Part shown: in pieces, positions 1-64,000 of the stretch
How positions within the stretch are numbered: the stretch's first letter is position 1
How the letters are laid out: the number at the start of each line of letters is the position of its first letter
Assembly: GCA_021809435.1 (NCBI GenBank)
Contig: JAKBAD010000002.1
Location: forward strand, 260,042 to 324,041
Source: Pseudomonadota bacterium
GTDB taxonomy: Bacteria > Pseudomonadota > Alphaproteobacteria > Acetobacterales > Acetobacteraceae
Length of the DNA: 64,000 nt
Direction: 5' to 3'
Program-made: the position numbers and the translations under genes
The notes under the pieces: model-generated
What the model saw: only the letters and a program-made list of their open reading frames with translations
The model's database searches: none
Told to the model about the DNA's origin: nothing

Positions 1-1
1 G

Positions 2-583
2 CGTGTGGCGGGTTCGCACCTCACCTCCCTGCATTCCATGGATAATTACTATGCCAGCAAGCTGATCCCCCTGATCCGCGAAGCCGGCATCGGCGCCATC
101 GCCAACCCGCTCATCAACATCACCCTCCAGGGCCGCCACGACACCTACCCCAAGCGCCGGGGCATGACGCGGGTAAAAGAGCTGAGCGCCGCCGGCGTCA
201 CCGTCGCCTTCGGGCATGATTGCGTGATGGACCCCTGGTACCCCATGGGCAGCCATGACCTGCTCGAAGTCGCCTCCATGGGGCTGCATGTCGGGCAGAT
301 GACGGGGGTTGAGGAAATCAAGACCTGTTTCCAGGCCGTCACCTCGGCCCCCGCCGCCATATTGGGGCTGGAGGGCTACGGGCTGCATGTCGGCGCCGAG
401 GCCAATCTCGTGCTGCTCCAGGCCGCCGACCCCATCGAGGCCATAAGGCTCCGCGCCGAGCGGCTCTATGTCATCCGCCGGGGCGCCATCATCGCCCAAA
501 CCCCTAAGCGCGAGACCCTGGTAACGCTCGGCGCGGCGCCTAAATTCATCGATTTCACACAGGCAGGATTGAACACCCTATGA
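2..583 (+). CDS. codA: Cytosine deaminase-like amidohydrolase, C-terminal part (5' end outside window)
   Basis: SHLTSLHSMDNYY, NPLINITLQGRHDTYPKRRGMTRVKEL and FGHDCVMDPWY match the CodA C-terminal motifs. Confidence 0.85.
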   Translation, partial: RVAGSHLTSLHSMDNYYASKLIPLIREAGIGAIANPLINITLQGRHDTYPKRRGMTRVKELSAAGVTVAFGHDCVMDPWYPMGSHDLLEVASMGLHVGQMTGVEEIKTCFQAVTSAPAAILGLEGYGLHVGAEANLVLLQAADPIEAIRLRAERLYVIRRGAIIAQTPKRETLVTLGAAPKFIDFTQAGLNTL

Positions 584-1332
584 GCAAGACGATTCTGGTC
601 ACCGGCGCCTCGGCCGGGTTTGGCGCGGCCTTTGCCCGCCGCTTCGTGAAGGATGGCCACCGCGTCATCGCCGCCGCCCGCCGGCTTGACCGGCTGCAGG
701 CCCTGCACGCCGAGCTGGGCGACGCCCTGCTGCCCGTGGCGCTCGACATCACCGACAAATCCGCCGTCGCCGGCTTCGTGGCCAGCCTGCCCGAAGCCTG
801 GCGCCAGATCGATGTGCTGGTGAACAATGCCGGGCTGGCGCTCGGCCTCTCGCCCGCCTGGGACGCCGATCTCGACCAGTGGGATCAGATGATCAACACC
901 AACATCACCGGGCTCGTCCACCTCACCCGGGCAGTGCTGCCGCAAATGGTCGCGCGCGATGACGGCATCATCCTCAACCTCGGCTCGGTGGCCGGCACCT
1001 ACCCCTATCCGGGCGGCCATACTTACGGCGGCACCAAGGCGTTTGTACGCCAATTCTCGCTCAATCTGCGCGCCGATCTGGTGGGCAAAAACATCCGCGT
1101 CACCGATATCGAGCCCGGCATGGTCGGCGGCTCCGAATTCTCGCTGGTGCGCTTTGGCGGCGATGCGGAAAGAGCCAAGGCGGTCTATGCCGGCATCACC
1201 CCCCTCACCCCCGAAGACATCGCCGAAACCGCCTCCTGGATCGTCAATTTGCCCCGGCACATGAACATCAACCGCATCGAGATGATGCCCACCTGCCAGG
1301 CCACCGGTCCGTTTGCCGTGAAGCGCGGCTAG
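580..1332 (+). CDS. ydfG: NADP-dependent 3-hydroxy acid dehydrogenase, SDR family
   Basis: TGASAGFG, NNAG and YGGTK (YxxxK) motifs; C-terminal HMNINRIEMMP typical of YdfG; ATGA overlap with codA. Confidence 0.88.
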   Translation: MSKTILVTGASAGFGAAFARRFVKDGHRVIAAARRLDRLQALHAELGDALLPVALDITDKSAVAGFVASLPEAWRQIDVLVNNAGLALGLSPAWDADLDQWDQMINTNITGLVHLTRAVLPQMVARDDGIILNLGSVAGTYPYPGGHTYGGTKAFVRQFSLNLRADLVGKNIRVTDIEPGMVGGSEFSLVRFGGDAERAKAVYAGITPLTPEDIAETASWIVNLPRHMNINRIEMMPTCQATGPFAVKRG

Positions 1333-1460
1333 CGTCCCGATTCTGAAATCCACAGGATTTCAAAATCATAGTGGACACCAGGAAAATCAATAAGCTAGCG
1401 TGATTCAGCTTCTGAAATTCGCGATATGGAATATCCCGAATTTCAGCCCCATCACACTAG
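1329..1460 (+). repeat. Single copy of the 128-bp CTAG-bounded two-hairpin element
   Basis: About 17 substitutions versus unit 1 of the 61764-62151 array; first CTAG includes the ydfG TAG stop. Confidence 0.93.
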
Positions 1461-1473
1461 ACAAACCCACAAG

Positions 1474-1509
1474 CCTCTCGTTAAGGTTTAAAAACACCTT
1501 AACGAGAGG
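1474..1509 (+). promoter_or_regulatory. Perfect 14-bp inverted repeat containing a CtrA box (TTAA-N7-TTAAC, 1488-1503) and covering the comM RBS
   Basis: CCTCTCGTTAAGGT-TTAAAAAC-ACCTTAACGAGAGG; GAGAGG ends 4 nt before ATG 1514. Confidence 0.65.
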
Positions 1510-1513
1510 TTGC

Positions 1514-3028
1514 ATGTCCATCGCCCGTGCCAACGCCTTCGCCTTCGCCGGCATCGAGGCGCAGCGCGTGGAGGTGCAGGTGCAAATCTCGGCTGGCCTG
1601 CCCAATTTCATCATGGTTGGCCTGCCCGACAAAGCCGTGGGCGAGGCGCGCGAGCGCGTGCGGGCGGCGCTCACCTCCATGGGCCTCTCGCTGCCCCCCA
1701 AACGCGTGCTGGTCAATCTCGCCCCGGCCGACATGCTCAAGGAGGGCAGCCATTTCGACCTGCCCGTGGCGCTCGCCGTGCTGGCGGCCATGGACATCAT
1801 CCCCGCCGAGGAGCTGGCCCAGTTCGCCAGCCTTGGCGAATTATCGCTCGATGGCACGCTCAACAATGTCGCCGGTGTGCTGCCCGCCGCCATTGCCGCC
1901 GGCGCGCGGGGGCTGGGGCTCATCTGCCCGCGCGCCCAAGGGCCCGAGGCCGGTTGGGCAGGCACGGGTACCGTGCTGCCCGCCCCCGATCTTTTAAGCC
2001 TCATCAACCATTTCCGCGGCACCCAGCTCATCGCCCCGCCCGCCCAGGGCGAACTCGGCGCGGGCGCCCCGGCGCTCGACCTCGCCGATGTGCGCGGCAT
2101 GGAGGCCGCCAAGCGCACGCTCGAAGTGGCGGCGGCGGGCGGGCATAACCTGCTCATGATCGGCCCTCCGGGGGGCGGTAAATCCATGCTCGCCGCCCGC
2201 CTGCCAGGTTTGTTGCCAGACCTCACGGCGCGCGAGGCGCTGGAGGTGAGCATGATCCACTCCATCGCCGGGCTGCTCTCCGAGGGCCGCCTGATCACCC
2301 GCCCGCCTTTCCGCGAGCCCCACCACAGCGCCAGCCCCGCCGCCATCGCGGGTGGCGGCGCGCGGGCCAAGCCTGGCGAAATTTCGCTCGCCCATCGCGG
2401 CGTGCTGTTTCTCGATGAAATGCCCGAATTCCCGCGCGCGACCCTGGAGGCGCTTCGCCAGCCTCTGGAAACCGGCCAGACCACGGTGGCGCGCGCCAGC
2501 GCCCACATCACCTACCCGGCGCGGTTTCAGCTGGTGGGCGCCATGAACCCCTGCCGCTGCGGCTACCTCACCGATACCACCCGCGCCTGCGCCCGCGCGC
2601 CCCGCTGCGGCGAGGACTACCAGATGAAACTTTCCGGCCCACTGATCGACCGCATGGATCTGGTGCTCGACATCGTGCCCCTCAGCCCCAAGGAACTGGC
2701 CTGGTCGGCGCCAGGCGAGACCAGCGCCCAGGTGGCCACGCGGGTAGCCACCGCGCGCGCCATGGCCCGCGCGCGTTTTGGCGAAGACGGCCCGGCCAGC
2801 AATGCCGAAGCCCCGGCCGATGCCCTGCCCATCACGCATGAGGCCAAATCCTTCCTCGAAGCCGCCGCCACCCGCCTGCAACTCTCGGCGCGCGGCTTCA
2901 CGCGCACGCTGCGCGTCGGGCGCACCGTGGCCGATCTCGATGCCGAGCCCAGCGTGCAAAAACACCATATCGCCGAGGCGCTGGGCTACCGCCACCGCCA
3001 GCCGCGCGCCCCCGCTATGGCCCGGTGA
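1514..3028 (+). CDS. comM: YifB/ComM Mg-chelatase-like AAA+ ATPase
   Basis: VGLPDKAVGEARERVRAAL, Walker A GPPGGGKS, AHRGVLFLDE, NPCRCG; start moved from track position 1400 to ATG 1514 (RBS GAGAGG). Confidence 0.92.
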   Translation: MSIARANAFAFAGIEAQRVEVQVQISAGLPNFIMVGLPDKAVGEARERVRAALTSMGLSLPPKRVLVNLAPADMLKEGSHFDLPVALAVLAAMDIIPAEELAQFASLGELSLDGTLNNVAGVLPAAIAAGARGLGLICPRAQGPEAGWAGTGTVLPAPDLLSLINHFRGTQLIAPPAQGELGAGAPALDLADVRGMEAAKRTLEVAAAGGHNLLMIGPPGGGKSMLAARLPGLLPDLTAREALEVSMIHSIAGLLSEGRLITRPPFREPHHSASPAAIAGGGARAKPGEISLAHRGVLFLDEMPEFPRATLEALRQPLETGQTTVARASAHITYPARFQLVGAMNPCRCGYLTDTTRACARAPRCGEDYQMKLSGPLIDRMDLVLDIVPLSPKELAWSAPGETSAQVATRVATARAMARARFGEDGPASNAEAPADALPITHEAKSFLEAAATRLQLSARGFTRTLRVGRTVADLDAEPSVQKHHIAEALGYRHRQPRAPAMAR

Positions 3029-5951
3029 GGATTTCGGCCACCCTGGCCGCGAATACCGCCGGGTCATGCTCCGCCACCAGCCGCGCCGCCGCGCGCTCAC
3101 GGCAGGCCACCCAGAGCGCCTCATCGCCATAAAGCCGGGCAATCTGGCGGGCAAAGCCAGCGGCGTCATGCACAGGCGCGCTCAGCAGCTCATCCCCCCA
3201 GCCCAGCTGCCCGGCCAGCAAATCGCTCGCCACCACCGGCACGCCAAAAGCCACCGCCTCGTAAATTTTATAGGGCGTGCCTGCCGCGAAGCGCGTGGGG
3301 GCCACAAACACCCGCGCCCGCGCGTAAAGCGGCGCTAAATCCGCCACCTCGCCATGCGCCACCACAAACGGGCTCGCAATGTCGAGCCCTTGCCCGGCGG
3401 CCACATGCCCGGCCACATGCAGCACCGGCGGCGTGCCCATCAGGGCAGCCAGTTCGGGCAAAATCTCCGCCACATACCAACGCAGGCTATCCAGGTTCGG
3501 GCTGTCCTCCTGGTGCACGGCCCCCACGAACAACAGCCCCTCGCGCGCCCCGAACCCAGTCGCCCCCAGGCATAAGCCCCGCCCCGTACCCAGCACCGAG
3601 ACGCGCTTATGCCCCGTGCCCCGTATCTGCGCCGCCTCGGCCTCGTTCACCGCCAGCACCACAGCCCGCCGTGGCAGCCCGGCGAACTCGGCCTTCACCG
3701 CCACCCCCGCGTCAAACACCTCGCCCCGCAGCGCCGCGCGCGCCGCCGCGCGGTTGGCCGCCACCGCCTCGCTATCCACCACCAACCGCGCCTTCAGCCC
3801 CTTCAGCCACGGCCACAAGCGTCTGAAATTATGCGTGCGCGAGACCCAAACCAGATCATAAATCCCACCCCGTTCGGCAAAAAACGTCTCGGCCTGGGTA
3901 AACTCCCTGTCAGCCAACACCTCCACCCCCTCGGGCAGCGCGCCATACAGGCTCATCACGTCATAGGGCGCGCCGTTCACCGGCAGCACCTGCACCTCCC
4001 ACCCCGCCGCCGCCATGGCCCGCACAATGTCATGGGCGCGCACAAACCCCGACCCCAGCCGCCGCAACGGCACGGTATCTTCGATAAACAGCACCCGCCG
4101 CCGCCCCGAAACCGAACGCGCCCGCAGCGCGCCCGCCGCCGAGGCCTCGGGCAGCCCGGCCAAAATCCCCTCATGCTTGTGCCTGAAAATCCGCCGCGCC
4201 CGGCGCATCAGCGCCATCGAGGCCTCCGCAGTCACGGCGCTGCCAAACTCCATGTGGGTCAGCGTCACCGCCGGGTCATAAACCACCCGCAGCCCGGCGG
4301 CCCGCAGCCGCACGCACAAATCCACATCCTCATAATAAGCCGGGGCGTAATCCTCATCGAATCCGCCCAGCGCCTGCACCGCCCCAGTACGGCAGAGCAA
4401 AAACACCCCCGACCCAAACGCCACATCGCGCACAAAATTGGCCTCGGGCGCCAGCGGCGCGCCATCGCGCAAATAACCGCTCGTCGTGCCGTCGCGCCAA
4501 ATCATCCCGCCCGCCTCCTGCAAGCGGCCATGGGTGCGCACCACCTTGGCGCACACCGCGCCGATATCGGGCGCCGCGCGCAGCCGCGCCAGCGCCGCCG
4601 CCACCGCGCCAAACCCCAGCTCGATATCGTTATTGAGATAAAGCACCGCCGGCGCGCGGGCATGGGCCAGCGCCAGATTGGCGGCCTTCAGAAAACCGAT
4701 ATTCTCACCCAGCCTGAGCAGCGTCAGCCCGGCGCAAAACAGCTCGATCCGGCTTGTATCGTCCGTCGAGCCATTATCGGCCAGCACCACCTGCATCGGG
4801 CCGGCGAAATTCTGCCGCAAGCTCGCCAGCGCCTGCATGGTCAGCTCAAACCGGTTATGCGCGACCATGATGACCGACACCACCGGCGGTGCCTGCTCGC
4901 CAAACTCCAGCCTCTGGCGAGCAAACAGCGCCAGCCCGGCGCGCGCGCGCCGCACAAACGCCTCCCTCGTCGCCGCCTCGTCAATTTGCGGCGCGGCCAA
5001 TGGCGGCGCATAGGCCAGCCCGTCGCGCAGCCCCACCAGCCGCAAATGCGCGAAGGCATCGCGCACCAGCCCGGCGTTAAGGTCGTTGCGCACCCGCTCA
5101 TGCAGGTCGCGGTAATAGCTGAGGTCGATCCCCGCGCTGGGCTGGCGCAGCTCGAAACAGCCATGCTGGACGAACTGCTGATACGCATTGCGATACATCC
5201 CCGCCTCGATGGCGGCGGCAATGTCGGGGTAGCGGCGGCGGTAAAAACGCTCCGAGAATTGCGCCACCGGGTCGAACAGGTCGGGCGTCTTGTTGGTCAG
5301 GTAATGGTGAATGGCGGCGACATATTTGCCGCGCGCGATCTCGCGCTGGGCGCTGGGGTGGTGCGCCACATACCAGGCTGGGTCGAAATAGACCGAAGGC
5401 GCCGCCTCATCCTCGCCGCCGCCCAGCCTGCCGAGAAATGTCTCATAAGGCCCAATCCCATCGGCCAGCGCCATTTCAGCCCGGTAAAACGCCCCATCAA
5501 ACAAAAAATGCCCGATCCGGCGCTCGAACTGCCCCGATTTCAGATAATGGTCATAGCGCCCGAAACAATGATGCAGGTCGAGCACATCGAGCGTCATATC
5601 CTCGTATAAATCCGCATAGAGCGCATCATCGAACAGCCAGTGGGGCGAGAGCCCGCGATGCCCGACCTGGCAAAAATGGTCGAACCCGCTGGCATAGCGC
5701 CCCTCGCGGATCAGCTCGGCCACATCCGGGTTCTGGTCGAGGTAAAACAGCTCATCGAAGAGCGGGCTTGGCGAATGACCCAGCCGCGCCCCGACGCGCA
5801 GATAATAAACCAGCGCCGCGCCCCTGGGCTTGCCCGCGCACACTGCCCGCGCATCGGCGTAATGGTGCAAATACCAGCCCTCATCAAACCGCGCCCAGGC
5901 GGGTTTGATGGCGCAGGCCGGGTGAAGCAACTCAATCGCCGGGCGGGGCAT
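3015..5951 (-). CDS. Multidomain glycosyltransferase: N-terminal FDxxWY/FY repeats, GT2 domain and GT4-like domain
   Basis: GT2 motifs DNGSTDD, LYLNND and YYEDVDL; GT4-like C-terminus FVAPTRFAAGTPYKIYEA; 978 aa. Confidence 0.85.
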   Translation of the reverse strand: MPRPAIELLHPACAIKPAWARFDEGWYLHHYADARAVCAGKPRGAALVYYLRVGARLGHSPSPLFDELFYLDQNPDVAELIREGRYASGFDHFCQVGHRGLSPHWLFDDALYADLYEDMTLDVLDLHHCFGRYDHYLKSGQFERRIGHFLFDGAFYRAEMALADGIGPYETFLGRLGGGEDEAAPSVYFDPAWYVAHHPSAQREIARGKYVAAIHHYLTNKTPDLFDPVAQFSERFYRRRYPDIAAAIEAGMYRNAYQQFVQHGCFELRQPSAGIDLSYYRDLHERVRNDLNAGLVRDAFAHLRLVGLRDGLAYAPPLAAPQIDEAATREAFVRRARAGLALFARQRLEFGEQAPPVVSVIMVAHNRFELTMQALASLRQNFAGPMQVVLADNGSTDDTSRIELFCAGLTLLRLGENIGFLKAANLALAHARAPAVLYLNNDIELGFGAVAAALARLRAAPDIGAVCAKVVRTHGRLQEAGGMIWRDGTTSGYLRDGAPLAPEANFVRDVAFGSGVFLLCRTGAVQALGGFDEDYAPAYYEDVDLCVRLRAAGLRVVYDPAVTLTHMEFGSAVTAEASMALMRRARRIFRHKHEGILAGLPEASAAGALRARSVSGRRRVLFIEDTVPLRRLGSGFVRAHDIVRAMAAAGWEVQVLPVNGAPYDVMSLYGALPEGVEVLADREFTQAETFFAERGGIYDLVWVSRTHNFRRLWPWLKGLKARLVVDSEAVAANRAAARAALRGEVFDAGVAVKAEFAGLPRRAVVLAVNEAEAAQIRGTGHKRVSVLGTGRGLCLGATGFGAREGLLFVGAVHQEDSPNLDSLRWYVAEILPELAALMGTPPVLHVAGHVAAGQGLDIASPFVVAHGEVADLAPLYARARVFVAPTRFAAGTPYKIYEAVAFGVPVVASDLLAGQLGWGDELLSAPVHDAAGFARQIARLYGDEALWVACRERAAARLVAEHDPAVFAARVAEILTGP

Positions 5952-5994
5952 GGCATCTCCTCATCCAGAGGTTGAGCCCATGCCCCGCGCTTGG

Positions 5995-7248
5995 TCAAGC
6001 GGCGGCGAGCACCCGGTAAATCGCGCCCGTGAGCTGGGTGAGTTCCGCCGCCGAAATCGTCAGCGCCGGGGTGAGGTAGAGAATATCCCTGAACGGCCGT
6101 ACCCACACGCCCTGTTCAATCAGCCTCATCCGCAGCGCCGCCGGATTCTCAATCCGCTCCATCTGCACCACGCCAATGGCGCCCAGCACCCGCACATCCT
6201 TCACGCCCGCCAAATCCCGGCAGGGCGCCAGCTCGCGCGCCAGCTGCGCCGAAATGCGCGCGGCCTGCCCCAGCCTGTCCTCGGTCTCGAACAGATCGAG
6301 CGAGGCATTGGCCGCCGCGCAGCCCAGCGGGTTGGCCATGAAGGTTGGCCCGTGCATCAGGGCGGTATCAAAACTGTCCGATAAAAACGCCTCGAACAGC
6401 TCATCGGTGGCAATTGTCACCGCCAGCGGCGAAGTGCCGCCCGTCAGCGCTTTTGAGAGCGTGACGATATCGGGCACCACGCCCGCCTGCTCAAACGCGA
6501 ACATCGTGCCGGTACGCCCAAAGCCGGTGAAAATCTCGTCAAAAATCAGCGTCAACCCGTAATGCGTGGCCGCGCGCCGCAGCCGTTGCAGCACGCCGGG
6601 CTCATGAAACACCATGCCGCCCGCCCCCTGCACCAGCGGCTCGATGATAATCGCCGCCAACTCCCTATGGTGGGCGTCCAGATAATCCTCGAACGCCGCG
6701 ATGCTCGCCTCATCGCGCGGCAGCGCCACCACCGGCTGCTCGGGCAGCAGACCGGTGAACAGGCTGTGCATGCCCTCTTCCGGGTCGCAAATCGCCATGG
6801 TGCCGATGGTGTCGCCATGATACCCGCCGCGGAAGGCCAGCACCTTCACCCGCCCGCGCGCGCCGCGGTTCAGCCGCGACTGCACGGCGATCTTGATCGC
6901 CACCTCCACCGCCACCGAGCCCGAATCGGTGAAAAACACCCGGTTCAGGCTGCCCGGCATCAGCGCGCTCAGCCGCGTGGCCAGCTTGTAAGCCGGCTCA
7001 TGCCCCAGTCCGCCAAACATCACATGGGGCATGCGCTCCAGCTGGGCGCGCACGGCCTCCACAATATGCGGGTGATTATAGCCATGCACCGCCGTCCACC
7101 ACGAGGCGATGCCATCCACCAGCACCCGCCCGTCTTCCAGGTGGATTTCCGAGCCCGCCGTCCGCACCGCCGCCATGGGCAGCGGCGCGGTCTTCATCTG
7201 GGCATAAGGCAGCCACACATGGCGCCAGCCCGTCTCCAGCCAGCTCAT
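5995..7248 (-). CDS. bioA: Adenosylmethionine-8-amino-7-oxononanoate aminotransferase
   Basis: [45 protein letters not shown] and PLP lysine in LSKALTGG. Confidence 0.96.
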
Positions 7249-8204
7249 CCTTCTGGGGTGATCCCCAGCTTGCCGAACAGCGCCTCATCGCGGCTGGTTT
7301 CGCTGTTTGGCGTGGTCAGCAGCTTGTCGCCATAAAAAATCGAGTTCGCCCCGGCCAGAAAGCACAGCGCCTGGGCTTCGTCGGTCATCTGCTCACGCCC
7401 GGCCGAGAGCCGCACATAGGATTTGGGCATGGTAATGCGCGCCGCCGCCACCACCCGCACGAAATCAATCGGGTCGATCCGCTTCTGCTCGGCCAAGGGC
7501 GTACCCTCCACCGCCACCAGCGCGTTGATCGGCACCGATTCGGGCGGCACATCAAGGCTGGCCAGCGTGGCGATCAGCCCGGCACGGTCATCCTCGCCCT
7601 CGCCCATGCCGACAATGCCGCCACAACACACATTAATGCCCGCATCGCGCACATTGGCCAGCGTATCCAGCCGGTCCTGATAGGTACGGGTGGTGATGAT
7701 CTTGCCATAATATTCGGGCGAGGTATCGAGATTGTGGTTGTAATAATCCAACCCCGCCTCGCGCAGCTTCAGGCTCTGCTCCATGGTCAGCATGCCCAGC
7801 GTCACGCAGGTCTCCATGCCCAGGCTCTTCACGCCCTCGATCATGGCGCAGACATTCTCAAGATCGTGGTCCTTGGGGCTGCGCCACGCCGCGCCCATGC
7901 AAAACCGCGCCGCGCCCTTCTCCTTGGCCGCGCGCGCTTCGGCGAGCACCGCCTCCACCGCCATCAGCTTGTTGGCCTTGGTGCCGGTCTCATACTCGGC
8001 TGATTGCGGGCAATAGCCGCAATCCTCCGGGCAGCCGCCGGTTTTAATGGATAGCAGCGTCGAGACCTGCACTTTCGTGGGATCGAAATGCGCCCGATGC
8101 ACGCTCATCGCCCGGAACACCAGCTCCGGAAACGGCAGCGCCAGCAAGGCGGCGACATCGTCACGGCTCCAGCGCGGCGTCGTGCTAATATGACTTTCAG
8201 GCAC
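7245..8204 (-). CDS. bioB: Biotin synthase
   Basis: Radical [33 protein letters not shown]. Confidence 0.97.
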
Positions 8205-8269
8205 TGATTGCTCCTTGGTTGATTGAGATCAAACTAAACCCGTGCTTGAATTGTGAAAAGAGAACCGTC

Positions 8270-8932
8270 ATGGCAAGTTATTTCATCACAGCGACAGGCA
8301 CAGGCGCCGGCAAAACCTACGTTACCGCGGGGTTGATCAAGGCTGGCAGGGAACTCAAAAAGGAAATCGCGGCCATCAAGCCCGTGATGTCGGGTTATGA
8401 CCCGGCCGAGGCCGCCGAGTCGGATGCCGGCATATTGCTCGAGGCCATGGGCCGCCCGGCCACGCCCAACAATGTCGCCACCATCAGCCCATGGCGGTTC
8501 ACCGCCCCCCTCTCACCCGACATGGCAGGCGTGCGTGAAGGCAAGCGCGTCGGGTTCGATGATCTGCTCACCTTCTGCAAGGCGGCGGGCGCGGCGGCGC
8601 GCGGGCCGCTGCTCATCGAAGGGGTGGGCGGCGTCGCCGTGCCCCTCAACGATGACATGCTGGTCGCCGACTGGATCGCGGCGCTCAAAATCCCCGCTTT
8701 GCTGGTGGGCGGCACCTATCTCGGCTCCATCAGCCACACGCTCTCGGCGCTCGGCTTTCTGGTGCAGCAAAACATCAAAATCGCCGGGGTGGTGCTGAGC
8801 GAGAGCCCGGCCTCGCCGGTGCTGCCCGAAGAAACCGCGGCCACGCTGGAGCGCTTCATCACCTGCCCCATCCACATCATCCCACGCGACTTCGACGACG
8901 GCACGTTCCGCAAAATCGCCGCCCGGCTTTAG
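8270..8932 (+). CDS. bioD: Dethiobiotin synthetase
   Basis: TATGTGAGKT P-loop, IKPVMSG, IEGVGG; start refined to ATG 8270. Confidence 0.93.
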   Translation: MASYFITATGTGAGKTYVTAGLIKAGRELKKEIAAIKPVMSGYDPAEAAESDAGILLEAMGRPATPNNVATISPWRFTAPLSPDMAGVREGKRVGFDDLLTFCKAAGAAARGPLLIEGVGGVAVPLNDDMLVADWIAALKIPALLVGGTYLGSISHTLSALGFLVQQNIKIAGVVLSESPASPVLPEETAATLERFITCPIHIIPRDFDDGTFRKIAARL

Positions 8933-9133
8933 AGCCCGATGACATGAGGTGGAATCGCTTGGCGATCCCATCTCACATCTGAATCCGTCTCTATATCAAT
9001 GAATTAGAGTGCGATGGTTTAGCTTTTAGAGCGACATCCAATCAAATGGAATCATTTGATTGGATAAAGTTGCTCGCCCAAACAAAGAGTTAGAGCAGTT
9101 TCCATGAACCTATGTGAATGGAAAATGCTCTAG
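8929..9133. repeat. TAGAGC-bounded three-hairpin intergenic mosaic (CIR/RIME-like)
   Basis: Repeated TAGAG(C)/GCTCTA ends; perfect 13-bp stem ATCCAATCAAATG-GAAT-CATTTGATTGGAT; linkers TATCAATGAAT and AAACAAAGAGT; three GAATC sites. Confidence 0.75.
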
Positions 9134-10041
9134 CGGCCGATTTCGTCCATATCGAACGGCGTGGACTGGTAGATTTCGTTGATCCAGTTGCCGAACAGCA
9201 AATGGCCATGGCCGCGCCAGCAATTTTCGGGCGGCAGGGCGGCATTGTCGTGCGGGTAGTAATTGGCCGGCAGCTTGACCTCCACCCCGGCATTCACATC
9301 GCGCTTATATTCAATATCGAGCGTGTGAGAGTCGTATTCGAGGTGGTTGAAGCAGTGCAGCATGCGGCGCGCCGGATCCTCGATGATGCCGATACCGGTT
9401 TCCGCGCTCGCCGCCAGCACGTTCAGGCTGGCGGGAAGGTCGGTTTGGCGCACTTCGGTCCAGCGTGACACGGGCATGCCGAAATTGTCAGGGAAGCCGC
9501 GCAGCCAGGGGCTGGCGGGCTGGGTGACGCGGTGGGGAATGACCCCGAACGCCTTGGCCGGCAGAATATGCTTCGGCACGCCGTGGAAATGGTTGAGCGC
9601 GGCCTGCGCCGCCCAGCACACCATGAAGCCGCGATGAACGTGGGTTTGGGTCCAGTCGAAGATGCGGCGCAGCTCGTCCCAGTAGGTCACGGCATCGAAG
9701 GGGAGCTTTTCGATGGGCGCGCCGGTGATGATGAAGCCATCGAACCGCTCGTCGCGCACAGCCTCCCACGGGCGGTAGAAGGAGGCCATGTGGTCGGCCT
9801 CGGTGTGGCGCGAGACATGGTTGGTGATGCGCACCAAAGTCAGCTCGACCTGCAGCGGCGTGGCGCCGATGAGGCGGGCGAGCTGGGTTTCGGTGCTGAT
9901 TTTGTCGGGCATGAGGTTGAGCAGCCCGATCCGCAGGGGGCGAATGTCCTGGCGGATGGCGTCGGCCTCGCTCATCACCACCAGCCCCTCGGCCTCGAGG
10001 GTGCGGCGGGCGGGCAAATCGTCAGGTATCTTGATCGGCAT
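9130..10041 (-). CDS. metA: Homoserine O-acyltransferase, MetA family
   Basis: [45 protein letters not shown]. Confidence 0.95.
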
Positions 10042-10148
10042 TGGTTACGGCAATTCCCTGGCTCAAAACAATGTCAATCGCTGAGGAGGCGCCGATGGCT
10101 CATCCGTTTCATTGCCGGTTGGGCCACATCCCCCTTTCTGTTGGGCAA

Positions 10149-10270
10149 GCGATGGAGACGACAAACCAGCCCTGAGGCTGTTTCCTCGTCATCGCCAGCC
10201 CGGAAAAGGGCACCACCTTGCCCGGAGCGGCAGGTTGGCGTTGGGCGCCGGCCCAACTCTTGATGTTGAG
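10149..10270 (-). ncRNA. Candidate SAM-I-clan (SAM-I/IV-like) riboswitch with anti-P1 hairpin
   Basis: Minus strand: P1 CTCAACATC/GATGACGAG, AUCAAGAG junction, P2 TTGGGC/GCCCAA, P3 CCAACC-TGCC/GGCA-A-GGTGG, P4 GCCC/GGGC; located upstream of metA. Confidence 0.7.
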
Positions 10271-10274
10271 CCGA

Positions 10275-10303
10275 TATTTATGGCGCGCGGCAATGGTTTG
10301 CAA
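10275..10303 (-). promoter_or_regulatory. Candidate sigma70 promoter of the metA leader
   Basis: TTGCAA-N17-TAAATA, ending 4 nt before the 5' strand of P1. Confidence 0.45.
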
Positions 10304-10411
10304 GGGCTTGGCCCATTGCCGCGCAGCCGTGCGTATGGCGGCGGCCGAGATCATCACCCCGTCCGGCTGGCGGGCGGGGACGATTTATACCCTGCACTGA
10401 GGGCGGAGAGT

Positions 10412-12577
10412 TCAGTCCACCCGGCGCTTATATTTAGCCTTGGGCCGCTCATGTGAAATGGAGCCGTGCAAGGCCGAGCCCCGGCCCGAGAGGGAGGGGT
10501 TGGTCATGAAATACTCATGCGCCGAGGCCGGCGGGTCGCCGGGCGTTACCCGGACCCACGCGCCGGCCGGGGTGAGCACCGAGCTCTGGGCATCGTCGCG
10601 CAGATTATTGATCATGATCTGATCGAGAATTTGGGCATGGACGGTGGGGTTATGGATCGGCACGAAGGTTTCCACCCGGTGGTCCATGTTGCGGGCCATC
10701 CAGTCGGCCGAGGAGATGAACAGCTTGGCCTCGCGCGAGGGCAGCGTGTGGCCATTGGCAAACACGCAGACCCGGGCATGCTCGAGGAACCGGCCGACGA
10801 TGGATTTGACCCGGATGGTCTCGGACAGGCCCGGCACCCCCGGGCGGAGGCAGCAAATGCCGCGCACCACGATGGAGACCGGCACGCCCGCGCGCGAGGC
10901 TTCATAGAGATGATCGATGAGCTTCTCATCGACCAGGGCGTTCATCTTAAGCCAGATGCCCGATGGCTTGCCGTGGCGGGCATTGGTGATTTCCTCATCG
11001 ATGAGGGTGCCGATGGTCTTGCGGGTGGTGAGCGGCGAGAAGGCGAGCTGCTCCATTTTCTCGGGGCGGGCATAGCCGGTCATGTAATTGAACAGCCGGG
11101 CGGCGTCGCGGGTGAGCTGGGGGTCGCAGGTGAAGAAGGAAAGGTCGGTATAAATGCGCGCCGTGATCGGGTGGTAGTTGCCGGTGCCGAAATGCACATA
11201 GGCGCGCAAGGAATTGGCCTCGCGGCGCACCACATAAGAGACCTTGGCGTGGGTTTTGAGGCCCACGAACCCAAACACCACCTGCACCCCCGCGGCCTCG
11301 AGCGTGCGTGAGAGGCGGATATTGGCTTCCTCATCGAAGCGCGCGCGCAGCTCGACCATGGCGGTAACGGATTTACCAGCCTCGGCGGCCTCGATCAGCG
11401 CCTTGACGATGGGGGAATCCCGGCTGGTGCGGTAGAGCGTTTGCTTGATGGCGACGACCGCCGGGTCGGTGGCGGCCTGGCGCAGAAACTGCACCACGAC
11501 ATCGAAGCTCTCGAACGGATGATGGACCAGAATATCCTTGGCCCGGATGGCGGCGAAGCAGTCCCCCGCGAAATCGCGGATGCGCTCGGGGAAACGGGCG
11601 GCATAGGGGGTAAAGAGCAGGTCGGGCCGGTCATCGACGATCAGCTGCTTGACATCGACCAAACCGATGATGCCGGTTTCGGGATAAATCTGGTCGTGGG
11701 GCGCCTCGACCGCGCTGATCACCAGCTCGCGCAGTTCGTGGGGCATGTCAGCCTGCACGGTGAGCGAGATGACCACGCCGCGCCGGCGCCGCTTGAGGGC
11801 GGTTTCGTAGGAGCGCACCAGATCCTCGGCCTCTTCCTCGAACTCGACATCGGTGTCGCGGATGAGGCGGAACAGGCCCGAACCCTGGACGGTGAAGCCA
11901 GGGAAGAGATGGCCCATATTCATGGCCACCAGCTCCTCGAGCATGATGAAGCGGATCGGCTGGCCCGGCATATCGGGCAGGCGCACGAAACGCTCGATCT
12001 GGGCGGGCAAGGGAATGAGCGCCGACATCTGGCCGCGGTCATCGTCGCGCGCCAGCGAGAGCGCCATGACCAGCCCCATATTGGGAATGAAGGGGAACGG
12101 ATGGGCCGGGTCAACGGCCAGCGGCGTGAGCACGGGAAAGACCCGTTCCATGAAATAGGAATCGAGGAACCCGGCATCGTCGGAGGTCAGCTCGCTGGCG
12201 GCGCATACCACCAGCCCGGCCAAGGCCAGCAGCTCGCGCAGTTCGGTGAAGGCGGCTTGCTGGGAGACGATGAGCTCACGCGCATGGGTGTTGATGGCGG
12301 CGAGCTGCTGGGCGGGGGTTAGGCCATCGGCCGAGCGTTCGAGCACGCCGGCGCGCTCCTGGCCGATGAGACCGGCGACACGCACGGAATAAAACTCATC
12401 GAGGTTGGAGGCGCTGATGGAGACGAAGCGCAGCCGCTCGAGCAGCGGGTGGCGGGTGTTGCGGGCCTCGCCCACGACGCGAAAATTGAAATCCAGCCAG
12501 GAAAGCTCGCGGTTGATGAAGCGAGCCGGGTCATCTTGGGAAATGGCGGGCGCGGTGAGGGCGGACATCTGGTTCAT
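10412..12577 (-). CDS. ppk1: Polyphosphate kinase 1
   Basis: [62 protein letters not shown]. Confidence 0.97.
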
Positions 12578-12630
12578 ATGCGTATCTCTAACAGCCTGTC
12601 CCGCCTGAGCGGGTGACGTTATTTTAACAA

Positions 12631-13296
12631 TTATGTCTCGGACAACATTTCGGTGACAATATCAGTGGCGAGGCCGCGCGTGATGCGGGCGCTGCGGTCG
12701 AGCGCCAGGCGGTCGAGCCGGGCGATGGCCTCGCGGTAATAAAAGCCCGAGCGGGGCAGATGCAACATGAGCAGGTTGCGCACGGGGATGGAGAGGTTGA
12801 GCTGGCGCTCGGCGGCCAGGCGCAGCAGCAGCATCTCGAGCAGCTCATCCTCGGGCGGGCGGATTTCAACCTCGGACGAGGCGCGCAGGCGGGAGGTGAG
12901 GTCGGCGAGCTTGTAGCCCATGCGGTGGGGCGCCAGGCGCGAGGCCAGCAGCACGGCGAAACCGAATTCACGCGCGGCGTTGAGCAGATGCAGAAGAGCG
13001 GTGGGCTCGGGGATGGCATCCGCATCGTCAATGGCAAGCGGACCGGCGATTTGGGGCAGGCCGCGCAGGGCGGCGCCTTCGATGATCTGCGCCCGCACCT
13101 GCCCGGCCCAGATGTGGAGCAGATGGGTTTTGCCCACCCCCGCCTCGCCATGCAGAATGAGGCGGCCATTGCTCCAGCGTTCAGGCGCGGCCAGCCAGGC
13201 GCGCGCGCCGGCGTTCGAGGGGGCGGGGCAGAAATCCTCGGGCGAGAAGCGGTGTGGCTCGGCGAAGGGCAAGGCGAGTTGGCGCATGGCGTTCAT
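12631..13296 (-). CDS. hdaA: HdaA / DnaA regulatory inactivator
   Basis: Beta-clamp motif [26 protein letters not shown]; ATGA overlap with the upstream AI-2E gene. Confidence 0.85.
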
Positions 13297-14396
13297 TCGG
13301 GCGCCGGGTCGAGATAGAGGGAGGATTGCAGATAGCGCCGCAGCCAGAAGCGCGTGAGCACGCCCAGGGTCGCCGTGACCGGCACCGCCAGCATGATGCC
13401 GACAAACCCAAACGCCGCGCCGCCCGCGAACAAGGCAAAGATGATCCAGACCGCCGGCAGGCCCAGCCGGTCGCCCAGAAAGCGGGGTTGGATGAAATAA
13501 TCGTTCAAGGCCTGGCCGCAGGCGAACACAATGAGCACCGCGATGATGCCATGCCAGCCGGGATTTTGGTTGAGCGAGATGAGCACCGCCGTGATGCCGC
13601 CCAAAAGCGTGCCGACATAGGGGATGAACGACAGCAGCCCCGCCGCCAGCCCGACGATGAGCCCAAATTGCAGCCCGGTGATGCTGAGCCCCAGCGCATA
13701 AACCAGCGCCAGCACCAGGCAGCAAATGGCTTGGCCGCGGATCCAGGCAGCCAGCACGCGGTTGACCTCGATGGCCTGGGCGCGGACCAGGGGCGCGTAG
13801 GGGCGGGGCACGAAACGGTCGAGCGCGGCGATGATGCGGGGCCAGTCGCGCAGGAAGTAGAACCCGACAATGGGCGTGACGATGAGCAGGGACAGCAGAT
13901 TAACCACCGCGAAGCTGCTGCCAATGATGTTGGTAACCGCCCGGCCCGCGAAGGAGGCGATGGTGCCGGCCTGATTCTCGGCGATGGTTTGCAGCTTGTT
14001 GCTCACCTCGCCCTGACCAAAACGGTGCTCCAGCCCATGGACGAAGAGACCGAAATCCTTTTGCGCGGTGGAGACATAGCCAGGCATGTTCTGCGCCAGC
14101 GCCACCGCCTGATCGGCGATGACGGGGTAGAGCTGAAGGATGAACAGCGCCAAGGCGATGAACAGCGCGAACAGCGTGGCCAGCGCCCCCACCGCGCGGC
14201 GCGCGCCCAGCTGCTCGAGCTTGGTAACCACGGGATCGAGGAAATAGGCCAGCCCGGCGGCCACCACGAAGGGCAGCAAAATGCTCGCGAACAGCCGCAG
14301 GCACAGCCACAAGACCCCCAAAGCCGCCACGGCCAGAACCAGCCGCCGCCATTGTGTGCGGCGGATGCGCGCCTGCAAGGGGAGGTTTTCGCTCAA
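13293..14396 (-). CDS. AI-2E family transporter
   Basis: Hydrophobic; [21 protein letters not shown]; TTG start inferred; usual purM-linked context. Confidence 0.85.
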
Positions 14397-14505
14397 ACCC
14401 GGCCTCGCGGTGATTGCGTGGGCACGCCGCCTGTGTTCAAACGCGGCGGAGAGTTCGAAGGTCCGGTTTTTGACATGGGCCGAGGTTAGCGCATCGGGGG
14501 CTTGT

Positions 14506-15537
14506 ATGACCAGTGTGACGTACCGGGATGCCGGGGTGGATATCGAGGCGGGCGATGCCCTGGTCGAGGCGATCAAGCCGCTGGCCAAGGCGACCAACCG
14601 CGCGGGTGTGCTGGGCGGCATTGGCGGGTTCGGCGCGCTGTTCGACCTCAAGGCCGCGGGCTACACCGATCCGGTTCTGGTCTCGACCACCGACGGCGTG
14701 GGCACCAAGCTCAAAATCGCCATCGAGACCGGCGTGCATGATTTCGTCGGCATCGATCTGGTCGCCATGTGCGTGAATGATTTGATCGTGCAGGGCGCGG
14801 CACCGCTGTTTTTTCTCGATTATTTCGCCACCGGCGCGCTCGATGTCCAGGCCGCCAAGCGGGTGATCGCGGGGATCGCCGAGGGCTGCAAACAGGCCGA
14901 TTGCGCGCTGGTGGGCGGCGAAACGGCCGAGATGCCGGGCATGTATGGCGCGGGCGATTATGATTTGGCCGGCTTCTCGGTGGGGGCGGCCGAGCGCGCC
15001 GAGCTGCTGCCCGCCAATGTCACCGTGGGCGACGCGATTCTGGGCCTGCCCTCGTCGGGCGTGCATTCCAACGGCTTTTCGCTGGTGCGGCGGATTTTCC
15101 GCGATGCCGGACTGGGCTGGGACTCGGAGATTCTGGGCGGTCAGCGCGCCGCCAATGTGCTGCTGACGCCGACCCGCATTTATGTCCGCCCGGTGCTGGC
15201 GCTGCATAAGGCCGGGCTGCTCAAGGGCGCCGCCCACATTACCGGCGGCGGGCTGCCCGGCAACCTGCCCCGCGTGCTGCCCAAGGGCTGCGGCGCCAAG
15301 CTCACCGCGCCCTGGGCCATGCCGGAGATTTTTGGCTTGCTGCGCGAGCTTGGCAATGTCGCGCCCGAGGAGATGCTGCGGGTGTTTAATTGCGGGGTCG
15401 GCATGGCGCTGATCGTCTCTGACAAGGACGCCGCGCTGGCGGCCTTGCGTGAGGCCGGCGAGGCGCCGTTTGTGCTGGGTGAGATCACCGCGCGGCCTGG
15501 CATCGAGATTGAGGGCGCGGATACGCTCTTCGCATGA
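14506..15537 (+). CDS. purM: Phosphoribosylformylglycinamidine cyclo-ligase
   Basis: [45 protein letters not shown]. Confidence 0.97.
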
Positions 15538-16127
15538 GGAAAGTACGGGTCGCCGTGCTGATTTCGGGGCGCGGCTCGAACATGGAAGCGCTGGTGAAGG
15601 CGGCCAAGGCGCCCGATTACCCGGCCGAGATTGCCCTGGTGCTCTCGAACAAGGAGGACGCCAAGGGGCTCGAAATCGCCCGCGCGCTGGGCGTGAGGGC
15701 CGAGGCCTTGGCCAGCAAGCCGTTTGGCCGCGACCGCGCGGCGCATGAGCGGCTGGTGGATGAGCGTCTGCGCGAGGCGGGCGTGGAGCTGGTGTGTCTG
15801 GCCGGTTATATGCGGCTGCTGACGCCCTATTTGGTGCGGCGCTGGGCGGGACGGATGCTCAATATCCACCCCAGCCTGCTGCCGGAATTTCCAGGGCTCG
15901 ATACCCACCAGCGGGCGATCGACGCGGGGGCCGCCGAACATGGCTGCACCGTGCATCTGGTGACCGAGGGCATGGATGAAGGGCCGGTGCTGGGCCAGGC
16001 GCGGGTGCCGGTGCTCGCCACCGACACCGAGGACACCCTGGCCGCGCGGGTACTGGAACAGGAGCACAGGCTCTACCCGGCCATGCTGGCGGAACAGGCG
16101 CGTAAAATTCTCTTGTCAGACGGCTGA
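15534..16127 (+). CDS. purN: Phosphoribosylglycinamide formyltransferase
   Basis: [31 protein letters not shown]. Confidence 0.96.
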
Positions 16128-16170
16128 GGCGTTTTTTAAGCTCACCCTCAAACAGATGAAGGGGGATGAG

Positions 16171-16332
16171 ATGGCGCACGGCATGCACAGCCAGGAGCTG
16201 GTTGAGGGGGGCGTGGATTTTGACACGCCGGCTCAGAAGGGCTGGGGGTTTTTTGTTAAATTCGCCTTCTGGACGGTGATTGTCATTATCGCCGGGCTGC
16301 TGCTGATCGGCGCCATGACGGTGTGGAGCTGA
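16171..16332 (+). CDS. 53-aa single-TM protein resembling aa3-type cytochrome c oxidase subunit IV
   Basis: RBS AAGGGG; MAHGMH...DFDTPAQKGWGFFVKFAFWTVIVII pattern; family call is from resemblance only. Confidence 0.5.
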   Translation: MAHGMHSQELVEGGVDFDTPAQKGWGFFVKFAFWTVIVIIAGLLLIGAMTVWS

Positions 16333-16342
16333 ACCTCACCGC

Positions 16343-16792
16343 TCAGGGCGCGATGATCTGGCGCAGCAGCCGGCGTTTGGTGTCAACGAAGCCCATTTTC
16401 TCATAAAGCGCGTAGGCGCGGTGGTTGGTGGCCTCGACCTCGAGCAGCAGGGCGCGGATGCCCAGCACGCGCGCGGCCTCGATGGCCAGCTCGACCGCGC
16501 GCCGCCCCAGCCCTTGGCCGCGCAGGCCGGGGATGAGATAGATATCGTCGATATAGCCATCATAACCGCCATTTTCGACCGAATAGCCGATGGTGAGCAC
16601 AAAGAACCCCACGGGCTGGCCATTGAGCGCGAGCATGTAGGCGGGAGCCAGCGGTTCGCCAGCCACCACGCGGCCAATGGTGGCCAGCGCCGCGTCATCG
16701 AGGGGGGAGCCGTCTTCAAGGTGGAAGTCGCGGCAGAAAGCCAGGAATTGGGCTTCATCGGCCGGGGTGGCGCGGCGGGCGGTGAGGGTCAT
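16343..16792 (-). CDS. GNAT N-acetyltransferase
   Basis: IDDIYLIPGLRGQGLG, LEVEATN, ALYEKMGF. Confidence 0.85.
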   Translation of the reverse strand: MTLTARRATPADEAQFLAFCRDFHLEDGSPLDDAALATIGRVVAGEPLAPAYMLALNGQPVGFFVLTIGYSVENGGYDGYIDDIYLIPGLRGQGLGRRAVELAIEAARVLGIRALLLEVEATNHRAYALYEKMGFVDTKRRLLRQIIAP

Positions 16793-17580
16793 TTCAGCCG
16801 CACCGTCAGGCTGCGTTCCTCGAGCGCGTCAATCAGGGCCTCCGCGCCCCCGCGCAGCAGGCGCGCGAGCAAACCGCCGGGCGGTTTGGCCCGGAAATAG
16901 ACCGGCCGCGCCCGCTTGCCCCCAAGCTCGCGCACCACGGTCTCAACATCGCCAAACCCATCGATCAGCCCGCGCGCCAGCGCGGTTTGGCCGAGCATGT
17001 AGCCGCCATCGAAAATCAACGCCTCATCGGCGCACAGCCGCGCGCCACGGCGGTCGCGCACCCAGGATTTGAAAGCCCCATGCGCCTGATCCAGCAAATC
17101 TTGGGTGAAGGCCACGTCGTCGGAGGCCTCGGGGGCGAACATGTCGTTACGGCGCTTATGGGCGCCGGCGGTGCGGGTGCGGCGGGTGATACCGTGGCGA
17201 AGGATGAACTCATCGAGCCCAAACCCCTCGCTGACCACACCAATAGAACCGACGATGGAGAGCCGGTTGGCAAGGATGCGGTCAGCCGCGCAGGCCAGCC
17301 AATAGCCGCCCGACGCCCCGACATCGCCAATGACCGCCGTGACGGCAATGTCATGCGCCTCGGCCTGGCGGCGGATGGCCTGGCCAATGAGGTCGGATTG
17401 CGCGGCCGAGCCGCCGGGGCTCTCGATGGCCAGCACGAGGTTTTGAGAGCGCCTGGCCAGCGCGGCGGCCTTGGCCAGCGGCGCGGACAAGGCTTCGAGA
17501 TTAACCAGCCCCGCGCGCGGCGCGATAAGGCCGCGAATGACCAGGACAGGGATTTTGGGGGCAATAAAGGGCAGGCGCAT
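16789..17580 (-). CDS. S49 family (SppA-like) peptidase
   Basis: IESPGGS, ASGGYWLA, SIVGSIGV. Confidence 0.85.
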   Translation of the reverse strand: MRLPFIAPKIPVLVIRGLIAPRAGLVNLEALSAPLAKAAALARRSQNLVLAIESPGGSAAQSDLIGQAIRRQAEAHDIAVTAVIGDVGASGGYWLACAADRILANRLSIVGSIGVVSEGFGLDEFILRHGITRRTRTAGAHKRRNDMFAPEASDDVAFTQDLLDQAHGAFKSWVRDRRGARLCADEALIFDGGYMLGQTALARGLIDGFGDVETVVRELGGKRARPVYFRAKPPGGLLARLLRGGAEALIDALEERSLTVRLK

Positions 17581-17595
17581 GGCGCCAGGATGAAG

Positions 17596-18834
17596 CTACT
17601 CGGCCGGTTCGGCAAGGCGGGCGCGCTCGGCTTCGAACATGTAGTCGCGCGTCAGCGGCAGGGCGGTTGGTTCGCGCGCCAGCTGGAGCTGGAAATTCAT
17701 GTGATCGGCCAAGCGGAACGCCAGCTCGGAGCCGGCGAGGTAGAATTCGAACATCCGGCAGAAACGTTCATCGTAGAGAGCGCTGATGGCGTCGCGGTTG
17801 GCGGCGAAACGCTTACGCCAGAGCGCCAGGGTCGCCGCGTAATGCAGGCGCAGAATTTCGACATCGGTGATGATGAGGCCAGACGCCTCGACAGGCCCCA
17901 TGACTTCGGAGAGCGCCGGCGAATAACCGCCGGGGAAGATATATTTGGCGATCCAGCCATTGGTGGCCGAGGGGCCGGCACTGCGCCCAATGGAATGGAC
18001 AAGGGCCACCCCGTCGGGTTTGAGGCAGCGCTTGATGGCGGCGAAATAGGCCGGATAGTTGGGCACGCCGACATGCTCGAACATGCCCACCGAGACAATG
18101 CGGTCAAATGGCTGGTTGAGCGCGCGGTAATCTTGCAGCTCGAAGCGCACGCGCGCCGAGAGTCCGGCCTCGGCGGCGCGGGCGCGCGCGGCGGCGAGCT
18201 GTTCTTCTGAGAGGGTAATGCCCAGCACCCGCGCGCCGTACTCCCGCGCGAGGGTGAGCGCCATGCCGCCCCAGCCGCAGCCAATATCGAGCACCTCGAG
18301 GCCTGGGCGGGTGAGCGCCAGCTTGGCGGCGATATGGCGCTTCTTGGCCACCTGCGCGGCTTCGAGCGTTTCATCGCCGTGGGGGAAATAGGCGCAGGAA
18401 TATTGCCGGTCACGGTCGAGGAACAGCGCATAGAGCCGGCCATTGAGGTCGTAATGATGGGCGACATTATGCTTGGCGCGCTTGGCCGGGTTGGCTTGCA
18501 GCAGCGGGCGGAGCAGCTGGTCGAGCTTTTCCTTCCAGGCGAGCGCGGGAATGGTGCGGTCGCGAATATTGGCGTAAAACACCGCCAGCAGCTCGTAGAT
18601 GCCACCATTGAAGGGCATGATGCCCTGGTCCATATAGGCCTCGCCCAGGGCCATGCCGGGGTCGAGCGCCAGGCGGCGCACCCAGCTATCGCCCCGTATG
18701 CGCATGCCGGCCGCGAAGCCCGTGCCGTTGCCGTAGCTGGTGCGCTGGTCATCGGGCCAGATGACATCGAGCCGCCCCTCGCGGACGGTGGCGATGAAGA
18801 GATGATGCAAGGCTGCGCGGAATCCGAACTTCAC
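17596..18834 (-). CDS. cfa: Cyclopropane-fatty-acyl-phospholipid synthase family
   Basis: NVAHHYDL, YSCAYF, LDIGCGWGG, VSVGMFEHVG, YIFPGG; GTG start with RBS AAGGAG. Confidence 0.9.
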   Translation of the reverse strand: MKFGFRAALHHLFIATVREGRLDVIWPDDQRTSYGNGTGFAAGMRIRGDSWVRRLALDPGMALGEAYMDQGIMPFNGGIYELLAVFYANIRDRTIPALAWKEKLDQLLRPLLQANPAKRAKHNVAHHYDLNGRLYALFLDRDRQYSCAYFPHGDETLEAAQVAKKRHIAAKLALTRPGLEVLDIGCGWGGMALTLAREYGARVLGITLSEEQLAAARARAAEAGLSARVRFELQDYRALNQPFDRIVSVGMFEHVGVPNYPAYFAAIKRCLKPDGVALVHSIGRSAGPSATNGWIAKYIFPGGYSPALSEVMGPVEASGLIITDVEILRLHYAATLALWRKRFAANRDAISALYDERFCRMFEFYLAGSELAFRLADHMNFQLQLAREPTALPLTRDYMFEAERARLAEPAE

Positions 18835-18920
18835 GTCATGCTCCTTGAACCTTGAGACAACGCAGAACCAGACGGCGAAACTGGCGGGATTGTAACCGGG
18901 CGGGGAAAGCGGGCGCAAAT

Positions 18921-18952
18921 AAAAACGGCCCCCGCACAAGGCAGGGGCCGTT
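18921..18952 (-). terminator. Intrinsic terminator after rplI
   Basis: AACGGCCCC/GGGGCCGTT stem followed by a U-tract on the minus strand. Confidence 0.65.
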
Positions 18953-18996
18953 ACCTTTAAGCTCATTTCATCCGCGCTTCAGCGGATGGTAAGGAC

Positions 18997-19554
18997 TCAG
19001 GCCTCGGCGGCCTCTTCCTCACCGAAGAGCGGCCCGAGTTCGGGCTTCTCATCGGCTTCGCGCTGGATTTCCTCACCCCGCGCCTGCTTCTCGGCTTCCT
19101 CGACCGAACGGGCGGCGTTCACCTTGATGTCGATGATCACTTCGGGGTGCAGCTCGACGCGCACGCTCGAAATACCCAGCGACTTGATGGGGTGAACCAG
19201 CAACACCTGGTTGCGGGTGATGGTCAGACCGGCAGCGGTGGCGGCATCGGAGATGTCGCGGCTGGAGACCGAACCATAAAGCGCGCCGGACTCGGAGGCC
19301 TGGCGGATGAGGGTGACGGAGAGCCCCGCCACGCGCTCGGCCACGCGCTCGGCTTCCTCGCGGCGCTTGAGGTTCTGGGCCTCGAGCTGAACGCGCTCGC
19401 GCTCGAAACGCTCCTTGTTCGCCTTGGTGGCGCGCACAGCCTTGCCCTGGGGCAGCAGGAAGTTACGGGCATAGCCCGGCTTCACCGACACCAGCTCGCC
19501 CATCTGGCCAAGCTTTTCCACGCGCTGAAGGAGGATCAGATCAATGTTTGCCAT
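18997..19554 (-). CDS. rplI: 50S ribosomal protein L9
   Basis: [24 protein letters not shown]. Confidence 0.97.
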
Positions 19555-19566
19555 TGTTCGCGCTCC

Positions 19567-19842
19567 TTAGCTCAGCACGTAGGGGAGCAGGGCCAGGAAG
19601 CGGGCGCGCTTGATGGCTTTCGCCAGCTCACGCTGCTTCTTGCCCGACACGGCGGTGATGCGCGAGGGCACGATCTTGCCGCGCTCGGAGAGGAAGCGCG
19701 ACAGGAGCCGCACATCCTTATAGTCGATCGCCGGCGCGCCGGCGCCCGAGAAGGGGCACGACTTCTTGCGACGGAAGAACGGGCGGCGGGCGCCAACGGC
19801 CGGGCGGCGCAGGCCGGGGGTGGGTTCGTTGGTTTCAGACAT
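19567..19842 (-). CDS. rpsR: 30S ribosomal protein S18
   Basis: [30 protein letters not shown]. Confidence 0.97.
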
Positions 19843-20315
19843 CAGACTTCCTCCTCGGCGCTGAAATCGTCGCGGTCGGCGCGGAACTCATCACGCGCGC
19901 GGAACTCCTCGCGGTCATCGAAGCCGCGCTTGCGGCCCGACTCGAAGCGGCCAGCGGGCTTGGGCCCACGGAAGGCGCGCTCGCGGTCATCGGACTTGCG
20001 AGACAGAATGGCCGAGGGCTCCTCGGAAATCTCTTCGACGCGAACGGTCAGGAAGCGCAGCACGTCCTCGTTCAGGGTGAGCTGGCGCTCCATCTCGAGA
20101 ACGGCGGGCGACGCGGCATCGAGGCCGAGCAGCATGTAATGGCCCTTGCGGTTCTTCTTGATGCGGTAAGAGAGCGCGCGCAGGCCCCAATATTCGCGCT
20201 TCTTGACGGCGCCGCCGCCGGCTTCGATGATCGCGGTGGCGGCGTCGGCGACGGCTTCGGCCTGGGCTTGGGTGATCTCGCTGCGCGCGATCACCACGGT
20301 TTCATAAAGCGGCAT
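19842..20315 (-). CDS. rpsF: 30S ribosomal protein S6
   Basis: [31 protein letters not shown]; start refined to 20315. Confidence 0.96.
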
Positions 20316-20522
20316 TTCGTACCCCCTTTGGCTGATCAGCTCAGGCCCTGGTCTGGACCACCCGGAATTGGGACGAGCATAGCCGGGCGCGATGCCACGC
20401 ACCCGGCAGGGAAGCGGGGCCTAAAGCACGGTTTGGCGCGGGCTACAAGAGGGGTGGGGGCTATTGCCAAAAATAGGGCCGGTGGGTAGGGGAAGCCACG
20501 TTTTTTCACACGGGATAGATCA

Positions 20523-20831
20523 ATGACCGAGCATACCAATCTGGGCCTGCAAGAGGCCGCTGTCCGCCTGGGCGTTTCGGTGCGCGTGCTGCGCCGCGCC
20601 ATCCGCGCCGGGCGCATTGCCGCGCCGGGCAAGGTGAGCGCCACCACCGCCTTCACCAACGAGTGGCTGCTGGCCACCGAGGCCGCCGTCGGCGCCGACC
20701 CTTCGCTGCTCTCGCGCGCGCTGAACCAGAAAGTGCCGCCCTTCGCCCGTTATGAGGGCACCTCGGCGTGGCGCAAATATCTCTCGCGGGCGCGTGATTA
20801 TGCCCGCTTCAAGGCCGAAATCGCCGCCTGA
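20523..20831 (+). CDS. Small protein with N-terminal HTH (excisionase/MerR-like)
   Basis: LQEAAVRLGVSVRVLRRAIRAGRI; RBS GGGA; own terminator. Confidence 0.65.
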   Translation: MTEHTNLGLQEAAVRLGVSVRVLRRAIRAGRIAAPGKVSATTAFTNEWLLATEAAVGADPSLLSRALNQKVPPFARYEGTSAWRKYLSRARDYARFKAEIAA

Positions 20832-20853
20832 TCGCGGCGGGGCCTGAGTTTGC

Positions 20854-20890
20854 AAAACGGCCGGCGGGGTAACCTGCCGGCCGTTTTTTT
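20854..20890 (+). terminator. Intrinsic (bidirectional) terminator
   Basis: AAAACGGCCGGC...GCCGGCCGTTTTTTT. Confidence 0.8.
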
Positions 20891-20912
20891 TGCGTGGCGG
20901 GGCGCGCGCCGT

Positions 20913-23456
20913 TCAGGTGTGCAGCGTGGCTTCCACGATATCGGGCTCATCGGGGATACGGGAGATGGCAAAGCCCAGCCGCTTGATGAAGGCCAGCATG
21001 GGGGCATTGTCGGCCAGAATCTGGCCGGTGATTTCCTTGACCCCCTGCGCCCGCCCCCACTCGATGATGGCGCGCATGAGCGCCGAGCCGATGCCCGAGC
21101 CCTTGCCCGCCGGCTCCACCGCGACGGCGAATTCGGCGGAGAGACCGTCTGTATCATCACGCACCAAACGGGCAACGCCCATGGTCTCCCCCGTCGAGTT
21201 GCGTACCGCGATCATCGCCATCTCGCGCACGTAATCCACATCCGTCAGGCGGGCAATTTGCTCGGGCGGCAGCTGGCGCATGGGCGAGAAGAAGCGGTAG
21301 CGCATGTCTTCGGGGGTGAAGCGCGTGAGCATGGCGGCGTGAGCATCGGCGTCTTCGGGGCGGATGGGGCGGATGGTGAAGCTTTGCCCCTTGGCGCCAT
21401 AGTGGCTGACCAGCTCAACCGGATAGGGCGAGATGATCATGGGCGGGCGGCTGGTGCCGGCGGGGCGCAGTTGAATACGCGCGCTGGCCGCCACCACGCC
21501 GTGCTCATTGGCGAAGATCGGGTCGAGATCGAGCATGGCGATGTCGGGCGTGTCGATGATGAGCTGGCTGACCCGCACCAGGGTTTTGGCGACATCGTCG
21601 AGCTTGGCCGCCGCCTGGCCGCGATGCGCGGCGAGCAGCGGGGCCACGCAGGAGCGCTTGATGAGCGCGTGGGCGAGGTTGAGGTTGAGGGGCGGCAATT
21701 CAGGCGTGAGGCCGATGACGCTCGCGCGGTCGCCGCCGCCGGGACCGAACCCGATGATCGGGCCCATGACCGGGTGGTCATTGACATGGATGCGCAAGGC
21801 CGTGCCGCGCGGCGCCTGGGTTTGCACCACGAATTCGGTGCCGACCCAGGGCAGCCCTTGCTCGGCCAGGCGGGTTTGAATGGCGCGCGCGGCCAGAATG
21901 ACGGCGTGCTGGTCATGCAGATCGAGCGCCACGGTGCCTTCCAGCCGGGTGGACGGCATGTCGGGGTGATAGAGCTTGATGACCGCGGGGAAGCCGAGCG
22001 CCAGGGCGGCTTCCCCGGCCTCTTCGGGGGTTTTGGCGTGGCGGGTCTGGATGACCGGGATATGATAGGCGTTGATGATCGCCAGCGCGTCATCTTGCAC
22101 CAGCGCCTCGTGGCCCATGGCGCGCGCCGCCTCGATGCGCCCGGCGACCGAGGCGGTGTTGGGGGAGATGGTGAGCACCTCTGAGTCCGGCAGTTCGCGC
22201 GCGGCGGCGCGGTTGCGGCGGTTGCGCAGCAAATGCCGGAACCCGGCGATGGCATGCTCGGGCATGTCGAAGCAGGCGAGCCGGGCCTGGCTCAGCCGGT
22301 GGCGGTGCTCAAGCCCCTGGGCCTCGCCCATGGCGGCGATGAGCAGCGGGATTTTGACGGTTTTGGCGCAGGCGATGAGGGCTTCGATGACGGCATGGTC
22401 GTCATCGCCCGTGGGGGCGTGGATGACCAATATGCCGCCAACCTCCGGCACGGGGGAGAGCAGAGCGGCGAGGTCGGCAAGGCGGGTGGGGGTTTCCTTA
22501 CCGGCGAAGATCGGCCCTTCCGGCGGCTCGCGCCCCAAGGTGAGCGCCAGCACGGCCTTGGTTTCGGGGCTGAGTTTGCTGAGCGTGATGCCGTTTTTGA
22601 GCGCCTCATCGGCAGCCAGCCGGCCAAGCGAGACCGAATTGGTGATGATGGCCAAGCTCTCGGCGCGGGCGGGCTTGACGCGCGTCAGTGTTTCGGCGGC
22701 GGCCAGAAACTCGGCGACACCGCCGGTGAGCAGCACGCCGGCGCGCGACATGGCGGCCTCCAGCGCCTCATAAGAGCCACCATGCTCATCGCGCAGGCGC
22801 ACGCCGGGGGCCACGGCGACCACCGGGCGCAGGCGCGCGGCGGCGCGGGCGGCGGAGAAAAAGGCTTTCGGATTCCGCAGCCGGTCGATCTCGAGCATGA
22901 TGGCGACCGTGTTGGGGTCGCGGCAGACATGGTCGAGCACCAGGCCGAAGCCGACATCGGCATTACCGCCAATGCCTATGAGATGGCTGAAGCCGACCCC
23001 ATTGGGCACCGCCCAATCGATGACCGTGCGCGCGATGGAAGAGGATTGACCGATGAGCGCCACGCGCCCCTTGCCCGGCACCGAGGCGAAGGGCGAAGCG
23101 TTGAGCCCGAGCGAGGGCACCACCAGCCCAAACGAGTGCGCGCCCAGCACACGCACCCCGGCCTCACGCGCCTGGGCGCGCAGGTCGGGACATTGTGAGA
23201 GCACGATGGCGCCGCGCGTGTTCAGGGCGGCGGCGCGCCTGAGCGCGGCGGGCACATCGGCGGGGGCATCGGCGATCAGGGTGAGGTCGGCGGCTTCGTG
23301 GGGCGCGTCATCGGTGCCAAGGGGGCCGCGAAACCCGCCGGCTTGCAAATTGGCGAGCAGCCTGGCGCCCAGCGCGGTGGCGCCGCCGCTGAGCATCAGG
23401 CTCTCGGGGTGCAGCAGCCGCGCGGGGTCGAAGCGCTTATATTTCGAGATGGCCAA
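20913..23456 (-). CDS. pat: Pat/YfiQ-type protein lysine acetyltransferase (acyl-CoA synthetase-like, ATP-grasp and C-terminal GNAT domains)
   Basis: GQSSSIAR, GGNADVGFG, IRPIRPED, EFAVAV, GQILADNAPML; TTG start with RBS GGAG. Confidence 0.85.
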   Translation of the reverse strand: MAISKYKRFDPARLLHPESLMLSGGATALGARLLANLQAGGFRGPLGTDDAPHEAADLTLIADAPADVPAALRRAAALNTRGAIVLSQCPDLRAQAREAGVRVLGAHSFGLVVPSLGLNASPFASVPGKGRVALIGQSSSIARTVIDWAVPNGVGFSHLIGIGGNADVGFGLVLDHVCRDPNTVAIMLEIDRLRNPKAFFSAARAAARLRPVVAVAPGVRLRDEHGGSYEALEAAMSRAGVLLTGGVAEFLAAAETLTRVKPARAESLAIITNSVSLGRLAADEALKNGITLSKLSPETKAVLALTLGREPPEGPIFAGKETPTRLADLAALLSPVPEVGGILVIHAPTGDDDHAVIEALIACAKTVKIPLLIAAMGEAQGLEHRHRLSQARLACFDMPEHAIAGFRHLLRNRRNRAAARELPDSEVLTISPNTASVAGRIEAARAMGHEALVQDDALAIINAYHIPVIQTRHAKTPEEAGEAALALGFPAVIKLYHPDMPSTRLEGTVALDLHDQHAVILAARAIQTRLAEQGLPWVGTEFVVQTQAPRGTALRIHVNDHPVMGPIIGFGPGGGDRASVIGLTPELPPLNLNLAHALIKRSCVAPLLAAHRGQAAAKLDDVAKTLVRVSQLIIDTPDIAMLDLDPIFANEHGVVAASARIQLRPAGTSRPPMIISPYPVELVSHYGAKGQSFTIRPIRPEDADAHAAMLTRFTPEDMRYRFFSPMRQLPPEQIARLTDVDYVREMAMIAVRNSTGETMGVARLVRDDTDGLSAEFAVAVEPAGKGSGIGSALMRAIIEWGRAQGVKEITGQILADNAPMLAFIKRLGFAISRIPDEPDIVEATLHT

Positions 23457-23699
23457 GGTTGGTCTCCGACAGCATATGGTTTTGGATTGAGCCGCGAAGC
23501 TCAATTCAGAACCATACATCTTGCGATGCCACGCACCTCGTGATGCCTTATGCTCCCCGGAGCGGCGGCGCGGCGGGGCCAAAACCGGCGGCCCTGGGGG
23601 TGCGCTCCACACCTATCCCCGATATACACTGGCCGGCGGGGGGATTGCCAACCTCCCGACGCTGGTTCTGGATAAATTCTGTTTCTAAGATTGAAGACG

Positions 23700-25181
23700 A
23701 TGAACGCGATTGACACCCCAGCGCCGCTGGCGCCCCGCCTGCCGCCCAGCAACCTCGCCGCCGAGCAGGCGCTGCTGGGCGCGCTGTTGGCCAACAACAA
23801 AGCCTATGAGCGGGTTTCGGAATTTCTGGCGGCCGAGCATTTCGCCCACCCCGTGCATGGGCGGATTTATGACGCCATCGCCCGGCGCTGCGAAGCCGGG
23901 CAGATCGCCGACCCGGTGACATTACGCGCCGAATTTGAGCATTCCGGCGCACTGGCCGAGGTGGGCGGCATGGCCTATCTGGCGCAGCTGCTGTCGGCCA
24001 TGGTCGGCATCATCAATGCCGGCGATTACGGGCGGGTGGTGCGCGATGCCTGGCTGCGCCGCCAGCTGGTCGATATTGGCGAGACGGTGGTGAACCGCGC
24101 CTATGGCGCCGAGCCGGGGTTGGATGGCTCGGACCAGATCGAGGCCGCCGAACAGGCTTTGTTTGAGCTGGCCACCCATGGCGACCAGGAAGGCCAGGCG
24201 CTGACGCTGCGCAAGGCGCTCAGCATCGCCATCGACCTGGCCTCGAAGGCGTTTCACAATCAGGGGTCGGTCTCGGGGCTCGATACGGGGCTGCGCGATT
24301 TGAACAAGCGCACCGGCGGCTTGCACCCGTCCGACCTCATCATTCTGGCCGGGCGGCCGGGCATGGGCAAAACCGCGCTGGCCACCAAGGTTGCCTTCGG
24401 CGCCGCCCGCTCAATGCTGGCCAGCGCGCGCGCCGACAACCCCAACGCCCTGGCCAAGGAGTGCGTGGCGATTTTTTCGCTGGAAATGAGCGCCGACCAG
24501 CTGGCCACGCGCTTGCTGGCCGAGGAGGCGCGGATTTCGGGCGACAAGATCAGGCGTGGCGAGATCGCGACCCGCGATTTCGACAATTTCGTGAAGGTCA
24601 GCCGCGAGATTTCCGATATTCCCCTGGTCATCGACGACACCCCCGCCATCACCCTCTCGGCGCTGCGCACGCGCTGCCGGCGGCTCAAGCGCACCCAGGG
24701 TCTGGGGCTAGTGGTGGTGGATTATTTGCAGCTCATGCGCCCCGCCGCCGGCACGCGCCCCGAATCGCGCGTGCTGGAAATCAGCCAGATCACCCAGGGG
24801 CTCAAAGCCATCGCCAAGGAGCTGGCGGTGCCGGTCATCGCGCTCTCGCAGCTCTCACGCTCCGTCGAGAGCCGTGACGACAAGCGGCCCCAGCTCTCGG
24901 ATCTGCGTGAATCAGGCTCGATCGAGCAAGACGCCGACATGGTGATGTTCGTTTACCGCGACGAATATTACCTCCAGCAGCGCGAGCCCAAGATCACCAG
25001 CTTCGACCGGGATGACAAATACCAGGAGGCGATGGAGAAATGGAAAGCGGATATGCAGACCGTCTACCAGAAGGCCGAGCTGATCATCGCCAAGCAGCGT
25101 CACGGGCCGACCGGCAAGATCGATTTGTTCTTCGAGGGCGAGTTCACGCGCTTCGCGGACCTCGACACGCTGCACGAATAG
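23700..25181 (+). CDS. dnaB: Replicative DNA helicase
   Basis: AEQALLGALL, AGRPGMGKT, FSLEMS, VVDYLQL, LSQLSR, SDLRESGSIEQDAD, AKQRHGP. Confidence 0.97.
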   Translation: MNAIDTPAPLAPRLPPSNLAAEQALLGALLANNKAYERVSEFLAAEHFAHPVHGRIYDAIARRCEAGQIADPVTLRAEFEHSGALAEVGGMAYLAQLLSAMVGIINAGDYGRVVRDAWLRRQLVDIGETVVNRAYGAEPGLDGSDQIEAAEQALFELATHGDQEGQALTLRKALSIAIDLASKAFHNQGSVSGLDTGLRDLNKRTGGLHPSDLIILAGRPGMGKTALATKVAFGAARSMLASARADNPNALAKECVAIFSLEMSADQLATRLLAEEARISGDKIRRGEIATRDFDNFVKVSREISDIPLVIDDTPAITLSALRTRCRRLKRTQGLGLVVVDYLQLMRPAAGTRPESRVLEISQITQGLKAIAKELAVPVIALSQLSRSVESRDDKRPQLSDLRESGSIEQDADMVMFVYRDEYYLQQREPKITSFDRDDKYQEAMEKWKADMQTVYQKAELIIAKQRHGPTGKIDLFFEGEFTRFADLDTLHE

Positions 25182-25197
25182 CGCCAAAAGCCGCAAC

Positions 25198-26268
25198 GTG
25201 ACCGGATTTCTCGATATTGATCTTGGCGCGGTTGTGGCCAACTGGCGCCATTTGAGTGGGCTGCATGCGGGCGAAACGGCCGCGGTGGTCAAGGCGGATG
25301 CTTACGGGCTGGGCATGCTGCCGGTGGCGCGGGCGCTGGCGGGCGCGGGATGCGCGAGCTTTTTCACCGCCCATCTCGAAGAGGCGGTGGCCTTGCGCGC
25401 GGCCCTGCCCGAGGCGCGGATCATGGCGCTGAACGGGATGCTGCCCCACGCCGCCGCCGATTTTGTGGCCCACGACATTACCCCGGTGCTGTGCAGCCTG
25501 AAGGAAATCGCCCTGTGGAGCGCGGAAGCCAAGGGGCTGGGTCGGGCGCTGCCTTGTTTCCTGCATATTGAGACCGGCATGAACCGCCTGGCTTTGCCCC
25601 CGGCCGAGCTGGCGGTTTTGCGCGCCGAGCCCGAGCGGCTGACGGGCGTGCAGGTGGAGGTGGTGATGAGCCATCTGGCGGCCTCGGATATGCCGGAGGA
25701 TCGCCAAAATGAGCAGCAGGCGCTGAAATTCTATGCCGCGGCCTTGCAGTTTCCCCACGCCAAAAAAAGCTTGGCCAATTCGTCGGGCATGTTTCTCTCG
25801 CCCTTCTTTCACACCAATTTGGCCCGGCCCGGCGCCGCGCTATATGGCATGAACCCCACGCCCGGGCGTAAAAACCCCATGAAGCCGGTGGTGCGGCTGA
25901 CCGCGCCGGTCTTGCAGATCAGGGATTTGGCGGCGGGCGAGACGGTGGGGTATGCGGGCACCTGGAAGGCCGAGCGGCCGAGCCGGGTGGCCACCATCGG
26001 GGTTGGCTACGCCGACGGCTATATGCGCGCGCTGACCAACCGTGGTCATGCCTGGTTCGAGGGGCGGCGCGTGCCGCTGATCGGGCGGGTGTCGATGGAT
26101 CTCGCCACGTTCGATGTCACCGACACACCGATCAACCCCGGCGACGCGCTGGTGCTGCTGGGGCCTGAACATGGGGTGGATGAGCTGGCCGTGGAGGCCC
26201 GGACCATCGGGTATGAAATTCTCACTTCGCTGGGGCGGCGCTATAAGCGCCGGTATATAGGCGCATGA
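25198..26268 (+). CDS. alr: Alanine racemase
   Basis: AVVKADAYG (PLP lysine), TGMNRLA, VGYADG, GRVSMD, TIGYE. Confidence 0.96.
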   Translation: MTGFLDIDLGAVVANWRHLSGLHAGETAAVVKADAYGLGMLPVARALAGAGCASFFTAHLEEAVALRAALPEARIMALNGMLPHAAADFVAHDITPVLCSLKEIALWSAEAKGLGRALPCFLHIETGMNRLALPPAELAVLRAEPERLTGVQVEVVMSHLAASDMPEDRQNEQQALKFYAAALQFPHAKKSLANSSGMFLSPFFHTNLARPGAALYGMNPTPGRKNPMKPVVRLTAPVLQIRDLAAGETVGYAGTWKAERPSRVATIGVGYADGYMRALTNRGHAWFEGRRVPLIGRVSMDLATFDVTDTPINPGDALVLLGPEHGVDELAVEARTIGYEILTSLGRRYKRRYIGA

Positions 26269-27050
26269 ACCGGCTTTTGGGGCTGATCGAGGCGCTGGGC
26301 GCCGTGGTGCTGGGGGTGATTGAGTTCACCGGCGAACTGGCGATTTTCGCGGTCTCGGGCGTGCTCTATATTTTCCGCCCGCCTTATTACCCGCGCCTCA
26401 TCGGCCGGGCATTCATGGAAATCGGTTATTTCTCCCTGCCGGTGGTGGCGTTGACCGCCTTGTTCACCGGCATGGTGCTGGCGCTGCAATCCTACACCGG
26501 CTTCTCGCGCTTTGGCGCCGAGAGCGCCATCGCCTCGGTGGTGGTGCTGTCGGTCACGCGTGAACTGGGGCCGGTGCTGGCCGGGCTGATGGTGGCTGGG
26601 CGCGCGGGCGCGGCCATGGCGGCCGAGCTTGGCACCATGCGCGTCACCGACCAGATCGACGCGCTCTCCACCCTTTCCACCCAGCCCATGGGCTATTTGG
26701 TCGCCCCCCGGCTGCTCGCCGCCACCATCGCCCTGCCGCTGCTGGTGGTGCTGGCCGATATTCTAGGCGTGATGGGCGGGTTTTTGGTGGCCACCCAGAA
26801 GCTCGGCTTCTCCTCGGGGGCCTATCTGGTTTCGACCTTCACCAACCTGAAGTCGGAAGACGTGATGTCGGGGCTGATCAAGGCGGCGGTGTTCGGGTTT
26901 GTCATCGCGCTGATGGGCTGCTTCAACGGCTACCGCTCCAAGGGCGGTGCCGAGGGCGTGGGCACGGCCACCACCTCGGCGGTGGTGTCGGCCTCCATCC
27001 TCATTTTGGCGCTCGATTATATTCTCACCCAGGTCTTGTTCGTAAAATGA
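26265..27050 (+). CDS. mlaE: MlaE family ABC permease
   Basis: RELGPVLAGLMVAGR, AELGTMRVTDQIDAL. Confidence 0.93.
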   Translation: MNRLLGLIEALGAVVLGVIEFTGELAIFAVSGVLYIFRPPYYPRLIGRAFMEIGYFSLPVVALTALFTGMVLALQSYTGFSRFGAESAIASVVVLSVTRELGPVLAGLMVAGRAGAAMAAELGTMRVTDQIDALSTLSTQPMGYLVAPRLLAATIALPLLVVLADILGVMGGFLVATQKLGFSSGAYLVSTFTNLKSEDVMSGLIKAAVFGFVIALMGCFNGYRSKGGAEGVGTATTSAVVSASILILALDYILTQVLFVK

Positions 27051-27820
27051 GCGCCACCCCTAAAATCCGCATCCGGGGCCTCAAGAAACGCTTTGGCGCC
27101 AAACAGGTGCTCGATGGCGTGGATCTGGACGTGGCCAAGGGCACGGGCATGGTGGTGATCGGCGGTTCAGGCACGGGCAAATCGGTGCTGATCAAGTCGA
27201 TCTTGGGTCTGGTGACGCCCGATGAGGGGGTGATTGAAATCGACGGCGAGGATGTGCTGCGCGCGCCCAAGCGCCGGGCGCGCGAGCTGCGCGCCCAGAT
27301 CGGCATGCTGTTTCAAAACGGCGCCTTGTTCGATTCGATGAAGGTTTGGGAGAATGTGTGTTTCGGCCTGCTGGCCCAAAACCGCGTGACCCGCCGACAG
27401 GCGCGCGACAAGGCGGTGGAGATTCTGGCCCAGGTGGGGCTGGATGCCAGTGTCGCCGGGCTCTCGCCCTCCGAGCTTTCAGGCGGCATGCAAAAGCGCG
27501 TGGGGCTGGCGCGCGCCATTGCCGCGGAGCCGGCGATCATGTTTTTCGACGAGCCGACCACCGGGCTCGACCCGATCATGGGCGCGGTGATCGATGAGCT
27601 GATCGTCGATTGCGTGAAGCGGCTGGGCAGTACCTCGATCGCCATCACCCATGACATGGCGAGCGCCCAGCGGATCGGCGATGCCGCCGCCATGCTCTAT
27701 CAGGGCAAGGTCTCGTGGACCGGCCCGGCCGCCGAGCTGCTGACCACCACCGACCCGGTGGTGGACCAGTTCACCCATGGCCGCGCCCATGGGCCAATTA
27801 CCATGGCGCTGCGCAAATAG
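27047..27820 (+). CDS. mlaF: MlaF-like ABC ATP-binding protein
   Basis: GGSGTGKS, LFQNGALFDS, LSGGMQKRVGLARA, DEPTTGLDP. Confidence 0.92.
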   Translation: MSATPKIRIRGLKKRFGAKQVLDGVDLDVAKGTGMVVIGGSGTGKSVLIKSILGLVTPDEGVIEIDGEDVLRAPKRRARELRAQIGMLFQNGALFDSMKVWENVCFGLLAQNRVTRRQARDKAVEILAQVGLDASVAGLSPSELSGGMQKRVGLARAIAAEPAIMFFDEPTTGLDPIMGAVIDELIVDCVKRLGSTSIAITHDMASAQRIGDAAAMLYQGKVSWTGPAAELLTTTDPVVDQFTHGRAHGPITMALRK

Positions 27821-27942
27821 GGCCTGACTTGACCCGAGCGCCACAGCGCTTGGCAGGACTCGCGCGCATACCGTAGATTTGGGCGAATCATGCGGTTTTG
27901 CGGGCGGGGGCGGTTGCCTCCGGCGCCTACAGGAGTCCGAGG

Positions 27943-28758
27943 ATGAATCAGATGAGTCCGGCCGCCGCTCTGGCCGGATTGCCGGTGACGCCGCGCCTGC
28001 CGGCTTTGTTTATCGGCCATGGCTCGCCCATGAACGCGATTACCGACACGCCCTATAGCCGCGCCTGGCGGCTGCTAGGCGAGAGCCTGCCACGCCCGCG
28101 GGCGATTTTGTGCGTCTCGGCACATTGGGCAACCCAGGGGAGCACGCTGGTCGATATTGCCGCGCGCCCGCCCACCATCCATGATTTCGGCGGTTTTCCG
28201 CAGCGTCTGTTTGAGCAGATTTATCCAGCCTCGGGCGCGCCCGACTATGCCCGCGCGGCGATGGGGCTGGTGCGCTCGACGCGGCTGGAGGGAGACCGCA
28301 ACTGGGGGTTCGACCATGGCAGCTGGGGCGTGCTGCTGCAAATGTTCCCCCATGCCGATGTGCCGCTATTCCAGATGTCGCTTGATCTGGCGAAATCACC
28401 GCAGGCGCATTTCCGGCTGGCGCAGGAATTGCGGCCGCTGCGCGAGCGGGGGCTGCTGATCGTGGCGAGCGGGAATTTGGTGCATAATTTATACGCCATG
28501 ACTCAAAGCGGCCAGGCTCACCCTTGGGCGGTGGAGTTTGACGCCAGGGCGGCCGAACATATTCGCGCGCGCGACATTGCCCGGCTGGTGCAGCTGGGCA
28601 CCCAGGGGCCGCTGGCGCAGATGGCCAACCCGACGCTCGAGCATTTTCTGCCCGTGCTATATGCGCTGGGTGCCGCCGACCCCAAGGATGAGCTGACATT
28701 TTTCAATGAGGGGATCGATCTGGCGGCGATCTCGATGCGCTCGTTCGTGCTGGCCTGA
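27943..28758 (+). CDS. ygiD: 4,5-DOPA dioxygenase extradiol (LigB/YgiD family)
   Basis: FIGHGSPMN, SAHW, TIHDFGGFP, FDHG, SGNLVHNL, PTLEHFLP. Confidence 0.9.
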   Translation: MNQMSPAAALAGLPVTPRLPALFIGHGSPMNAITDTPYSRAWRLLGESLPRPRAILCVSAHWATQGSTLVDIAARPPTIHDFGGFPQRLFEQIYPASGAPDYARAAMGLVRSTRLEGDRNWGFDHGSWGVLLQMFPHADVPLFQMSLDLAKSPQAHFRLAQELRPLRERGLLIVASGNLVHNLYAMTQSGQAHPWAVEFDARAAEHIRARDIARLVQLGTQGPLAQMANPTLEHFLPVLYALGAADPKDELTFFNEGIDLAAISMRSFVLA

Positions 28759-28870
28759 AACACCCGAAACAGGATCAAAAGTTTTTTTGGGGCCTGGCCC
28801 TTTTTTTCAAAAAACGGCCAGACTCTTGCAAGGCCTCATTCCCTCCAAACTCCCCCCAAGCCCCCCAACA

Positions 28871-28897
28871 AAAAACCCCGGCCTGCGCCGGGGTTTT
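28871..28897 (-). terminator. groEL terminator (likely bidirectional)
   Basis: AAAACCCCGG-cctgcg-CCGGGGTTTT. Confidence 0.8.
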
Positions 28898-28914
28898 CCT
28901 TGTTCTGGCCTCAA

Positions 28915-29034
28915 ACTTCAGCTCAGCCGGGCTGCACCCGGCTTCGCCTCCGTCATCGCAAGAGCTTGTTTGGCCATGCGATTCAGACTTCAGCTCAGCC
29001 GGGCGACACCCGGCTTCGCCTCCGTCATCGCAAG
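28915..29034. repeat. Two 48-bp direct repeats (46/48 identical, period 72) in the groEL 3' UTR
   Basis: 28915-28962 and 28987-29034, each with an AGCCGGG/CCCGGCT hairpin. Confidence 0.9.
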
Positions 29035-29042
29035 GCAGGACC

Positions 29043-30704
<1,662 letters not shown>

Positions 30705-30778
30705 TCAGATAATTAGGTTGAGCGTCCCGGGGCCTCGGCGGCTCACAGCCGCCATGCCGGCGCGGGGCGCATGAAAAT

Positions 30779-31072
30779 TCAGGCGGTGATGATGCCCAGA
30801 ATGTCGGACTCTTTCATGATCAGCAGGTCTTCGCCGCCAATCTTGACTTCCGTGCCCGACCATTTGCCAAACAGCACGCGGTCGCCGGCCTTCACCTCCA
30901 GCGCCACCAGCGCGCCGGCCTCATTGCGGGCACCGGGGCCAGCGGCGACAATCTCGCCTTCCTGCGGCTTTTCCTTGGCGGTGTCAGGGATGATGATGCC
31001 ACCCGCGGTCTTTTCCTCGGCAGTGATGCGGCGGACGACAACGCGGTCGTGCAGAGGGCGGAAATTCGCCAT
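30779..31072 (-). CDS. groS: Co-chaperonin GroES
   Basis: [26 protein letters not shown]. Confidence 0.99.
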
Positions 31073-31146
31073 GGTGATCGCTCCTAAACGTTTACAGTCT
31101 TAAAAGCTTCCCAGCCCGTCCGGCCCAGATAGCGGCACCGCGGCTG

Positions 31147-31203
31147 TTAGCACTCCCCTTCAGAGAGTGCCAGCGACATAGCTTCCCCCGCCCCGCATGT
31201 CAA
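31147..31203 (-). promoter_or_regulatory. CIRCE (HrcA operator, 31147-31173) and groES promoter
   Basis: TTAGCACTC-N9-GAGTGCCAG; on the minus strand TTGACA (31203-31198)-N17-TATGTC. Confidence 0.88.
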
Positions 31204-31258
31204 GATTTCACTGCCCCCAGCCTTCCGCTCCGCCCCCCAAACCGCCTAAACTGCCCTC

Positions 31259-31717
31259 ATGGCCGTTCCCTCTCCCCTCGAAGCCGCGCTCGACACCGCC
31301 GCCCTCCAATGCCTGGCGCGCGGCGCGCAGCTCACCTCGCTCCGCCGCGAGGTGCTGGCACTGATCCTGCAAAGCCCCACCCCACTCACCGCCTACCAGC
31401 TGCTCAACCAGCTCCGCCAGCACCGCCAAAGCGCCGTCCCGCCCACCATCTACCGCGCGCTCGACTTCCTGCTCGGCCACCACCTCATTCACCGAATCGA
31501 GCGGCTGAACGCCTTCGTGCCCTGCGCCGAACACGCGCACGACCATACCGACGCGCAATTCCTCATCTGCCGCGCCTGCGGCTCGGTCACTGAAATCGAG
31601 GATGACGCGATCACTCAGGCCCTCACCCAGGCCGCCCGCGCGCGCGGCTTCCAACCCGGCCGCGCCATCATCGAACTCGACGGCCTATGCGCCGCCTGCG
31701 CCCTCAACCCCGCCTGA
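31259..31717 (+). CDS. zur: Fur-family regulator, Zur-like
   Basis: AYQLL, PPTIYRALDFL, HRIERLNAFVPC, ICRACG and CAAC. Confidence 0.85.
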   Translation: MAVPSPLEAALDTAALQCLARGAQLTSLRREVLALILQSPTPLTAYQLLNQLRQHRQSAVPPTIYRALDFLLGHHLIHRIERLNAFVPCAEHAHDHTDAQFLICRACGSVTEIEDDAITQALTQAARARGFQPGRAIIELDGLCAACALNPA

Positions 31718-32483
31718 ACGCCCGCGCCACCACATAGGCCAGCGCCGCCAAGGCACCGACAAAAAACCCCACCGGCCAGCCGCTTTCATAAGCCGCCGCC
31801 ATGCTCCCCCAGCCAATGCCCAGGGCCAGCGCCACGCTCACCCCCAGCGCCACCCCTGGCTGGCGAGCCAGCAAACAGGCCGCCGCCCCCGGTCCAGCCA
31901 TCAGGCTAAAGGCCAGCAGCACACCCGTCACCGGCAAACACAGCGCGGCGGTCAGCGCCAGAATCAGCAAAAACACCGCGTCCATCAGCCCACGCCTGCC
32001 GCCACCCAGCCCAAACAGCTCCGGGGCCAGCGCGCTCAAGGTCAATGGCCGGGCCAGGGCCAGCAATAATAGCGGCACGCCCGCCCCCATCCCCAGCGCG
32101 GCCCAGAGCTCCCGGCGCCCCACGGCAAATACCTGCCCAAACAGCAGCCCCTCGACATGGTTGCCATAAGCGCCCGAAAGGCTGAGCAACAAGGCGCCCA
32201 ACGCCATCATCGCGCCCAGCACCAGGGCGGTGGCGGCATCCTGGCGCGCCCCCCGGTGCAGCCCGGCCAAAATCAGCGCCCCCAGCACGGCAAACCCGGC
32301 CAACCCGGCATAGGCGCTCACCCCTGTCAGCGCGGCAAACGCCGCGCCCGGAAACGCCGCCATCGGCAACGCATGGGCGGCAAACCCCGCGCCGCGCAAC
32401 GCCACAAAATACCCCACCATGCCGGCCGCCAAGGCCACCAGCGTCACCACCGCCCAGGGCTCGCGCATGAACGGCTCAAACAT
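31704..32483 (-). CDS. Metal ABC transporter permease
   Basis: AHALPMAAFPG, LLFGQVFAV; hydrophobic; overlaps the upstream permease. Confidence 0.85.
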   Translation of the reverse strand: MFEPFMREPWAVVTLVALAAGMVGYFVALRGAGFAAHALPMAAFPGAAFAALTGVSAYAGLAGFAVLGALILAGLHRGARQDAATALVLGAMMALGALLLSLSGAYGNHVEGLLFGQVFAVGRRELWAALGMGAGVPLLLLALARPLTLSALAPELFGLGGGRRGLMDAVFLLILALTAALCLPVTGVLLAFSLMAGPGAAACLLARQPGVALGVSVALALGIGWGSMAAAYESGWPVGFFVGALAALAYVVARAFRRG

Positions 32484-33315
32484 GGCGCGCCCCCTGCCAA
32501 AGCCTGGCCGCGCCATATTCACCCAGCACCAGAACCGTTATGAAAAAACTCACCGGCCACACATGGCCGGGCCACCAGCCATAGCTGTCCCAGGCCAGCG
32601 CGATGCCGCCCCAGCACGCCGCCAGCGCCAGCGCCAGCGCCACCAGCACGGCCAGACTGGGGCTACGGGTCAGGCACAGCGCGGCCGAGGCCGGACCAAT
32701 CAGCAACACCGTCGCCAAAATCGCCCCCAGGCTCATCGCCCCCAGCGTCACGCTCATCGCCAGCAGCACCAGATACAGCGCGCCCAGCCCGCGCACCCGC
32801 AGCCCGGCCACCCGCGCCAGCTCCGGGCTGAGCGAGGCAAACACCAGCCCCCGCCCCGCCATCCCAAACGCCGCCAGCACCAAAACTGCCCCCAGCGTTC
32901 CCATCACCAGCGCCGAGGGGCCGAGCGCGAACAGCGACCCAAACATCACCCCCCCCGCCGCCCCGCCAATATGAGCGCGCGTCTGGTCAAGAAACAGCAA
33001 CAGCGCGGTCAGCCCCAGCCCAGCCCCCAGCACAATGCCGGTGGCCAGCCCCCGGCCCAGCCCGCGCCCCTCCAACCCGGCCAGCGCGAACGCTCCGGCC
33101 AGCGAGAGCACCAAAAACCCCACGCCCGGGCTTACCCCCAGCAACAGCGCCGCCGCGCCCCCCGCCGCCGCGATATCGGCCAGCGCATGCCCGGCAAAAC
33201 CCTGCCCGCGCAGCACCGCCAGCAGCCCCACCGGCGCGCACACACAAGCCGCCCCGGCGCTCACCGCCAGCGCCAGGCGCACGCTCTCGGCATCCAAAAA
33301 CCCCGCCAGACTCAC
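32476..33315 (-). CDS. Metal ABC transporter permease
   Basis: FAGHALADIAAAG, VMFGSLF, VLLIGPASAA. Confidence 0.85.
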   Translation of the reverse strand: MSLAGFLDAESVRLALAVSAGAACVCAPVGLLAVLRGQGFAGHALADIAAAGGAAALLLGVSPGVGFLVLSLAGAFALAGLEGRGLGRGLATGIVLGAGLGLTALLLFLDQTRAHIGGAAGGVMFGSLFALGPSALVMGTLGAVLVLAAFGMAGRGLVFASLSPELARVAGLRVRGLGALYLVLLAMSVTLGAMSLGAILATVLLIGPASAALCLTRSPSLAVLVALALALAACWGGIALAWDSYGWWPGHVWPVSFFITVLVLGEYGAARLWQGARHV

Positions 33316-34088
33316 GGAATCGCCGCCACGTGCGCGCCCTGCGCCGGCTCGCCCGGCGCGCCCGCCACCACCAAAATCCGCCCATGCACCCGGATCACGT
33401 CGATGTGATAGCCATAAAGTTTCGAGAGCACATCGGTCCGCACCACTTCGGCCGGCGCCCCGCTCACCGCATGTCCCGCCGCCAGATAAACCAACCGGTC
33501 AATGGCCGACAGCAACGGGTTCATGTCATGGGCCGAGATCAGCACACTCACCCCCGTCCCGCTCAACCGCTTGAGCAGCTTGATCAGCTCGGCGCCGGCC
33601 CGCAAATCCAAATTGGCCAGCGGCTCGTCGAGCAACAGCAGCTTCGGGCGCCTCATCAGCGCATGCGCGATCACCACCCTGGCCATCTGCCCTCCCGAAA
33701 GCTCGCCCACGCGCTGCTCGGCAAAGCCCAGCCCCTCCACGGCGGCCAGCGCCGCCTCCACCCGCGCCCGCCGCGCTTTTGAGGGCCAGGCAAACCCAAT
33801 CCGCCCGCCATCCTCCCCCAGCGCCACAAAATCGCGCGCGCGCACCGGCCAGTCGGGGTCAAAGCTCAGCTTCTGGGGCACATAGCCCACCGGTCCCGCC
33901 ACCTCCACGCGCCCGCCAGCCAGGCGCTCAAAGCCCAAAATCGCCCGCATCAAGCTGGTCTTGCCCGCGCCATTGGCGCCAATCAGCGCGCAAAACGCCC
34001 CGGGCTCGAGCGCAAAGCTCACATCCTCCAGTACCATTTGCCCCCCACGCGCCACGCGCACATGGTCAAGGCTTAAAATCGCGCTCAC
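33312..34088 (-). CDS. Metal ABC transporter ATP-binding protein
   Basis: GANGAGKT, GYVPQK, LSGGQMARV, LLDEP; GTG start overlaps the SBP stop. Confidence 0.9.
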   Translation of the reverse strand: MSAILSLDHVRVARGGQMVLEDVSFALEPGAFCALIGANGAGKTSLMRAILGFERLAGGRVEVAGPVGYVPQKLSFDPDWPVRARDFVALGEDGGRIGFAWPSKARRARVEAALAAVEGLGFAEQRVGELSGGQMARVVIAHALMRRPKLLLLDEPLANLDLRAGAELIKLLKRLSGTGVSVLISAHDMNPLLSAIDRLVYLAAGHAVSGAPAEVVRTDVLSKLYGYHIDVIRVHGRILVVAGAPGEPAQGAHVAAIP

Positions 34089-34960
34089 TGCCCGCTCGCG
34101 GCCAGCGCCTGGGCCAGCGCATTGGTCTCGCCCATCATCCAATCCTGGTAGCTCTTGGTGGCGCTGGGCATAATCTCGTACACCGCCAGCAGCCGCACGT
34201 CGGAATTCTTGGCCAAAGCCTGAAAATGCTCGGTCAGCGGGTCGGTCACCTGCTGGTTATAGGCCAGCAGCTCCACTTTTCCGCCCGCGATCAGCGCGTC
34301 TTCGGTGTCCACATCCTGGGGCGCGGGGTCGGTGCCGTTCATGATCGCGGCCTGCAAGCTCCAGGGCGTGGCGATATCCAACCCCGCCGCCTGCAACAAA
34401 TCATCGGCCACCGGCTCGGTCACCGCCACCTTCATGCCGCCAAACTCGGTCCTGATCTGCCCAATCAGCGCCAGCCAGGGCTTGAGCGAGGCATCAAACG
34501 CCACCAGCCGCGCCTGGTAATAAGCCGCATGCGCCGGGTCCTTGGCCGCATAAGCCGCGGCCAGCGCCTTGGCCACGGCGGGCATGCAGGCGGGGTCGAA
34601 CCATAAATGCGGGTTGGCGGTGGTGGCGGGCAAGCCCATGGCGGCCTGGGCGCTGATCACCTGCGCCGAAGACCCGGCCAGCATTTGATCGGCCCACCCC
34701 TCATAACCCAGGCCGTTCTCCACCACGATATCGGCGCCCGCCAGCGCCCCGGCCACCTGCGGGCTCACCTCGAATTCATGCGGATCGGTATTCGGATCGG
34801 TCTCGATGGCGCTGACCCGCACATAAGCCCCGCCAATCTGCGCCGCCACATTGGCATATTGCGCCTCAATCCCCACCACCCGCAGCCCCCCGGCCGCGTG
34901 CGCGCGCGCGCCCACCGCGCAAAAGGCCGCCAGCGCCAAACCCATCAGGCCAAACCGCAT
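34085..34960 (-). CDS. Zn/Mn ABC substrate-binding protein (cluster A-I)
   Basis: Signal peptide; DPHEFE, NGLGYE, NPHLWFDP, VTEP. Confidence 0.9.
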   Translation of the reverse strand: MRFGLMGLALAAFCAVGARAHAAGGLRVVGIEAQYANVAAQIGGAYVRVSAIETDPNTDPHEFEVSPQVAGALAGADIVVENGLGYEGWADQMLAGSSAQVISAQAAMGLPATTANPHLWFDPACMPAVAKALAAAYAAKDPAHAAYYQARLVAFDASLKPWLALIGQIRTEFGGMKVAVTEPVADDLLQAAGLDIATPWSLQAAIMNGTDPAPQDVDTEDALIAGGKVELLAYNQQVTDPLTEHFQALAKNSDVRLLAVYEIMPSATKSYQDWMMGETNALAQALAASGQ

Positions 34961-34990
34961 ATCCGCTCCCCACCAGCTGGTTTCAAGCGG

Positions 34991-35007
34991 ATGATATATT
35001 ATAACAT
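34991..35007. promoter_or_regulatory. Zur box
   Basis: ATGATATA-T-TATAACAT, one mismatch to ATGTTATA-N-TATAACAT, 30 bp upstream of the SBP gene. Confidence 0.8.
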
Positions 35008-35030
35008 TGCCTGCCCCGCCAGAGGGCCCG

Positions 35031-35684
35031 CTACCCCGCCAGCGCTTCCAGCGCGGCGCGGCTCACCAGCATAATCTTGCGCGCGACGGGCATGGCAATC
35101 ACCGCCTCGCGCTCCAGCAGGCACAGCGTGCGCGACACGGTCTCAATGGTCATGCCCAGATAATCGGCAATATCCTGGCGCGCCATGGCCAGCTCCAGCT
35201 CGCGCGCGCCCGGCGGGGTGAGCTCGAGCAGAAAATGCGCCATTTTCTGCGGCGCGCTGGCCCGCGCCAACAACCTGGCATGAGCCTGGGCACGGGCCAT
35301 GGCCTCGCTGGCGGTGGCCAGCAGCATCCGCCCGGTCTCCCCATCGCGCAGCGCCTCCGCCTCCAGCACCCGGCGGCGCCAGGGCACCACCACGCAGGCG
35401 GTCACGGCTTCAGCCGAAAACTCGTGCTCCGCCCCCGCCGCCAGGCCAAACACTTCACCCGGGCGGTAAAACCGGTCGATATAGCGCCGCCCCTCGGCCC
35501 CAAAGCCGCAAATACGCACCAGCCCGCTCACCACCCGGTATAAATGGTGAGCCGTCCCGCCCTCGGCGTAAATCTCCTCATCGGCGGCAAACTGCAATTT
35601 CTGCTCAGCATAAGCCGGCCCTGGCGCGCGCGACAGCAATTCCAGGCGCGGACGCGGCGTGGCGATGGCAAAACTCGCGGACAT
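35031..35684 (-). CDS. fixK: Crp/Fnr family regulator, FixK-like
   Basis: PGEVFGL, MARQDIADYLGMTIETVSR; no Fe-S cysteine cluster; RBS GGGAGG. Confidence 0.85.
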   Translation of the reverse strand: MSASFAIATPRPRLELLSRAPGPAYAEQKLQFAADEEIYAEGGTAHHLYRVVSGLVRICGFGAEGRRYIDRFYRPGEVFGLAAGAEHEFSAEAVTACVVVPWRRRVLEAEALRDGETGRMLLATASEAMARAQAHARLLARASAPQKMAHFLLELTPPGARELELAMARQDIADYLGMTIETVSRTLCLLEREAVIAMPVARKIMLVSRAALEALAG

Positions 35685-35762
35685 AACCAGCCTCCCTGTG
35701 TGACCGGCGGGTTCTATCAAACCCCGCGGCGCACCCGGTATTCGGTTTGTCCCTACGTAATT

Positions 35763-36137
35763 TTACGTATCCTCCACCGCCGCCAGCACAGCCTCCACCA
35801 GCGTGTTATCCAGCAGCGGCTTCTCCAGCACCATCGCCATACCGGCCACGCCGGCCCGCGCGCGCAGCACCGGCGTCACCCGCCCGGCCAGCAAAATCGC
35901 CGGGGCGGCGGCATTGCGGGCGCGCAGCAGCCTGAGCAGTTCGCAGCCATCCTGCACGGGCGGATGATCGCCCAGCACCAGGCAGTGGGCGGCGGGCAAT
36001 TCCGGGCAGGCAAGCGCGCTGGTGGCGTCGGCGTGCGCGCACACCTCCAGCCCCTCCAGGCGCAGCACGAAACAAATCGCCTCGCGCACAGCCTCGTCGT
36101 CATTCACGACCACGACCCAAGGCCGCGCCTCCGCCAT
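35763..36137 (-). CDS. Single-domain response regulator (receiver)
   Basis: VNDDEAVR, LVLGDH, LEKP; no output domain. Confidence 0.8.
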   Translation of the reverse strand: MAEARPWVVVVNDDEAVREAICFVLRLEGLEVCAHADATSALACPELPAAHCLVLGDHPPVQDGCELLRLLRARNAAAPAILLAGRVTPVLRARAGVAGMAMVLEKPLLDNTLVEAVLAAVEDT

Positions 36138-36218
36138 TCCCCAAACCCCCGCGCCAAAAGGCCGCGCCTCCGCGCGCCGCCCAGCTTCAGCACATATCAG
36201 AGCCGCGCGAGGGCGGAT

Positions 36219-36232
36219 TTGATCTCGCGCAA
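36219..36232. promoter_or_regulatory. Candidate FixK/FNR box
   Basis: TTGA-TCTCGC-GCAA within the GGATTTG/CAAATCC inverted repeat, about 80 bp upstream of the receiver gene. Confidence 0.5.
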
Positions 36233-36249
36233 ATCCCCAGCACCCGGCG

Positions 36250-36873
36250 TTACAAACCGGCGGGGCGCACCATCAGCACCATGCGCAGCAAATCGGGCAG
36301 GTTGGCGGCGCCCATTTTGGTCATCAGCCCGGCGCGGTAAACCTCCACCGTGCGCGCGCTTATGCCCAAATCATAGGCGATGCTCTTGTTGGGCAGCCCC
36401 GCCAGCAGCCCCTCCAGCACATCGCGCTCGCGGGCGGTCAGCGCCTCCAGCCGGGCTTTCACCGCCGCCGCCACCCCGGCTTCCCGCGCGGCCTCGCTAT
36501 AGCGCGCCAGCGCCCCGCGCACGGCCTCGAGCATAGCCTCGGGCGCGAATGGTTTTTCCAAAAAATCCACCGCCCCGGCCTTCATCGCCTCCACGGCCAG
36601 CTTCACATCGCCATGGCCGGTCATCACAATCACCGGCAGCGCGATTCGCCGTTTCAGCAATTCGCGCTGCAAATCCAGCCCCCCCAAACCTGGCATGCGC
36701 ACATCCGTCACCAGGCAGCCGGGCTGCATGGTCTCCAGCCCGTCCAGAAACGCCACCCCTGAATCAAAGGCCCGCACCGCGAAGCCCTCGGCGCCCAGCA
36801 AAAACGCCAGCGCCGCCCGCACCGCCTCATCGTCATCCACAATATGCACCACCGGGTCGGGCGCGCCGGTCAT
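36250..36873 (-). CDS. fixJ: Response regulator FixJ
   Basis: VHIVDDD, VTDVRMPG, VMTGHGDV, LTARERDVL, GISARTVEVYRA. Confidence 0.93.
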   Translation of the reverse strand: MTGAPDPVVHIVDDDEAVRAALAFLLGAEGFAVRAFDSGVAFLDGLETMQPGCLVTDVRMPGLGGLDLQRELLKRRIALPVIVMTGHGDVKLAVEAMKAGAVDFLEKPFAPEAMLEAVRGALARYSEAAREAGVAAAVKARLEALTARERDVLEGLLAGLPNKSIAYDLGISARTVEVYRAGLMTKMGAANLPDLLRMVLMVRPAGL

Positions 36874-38108
36874 GCTCCGCCTCCGCCGGGCTTGGGGGTG
36901 GCGCGCAGCGTAAAGGCAAACAGCGCGCCCTGCCCGGCCGGGTTGGGCTCAGCCCATAGCCGCCCGCCATGCGCCTCGATAATGCTGCGCGACACCGAAA
37001 GCCCCACGCCCATGCCCTGGCTCTTGGTGCTCACAAACGGCCGAAACAGCTGGGCCTCCACCTCGGGCGCGATCCCCGGCCCCGTATCGGCCACACAGAC
37101 CCGCACCATCTCCTCGGGCCAAGGCCGCGCGGTAATGGTCAGTTCCCGCAACTCCACCTCGCTCATCGCCTCCAGCGCATTGCGGATCAGATTCACCAGC
37201 ACCTGCTGAATCTGAATTTTATCCACCCGCACATAACCGCATTCGGCGTCAAACCCAAAGCGCACCCGCACCCCGGCCTCGCTGCTGCCAATCAGCGCCA
37301 GCGCCCCCGCCTCCTCTATCAGCTTGGGCAGCGGCTCGGCGCGGTGCTCGGTGGCGCCGCGGGTCACGAATTCGCGCAACCGGCGGATGATCTGCCCCGC
37401 CCGCAACGCCTGCTCCCCGGCCCGCTCCACGCCATCCTTCAGCAGCCCGAGCGGCCCGCTCTCGGTGCCATCCAGCCGCTCAAACAACCGCCGGCACCCG
37501 TTCAAATAGGTGGCGACGGCGGTCAACGGCTGGTTCAGCTCATGCGCCAACGTCGAGGCCATCTCCCCCATGGCGGTAAAGCGCGACATATGCGCCAGCT
37601 CGGCCTGCAATTCATGCAGCCTGGCCTGGGTTTCCTGGCGCTCCGTCAAATCGCGCACAAACCCGGTAAAGGCCCGCCGCCCATGCGAGACGGTCTCGCC
37701 AATATGCAGCTCCATCGGAAAGGTCGAACCATCGCGCCGCTGCCCCAGCACCACGCGTGACATGCCCACCACCCGCGTCTGTCCCGTGGCATGGTAGCGG
37801 CCCAAATACCCGTCATGCTGGCTGGCATAAGGCTCTGGCATCAGCCGGCTCACATTCTGCCCCACCATCTCGGCGGCGCTCCACCCAAACAGCCGTTCGG
37901 CGGCCACTGAGAACGCCTCAATCACCCCCTGCCCGTCAATCATGATCATGGCATCGGGCACGCTGGCCATAACCGCGCGCAGCTGCGCCTCGCGCTCGGC
38001 AAGGGCCTGCAACACCCCGCGCATTTCGCGCGCGGCTTTATCGGCCTCGCCCGCCGGCAAAGCACCACCTTCAATATTCCCAGTGCTGGGCACCTTGTCT
38101 TGTCCCAT
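36870..38108 (-). CDS. fixL: Heme-PAS sensor histidine kinase FixL
   Basis: LMPEPYASQHDGYLGRY heme-PAS, AHELNQP, NLIRNA, DTGPG, GMGVGL. Confidence 0.92.
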   Translation of the reverse strand: MGQDKVPSTGNIEGGALPAGEADKAAREMRGVLQALAEREAQLRAVMASVPDAMIMIDGQGVIEAFSVAAERLFGWSAAEMVGQNVSRLMPEPYASQHDGYLGRYHATGQTRVVGMSRVVLGQRRDGSTFPMELHIGETVSHGRRAFTGFVRDLTERQETQARLHELQAELAHMSRFTAMGEMASTLAHELNQPLTAVATYLNGCRRLFERLDGTESGPLGLLKDGVERAGEQALRAGQIIRRLREFVTRGATEHRAEPLPKLIEEAGALALIGSSEAGVRVRFGFDAECGYVRVDKIQIQQVLVNLIRNALEAMSEVELRELTITARPWPEEMVRVCVADTGPGIAPEVEAQLFRPFVSTKSQGMGVGLSVSRSIIEAHGGRLWAEPNPAGQGALFAFTLRATPKPGGGGA

Positions 38109-38206
38109 GCGGTTGGCACTCCACCAAGCGCGGCACACGGCCACGCCCGGCATGGTCAGACTAGACCAATCACCGCCGGTTGCAAATCATTCATCGCCGC
38201 TTCACC

Positions 38207-39178
38207 TCATGCCACGCGCATGGCGTCATGAAAACTCACGCCCCCGGCGGCGGGGGTAATCAGCGTTCCCTTGCGCCCGGCAACGAGATCCTCAAAATCC
38301 TCCACCCGCCCAATTGCCGCCGGCCGACCGGTTTCGCGCACAAATTGCACGGCCGCGGCCAGCTTCGGACGCATCGTGCCCACCGGCAGTTCCTTCACAT
38401 AAGCCGCCATCGCCCGCGGCCCGCCCGAGGCAATCAACCGCTGATCCGGCCCGCCATAATCGGCATAAACCCCGCCCACCCCCGTCAGCAGCACCAGCGC
38501 ATCGGCTTCCAGCCGCGCGGCCAGCAGGGCCGTCGCGGCATCCAAATCCACCACGGCCTCCAAATTCGGATCGAGTTCCCCCGTATCGGTGCGCAACACC
38601 GGCTCACTTTCCAGCCCGCACAGCAGCGTCACCCCGCTCCCGGCCAAACGCCTGATGGCGCCCAGCTCGACAAAATCCATCGGCAGCGGGCGCGGCAGCA
38701 ACCGGCGCCATCCGCCTCCGGCTTCGCGGCGCATATGCCAGCTCAGCGCCGCCATCAAATGCTGGGCCGCGTCTTCGGTAAATGTCGGCCCCACCGGCTC
38801 GCCATGGTGGCGAAAAGCCGGATCGCGCGCCTCCACCACCGGCTGGGCCACCAGCCGGGCCAGCAGCGCGCCCTCGGGCAGGCGGTTGCGCATCGCCAAT
38901 TCCAAATGCTCGCCCAGCCACGCCTCGGTCGCGGTGCGCACCAGATCCAAAATCTGCGCGGCGCTCAACTGGTCATGGGCAGGCGGCGCGATCAACGCGC
39001 CATCCCCCACATGCGCCCCCGCGCCATGCGTGATCACCAGCCGATCCCCCCCCATGACCGCGCGCTTCAGCACGTCGGCCGCCCGCTCCACGGCGCCCTT
39101 CAGCCCGTGCCCGGTCAATATCTCACCTTCCGGCGCCAGCGCGTGGCTACCCAATCCAACCACGATCTGCATGGCCAA
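38207..39178 (-). CDS. Carbamate kinase-like protein with degenerate active site
   Basis: Collinear with ArcC (VITHG, DPAF, GWRR, EAVVD, ADALVLLTGV, MRPK) but several catalytic motifs are substituted. Confidence 0.8.
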   Translation of the reverse strand: MAMQIVVGLGSHALAPEGEILTGHGLKGAVERAADVLKRAVMGGDRLVITHGAGAHVGDGALIAPPAHDQLSAAQILDLVRTATEAWLGEHLELAMRNRLPEGALLARLVAQPVVEARDPAFRHHGEPVGPTFTEDAAQHLMAALSWHMRREAGGGWRRLLPRPLPMDFVELGAIRRLAGSGVTLLCGLESEPVLRTDTGELDPNLEAVVDLDAATALLAARLEADALVLLTGVGGVYADYGGPDQRLIASGGPRAMAAYVKELPVGTMRPKLAAAVQFVRETGRPAAIGRVEDFEDLVAGRKGTLITPAAGGVSFHDAMRVA

Positions 39179-39375
39179 CCCCCTTCAGCCCGCCCGGCCC
39201 ACGCCGAGTCGGGGCGATAGCTCAAGCCACCCTGCCGTGCCTCATAAAGGCCACCCGGCGGCAACTTTTCTCAAGGGGGATTATGCCAATCCAGCAACAT
39301 TGGCAGCCATGATTTTTGTCAAAAATGATACAGGGGCATGTAAATTAAACGTGAGCACCCGCAACAAGCCAGCCC

Positions 39376-40080
39376 TCAGGGCTGCAAAAACGCCAAAAAC
39401 CGCCGTTCTGCCTTACGAAACATAAAAATCAGCGTAAATGACACACATAAATACATCATCGCCGCGAGGCCAAAGGCATCAAAGGCGTTATAAGTCTGCG
39501 AATAGGCGTCATTGGCCACTTTCAAAATATCGGGCACGGTGGCGGTAAAGGCCAAAGTGGTGGCGTGCAGCATCAAAATAATTTCGTTTGAATAAACCGG
39601 CAAAGCCCGGCGCAGCGCGCTCGGAATGATCACCCGCCGGTAGAGGGTGATCTTCGACATGCCAAACGCCAGCGCGGCATCCACCTCGCCATGGTTGGTC
39701 TCCTTGATCGACCCGGCGAAAATCTCGGTGGTATAAGCCCCGGTATTGAGCCCGAAGGACAAGATGGTGCAGTTCAGCCCCTGGCGGAAAAACTCGTTGA
39801 GCGCCTCATTATGCTGCACAAACCCAAACCCATACACACCGGTGTAAATCAGCAGCAGTTGCACATAGAGCGGCGTGCCCCGGAAAATGAAGGTATAGAG
39901 CCAAACCGGAAACCAGATCAGCGGGTTGCGCGCATTGCGGGCAATGGCCAGCGGCAGCGCCAGACAAAACCCAATCCCACAGGCCGAAACCAGCAGCCAG
40001 GCGGTCATCGCGAGGCCGGTGATGTTATAGCCGTCCGTCCACAGAAACGGTTTCCAATATTGCTGCAGAATCTCGATCAC
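39376..40080 (-). CDS. hisM: Polar amino acid ABC permease, HisM-like
   Basis: FRGTPLYVQL, AYTTEIF, ALRRALPVYSNE. Confidence 0.88.
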   Translation of the reverse strand: MIEILQQYWKPFLWTDGYNITGLAMTAWLLVSACGIGFCLALPLAIARNARNPLIWFPVWLYTFIFRGTPLYVQLLLIYTGVYGFGFVQHNEALNEFFRQGLNCTILSFGLNTGAYTTEIFAGSIKETNHGEVDAALAFGMSKITLYRRVIIPSALRRALPVYSNEIILMLHATTLAFTATVPDILKVANDAYSQTYNAFDAFGLAAMMYLCVSFTLIFMFRKAERRFLAFLQP

Positions 40081-40892
40081 AACGCCGCCCTCCGCACACC
40101 CACCGAATATTTACGCTCGAGCAGCAGCAACGCCCCGTTCGAAATCACCGTCAGCACCAGATACACCACGCCCGCCATGGAGATGAAATAAAACGTCCGA
40201 AACGTCGCCTCGCCCGCCGATTGCGCGACCTTGACCACATCGGTCAGCCCGATCAGCGACACCAGCGCGGTGGCCTTCAAAATCACCTGCCAGTTATTGC
40301 CAATGCCGGGCAGCGCGTAGCGCATCATCTGCGGAAACAAAATGCGCCGAAACACCAGCCCCGGCTTCATGCCAAAAGCCCGCGCGGCTTCGAGCTGCCC
40401 CTTATGCACGGCCAAAAACGCGCCCCGGAAGGTCTCGGTGAAATAAGCGCCATAAATAAAACCCAGCGTGATCACGCCGCTGGTGAACGGGTCGAGCGGC
40501 AGGGCATATTCCGGGCCGTTCGGGTCATTGACCCATTGCGTCACATGCGCGGCCAGCCAGGCGCTGGCATTGGCCGAAAACGGCCAGCCGATCGAGGTGC
40601 CGGGCGGGCAGCTCATAATGGTTTGCAGCGTGTTGTTCACCCAGTCGGTGAAATCATTCAGCCAGATCTGCAGCGAGTAGAACAGCAGCAGCATGATCAC
40701 CAGATCCGGCACGCCACGGATGAAGGTGGTATAGAGCGTGGCGCTCCCCTTGAGCAGCCGACTCTTCGAAAGCTTGGCCGAGGCGCCCAGCAGCCCAATG
40801 ACAAACGACACCGCCAACGACGCCAGCGACAGCTCAACCGTGGTCATCGTGCCCTTGAGCAGTTGCGGGCCATACCCTGCCAGATTTAACAT
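40077..40892 (-). CDS. hisQ: Polar amino acid ABC permease, HisQ-like
   Basis: RGVPDLV, GAYFTETFRGA, ALPGIGNNWQV. Confidence 0.88.
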   Translation of the reverse strand: MLNLAGYGPQLLKGTMTTVELSLASLAVSFVIGLLGASAKLSKSRLLKGSATLYTTFIRGVPDLVIMLLLFYSLQIWLNDFTDWVNNTLQTIMSCPPGTSIGWPFSANASAWLAAHVTQWVNDPNGPEYALPLDPFTSGVITLGFIYGAYFTETFRGAFLAVHKGQLEAARAFGMKPGLVFRRILFPQMMRYALPGIGNNWQVILKATALVSLIGLTDVVKVAQSAGEATFRTFYFISMAGVVYLVLTVISNGALLLLERKYSVGVRRAAL

Positions 40893-40917
40893 TTCACTCC
40901 CCGCGCCAAACAAAACA

Positions 40918-40941
40918 CCCCCGGATCAGCCGATCCGGGGG
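40918..40941 (-). terminator. Hairpin between the SBP and permease genes
   Basis: CCCCCGGATC/GATCCGGGGG followed by TGTTTTGTTT on the minus strand. Confidence 0.6.
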
Positions 40942-40955
40942 CAGAGATCAAACCC

Positions 40956-41774
40956 TCAAGGCGCCTGCTTGGCGGCCTCGGCGTTGTAGATGCTGAAGTT
41001 GAAATACTTCGCCTGGATCTTGTTGTACTCACCGTTGGCATGCAGCTTGGCGATCGCCCAGTTGATCTTCTTGAGCAGCGCCGGCTCGTCCTTACGCACG
41101 CCAATGGCGATATAAGAGCCCAGCACGTCCTGCGGATCATAGGTGGCGTTGCCGGCCAGCGCATAATCGGCGCCCTTGGGGGTCTTGAGGAAGCCGTAAT
41201 CAGCCTCCACCGAATCCTGCAGCGAGGCATCCAGACGGCCCGAAAGCAGGTCCGCATAAACCTGATCCTGGCCCTGATACGACACCACCTTCACGCCGTT
41301 CGGCTGCCAATAGGTCTTGGCATAGGTCTCCTGAATGGTGCCGGCCTCAACGCCCACGGTCTTGCCCTTCAGGCTGGCGACCGTCGGCATCAGGCCCGAG
41401 CCCTTCTTGGCGATCAGCGAGGTCGGCTCATCGAACATCTCGGACGAGAAATCGACCACCTTGGCGCGGTCGGGCGTCACCGTCATCGAGGACAGAATGG
41501 CATCGAACTTGCGGGCCTGCAGGGCGGGGATGATGCCGTCGAACGACTGGTTGACGAACACGCACTTCACCTTCAACTCAGCGCAAATCGCGCGGCCGAG
41601 ATCGACATCGAAGCCGACAAACTTACCCGACGGCGAGAGGCTCTCGAAGGGCGGGTAGGTGGCATCCACCCCGAACGTGATCTGTGTCAGCTGCTTGGCC
41701 TGAGCGGCGTGGGGCGCGGCCGCGATGCCAAGCGCACACATGGCGGCGGCACCGAGCGCGAAAATCTTCTTCAT
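40956..41774 (-). CDS. HisJ/ArgT-like Lys/Arg/Orn/His substrate-binding protein
   Basis: DATYPPFE, FDGIIPALQARKFD, GTIQETYA. Confidence 0.9.
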   Translation of the reverse strand: MKKIFALGAAAMCALGIAAAPHAAQAKQLTQITFGVDATYPPFESLSPSGKFVGFDVDLGRAICAELKVKCVFVNQSFDGIIPALQARKFDAILSSMTVTPDRAKVVDFSSEMFDEPTSLIAKKGSGLMPTVASLKGKTVGVEAGTIQETYAKTYWQPNGVKVVSYQGQDQVYADLLSGRLDASLQDSVEADYGFLKTPKGADYALAGNATYDPQDVLGSYIAIGVRKDEPALLKKINWAIAKLHANGEYNKIQAKYFNFSIYNAEAAKQAP

Positions 41775-41911
41775 AAATTATCTCCCATGTTGACATGCCT
41801 GCGGCGCATTGCTCCAGCGCGCGGCATAAATGCCAGCATGGCCTGTTTCATGCCGGCGCGCAACCGGGCAAAACAGATTGTTGCAGTCCGTAACACCGCC
41901 AGCCGCCCAAC

Positions 41912-41937
41912 AAAAAAGCCCCCGCGAAGGGGGCTTT
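41912..41937 (-). terminator. Terminator of the F0 atp operon
   Basis: AAAGCCCCC-gcgaa-GGGGGCTTT with a U-tract on the minus strand. Confidence 0.8.
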
Positions 41938-41958
41938 CTGCATCCAATGTCCAACCCG

Positions 41959-42471
41959 TCAGGCGCGCAGGGCGTCGGGGGCCTTGGCAATGGCATGGTC
42001 CACCAGCGCGGCATCGCCGTGCGGAGTCATGGTCTGTCCCAGCACGCGGGCCGCGGCCTGGGTCGCCACATCAATGGCCACCGAGCGCACTTCCTTGAGC
42101 GCGGCGCCCTCCGCGGCCTTAATCCGCTCAACCGCCATGTGTTCACGGCGCTGGGCGGCGGCCTCGGCTTCCGCGGCCATGGCGGCCGCCAGGCTCACGG
42201 CTTCAATGCGCGCGGTTTCCAGTATCTGCTTGGCGTCCAGGGCGGCCTGGGCCTGCTTGGCCTTGGCGTCGGCGAGCATCGCCTCGGCCTCGGCCTTGAG
42301 CTGCGCGGCCTCGGCCAAGGCGGCTTTCACCGTCTCGGTGCGGGCATCGAGCATAGCGCCAATGGCGGCCAGCACCTTGCGCCCCGCGAGGGCGGCGAAA
42401 ATCGCCACCGCCACGAACACCCAAAAAGTGCCCGTGACCCAAGGCGTGGTTTGGAGGGCTTCATATTCCAT
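41959..42471 (-). CDS. atpF: ATP synthase F0 subunit b
   Basis: N-terminal TM (FWVFVAVAIF) plus coiled coil; position in operon. Confidence 0.88.
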   Translation of the reverse strand: MEYEALQTTPWVTGTFWVFVAVAIFAALAGRKVLAAIGAMLDARTETVKAALAEAAQLKAEAEAMLADAKAKQAQAALDAKQILETARIEAVSLAAAMAAEAEAAAQRREHMAVERIKAAEGAALKEVRSVAIDVATQAAARVLGQTMTPHGDAALVDHAIAKAPDALRA

Positions 42472-42474
42472 GAC

Positions 42475-43044
42475 TTAACCCCCAGAGCGGGCCAGAAGGG
42501 CAGCGTCCAAATTGGGCGCGAGCACATCCTCGCCCGGCAGGCTGCCGGTAAGTTTCAACAAAATGGCGCCGGCCGCTTCGGCCGCCACCGGCTTAATGGC
42601 CGCCAGCGCCGAGGCGCGTGCCGCCTCGATCTGGGCTTCCGCCGCCGCCAGCTTGGCGTCGAGCTGGGCGTTCAGCGCCGCGGCATCGGCGGTGGCCTTG
42701 GCCTTGGCTTCCGCCACGGCCCGGGCCACTTCCCCCTGCGCGGCGGCGCGCGCGGCAACCAGCGCGGCATTGAGCTGCGCCACCGCCGTGTCCGCCTCGA
42801 TCTTGGCCGCGCGGGCGGCGGCCAAATCCTTGGCGATCACGTCCGCGCGGCTCTCGATCACCTTGCCGATCTGGGGCAAACCCCAGCGCGAGAGCACCAG
42901 ATAGAGCACCACCATGATGACCGCCATCCAGCCCACCTGGTCGAGGGTGAGCGGGTTGGTGAAGTCCATCTGCGGCATCGTCCCCTCGGCGAGAGCCGCC
43001 GAAGGCAGAATGCTGAGCAGGACCGCGGTGGTGAGCTTGCGCAT
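42475..43044 (-). CDS. ATP synthase F0 subunit b'
   Basis: MPQMDF...DQVGW motif typical of b'. Confidence 0.87.
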   Translation of the reverse strand: MRKLTTAVLLSILPSAALAEGTMPQMDFTNPLTLDQVGWMAVIMVVLYLVLSRWGLPQIGKVIESRADVIAKDLAAARAAKIEADTAVAQLNAALVAARAAAQGEVARAVAEAKAKATADAAALNAQLDAKLAAAEAQIEAARASALAAIKPVAAEAAGAILLKLTGSLPGEDVLAPNLDAALLARSGG

Positions 43045-43280
43045 CAGGCGAACAGAATGACCAGCGCGATGACCAGGGCATACAGCGCGACGGCTTCCGT
43101 CAGCGCGAAGCCCAGCAGCACATCGCGGAACATGGCATCGCGGGCGGCGGGGTTGCGGCCCACGGCCGACACGAACGCGCCGAACAGGTTACCAATACCG
43201 ACACCAGCACCGGCAACACCGATGGTGGCAAGACCCGCGCCAACGTCCTTGGCGAGCAGAGCGGCAGACTGAGGATCCAT
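43044..43280 (-). CDS. atpE: ATP synthase F0 subunit c
   Basis: GAGVGIG, GRNP, FALTEA. Confidence 0.96.
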   Translation of the reverse strand: MDPQSAALLAKDVGAGLATIGVAGAGVGIGNLFGAFVSAVGRNPAARDAMFRDVLLGFALTEAVALYALVIALVILFA

Positions 43281-43324
43281 GTAACTTTCCTTTCCGTGGA
43301 ACTTTTATCTAAAAGGCGAAACGA

Positions 43325-44077
43325 TCAGTGCATATGCACGGCATCATGCAGATACAGGCAGGTGAGGATGGCGAACACATAGGCCTGCAGCCCGGCCACC
43401 AGCAATTCAAGGGCGGCCAGCGCCACATTCAGCCCCAGCGGCACCACCGAGGCAAAGGCCCCAAAAATACCAAACGAGGCGGTCAGCAGCAGCATGAAGC
43501 CGGCGAACACTTCCCACATCACGTGGCCCGCGGTCATGTTGGCGAACAAACGAACCGAGAGCGAGACGGGGCGCGAGAGATAAGAGATGATCTCGATGGG
43601 CACGAGCAACGGCAGCAGCCAGCCCGGCACGCCCGAAGGCACGAAGAACGTGAAGAATTTAAACCCATGGGTATAAAACCCCACGCCGGTCGAGAACACG
43701 AACACAAACAGCGCCAACGCCAGCGTCACCGCGATGTGCGAGGTGAAGGCGAAGAAATACGGGAACAGCCCGATCAGATTGCCGAGCAGGATGAACGAGA
43801 AAATGGTGAACACCAGGGGAAAGAAGCGCAAGCCCTCCTCACCGATGGTATCGACGCACATATTGCGCACAAATTCATAAAGCAGCTCGACCAGCGCCTG
43901 CGTGCGGCCGGGCACCAGCGCGCGGGCCTTGAGCCCAAGCCCGAAAATCAGGGCGATGATCACGGCCGCGGCCAGCATGGCCTCGTTCGAGTTCGAGAAA
44001 TCGATGGCCTTGCCAAGCCCGCCCAGCCCAGGGGTCAGGCTGAATTGTTCCAGCGCGTTGATCGTCGGTCCTGCCAT
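43325..44077 (-). CDS. atpB: ATP synthase F0 subunit a
   Basis: SRPVSLSVRLFANMTAGH, LQAYVF. Confidence 0.96.
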   Translation of the reverse strand: MAGPTINALEQFSLTPGLGGLGKAIDFSNSNEAMLAAAVIIALIFGLGLKARALVPGRTQALVELLYEFVRNMCVDTIGEEGLRFFPLVFTIFSFILLGNLIGLFPYFFAFTSHIAVTLALALFVFVFSTGVGFYTHGFKFFTFFVPSGVPGWLLPLLVPIEIISYLSRPVSLSVRLFANMTAGHVMWEVFAGFMLLLTASFGIFGAFASVVPLGLNVALAALELLVAGLQAYVFAILTCLYLHDAVHMH

Positions 44078-44105
44078 CGTTTTTATCCTGCCGAACGCCT
44101 ATCCA

Positions 44106-44393
44106 TCAGCCCATCGCGCGCAGCAAATTGCGCACGCCGGCCACCAAACCCACCGGCACCATGAGAATCATGAACCACGGCTTGGTATGAAAGAGCTTAT
44201 CCAGCCCCCACCCGATCACCACAGCTATGACCATCGCGGCCACCATTTCAACGCCAAGCCGCATTGCCAGCTCAATCGCCCGCTGCGCCGAACCGGCCTG
44301 TTTCTGGGCCGTCTCGGGGCGCTCGGCCTTGGCCGCCTGTTCGGCAGCCTTCAGCCGCGCCTCAAACGCTGCATTATCCCGACCGTCTTTCAT
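44106..44393 (-). CDS. atpI: AtpZ/AtpI family protein
   Basis: IGWGLDKLFHTKPWF; first gene of the F0 operon. Confidence 0.85.
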   Translation of the reverse strand: MKDGRDNAAFEARLKAAEQAAKAERPETAQKQAGSAQRAIELAMRLGVEMVAAMVIAVVIGWGLDKLFHTKPWFMILMVPVGLVAGVRNLLRAMG

Positions 44394-44471
44394 GCGCCTC
44401 GTTCTCCGGCCGAAAGTTACAGCCGGTTGCGTTGGGGCGGTTGCTACCCATCCCCCCCTGGCCTGTCAAGA

Positions 44472-44553
44472 ATAACGCCACATTAATCTTCACTTTCCGC
44501 CATGTGTCCCAAAATCATGCAGCTGGCGCGGTTGACGCGGTTACGGACGATTC
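44472..44553 (+). promoter_or_regulatory. Near-consensus CtrA box and GANTC site upstream of ccrM
   Basis: ATAA-N7-TTAA at 44472-44486; GATTC at 44549-44553. Confidence 0.4.
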
Positions 44554-44597
44554 GCCACTCTGTGCTCTGCTACCCCGTAAACGCTTGAGGATCCGCC

Positions 44598-45689
44598 TTG
44601 CCCGTGGAGATGTTGCACGAACTGCCGCTTGACCAGATCCTGCTCGGCGATGCCGGGGCGATGCTGCGCCTGCTGCCCGACAGTTTCGCCGACTGCATCT
44701 TCGCCGACCCGCCCTATAACCTCCAGCTGCGCGGCGAGCTTCGCCGCCCCGATGACAGCCTGGTCGATGGCGTCGATGAGGATTGGGACAAATTCAGCGA
44801 TTTCAAAGCCTACGATGAATTCTGCCGCGACTGGCTGGGCGAGTGCCACCGGATTCTCGCCCCCAACGGCACCATCTGGGTCATCGGCTCCTACCACAAC
44901 ATCTTCCGCATCGGCGCCATGATGCAGGATATGGGGTTCTGGATCCTCAACGATGTGGTCTGGCGCAAAACCAACCCGATGCCCAATTTCCGTGGCCGGC
45001 GCTTCACCAACGCCCACGAAACCATGATCTGGGCGGCCAAATCACCCAAATCGCGTTATAAATTCAACTACCAGGCCATGAAGACGCTGAACGACGACGT
45101 ACAGATGCGCTCTGACTGGACCTTGCCGCTCTGCACCGGCAATGAGCGCCTGCGCAACACGCACGGGCTCAAGCTCCACCCCACCCAAAAGCCCGAATCG
45201 CTGCTGCACCGCGTGATCATGGCCGCCACCGGCCCCGGAGACATCGTGGTCGATCCCTTCCTGGGCACCGGCACCACGGCGGCGGTGGCCAAGCGCCTGC
45301 ACCGCCATTTCATCGGCATCGAGCGTCACCCCGCCTATGTCGAAGCCGCCTGGGGCCGTCTGGCCGCCGAGGCGCCCGCCCCCAAATCCGCCGTCATCGC
45401 CCCGCCTACAGGGCGCGATGCCCCGCGCGTGGCCTTTGGCAGCTTCGTCGAGCGCGGCATCCTCAAACCCGGCACCACGCTCATGGATAAGCAGCGCCGC
45501 TTCGGCGCCGAAATCACCGCCGAGGGCGGTCTGGTCTCGGGCCCGCATCGCGGCTCCATCCACCAGGTCGGCGCGGCCGTGCAAAACGCCCCCAGCTGCA
45601 ATGGCTGGACCTTCTGGCACTTCGAGCGCGACGGCCAGCTCCTGCCCATCGATGTGCTGCGCAAGGAAAATTCCGGCGAGCCGGCCTAA
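44598..45689 (+). CDS. ccrM: Cell-cycle-regulated adenine methyltransferase
   Basis: [60 protein letters not shown]. Confidence 0.94.
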
Positions 45690-45704
45690 ACCGTCAAGGG
45701 CCGG

Positions 45705-46148
45705 TCAGCCAGCCTGATCCAGCAGCCCCAGCCGCCGCCTCAGCCCCTTGCTGTGCGGCCCGGCCACATCCGCCAGCTTGTATTTATCCAGCACGCCCAG
45801 CATCGCCTGCGAGGCCTCATCGCAAATATGCTGCAACCGGCACATGCCGCCAATGGCGCAAAACTGCCCGGCCTGGCACTCCACCAGCGCCAATTCTGGC
45901 TCCAGCGCGCGCACCACCTGGCCCAGCCCAATCTCGCTGGCGGGGCGGGCCAGCCTTAGCCCGCCGCCCCGCCCGCGCATCGTCTCAACCAGCCCGGCCT
46001 GGCCCAGCTTGTGCACCACCTTGGTCATGTGGCTTTCCGAAATCTCATAAGCCGCGGCGATTTCAGCAATCACCCCCAGCCGCTCGGGCTCAAGCGCCAG
46101 ATAAACCAAGGTCCGCAGGCCATAATCGGTAAAGCGCGTCAGGTGCAT
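45705..46148 (-). CDS. nsrR: Rrf2 family NO-responsive repressor
   Basis: MHLTRFTDYGLR, RGRGGGLRL, three C-terminal Cys; downstream of hcp. Confidence 0.82.
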   Translation of the reverse strand: MHLTRFTDYGLRTLVYLALEPERLGVIAEIAAAYEISESHMTKVVHKLGQAGLVETMRGRGGGLRLARPASEIGLGQVVRALEPELALVECQAGQFCAIGGMCRLQHICDEASQAMLGVLDKYKLADVAGPHSKGLRRRLGLLDQAG

Positions 46149-46179
46149 CACAGCCCCATAGCCCGAACGGGCCCTCGCC

Positions 46180-47193
46180 TCAACTCTGCACGCGCTCGGC
46201 AAAAAACTGCGCGGCGGGCACGCCGGCGGCCAGCGCGGCGCCCTCCACGGCCTCGAGCATCCTGGGCGGCCCGCACACATAAATATCGGGCACAGCCGCG
46301 CCACTGGCCAAAACCACGCTCAGCGCCTCGGCTGCCGTGCCCACAAACCCATTCCACCCCGCCTCGGGGTGCCACACGGCATAGGTCACATCGAGCTGCG
46401 GCAGCGCCGCCTTCATCTCGGCCAGCACATGGGGGGGCAAAAACTCCGCCTCGCGGTTGGCGCCATAAATCAAATGCACCGGCGTGGCATCGCCATACTC
46501 CGCCATCTGGCGCAGCAGCGACAAAATCGGCGCCACCCCGCAGCCGCCCGCCACCAGCACGCGCGGCCGGGGGCTGGCCTCGTCGAGCGCGAAATGCCCC
46601 ATCGGCCCGCGCAGCTCCAACATCTGGCCCACACGCGCCTCGGCCGCCAGCCAGCCCGAAAACCGCCCCCCCGGCACCAGCCGGATGATAAATTCCAGCC
46701 GCCCGTCCCAGTTGGGCAGGTTGGCCAACGAATAAGCCCGCCGCACATCCGCTCCCGGCAGGGTCATCTCAAAAAACTGCCCCGGCACAAAATCCGCCGC
46801 CGCGCCATAGGTCTCGTCCGCCTCCAGCTGCAGCGTCACCGCCAGCGCGCCGGCACCCGCCGGCACCAGCCCGGCAATCACCGCCCGGCGTTCAGGCACG
46901 CGGTGGCGGCCAATCTGCTCATCGCGCACCGGCACCTCCACCACCAGGTCTGAAAGCGCCAGGCAGCGGCACAGCAACACCCCGCCCTCGCCCTTGGGCA
47001 GCGCGCCCTCCGCGCAAGCGCCCATCTCATAAGCGCCCTCAGTCACATGCGCGGCACACATGCCGCAGCTCCCCTCGCGGCACATCGAGGGCAAATACAG
47101 CCCCGCCTCCTCGGCGGCGGCCAGCACGTTCTGCCCTTCGGCGCACGGCACCCCCAGCCGCGCCCCATCGCGCGTCACAATCGTCACATCCAT
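46180..47193 (-). CDS. [2Fe-2S]/FAD/NAD oxidoreductase (BenC/XylZ/MmoC architecture), putative HCP reductase
   Basis: N-terminal CREGSCGMC...LLC, RAYSLAN, AGGCGVAP, YVCGPP. Confidence 0.85.
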   Translation of the reverse strand: MDVTIVTRDGARLGVPCAEGQNVLAAAEEAGLYLPSMCREGSCGMCAAHVTEGAYEMGACAEGALPKGEGGVLLCRCLALSDLVVEVPVRDEQIGRHRVPERRAVIAGLVPAGAGALAVTLQLEADETYGAAADFVPGQFFEMTLPGADVRRAYSLANLPNWDGRLEFIIRLVPGGRFSGWLAAEARVGQMLELRGPMGHFALDEASPRPRVLVAGGCGVAPILSLLRQMAEYGDATPVHLIYGANREAEFLPPHVLAEMKAALPQLDVTYAVWHPEAGWNGFVGTAAEALSVVLASGAAVPDIYVCGPPRMLEAVEGAALAAGVPAAQFFAERVQS

Positions 47194-47214
47194 CCGGTCT
47201 TATCCTTCCGCGCC

Positions 47215-47264
47215 GCAGGGGGACACCGTCCCCCTGCATCCCCTGCCAGGGGCCGAGCCCCTGG
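47215..47264. repeat. REP-like double hairpin between hcp and its reductase
   Basis: GCAGGGGGAC-ACC-GTCCCCCTGC and CCAGGGGC-CGA-GCCCCTGG. Confidence 0.6.
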
Positions 47265-47282
47265 ACCTCAATACCCAGACGA

Positions 47283-48947
47283 TCAAGCCGCGCGGGTAAG
47301 AGCGGCCTGAATGTCCGCCTTGGCGTCGGTCACCGGCTGGATGCCGAATTTCTCAACCAGCACGTTGATCAGGTTCGGCGTCAGGAAAGCCGGGAGCGAA
47401 GGCCCGAGGCGGATATTGCGCACGCCCAGCGCCAGCAGGGTCAGCAGCACGGCGGCGGCTTTCTGCTCGAACCAGGAGATGACCAGCGTCAGCGGCAACT
47501 CATTCACCCCGCAATTGAACGCATTGGCCAGCGCCAGCGCGATCTGAATGGCGGAGTAGGTGTCATTGCACTGCCCCACATCGAGCAGCCGCGGCAGCCC
47601 GCCAATGGTGCCGAAATCATGGGTGTTGAAGCGGTATTTGCCGCAGCCCAGCGTCAGCACCACGGTATCCTGGGGCGCATTGTCGGCGAAATCGGTGTAA
47701 TAATTCCGCCCCGGCGCCGCGCCATCGCACCCGCCAATCAGGAAGAAATGCTTCACCGCGCCGCTCTTCACGGCCTCCACCACGGTGCCGGCCACGCCCA
47801 GCACGGTATCGCGCGCGAACCCGATGAGAATCTGCTTCTCCGGCGCGGTGGTGGCAAAGCCCGGGGTCGCCTTCGCGGCCTGCACCAAAATCCCCAAATC
47901 ATTATGGGTCAGGTGCTTCAGCCCCGGCCAGCCCACCGGCCCCATGGTAAAGATGCGGTTGCGATAGCTGGGCTGGGGCTCGATCAGGCAGTTCGAGGTC
48001 ATCACGATCGGGCCGGGGAAGGCCGCGAACTCGATCTGCTGGTTCTGCCAGGCGCCGCCATAATTACCCACCAGGTGCGGATAGGCATGCAGCTTGGGGT
48101 AAGCATGGGCGGGCAGCACCTCGCCATGGGTATAAACGTTAATCCCCTGGTCCTTGGTGGCTTCCAAAATGGCGCGCAGATCGCCAAAATCATGGCCCGA
48201 GACCAGAATGCACTTGCCCGCCACCGGCGTGGTGCGCACGGCGGTCGGCGTGGGGGTGCCAAAATTACCGGTATTGGCGGCGTCGAGCGTCTCCATCACG
48301 GTGTAGTTCAGCTTGCCCAGCTCCAGCGCCTCGCCCAGCAGCGCCTCAATGTCGGTCGAGTCGCTGGCCAGAAAATCCAGCGCCTTGGCGACACCGGCAT
48401 AAATTTCCTCGCGCTCCTCGCCCAGCACCTCGGCATGGTGGGCATAAGCGGCCACACCCTTGAGCCCATAGAGAATCAGCGACCGCAGGCCGATGACATC
48501 CTCGCCCACCTTTTCCACGCCCGCGCGCACCGAGGCCACCGGCGCCTGCGCCAGCAGGCCGCTCAGGTCACCAGCGGGCTGATAATGCGCCGCCGCCCCC
48601 AGCATGGCCGGAATCTTGCCGGCCGCGGCCGCCTCAACCTCATAAGCCTTGGCCACCCGGTCACGAATGGTCGCGGCCTCGGCAATCATGTCGGTAAAGC
48701 GCGCGCGGTTGAAATTCACGTTGGTCAGCGTGGTGAACAGCGCATAAAGCGAAAACCGGTCGGCATCGGCATCGGGCTTGCCGAGCTTGTGCAGCCGGTG
48801 CGTGTACTGGCCAATACCCTTGAGCTCATAGATCAGCAGGTCCTGCAGATCCGCGGTCACCTCATCCTTGCCGCAAACGCCCTTGGCGCCCGCGCACCCG
48901 GCGGTGGCCCCATCGCGCGACGTCTGTTCACACTGAAAGCAAAACAT
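47283..48947 (-). CDS. hcp: Hybrid cluster protein (hydroxylamine reductase)
   Basis: [53 protein letters not shown]. Confidence 0.97.
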
Positions 48948-49010
48948 ACTGATCTGGCTCCATCTCGTTGAGATTTACCTCATGGCGGGGCTGTTACCTC
49001 TCTCCGCCTT

Positions 49011-49086
49011 AAGATGCAGGCCACATGAACCTTTCAGCGCCGCCGATCCTTGATCCAAATCAAAAGATGAATTTTTTATACCCCTT
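49011..49086 (-). promoter_or_regulatory. hcp promoter: FNR/FixK box flanked by two NsrR-like sites
   Basis: Perfect TTGAT-CCAA-ATCAA at 49050-49063; AAGATGCAG-N5-ATGAACCTT at 49011-49033; AAGATGAAT-N5-ATACCCCTT at 49064-49086. Confidence 0.72.
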
Positions 49087-49159
49087 CTCATTCATCGCTC
49101 CCTTCCACGCGCGTGCCGCTCTTCCCCCTGCGCCCAAAATTTGCCACATTCCGCCCGCC

Positions 49160-49600
49160 ATGCGCCTGCACGCCTCCTGTGCCGCCGCTCCTCACGGAGA
49201 CGGCACCGACGCCCTTCTCCTGCTCGGCCCTTCGGGCGCGGGCAAATCCGATCTGCTGCTCCGCCTGATCGAGCGCGGCTTCACCCTCGTCGCCGACGAT
49301 CAGGTGATCATCGAACATGGCCAGGCCAGCCCGCCCGCCTCCCTGGCCGGCCTGCTCGAAGTGCGCGGTCTGGGCCTGTTCCGCCTGCCCTACCGCGCCC
49401 CCGCGCGGCTGCGCCTGGCCATCGAGCTAACCCCCACCCCAGCCCCACGTCTGCCCGAACCTCGTCAACACGAGGCGCTCGGCCTGCCGCTCATCAGCCT
49501 CGACGCCCACCACCCCGCCGCCACCGCCCGCGCCGCCCTGGCGCTCGAGGCCGCGTGCGGCCGCGTGGCCAATCTCAGCGGTGCCTTCACCAATGGCTGA
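49160..49600 (+). CDS. hprK: Short alphaproteobacterial HPr kinase
   Basis: LHASC, GPSGAGKS, LVADD, LEVRGLG. Confidence 0.88.
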   Translation: MRLHASCAAAPHGDGTDALLLLGPSGAGKSDLLLRLIERGFTLVADDQVIIEHGQASPPASLAGLLEVRGLGLFRLPYRAPARLRLAIELTPTPAPRLPEPRQHEALGLPLISLDAHHPAATARAALALEAACGRVANLSGAFTNG

Positions 49601-50489
49601 CCCGGCTCAACTCCCCGTGGTGCTGGTCACCGGGCTTTCGGGCGCGGGCAAGCTCTCCATCCTGCGCCTGCTCGAGGATCTCGGCTTCGAAACGGTCGAC
49701 AATCCGCCCCTGCCCGCGCTCGAGGCTCTGGCCGCCCGCGCCGAACAGCCGCTGGCCATCGGGGTCGATGCCCGCTCGCGCGGCTTCTCGGCCGAGTCGG
49801 TGCTCAACGTGCTGGCCTGGCTGCGCACCCGCCCGCGCCTCAAACCCACCCTGCTCTTCGCCACCGCGACCGATGACGTGCTGCTCCGCCGCTATTCCGA
49901 AACCCGCCGCCGCCACCCTCTGGCGCAAAACGCCCCGGTTTCCGAAGGCATCGCCCTCGAGCGCGCCCTCACCGCGCCCCTCGCCGAAGCCGCCGACTGG
50001 CTGGTCGACACCTCCGCCACCCCCCTGCCCCAGCTCCGCGCTCAAATCGACAGCCTGTTCGGCACCCACGCGCCCGGTCTGGCCCTCACCCTCATGTCCT
50101 TTTCCTACGCCCACGGCCTGCCCCCCGGCGCCGACCTGGTGTTCGACGCGCGTTTCTTAAAAAACCCCCATTACGATCCCGGCCTCCGCCCGCTCTCCGG
50201 GCTGGACGCGCCGGTCGGCAATTACATCGAGCAAGACCCTGATTTTCAAACATACTTAAGCAAAATCAAGGATCTTCTCGATTTTTTGCTGCCAAGGTTC
50301 GTGCAGGAAGGTAAAAAATATGCGACAATATGTGTCGGATGTACCGGCGGACAACATAGATCAGTCTACATGATTGAAAAATTAAACACTTATCTAACCC
50401 AACGCGGCTGGCGCGCCGGCGTCACCCATCGCGAGGCGGCAAAGTTCGCCCGTCCCGCCGCCCTGCCCGCACAACCCGTGAAAGAATGA
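49593..50489 (+). CDS. rapZ: RNase adapter RapZ family P-loop protein
   Basis: TGLSGAGK, DNPP, YSETRRRHPL, DARFLKNPH, GCTGGQHRSV. Confidence 0.93.
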   Translation: MADPAQLPVVLVTGLSGAGKLSILRLLEDLGFETVDNPPLPALEALAARAEQPLAIGVDARSRGFSAESVLNVLAWLRTRPRLKPTLLFATATDDVLLRRYSETRRRHPLAQNAPVSEGIALERALTAPLAEAADWLVDTSATPLPQLRAQIDSLFGTHAPGLALTLMSFSYAHGLPPGADLVFDARFLKNPHYDPGLRPLSGLDAPVGNYIEQDPDFQTYLSKIKDLLDFLLPRFVQEGKKYATICVGCTGGQHRSVYMIEKLNTYLTQRGWRAGVTHREAAKFARPAALPAQPVKE

Positions 50490-50499
50490 GTTCCACTCT

Positions 50500-50913
50500 A
50501 TGATCGGCATGGTTCTCGTAACTCATGGGGCGCTGGCGGTGGCATTGCGCGACGCTGTCGAGCATGTCGTCGGCAAGCAAAAAAACTTCGCCACCGTCTG
50601 CATCGAATCGGACGCCGAATTCGAAAGTCAGCGCGCCGAAATCGCCCAGCGCATCCATGATGTCGATGCCGGCGACGGCGTCATCCTCCTCACCGACATG
50701 TTCGGCGGCACACCCTCCAATCTGGCCATGTCCCTGGCCAATCAGCCCGGCGTCGAAATCATCGGCGGCGTCAATTTGCCCATGCTGGTCAAGCTCACCA
50801 AAATCCGCGGCAACGAGACGCTGAACGAGGCCGTCGCCCATGCCGAGGCGGCGGGGCGCAAATATATCTGCAACGGCCATGAGCTTCAGGCCCCCTGCCG
50901 GGCGGCCGAATGA
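50500..50913 (+). CDS. manX: PTS EIIA, mannose type
   Basis: VLVTHG, LTDMFGGTPSN, GGVNLPML. Confidence 0.92.
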   Translation: MIGMVLVTHGALAVALRDAVEHVVGKQKNFATVCIESDAEFESQRAEIAQRIHDVDAGDGVILLTDMFGGTPSNLAMSLANQPGVEIIGGVNLPMLVKLTKIRGNETLNEAVAHAEAAGRKYICNGHELQAPCRAAE

Positions 50914-51194
50914 TGGAAGCCTCGATCATCTCCACCGACATTGCCATCGTCAACCGCCGCGGGCTGCATGCGCGCGCGGCGGCCAAGCTGGTCACGCTCG
51001 CCGAGCAATTCTCCGCCAATGTCGAAGTCTCCAAGGACGGCCAGTCCGTCTCCGCGCGTTCCATCATGGGGCTGATGATGCTGGGTGCCGGCATTGGCAG
51101 TTCGGTGCGCCTCTCCGCCGACGGGTTCGATGCGAAAGAGGCGCTCGATGCCATAGCCGCGCTCATCGAGGCCGGCTTCCATGAAACTGACTAA
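50910..51194 (+). CDS. ptsH: HPr/NPr phosphocarrier
   Basis: GLHARAA, SIMGLMML. Confidence 0.93.
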   Translation: MMEASIISTDIAIVNRRGLHARAAAKLVTLAEQFSANVEVSKDGQSVSARSIMGLMMLGAGIGSSVRLSADGFDAKEALDAIAALIEAGFHETD

Positions 51195-52950
51195 GGGCAA
51201 AGAACAGCGTTTCACCGGCCATCCGGTCTCGCCGGGCATCGGCATCGGCCCCGTGCACGAGGCCACCGAGCCCGCGCTCACCATCACCGCCCACGCGCTC
51301 GATGAACCAGACATCGCCCCCGAGCTCGACCGTCTTGACGACGCCCTCGCCCGCTCGCGCCACCAGCTGCAAAAATTAAAAAACCGCCTGGCCCAGCTGC
51401 CCGAGGATTCGCAGGCCGAAATCGCCCCCTTGATGGATGTGTATCTGCACATGCTGGGGCCCTCGCGCCTGATCCGGGGCGTGAAATCGCGCATCGAAAC
51501 CGGCCGCCACTGCGCCGAGGCCGCCATGCAGGCCGAGTCCGAGGCCCAGGCCGAGGCCATCCTGGCCCTCCCCGGCCCCGACCGCGCCGGCAAGCAGCGC
51601 CGGGCCGACGAGGTGCGCGAGCTGGCCCGGCGGGTACTGCGCAACCTCACCCGCCAGCCCTTCCGCTCCTTCACCAGCCTGCCACAAGGCGCGGTGCTGG
51701 CCGCCGAAAGCCTGCGCCCGGCCGATGCCGCGCTGATCCAGCCGGCGCAAATCGCCGGGGTCATCACCGCCGAAGGCGGCATCGAGGGGCACACCTCGGT
51801 CATGCTGCGCGCGCTCGGCCTGCCCGCCGTGCTGGGCGCCGAAGGCGTGCTCGAAGCCGCCGACCCCGGCGCGCTGGTCATCCTCGATGGTGATTCGGGC
51901 GAGATCATCCTCAACCCCTCCCGCGCCAGCCTCGATGCCGCCCGCGCCCGCCTGGCCGAGCAGGCCAAGGCCAAGCGCGCCCTGTCCCGCCTCTCGCGCC
52001 TGCCCGCCGAAACCCGCGACGGCACGCATGTCGAGCTGCAAGCCAATCTCGAACTTCCCTTCGAGCTGCCGCTCATCGCGCGCTCGGGTGCCCACGGCAT
52101 CGGGCTGCTGCGCTCCGAGTTCATGTTCATGAACCGCGCCGAAGCCCCCGACGAGGACACCCAAACCCGCATCTACCGCGACATCATCGACGCCATGGAC
52201 GGCGACCCGGTAACCATCCGCGTGCTCGATTGGGGCTCCGACAAAGAGGTCGAGGCCCTCTCGCCTTATCTCCCCGAAACGCCCGAGCCCAACCCCGCGC
52301 TCGGCCTGCGCGGCATCCGCCTGCTGCTGCGCCACCCACCCTTGCTCGAAACCCAGCTCACCGCCATCCTGCGTGCCGCCGCCCATGGCCCGGTGCGCAT
52401 CATGCTGCCCATGGTCTCGGTGGCCGCCGAAATCACCGAAACCCGTGAAATCCTGAAAAAACTCTGGCGCCGGCTCAAGCGCCGGGGCGGTGTGGCCCTG
52501 CCCGAAGCGCTGCCCCCGCTCGGCGTCATGGTCGAAACCCCGGCCGCCGCGCTGGCCGCCCCCGTGCTCGCCCGCCACGCCGATTTTTTCGCCATCGGCA
52601 CCAACGATCTCACCATGTACACCCTCGCCGCCGATCGCGGCATGCCCCTCAGCGCCCAGCTTTACGACCCGCTGGAACCCGCCGTGCTCCGCCTCATCCA
52701 CATGACCGCGACCTTCGCCCGCGCGGCCGGCATTCCGGTCTCTCTGTGTGGCGAGCTGGCCTCGCGCCCGCAGGTCTCGGCGCTGCTGCTGGGGCTGGGC
52801 GTGCGGCAATTCTCCATGCACGGCAACGCCATTCCGCGCGTCAAACAAGCCATCCGCGCCACCACCCTGCCATCCTGCGTGGCGCTGGCCGAGCGCGCCT
52901 TGGGCGCCGAGAGCGCCGCCCAGGTGCGCGCGCTGCTCGAAGGCGAATAA
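51181..52950 (+). CDS. ptsI: PTS enzyme I (no GAF domain)
   Basis: GHTSV, GIGLLRSEF, TIRVLD, NPALGLRGIR, IGTNDL, CGE. Confidence 0.92.
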   Translation: MKLTKGKEQRFTGHPVSPGIGIGPVHEATEPALTITAHALDEPDIAPELDRLDDALARSRHQLQKLKNRLAQLPEDSQAEIAPLMDVYLHMLGPSRLIRGVKSRIETGRHCAEAAMQAESEAQAEAILALPGPDRAGKQRRADEVRELARRVLRNLTRQPFRSFTSLPQGAVLAAESLRPADAALIQPAQIAGVITAEGGIEGHTSVMLRALGLPAVLGAEGVLEAADPGALVILDGDSGEIILNPSRASLDAARARLAEQAKAKRALSRLSRLPAETRDGTHVELQANLELPFELPLIARSGAHGIGLLRSEFMFMNRAEAPDEDTQTRIYRDIIDAMDGDPVTIRVLDWGSDKEVEALSPYLPETPEPNPALGLRGIRLLLRHPPLLETQLTAILRAAAHGPVRIMLPMVSVAAEITETREILKKLWRRLKRRGGVALPEALPPLGVMVETPAAALAAPVLARHADFFAIGTNDLTMYTLAADRGMPLSAQLYDPLEPAVLRLIHMTATFARAAGIPVSLCGELASRPQVSALLLGLGVRQFSMHGNAIPRVKQAIRATTLPSCVALAERALGAESAAQVRALLEGE

Positions 52951-52977
52951 TCCCTCGCCACCGCGCCGCCCGTCACC

Positions 52978-53892
52978 CTACCGCCCGGTCCATTTCGCCT
53001 CATAAACCTTGGCGCCGGGCGGCGGCACAAAGGCCCGGTCGGCCTTTTCCTCGGCATGGCGCAGCGCGTTCAGGCTCACCAGCAGCGCCGCCGTGTTCAG
53101 CGCCCCCGCCGGAATCCACTGAATAATGCCGCCCAGCAACTGGTCATATTGCGCGCTCATGAGCGGAAATAACCGCCCGCACACCGCATAAACCGTGTAG
53201 AGATCGCGCGAGGTGAGCGCGATATAGGCGCTCACCGGCATCTGCGGAAACATCACCAAAAACCCGGTCGCCCCCCGCACGATAAATGAAAAACGGCAAG
53301 GCGGGTTGGGCCGGTCGTCGAGCACCATCAGCCAAAACAGCAGCCCGGCATAGAAACAAGACACCAGCATCAAATCATAAAGCCACGGGTTGAGCATGGC
53401 ATCGAACTGCACGGTGGGAATCAGCCATACATCAGTGGCTCCCAGCATCAGCAGCGCCGCGGGCACCGGCCTTGCCAGCCCCGCCACCACCGGCGCCACC
53501 GCCCCGGCCGCGCGCCTGGCCCAGTCCGGCGCGCCCGCCTCCAGCACCGGCCCCAACCGGCCAAAACTCAGCAAAAAGGGCCCCGCCATGCCGCTCACCA
53601 GCGCCTGGGCCCGGTCCAGCGCGAATAAATGCTCGGCCCAATACTCAAAATGTGTCTGGAGCACGAAATAAATGGCCGCCCAGCCCAACAGTGCGCTGGC
53701 CACCCGCGCCCAATGCGGGCGCTCGGCCAGCCGCGCCAGCCCGCGCCCATACCACACCAGCCCCGCCCAAAGCGGACAGAACAACAGCGGATCAAACACA
53801 TAAGGCCCCAAAAACGGCACATGCGCGGGCCACAGCGCGCACACACCCCACACCAGCGCGCTGACCACCAGCAGCGCCAGCGTATCAGCCAT
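52978..53892 (-). CDS. Cytochrome c oxidase assembly factor, Caa3_CtaG-like membrane protein
   Basis: Multi-TM; YDQLLGGIIQW; resemblance only. Confidence 0.65.
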   Translation of the reverse strand: MADTLALLVVSALVWGVCALWPAHVPFLGPYVFDPLLFCPLWAGLVWYGRGLARLAERPHWARVASALLGWAAIYFVLQTHFEYWAEHLFALDRAQALVSGMAGPFLLSFGRLGPVLEAGAPDWARRAAGAVAPVVAGLARPVPAALLMLGATDVWLIPTVQFDAMLNPWLYDLMLVSCFYAGLLFWLMVLDDRPNPPCRFSFIVRGATGFLVMFPQMPVSAYIALTSRDLYTVYAVCGRLFPLMSAQYDQLLGGIIQWIPAGALNTAALLVSLNALRHAEEKADRAFVPPPGAKVYEAKWTGR

Positions 53893-54376
53893 GCAGCCGC
53901 TCCAGCGGCACGCCGGGCAGGTCGCGGCTGGTGCGAATGGTCTGCAACGTCTGCACCCGCGCCACCAGCGGGGCGTTGGTCAGCCGGGTGGTCAGCTGGT
54001 TCTCATGCCCCGGATCGCGCGCCACGAGCTTAAGCAAAAAATCGCCACCGCCGCGGATCATGTGGCACTCGCGCACCTCGGGCCAGCCGTCCACCAGCGC
54101 CTCAAACTGCTCCAGCACCGCCTGTTTCTGGCTTTCCAGTCCAACAATGACAAAAAACACAATCTGCCAGCCCAGCCGCGGGCCATTGGCCTCGGCATGA
54201 TAGCCCAGAATATACCCCGCCTCCTCCAGCCGGCGCACCCGGCGCAGGCAGGGCGGCGGCGAAATGCCCACCCGCTTGGCCAGTTCCACATTGGTCATCC
54301 GCCCGTCCGCCTGCAACTCGGCCAGAATTTTGCGGTCGATCTCATCGAGACTCAGCGGGTCGTATTCGTTTGCCAT
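53885..54376 (-). CDS. Lrp/AsnC family regulator
   Basis: LDEIDRKIL, ELAKRVGISPPPCLRRVRRLE; start refined to 54376. Confidence 0.9.
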   Translation of the reverse strand: MANEYDPLSLDEIDRKILAELQADGRMTNVELAKRVGISPPPCLRRVRRLEEAGYILGYHAEANGPRLGWQIVFFVIVGLESQKQAVLEQFEALVDGWPEVRECHMIRGGGDFLLKLVARDPGHENQLTTRLTNAPLVARVQTLQTIRTSRDLPGVPLERLHG

Positions 54377-54428
54377 AGGGTCCAAAAGCTCATCATGACG
54401 CGCAATATCATTGCGCGACAACTCTTGG

Positions 54429-54590
54429 CTAGTGTGATGGTTCAGAAATTCGCGATATTCCATATCGCGCATTTGTGAAGCTGAATCACACTAGCTTATT
54501 GATTTTCCTAGTGCCCCGATCCTGAAATCCAACAGATTTCAGGATCGGGGCACTAGTGTGATGGTTCAGAAATTCGCGACACCCCATATC
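54429..54590 (-). repeat. Inverted copy of the CTAG two-hairpin element (124 bp) plus a truncated second unit
   Basis: CTAG at 54429, 54491, 54508 and 54553; reverse complement matches the units at 1329 and 61764. Confidence 0.92.
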
Positions 54591-54632
54591 TGTTTAGTCC
54601 CGGCATGTTTTCTCCCCTCCGCCATACCGGGC

Positions 54633-55151
54633 TCACACGGCCAGCACATGGCTGTGCACATCCTGCGCGCCCTCGGCCTCCAGCACCTGCCGCGCCACGG
54701 CCTCGCGCTCATCGTCGCGCACCCCCACCCACAGCAAAATGCCCCCCCGCTCCACCTGCTCCTGAATCCGCGCCGCATGGTGGTGATGAATCACCCCGCC
54801 CAGCGCCACGCCAATCACCCCGCCGGCGCCGGCCGCAATCACCGCCGGAATCCCAGCGCCCACGCCCGCCAGCGCCAGCCACCCCATGCCCGCCAGCATG
54901 GGCGCGGGAAACAGCTCGGCCTCCAGCCGCGAGACATGGCCAAAAAACGTCTCGCGCGGGGCGCCTGGCTCATCTTCCATCTCGGCCACGCGGCAATAGC
55001 GGTGCCCCAGCACGCGCTCCACCGTATCCTCCGAGGCCAGCACCGAAAACGCCGCCCGGTCAAACCCCCGGGTTTCGAGCGCGAACACCGCGCGCTCCAG
55101 CGCCTCCGGATCGCCGAACACCCCCACCACCTCATGAATTCCCCGTGCCAT
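54633..55151 (-). CDS. Hypothetical membrane protein with glycine-rich TM pair
   Basis: EVVGVFG N-terminus, AAGAGGVIGVALGG, GGILLWVGVRD; typical codon usage. Confidence 0.6.
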   Translation of the reverse strand: MARGIHEVVGVFGDPEALERAVFALETRGFDRAAFSVLASEDTVERVLGHRYCRVAEMEDEPGAPRETFFGHVSRLEAELFPAPMLAGMGWLALAGVGAGIPAVIAAGAGGVIGVALGGVIHHHHAARIQEQVERGGILLWVGVRDDEREAVARQVLEAEGAQDVHSHVLAV

Positions 55152-55284
55152 GGCGCCGCTCCTGATTATCGGTTCCACGGGTCATCCTGCGCTGTCCCGG
55201 CGGGCACGCAAGCTTTTTTTTTGCATCACCCACGCGCCGCGCAAAGCATTTGACAGCCCCCGCCCGCCGCGTCACCTTCCCCCC

Positions 55285-56649
55285 ATGTTCGATATCGCGG
55301 TGGTCGGGGCCGGTGTGGTGGGCTGCGCGGTGGCGCGGCGTTTCGCGCTCATGGGCGCGCGGGTCGTGCTTCTCGAACAAGGCCCCGACATTCTGTCCGG
55401 CGCCTCCAAGGGCAACAGCGCCATCCTCCACACCGGCTTCGACGCGCCCCCCGGCAGCCTCGAACTCGCCTGCATGCGGGCCGGCCGCGCCGAATATCTC
55501 GAAATCCGCGAACGCCTCGGCCTGCCCCTGCTCGAAACCGGCGCCATCGTCGCCGCCTGGAGCGACGACGAACAAGCCAAACTCCCCGCCATCGCCGCCC
55601 AGGCCCACGCCAACGGCGTCACCGATGTCACCTTGCTCGACCGCGCCGCGCTCCTCGCGCGCATCCCCACCCTCAGCCCTCATATCAAGGCGGGGCTGTT
55701 GGTGCCCGGCGAACATCTCATCGACCCCTGGTCCGCCCCGCTGGCCTATGTGCTCCAGGCGCTGGCCGTCGGCGCCACGGTACACCGGCGCACCCAAGTC
55801 ACCGCCGCCCGGTTCGATGGCGCCTGCTGGCAGCTCGACACCACCACCGGCCCGTTCCGCGCCACCACCCTCATCAACGCCGCCGGCCTGTTCGGAGATC
55901 ATCTCGAAGCCCTGGCCCTGGGTGAGGCCAGCTTCACCATCCACCCGCGCAAGGGCCAGTTCGTGGTGTTCGACAAGGCGGCAACCAAGCTGCTCGCCAC
56001 CATCTTGCTGCCCGTGCCCCTCGAGCGCACCAAGGGCATCGTCCTCACCCCCACCATTTTCGGCAATCTCCTGGTCGGCCCCACCGCCGATGAACAAGAC
56101 AGCCGCACCAACGCCGGCACCGACCACCAAAGCCTTCAAGCCCTCATCGCCCGCGCCCACGCGCTCATTCCCGCCCTCGAACACATGCCCGTCACCGCCC
56201 TCTATGCCGGCATCCGCCCCGCCACCGAGCGCAAGGAGTACCGCCTCCGCCACGAGCCCGCGCGCCATTATATCGGCCTGAACGGCATCCGCTCCACCGG
56301 CCTCACCGCCGCGCTCGGCCTCGCCCAGCACGCCGCCAGCCTCTACCAAACGCCTCACACGCCCATCGCCACCCCGCCCTGGCCGCAAGCGCCCAAACTG
56401 GCTGAACATCTCCCCCGCGACCACCACCAGCCCGGCTACGGCGAAATCATCTGCCATTGCGAGCTGGTCACCCGCCGCGAGATCGAGGCCGCGCTCACCG
56501 GCCCGCTCCCCGCCACCGACCTTGGCGGCCTCAAGCGCCGCACCCGCGCCACCATGGGTCGCTGCCAGGGGTTTTACTGCCAGGCGCATCTGGCCACCCT
56601 CACCGCCGGCCGGCTCGACCCGCCGCTGGAGACGCCCCATGCCCCCTGA
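55285..56649 (+). CDS. FAD-dependent oxidoreductase with C-terminal BFD-like [2Fe-2S] domain (GlpA/LhgO-like)
   Basis: VVGAGVVG, ASKGNSAILHTG, GIRSTGLT, ICHCE...RCQGFYC; start refined to 55285. Confidence 0.85.
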   Translation: MFDIAVVGAGVVGCAVARRFALMGARVVLLEQGPDILSGASKGNSAILHTGFDAPPGSLELACMRAGRAEYLEIRERLGLPLLETGAIVAAWSDDEQAKLPAIAAQAHANGVTDVTLLDRAALLARIPTLSPHIKAGLLVPGEHLIDPWSAPLAYVLQALAVGATVHRRTQVTAARFDGACWQLDTTTGPFRATTLINAAGLFGDHLEALALGEASFTIHPRKGQFVVFDKAATKLLATILLPVPLERTKGIVLTPTIFGNLLVGPTADEQDSRTNAGTDHQSLQALIARAHALIPALEHMPVTALYAGIRPATERKEYRLRHEPARHYIGLNGIRSTGLTAALGLAQHAASLYQTPHTPIATPPWPQAPKLAEHLPRDHHQPGYGEIICHCELVTRREIEAALTGPLPATDLGGLKRRTRATMGRCQGFYCQAHLATLTAGRLDPPLETPHAP

Positions 56650-57856
56650 GCCCGCCTATGACGCGCTAATCATCGGCGCCGGCCCCGCCGGCATCGGCGC
56701 CGCGCTGGCGCTTAAATCCCGCGGCATCCACAACATCGCCCTGCTGGAGCGCGAAACCGACGCCGGCGGCACGCCCCGCCATTGCGGCCACCCGCCCTTT
56801 GGTCTGCGCGAATTCCGCCGCCTGCTCACCGGCCCGGCCTATGCCAAACGCCTCGCCCGCGCGGCGTTCGATGCCAACATCCCCCTCCTGCCCCGCCATT
56901 CCGTGCTGGCCCTCCACCCTGGCGGCACGCTCGACCTCGCCACCCCCGAAGGCCCCCGCACCCTCACGGCCCGGCGCGTGCTCATCGCCACCGGCGCGCG
57001 CGAGGCCCCGCGCGCCGCGCGCCTCATCGGCGGCGAGCGCCCGCTCGGCGTGCTCAACACCGGCGCGCTCCAGGCTTATTGCTATCTCGAGCACAAAGCC
57101 CCGCCCTTCACCCGCCCCGTGGTGGTCGGCACCGAGCTGGTCAGCCTCTCGGCGCTGCTCACGCTCCGCCGCCACGGCATCCACCCCGTGGCGGTGCTCG
57201 AATCCGGCCCCACCCCGGTGGCGCCCTGGCCGCTCTCGCTGTTTCCCCGCCTGCTCGGCCTGCCCGTGCACCGCAACGCCGCGCTCGCCAGCATCAACGG
57301 CTTCCCCCGCGTCACCTCCGTCACCTTGCAAAATGGCAGCGAACTCGCCTGCGACGGCGTGCTCCTCACCGGCCGCTTCACCCCCGAATCCACCCTCGCC
57401 CGCATGAGCCATCTGGCGCTCTCCACCGCCACCAAAGGCCCCGCCATCGACCAATATGGCCGCACCTCCGACCCGGCCTTTTTCGCCGCCGGCAACCAGC
57501 TCCGCGCCATCGAAACCGCCGGCTGGTGCTTTTTCGAGGGCCGGCGCATCGGCGAATTCATGGCCGACGACCTGCAAGGCGGCCTGCCCGCGCCGGGCGA
57601 TGAACTCACCCTCACGCCGGGCGAAGGTATCGCCTATGTCGTACCCCAGCGCCTGGCGCGTGTCTCACCGCTGCGCGCCACGCTCCAGCTTCGCCTCACC
57701 GAGCCGGCGCTCGGCCAGCTCCATGTCCGTGCCGGCGACACGGTGCTGCTCCGCCGCCCGCTCATCTCAGCCCCCGAGCGGCGCGTGCTGCTCGAGCTCG
57801 ACGATCTGCGCCCCCCGCCCGGCACCCAGCACCTCACCATCGAGGTCGCCCAATGA
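56639..57856 (+). CDS. NAD(P)/FAD-dependent oxidoreductase, partner of the GlpA-like protein
   Basis: IIGAGPAG, GGTPRHCGH, IATGARE, FAAGN. Confidence 0.85.
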   Translation: MPPEPAYDALIIGAGPAGIGAALALKSRGIHNIALLERETDAGGTPRHCGHPPFGLREFRRLLTGPAYAKRLARAAFDANIPLLPRHSVLALHPGGTLDLATPEGPRTLTARRVLIATGAREAPRAARLIGGERPLGVLNTGALQAYCYLEHKAPPFTRPVVVGTELVSLSALLTLRRHGIHPVAVLESGPTPVAPWPLSLFPRLLGLPVHRNAALASINGFPRVTSVTLQNGSELACDGVLLTGRFTPESTLARMSHLALSTATKGPAIDQYGRTSDPAFFAAGNQLRAIETAGWCFFEGRRIGEFMADDLQGGLPAPGDELTLTPGEGIAYVVPQRLARVSPLRATLQLRLTEPALGQLHVRAGDTVLLRRPLISAPERRVLLELDDLRPPPGTQHLTIEVAQ

Positions 57857-59247
57857 TCGTGGCCGCCATCGACCAGGGCACCACCAGCACCCGCGTGCTG
57901 GTCGCCGACCCCAGCGGCCATGCCCGCATCCGCCACGCCATCCGCCATGCCCAATTTCACCCCCACCCCGGCTGGGTCGAGCATAACCCGCTGGAATTAC
58001 TGGCCAACATCCGCGCCTGCCTGCAAGCCGCCGGGCCGGTCGAGGCGCTCGGCCTCGCCAATCAGGGCGAATCCTGCCTCGCCTGGGATGCCAAAACCCT
58101 CCAGCCCCTCTCCCCCGTCATCGTCTGGCAAGACAACCGCACCGCCCCCGACACCCAGCGCCTCAAAGCCCAAGGCGCCGAGGCCGAAACCCTGGCACGC
58201 GCCGGCCTGCCGCTCGATGCCTATTTCTCCGCCACCAAACTGGCCTGGCTGGTGCGCGAAATCCCCGAAATCCAAGCCGCCCGCCGTGCCAACCGCCTCT
58301 GCCTCGGCACCACCGACGCTTTTTTTCTCCACCACCTCACCGGCCGCTTCACCACCGATGTAACCACCGCCTCGCGCACCAGCCTGATGAACCTGGCCAC
58401 CCGCCAGTGGGATACCACGCTCTGCGCCCTGTTCGGCGTGCCGCCCGAATGCCTGCCCGAAATCCGCGACACGGTGGGCGCGTTTGGCGACATCAACAAA
58501 ACCCCGCTCACCGCCTCGGTGGTCGATCAGCAAGCCGCCCTCTACGGCCATGGCTGCCGCCGCGCGGGCGATGCCAAAATCACCTTCGGCACCGGCGCCT
58601 TCGCGCTGGCCGTCACAGGCGCCGAGATCATCCGCGCCCCCGAACAGGGGCTGCTGCCCACCATCGCCTGGTCACGCGGCGGCATCGCCACCTTCGCGCT
58701 CGATGGCGGGGTCTACGATGCCGGCGCCGCCATCGAATGGGCCGAGCGCCTCGGCATCCTGCACAATCTCGATGAATTGCACGATTTCCAGGCCCCGCCC
58801 GCCATCACCCGCGGCCTGGTCTTCGTCCCGGCGCTCTCAGGTTTGGCCTGCCCGCACTGGGACCGTTCAGCCGCCGCCCTCTGGCTCGGCATGGATTCCA
58901 GCACCACCAGACAAGACCTGCTGCAAGCCCTGCTGGAAGGCGTGGCGCTGCGCACCGCCGAAGTCATCTCCGCCATGCATGAAAAAATCGAGCTGAAGGG
59001 CGCCATTTCAGTGGATGGCGGGCTGACCCGCAGCCCTTATTTCCTGCGCGTCCTGGCCTCCGCCCTGGGGCGCGAGCTCGCCGTGCCGGATTTTGATGAG
59101 TTGACCGCGTTTGGCTGCGCCGCGCTCGCCGCCCCCCAGCCGCTCCCGCGTCCCGGCACCACCCGCGCCATCGCGCCCTCGCTCACATCATCGGGCTGGC
59201 GCGAACGCTTCGCCGAGGCCATCACCCGCGCCAGGGGCTGGCGATAA
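57853..59247 (+). CDS. FGGY family (glycerol kinase-like) carbohydrate kinase
   Basis: DQGTTSTR, IVWQDNRT, YFSATK, DQQAALYG, FGTGAF, VDGG. Confidence 0.88.
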   Translation: MIVAAIDQGTTSTRVLVADPSGHARIRHAIRHAQFHPHPGWVEHNPLELLANIRACLQAAGPVEALGLANQGESCLAWDAKTLQPLSPVIVWQDNRTAPDTQRLKAQGAEAETLARAGLPLDAYFSATKLAWLVREIPEIQAARRANRLCLGTTDAFFLHHLTGRFTTDVTTASRTSLMNLATRQWDTTLCALFGVPPECLPEIRDTVGAFGDINKTPLTASVVDQQAALYGHGCRRAGDAKITFGTGAFALAVTGAEIIRAPEQGLLPTIAWSRGGIATFALDGGVYDAGAAIEWAERLGILHNLDELHDFQAPPAITRGLVFVPALSGLACPHWDRSAAALWLGMDSSTTRQDLLQALLEGVALRTAEVISAMHEKIELKGAISVDGGLTRSPYFLRVLASALGRELAVPDFDELTAFGCAALAAPQPLPRPGTTRAIAPSLTSSGWRERFAEAITRARGWR

Positions 59248-59281
59248 ATAATTCACAAAAAGAGCAAAACCACAAAAGACC

Positions 59282-59307
59282 GTGGGGGATTTTAAAAAAT
59301 CCCCCAC
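59282..59307. terminator. Hairpin between convergent genes
   Basis: GTGGGGGATTTT-AA-AAAATCCCCCAC. Confidence 0.6.
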
Positions 59308-59350
59308 ACCCCTAAAATTTTTGCAACTTGAGGCGCGGCCCCCACCAGCC

Positions 59351-60540
59351 TCACACCACGCCCTTGGCGCGCAAGGCCGCGATTTCGTCAGCCGAAATCC
59401 CCAGCCCGGCCAGCACCTCATCCGTGTCCGCGCCCAGCTGCGGCGGTTGGCGGCGGTCATCAACCGGGGTGCGGTCAAAGCGCATCGGGTTGGCCACCGC
59501 GCGCACACCGCCGCCCAAATCATTAAAAATCCCCCGCGCTTGCACCTGCGGATCGTCATCGAGATCGGCAAACCCATTGATCGGCCCGCCCGGCACGCCA
59601 TTTTCCTCCAGCCCCACGCACCATTCGCGGGTGGTGCGGGCACGCAAAATCTCCTCGAGAATCGGCACCAGCTCAGCGCGGTTCCTCACCCGGTCGGGGT
59701 TCTTGGCAAATCTCACATCCGCGGCCAGCTCCGCCCGCCCGGCCAAACGGCAGAATTTGGCGAACTGCTCATCATTGCCCACCGCCAAAATCAAATGCCC
59801 ATCGCGCGTGCCAAACACCTGATAAGGCACGATGGAGGGATGCGCATTGCCCAAACGCTGCGGCTGCTCGCCCGAAATCAGATAAGATGAAATCTGGTTG
59901 GCCATGGCGGCGATCTGCACGTCGAACAATGCCAGATCGATATATTGCCCAAGCCCGCTCCGGCCCCGCTCCACCAGCGCGGCCAGCACGGCGGTCGAGG
60001 CATAAAGCCCCGTGAACACATCCACCACCGCCACGCCGGCCTTCATCGGCTCGCCCTCGGGCACGCCGGTCACGCTCATCAACCCGCCCATGCCCTGCAT
60101 GAGAAAATCATAGCCCGCGCGCGGCGCATAAGGTCCGGTCTGGCCAAACCCGGTAATGGAGCAATAAACCAGCCGCGGATTGATTGCCTTCAGGCTCTCA
60201 TAATCAAGGCCGAGCTTCCTCAAGCCCCCAACCTTGAAATTCTCCAGCACCACATCGGCCTCCTGGGCCATGCGGCGGATGATGGCGAGGCCCTCTGGCG
60301 CCGCCATATCCACCGTCACCGAGCGCTTGCCCCGGTTGGTCGCGCAAAAATACGCGCTCAACCCATTATCGGCAAAAGGCGGTCCCCAGGTACGGGTATC
60401 ATCCCCCGCGCCCGGACGCTCGATCTTGACCACCTCGGCGCCAAGATCGGCGAAAATCTGCGATGCCCAAGGCCCCGCCAGCACACGGCTGAGGTCAAGC
60501 ACCTTGATGCCGGCCAACGGCCCCTTGGGCATCGTCATGC

Positions 60541-60544
<4 letters not shown>
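59351..60544 (-). CDS. CaiB/BaiF CoA-transferase (probable succinyl-CoA:glutarate type)
   Basis: [36 protein letters not shown]; follows gcdH. Confidence 0.88.
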
Positions 60545-61722
<1,178 letters not shown>

Positions 61723-61763
61723 GGCGTGTCCCCTCTCATATCTGCAACCGCGTTCGTTCTCGC

Positions 61764-62151
61764 CTAGTGTCCCGATCCTGAAATCCCTTGGATTTCAGGA
61801 TCATAGTGGACACTAGGAAAATCAATACCCTAGTGTGATTCAGCTTCGGAAATTCGCGATATGGAATATCGCGAATCTCCGAACCATCACACTAGTGTCC
61901 CGATCCTGAAATCCCTTGGATTTCAGGACCATAGTGGACACTAGGAAAATCAATACCCTAGTGTAACTCAGCTTCGGAAATTCGCGATATGGAATATCGC
62001 GAATCTCCGAACCATCACACTAGTGTCCCGATCCTGAAATCCCTTGGATTTCAGGACCATAGTGGACACTAGGAAAATCAATAACCTAGTGTGACTCAGC
62101 TTCGGAAATTCGCGATATGGAATATCGCGAATTTCCGAACCATCGCACTAG
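61764..62151 (+). repeat. Tandem array of three 128-bp CTAG-bounded two-hairpin units
   Basis: Unit boundaries at CTAG 61764, 61892, 62020 and 62148; units differ by 3-5 substitutions. Confidence 0.97.
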
Positions 62152-62216
62152 CGACATCTTTCATTCAAGAGAATTAAAACTCGATTTTAATGCATATTTC
62201 GTATTAAACTCCGCCC

Positions 62217-63119
62217 ATGGAGCTTGCGCATTTAAGAGTGTTCGAAACCCTGGCCGATGAGCTGCATTTCGCCCGCGCGGCCGACCGGCTGGGCCTCACC
62301 CAGCCCGCCGTCTCGCGCCAGATCGCGGCGCTCGAAGCCAGCCTCGGCGGTAAATTATTCGACCGCGCCAAGCGCTCCCAGGTCACCCTCACCGCCACCG
62401 GCGCGCTGTTCCTGCCCGAGGCCCGGGCCATTTTACGCCAGGCCGAGCGGGGCGAAGCCCTGGCCAGACGCGCCGCCCGCGGCGAGGTCGGGCGGCTCGA
62501 AATCGGCTATGTCGCCTCCGCCGCCTGGGGCGGCGTGGCGGCCGCGCTGGTGCGGCGCTTTCTCACCCGCGCGCCCAAGGTCGAGGTGCATTTGCAGGAA
62601 CTCGAAACCCCCCGCCAGATCGAAGAGCTGGCCGCGGGGCGGCTCGATCTCGGCATTTTCCGCACCCGGCCCGCCTACCCCACCGAGCTGAAAGTCCAGC
62701 CCCTGCTGCAAGACACGCTGCAAATCGCCCTGCCCGACTCCGACCCGCGTGCCGCCCAGCCCGTCCTCCACGCCGCCGATCTGGCCGACGCCCGCTTCAT
62801 CCTGCCCCATTTCGGCGAGGAGGCCGGGTTCCTCGCGCGCATCCAGGCGCTCGGCCAAGCCGGCGGTTTCCCCCCCGAAATCCAGCCCCCGGTGCGCGAC
62901 TTTCTCACCGTGCTCACCTCGGTCTCGGCCGGGCTGGGCGTGGGGCTGGTGCCTGAAAGTGCCGGTGCCCTGCATCTCCAAGGGGTGGTGCTGCGGCGGG
63001 TGGCCGATGTGGCGCTCAATTCCGGCCTGGTGCTTGGCGCCCGGCGGGCCGATTCGTCTCCCCTGGTACGGCGGTTTTTGCAAATGGCCCAGGAGCGGCC
63101 TAAGAGCGGCCATGGCTGA
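62217..63119 (+). CDS. LysR family regulator divergent from gcdH
   Basis: LHFARAADRLGLTQPAVSRQIAALE. Confidence 0.92.
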   Translation: MELAHLRVFETLADELHFARAADRLGLTQPAVSRQIAALEASLGGKLFDRAKRSQVTLTATGALFLPEARAILRQAERGEALARRAARGEVGRLEIGYVASAAWGGVAAALVRRFLTRAPKVEVHLQELETPRQIEELAAGRLDLGIFRTRPAYPTELKVQPLLQDTLQIALPDSDPRAAQPVLHAADLADARFILPHFGEEAGFLARIQALGQAGGFPPEIQPPVRDFLTVLTSVSAGLGVGLVPESAGALHLQGVVLRRVADVALNSGLVLGARRADSSPLVRRFLQMAQERPKSGHG

Positions 63120-64000
63120 ATCTTATGATGTGGTGGTAATCGGCGCGGGCGCGGCCGGGCTGTTTTGCGCGGGAACCGCCGCGCAACGGGGCAAACGCGT
63201 CTGCGTGCTCGAACATGGCGCGGCGCCCGGCCGGAAGATTTTAATTTCCGGTGGCGGGCGCTGCAATTTCACCAATCTCGATGTCACGGCGAAGAATTTT
63301 CTCTCGGCCAACCCGCATTTCGCCAAATCCGCCCTGGCGCGCTTCAAGCCGGCTGATTTCATAAAACTGGTCGAGGAATACGGCATTTCTTACCATGAGA
63401 AAACGCTGGGCCAGCTCTTTTGCGATGGCGGCTCAGAGCAGATTCTGCGCCTGCTGCTTGCCCGCATGACGAACGCCGATTTGAAACTCTCATGTGAAAT
63501 TCAAAACATATCTCATGATGGTGGGTTCGTCATCAATACATCGCACGATGTGTTCCGCGCCCCCCGGCTGGTCATCGCCACTGGCGGGCTCTCGATTCCA
63601 AAGCTGGGCGCCACGGGGTTTGCCTATCAGCTGGCCAAACAGTTCGGGCTGGGCGTGGAGCCCCCCGTGCCAGCCTTGGTGCCGCTGACCTTTGGGGCCG
63701 CCGACCTCGCCTGGATGAGCCCGCTGGCCGGGCTCTCGGTGCCCACCAGGGTGAGCGCGGGCAAGGTGAGTTTCGATGAAGGGGTGCTGTTCACCCATCG
63801 CGGGCTTTCAGGTCCGGCGGTGTTGCAGATTTCGTCTTATTTGACCGGCCAAAACCAGACAAAACCACAAAATGCCACACAAACCCCCGAAAAATTGTGG
63901 TTTTGCGTGGATTTCTGCCCGGATGTGCGGTTTTCCGAGCACCTGCCCGCGCTCAAGCGGGCGCGGGCGCGCATCGGGCTCAAATCCGCGCTCTCGGCAC
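63112..64000 (+). CDS. HI0933/YhiN family flavoprotein (partial; not in the ORF track because it runs off the window)
   Basis: MAESYDVVVIGAGAAG, GRKILISGGGRCNFTN, IATGGLSIPKLGATGF, FTHRGLSGPAVLQ; open frame to the window end. Confidence 0.92.
   Translation, partial: MAESYDVVVIGAGAAGLFCAGTAAQRGKRVCVLEHGAAPGRKILISGGGRCNFTNLDVTAKNFLSANPHFAKSALARFKPADFIKLVEEYGISYHEKTLGQLFCDGGSEQILRLLLARMTNADLKLSCEIQNISHDGGFVINTSHDVFRAPRLVIATGGLSIPKLGATGFAYQLAKQFGLGVEPPVPALVPLTFGAADLAWMSPLAGLSVPTRVSAGKVSFDEGVLFTHRGLSGPAVLQISSYLTGQNQTKPQNATQTPEKLWFCVDFCPDVRFSEHLPALKRARARIGLKSALSA

Follow-up and report, generated by a model that had tools for sequence, protein, structure and literature searches.

A previously undescribed CTAG-bounded palindromic repeat forms a three-unit array, variable in unit number between strains, in the gcdH/LysR control region of an uncultured member of the Acetobacteraceae

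Introduction

What is a tandem array of long palindromes doing between gcdH and a divergent LysR-type regulator gene, how did its units multiply there, and how did related copies come to lie beside other genes of the same genome? In the 64-kb stretch of DNA that we analysed (hereafter the window), this array occupies 388 bp, at positions 61764-62151 of the plus strand. An original prediction, made from the letters of the sequence, read it as three exact 128-bp units of two alternating, CTAG-delimited hairpins, and proposed a self-amplifying, non-autonomous element mobilised in trans by a CTAG-targeting transposase or an HUH/RAYT-type nuclease. Here, we dissect the array and its hairpins, follow the dispersed copies and their CTAG boundaries, compare near-identical strains at the same loci, and weigh the explanations that can be offered for the origin and spread of the repeat.

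Results

Structure of the array

TRF applied to the window detected at 61764-62151 a repeat of period 128 with 3.0 copies, 97% matches, no indels and a score of 734, the next-best array of the window scoring 83. Comparison of the units gave the same picture. Indeed, U1 (61764-61891), U2 (61892-62019) and U3 (62020-62147) differ from one another at 3-5 positions, with 96-98% identity among themselves and ~85% identity to the units at other loci, and they are followed by a closing CTAG. Each unit consists of a 53-bp hairpin (A), a 13-bp linker and a 66-bp hairpin (B), with CTAG at every module boundary; neighbouring units have one CTAG in common, and the fourth of these shared CTAG ends the array. 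Both the exact threefold 128-bp periodicity and the A-linker-B layout with shared CTAG that had been predicted are thus borne out by TRF and by dissection of the sequence. The longest open reading frame in the array spans 37 aa, and a six-frame conceptual translation of the array, also aimed at further copies hidden in mis-called ORFs, had no match in the protein database at E <= 1.

Hairpin A, on the plus strand at 61764-61816 in U1, 61892-61944 in U2 and 62020-62072 in U3, combines an outer stem of 9 bp and an inner stem of 13 bp with an asymmetric bulge (CTAGTGTCC-C-GATCCTGAAATCC / CTT / GGATTTCAGGATC-ATAGT-GGACACTAG). Hairpin B, on the same strand at 61830-61895, 61958-62023 and 62086-62151, has a 10-bp outer stem with the foot CTAGTGTGAT, an internal loop, and an 18-bp inner stem (TTCGGAAATTCGCGATAT / GGA / complement) whose core reads TTCGCGATAT-GGA-ATATCGCGAA. 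Folded as DNA, hairpin A of U1 reaches -19 kcal/mol (z = -9.1) and hairpin B of U1 -23.5 kcal/mol (z = -8.0); the hairpins taken together range from -13 to -27 kcal/mol, with z-scores of -5 to -13 against shuffled controls. As RNA, the whole gcdH/LysR spacer folds at -244 kcal/mol (z = -16.8).

The 13-bp linker GAAAATCAATACC that joins A to B (plus strand; 61817-61829, 61945-61957 and 62073-62085) is kept at all three loci where the repeat occurs in the window. The form first given for it, GAAAATCAATA(C/A)C, is right for the array but wrong as the form of the family. Indeed, the majority linker of the family in unitigs is GAAAATCAATAAG, most copies there having AAG in place of the ACC or AAC that are private to the array. 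In the linker, we found the WATCAA part of an IHF site but not the full consensus WATCAANNNNTTR.

Standard pairs make up 93.5% of the 245 stem cells of the five full units. Three stem pairs are changed on both sides, and one of them has three Watson-Crick types; at pair 85/117, the array has G-C, locus 1 and most family members have T-A, and locus 2 has A-T. Such compensatory changes suggest that the palindromes have been maintained and not merely inherited, with the modest weight that three independent loci can give.

The proposed homology of A and B also held when their arms were aligned beyond the common 7-nt feet. None of 5000 shuffles equalled the alignment of the right arms (GGATTTCAGGATCAT and GAATTTCAGAACCAT), and 14 of 5000 aligned as well as the left arms. 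The arms of the modules are 22-30-bp inverted repeats that begin CTAG-TGT, continuing as TGTG or TGTC. In effect, A consists of arms with almost no interior, and B adds a further palindrome (GCGATAT-GGA-ATATCGC) inside arms that resemble those of A. Each module thus resembles a pair of terminal inverted repeats of 22-30 bp with a near-empty interior, which is the minimal form of a MITE.

The element contains 43-45% G+C against 65.5% for its host. GANTC, the CcrM site, has a density of ~8-15 per kb in the repeats against 1.45 per kb in the window; one such site, at column 74 near the foot of B, is present in four of the five units, and the other GANTC sites are not conserved. We also noted in the window a gene for a CcrM-like DNA methyltransferase with N6_N4_Mtase and RAMA domains (44598-45689, plus strand), which lies beside the atp operon.

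A dispersed family bounded by CTAG

Two further loci of the window carry the repeat. Locus 1 (1329-1460, plus strand) is a single A-linker-B unit, ~85% identical to the array units and itself the same in seven out of seven strain contigs. The short-chain dehydrogenase gene upstream (580-1332) has its TAG stop codon within the first CTAG of this unit, the outcome that insertion into a pre-existing CTAG would give, and the next gene begins at 1514. Locus 2 (54429-54556, minus strand) is also a single unit, with B at 54429-54494, the linker at 54495-54507 and A, here a perfect 22-bp stem, at 54508-54556; a partial B restricted to its right half (54553-54590, minus strand) abuts it. The window therefore holds, as predicted, three loci in both orientations with 1, about 1.3 and 3 units. 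Both copies situated between co-directional genes share the polarity of those genes, an agreement that means little with n = 2.

Right after the locus-1 unit, within 1461-1516, there is a perfect 14-bp inverted repeat (CCTCTCGTTAAGGT-TTAAAAAC-ACCTTAACGAGAGG) that is not a member of the family. It ends 4 nt before the ATG of a Mg-chelatase/ComM-like gene, so that its right arm contains the likely ribosome-binding site (GAGAGG), and it could be a translational control hairpin.

Metagenome unitigs show how widely the family is dispersed. Word depth in Logan unitigs is ~25x in the flanks, 300-440x in hairpin A and ~1200-1350x in the B core, and repeat depth amounts to 12-50x flank depth. Per genome equivalent, we estimate about ten to a few tens of copies, with B-like sequences ~4x as common as A-like ones; these figures are rough, as they come from metagenome unitig depth, which may mix strains. 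Run X1 contains 6+1 unitigs whose differing left flanks stop at 61764/61765, where A has its first CTAG, and 5+4 whose differing right flanks begin at 62151/62152, after the last CTAG of B. As lower bounds, this gives at least 7 left and at least 9 right flanks. Altogether, the three loci, the raised depth and the differing flanks agree with the claim of a dispersed, non-coding family of CTAG-delimited palindromes.

Partial forms are also present in the unitigs: solo A followed by unrelated DNA, linker and B without A and starting at a CTAG, and A with 8 nt of linker. The linker is kept in A-only and B-only fragments, which is easier to reconcile with decay of one composite unit than with A and B having moved independently. 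Among the dispersed units, the A-linker-B composite is the most frequent.

CTAG occurs 22 times in the 64 kb, where ~200 sites are predicted from base composition, and 17 of these 22 lie within the three loci. The tetranucleotide is thus indeed scarce in the rest of the window. The five sites in the 63 kb outside the repeats are at 9130, 24708, 26763, 28075 and 38161, the one at 9130 being at the end of a minus-strand ORF (9130-10041). CTAG stands at both ends of every copy and the different flanks break exactly there, which is compatible with a duplication of CTAG or of TA.

Unit number differs between near-identical strains

Three alleles of the gcdH/LysR spacer were identified: 238 bp with one unit (1 contig), 366 bp with two units (12 contigs) and 494 bp with three units (the window). 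The contigs that bear them are 99.6-99.95% identical to the window. Both the recent expansion and the strain polymorphism that had been anticipated are apparent in these near-identical contigs with 1, 2 or 3 units.

We considered whether some of these alleles might be products of assembly. The three-unit array could be an artefact of a one- or two-unit locus, and all other assembled contigs retrieved do have 2 units (12) or 1 unit (1), never 3. However, U2-specific words were found at single-copy depth in independent Logan unitigs of runs X1 and X2. Indeed, the private variant of this middle unit, GTGTAAC, is present in both runs, and record 14 of X2 covers 61892-62004 with zero mismatches. 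The B-to-A junction was also recovered in unitigs, as a joint stepping back 128, and the junction words of the 1- and 2-unit alleles are absent from the 3-unit sequence. We therefore hold an artefact to be extremely improbable, and confirm that the array is a real, well-defined feature. A collapse of the three-unit locus as the source of the shorter alleles was ruled out as well. The 1- and 2-unit alleles hold those junction words of their own, which makes them distinct alleles, and U2-specific words (GTGTAAC) are absent from runs X3 and X4, though the locus is covered there.

The units of the array have private variants that are absent from the rest of the family, namely ACC or AAC against AAG in the linker and G-C against T-A at pair 85/117. 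As these variants are common to U1, U2 and U3, the array is a local tandem duplication of one founder unit. Serial self-insertion is thereby ruled out as its origin, and the description of the element as self-amplifying by repeated insertion does not hold for the array.

In contig L003, 124 bp are missing from locus 2 exactly between two 27-bp direct repeats of the right half of B, and the partial B is all that remains. We examined this allele as a true empty site and rejected it, since it is a deletion between the 27-bp direct repeats; it is the same process as the change in the array, acting toward loss. Near-identical strains thus show that recombination or slippage between direct repeats alters copy number. 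No new insertion site was found in the strain contigs over ~80 kb, a comparison with little power at 6-10 contigs per region and ~99.9% identity. Of the two kinds of strain difference that had been suggested as checks, differences in unit number were thus observed, and a precise empty site within the species was not seen in these contigs.

Other differences between strains were noted. A 98%-identical strain (L098, JGI metagenome 3300039287) has an extra AT-rich segment of ~427 bp (L098 11557-12105; window ~27820-27900) between an ABC-transporter ATPase gene and a LigB-family gene, which is absent from the window and from the other contigs. This insert was rejected as a copy of the hairpin element; its sequence is unrelated and its 82-aa ORF has no Pfam match. 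In the 64-kb contig k141_477609 of ERZ27237140, the neighbours differ at both edges of the common region (L095 1-3600 and L104 1-4200). Upstream of the amidohydrolase gene, there are a different dehydrogenase gene and PNP-oxidase genes, and a Suv3-type helicase replaces the Caa3_CtaG/AsnC segment that carries locus 2 in the window. This contig is in part only ~95% identical to the window, and is either chimeric or derived from a strain that has undergone rearrangement or recombination.

The gcdH/LysR control region

The gcdH gene (60541-61722, minus strand) encodes a glutaryl-CoA dehydrogenase-like protein (Pfam Acyl-CoA_dh N/M/1; ~72% identity to annotated gcdH) and is followed by a family-III CoA-transferase gene. 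The divergent regulator gene (62217-63119, plus strand) encodes a GcdR-like protein of the LysR type (Pfam HTH_1 and LysR_substrate). We take this layout of gcdH, CoA-transferase and LysR genes to be the gcdR/gcdHG arrangement of Pseudomonas. The start codon of the regulator gene lies 65 bp from the array. Between the two, an AT-rich segment, TTTAAT...CAT.AAA...TTTTAAT (62152-62216), is conserved in relatives without the element (L011 and L012) and is presumed to be the binding region of the LysR-type regulator. The array begins 27 bp past the end of this box and stops 41 bp short of the gcdH start codon.

In the two closest relatives, the LysR-gcdH arrangement is the same and the spacer measures 102 and 140 bp without the element, against 110 bp here once the array is subtracted. 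This agrees with the claim that the array adds 384 bp to the control region and, judged from this comparison, the element at gcdH is an insertion. The empty spacer of the relatives has no CTAG at an alignable position and cannot be aligned base for base with that of the window. The array would then either split the old gcdH promoter or sit in the gcdH leader. A consensus scan of both strands of the spacer for promoters and terminators returned no sigma-70-like and no intrinsic-terminator-like site. Neither the locus nor any copy is represented among the contigs of three metatranscriptome runs of the same study, which are uninformative on expression.

Host and distribution

The gcdH product is at most 87% identical to its matches among 185,579 species representatives, the best of them coming from an Acidocella sp. 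MAG, followed by other Acetobacteraceae. The host is thus an uncultured member of the Acetobacteraceae near Acidocella. The sequence was found in mine-drainage metagenomes, weakly in one hot-spring metagenome, and in several third-party MAGs.

Searches elsewhere gave no related sequence. A 21-mer from the B core had no match in the 185,579 species-representative genomes, those of Caulobacter and Rhizobium included; in JGI metagenome contigs it had 3 chance matches only, in low-GC DNA, and in IMG/VR 2 chance matches only. The array had no blastn match in the plasmid collection. A five-unit nhmmer profile recovered its seed matches only in 548 kb of relatives' loci, a scan of the relatives for CTAG-bounded palindromes found none, and the diagnostic strings of the element were absent from the full-text literature searched. 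In Rfam, there were no matches at gathering thresholds, the sub-threshold ones being generic miRNA-precursor hairpins only (<= 34 bits against thresholds of 70-140). In line with what had been expected, no described family was therefore matched in any of these collections, and the repeat family appears, as far as they show, to be confined to the host lineage.

Pfam annotation of essentially the whole window and of ~17 kb beyond it (~80 kb in all) revealed ordinary genes of housekeeping and metabolism; no gene for a transposase, an integrase or a RAYT was among them. The stated absence of a transposase thus extends past the limits of the window.

Discussion

In this study, we describe a small intergenic repeat whose array at gcdH can be explained in two parts, local duplication and dispersal. 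We propose that the array represents three locally duplicated copies of a lineage-specific, non-autonomous, MITE-like mosaic repeat that was spread in the past by a trans-acting, CTAG-targeting transposase. We regard this reading as the probable one, with somewhat better than an even chance of being right. Indeed, the element resembles MITEs by its terminal inverted repeats, its size (128-132 bp), its lack of coding capacity and its dispersed copies with unrelated flanks, whereas insertion polymorphism did not appear in the ~80 kb compared, where 6-10 contigs per region at ~99.9% identity give low power.

Dispersal was probably brought about by a transposase supplied in trans and inserting at CTAG. 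Such an insertion would duplicate either CTAG or its central TA, and would account for the CTAG found at all copy ends in a genome nearly devoid of this tetranucleotide. Insertion sequences with this taste are known. IS5 duplicates YTAR, mostly CTAG (PMC5493358), the target of IS630 is given as the TA within CTAG (Tenzen and Ohtsubo 1991, as listed in PMC2170065), and in the IS481 family the ends begin TGTG and NCTAGN is duplicated (PMC2516522). The repeat is similar to these elements in having CTAG on both sides of its copies, and its arms begin TGT after CTAG as do the IS481-family ends. It differs from them in that no associated transposase gene is present in the ~80 kb, and the 6-bp NCTAGN duplication of IS481 does not fit, since one flank reads CCTAGT and the other ACTAGC.

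After a unit has become established, its local copy number changes through recombination or replication slippage at direct repeats, and the outcome in strains ~99.9% identical is 1, 2 or 3 units at gcdH and the 124-bp loss at locus 2. Since the loci differ by ~15% against ~0.1% between strain contigs, the spread appears to be old; transposition may have ceased, and recombination may be the only process still current. The effect on the host is probably incidental. The array comes between the gcdH start codon and the conserved box of the LysR-type regulator, and it may add up to six stable hairpins to the gcdH leader or displace the promoter.

Selection by the host is one point on which one could disagree with this MITE-like reading. 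The repeat could be a cis element, made of protein-binding sites, attenuators, insulators or determinants of mRNA stability, whose unit number tunes expression of gcdH or of the LysR gene in a contingency-like manner. The position of the array (~27 bp past the regulator box and 41 bp short of the gcdH start codon), the very stable structures, and the different unit numbers of near-identical strains are all consistent with such a role, as are the GANTC at column 74 in 4/5 units together with a CcrM-like methylase encoded in the window, and the polarity that both co-directional copies share with their flanking genes. However, close relatives keep the gcdH/LysR pair without the repeat, copies adjoin functionally unrelated genes, and truncated and decaying copies are present; moreover, the spacer scan scored no intrinsic-terminator or sigma-70-like site, and the array locus does not appear among the metatranscriptome contigs. 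We consider a host-selected element unlikely. A different idea keeps the CTAG-targeting transposase and turns the element into its own landing pad. Each module regenerates CTAG on both sides, so that in a CTAG-purged genome most sites open to such a transposase would be the ends of copies already in place. Insertion into these ends would build the A-linker-B mosaics, recombination would then amplify them, and unit number could switch expression. If so, tetranucleotide avoidance and repeat architecture would be tied by a self-reinforcing link, and unit number at promoters such as that of gcdH could be a fast-switching expression dial. This idea is speculative and we give it little credence.

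Two other routes of spread would involve HUH-type or single-strand mechanisms. In a REP/BIME-type scheme, REP-like palindromes or doublets are spread by a RAYT (an HUH Y1 transposase) encoded elsewhere, and the array is a BIME-like cluster. In its favour, two palindrome types form a mosaic with a conserved short linker, both clustered and single intergenic copies occur, compensatory changes keep the palindromes paired, and clusters of tandemly reiterated REP dimers are documented (PMC3733652). Likewise, the BIME of E. coli and the modular BOX elements of Streptococcus pneumoniae combine two types of palindrome, joined by short conserved linkers, in mosaics with variable module number and tandem clusters (PMC3733652, PMC3184786). 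But a REP measures 20-40 bp and bears at one end a GTAG or CGTC tag (PMC3733652), and the repeat departs from this definition in both size and tag, its modules being 53 and 66 bp long, bounded by CTAG on either side and lacking a conserved GTAG or CGTC tag. Where REPs alternate in BIME, the CTAG-bounded modules here are all in direct orientation. The full IHF consensus does not occur in the linker, and no RAYT gene is present in the ~80 kb. We consider a REP/BIME-type origin unlikely. A minimal, palindrome-associated derivative of IS200/IS605 is, in our view, very unlikely. Here A and B would be the left- and right-end subterminal hairpins of an element that moves as single-stranded DNA and inserts 3' of CTAG; its terminal CTAG would allow a further copy to insert immediately after it. 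Such a derivative would give two different imperfect end hairpins with a fixed polarity (B following A at all loci) and sharp CTAG ends with a CTAG 5' of every copy and no duplication beyond it, and it would suit the left CTAG of locus 1, which is the neighbouring gene's own stop codon. However, known IS200/IS605 end hairpins are much shorter and less perfect than A and B. The model does not predict homology between the two hairpins or a CTAG on either side of each, the private variants common to the array units indicate duplication and not serial insertion, and neither a TnpA nor a TnpB gene was seen in the ~80 kb.

Returning to the MITE-like reading, the closest parallels are the palindromic MITEs ERIC (~127 bp), Correia (104-157 bp), RUP and Nezha (PMC3184786, PMC10969869). 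As in these families, the copies are ~130 bp long, non-coding and intergenic, with terminal inverted repeats folding into long hairpins, a TA-containing motif at both ends, tens of copies and no transposase inside; members of these families also often adjoin genes or are co-transcribed with them. The repeat differs from them by the absence of sequence similarity and by its unit, which is made of two homologous palindromes and a linker and not of a single inverted-repeat pair. In addition, CTAG delimits every module, and neither a parent IS nor insertion polymorphism was seen in the ~80 kb. The repeat also invites comparison with another kind of alphaproteobacterial element. CIR (CcrM-associated intergenic repeats) are long intergenic palindromic repeats of alphaproteobacteria with a conserved GANTC. 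GANTC is likewise kept in most units here and the host encodes a CcrM-like methylase; unlike in CIR, the site is placed close to the foot of B and one unit has lost it, CIR being compared here by description.

On this evidence, we regard the element as a previously undescribed, lineage-specific member of a familiar class of small, selfish intergenic repeats, and it gives no pointer to a new kind of mechanism. It adds a well-delimited family from an uncultured, acidophilic member of the Acetobacteraceae to the bacterial catalogue of MITE- and BIME-like repeats. What sets it apart is the CTAG at every joint in a CTAG-avoiding genome, and a fast-changing unit number inside the spacer between a regulator and its target. 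Its two homologous palindromes, fixed linker and CTAG joints are a hint to the class of the originating transposase.

Near-identical, co-occurring strains with 1-3 units between the regulator box and its target also constitute a natural experiment on a divergent promoter, and the gcdH locus, as a variable-number tandem repeat, is a ready strain marker for this population. Finally, the repeat trips short-read assemblies and gene callers. At locus 2, the start codon of the AsnC-type regulator gene is called inside hairpin B, which gives a product of 192 aa (L001 17260-17838; window ~53885-54472, minus strand); in the allele without the 124 bp, the same gene is called with 163 aa (L003 17223-17714). 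The repeat thus creates a spurious N-terminal extension in annotations.
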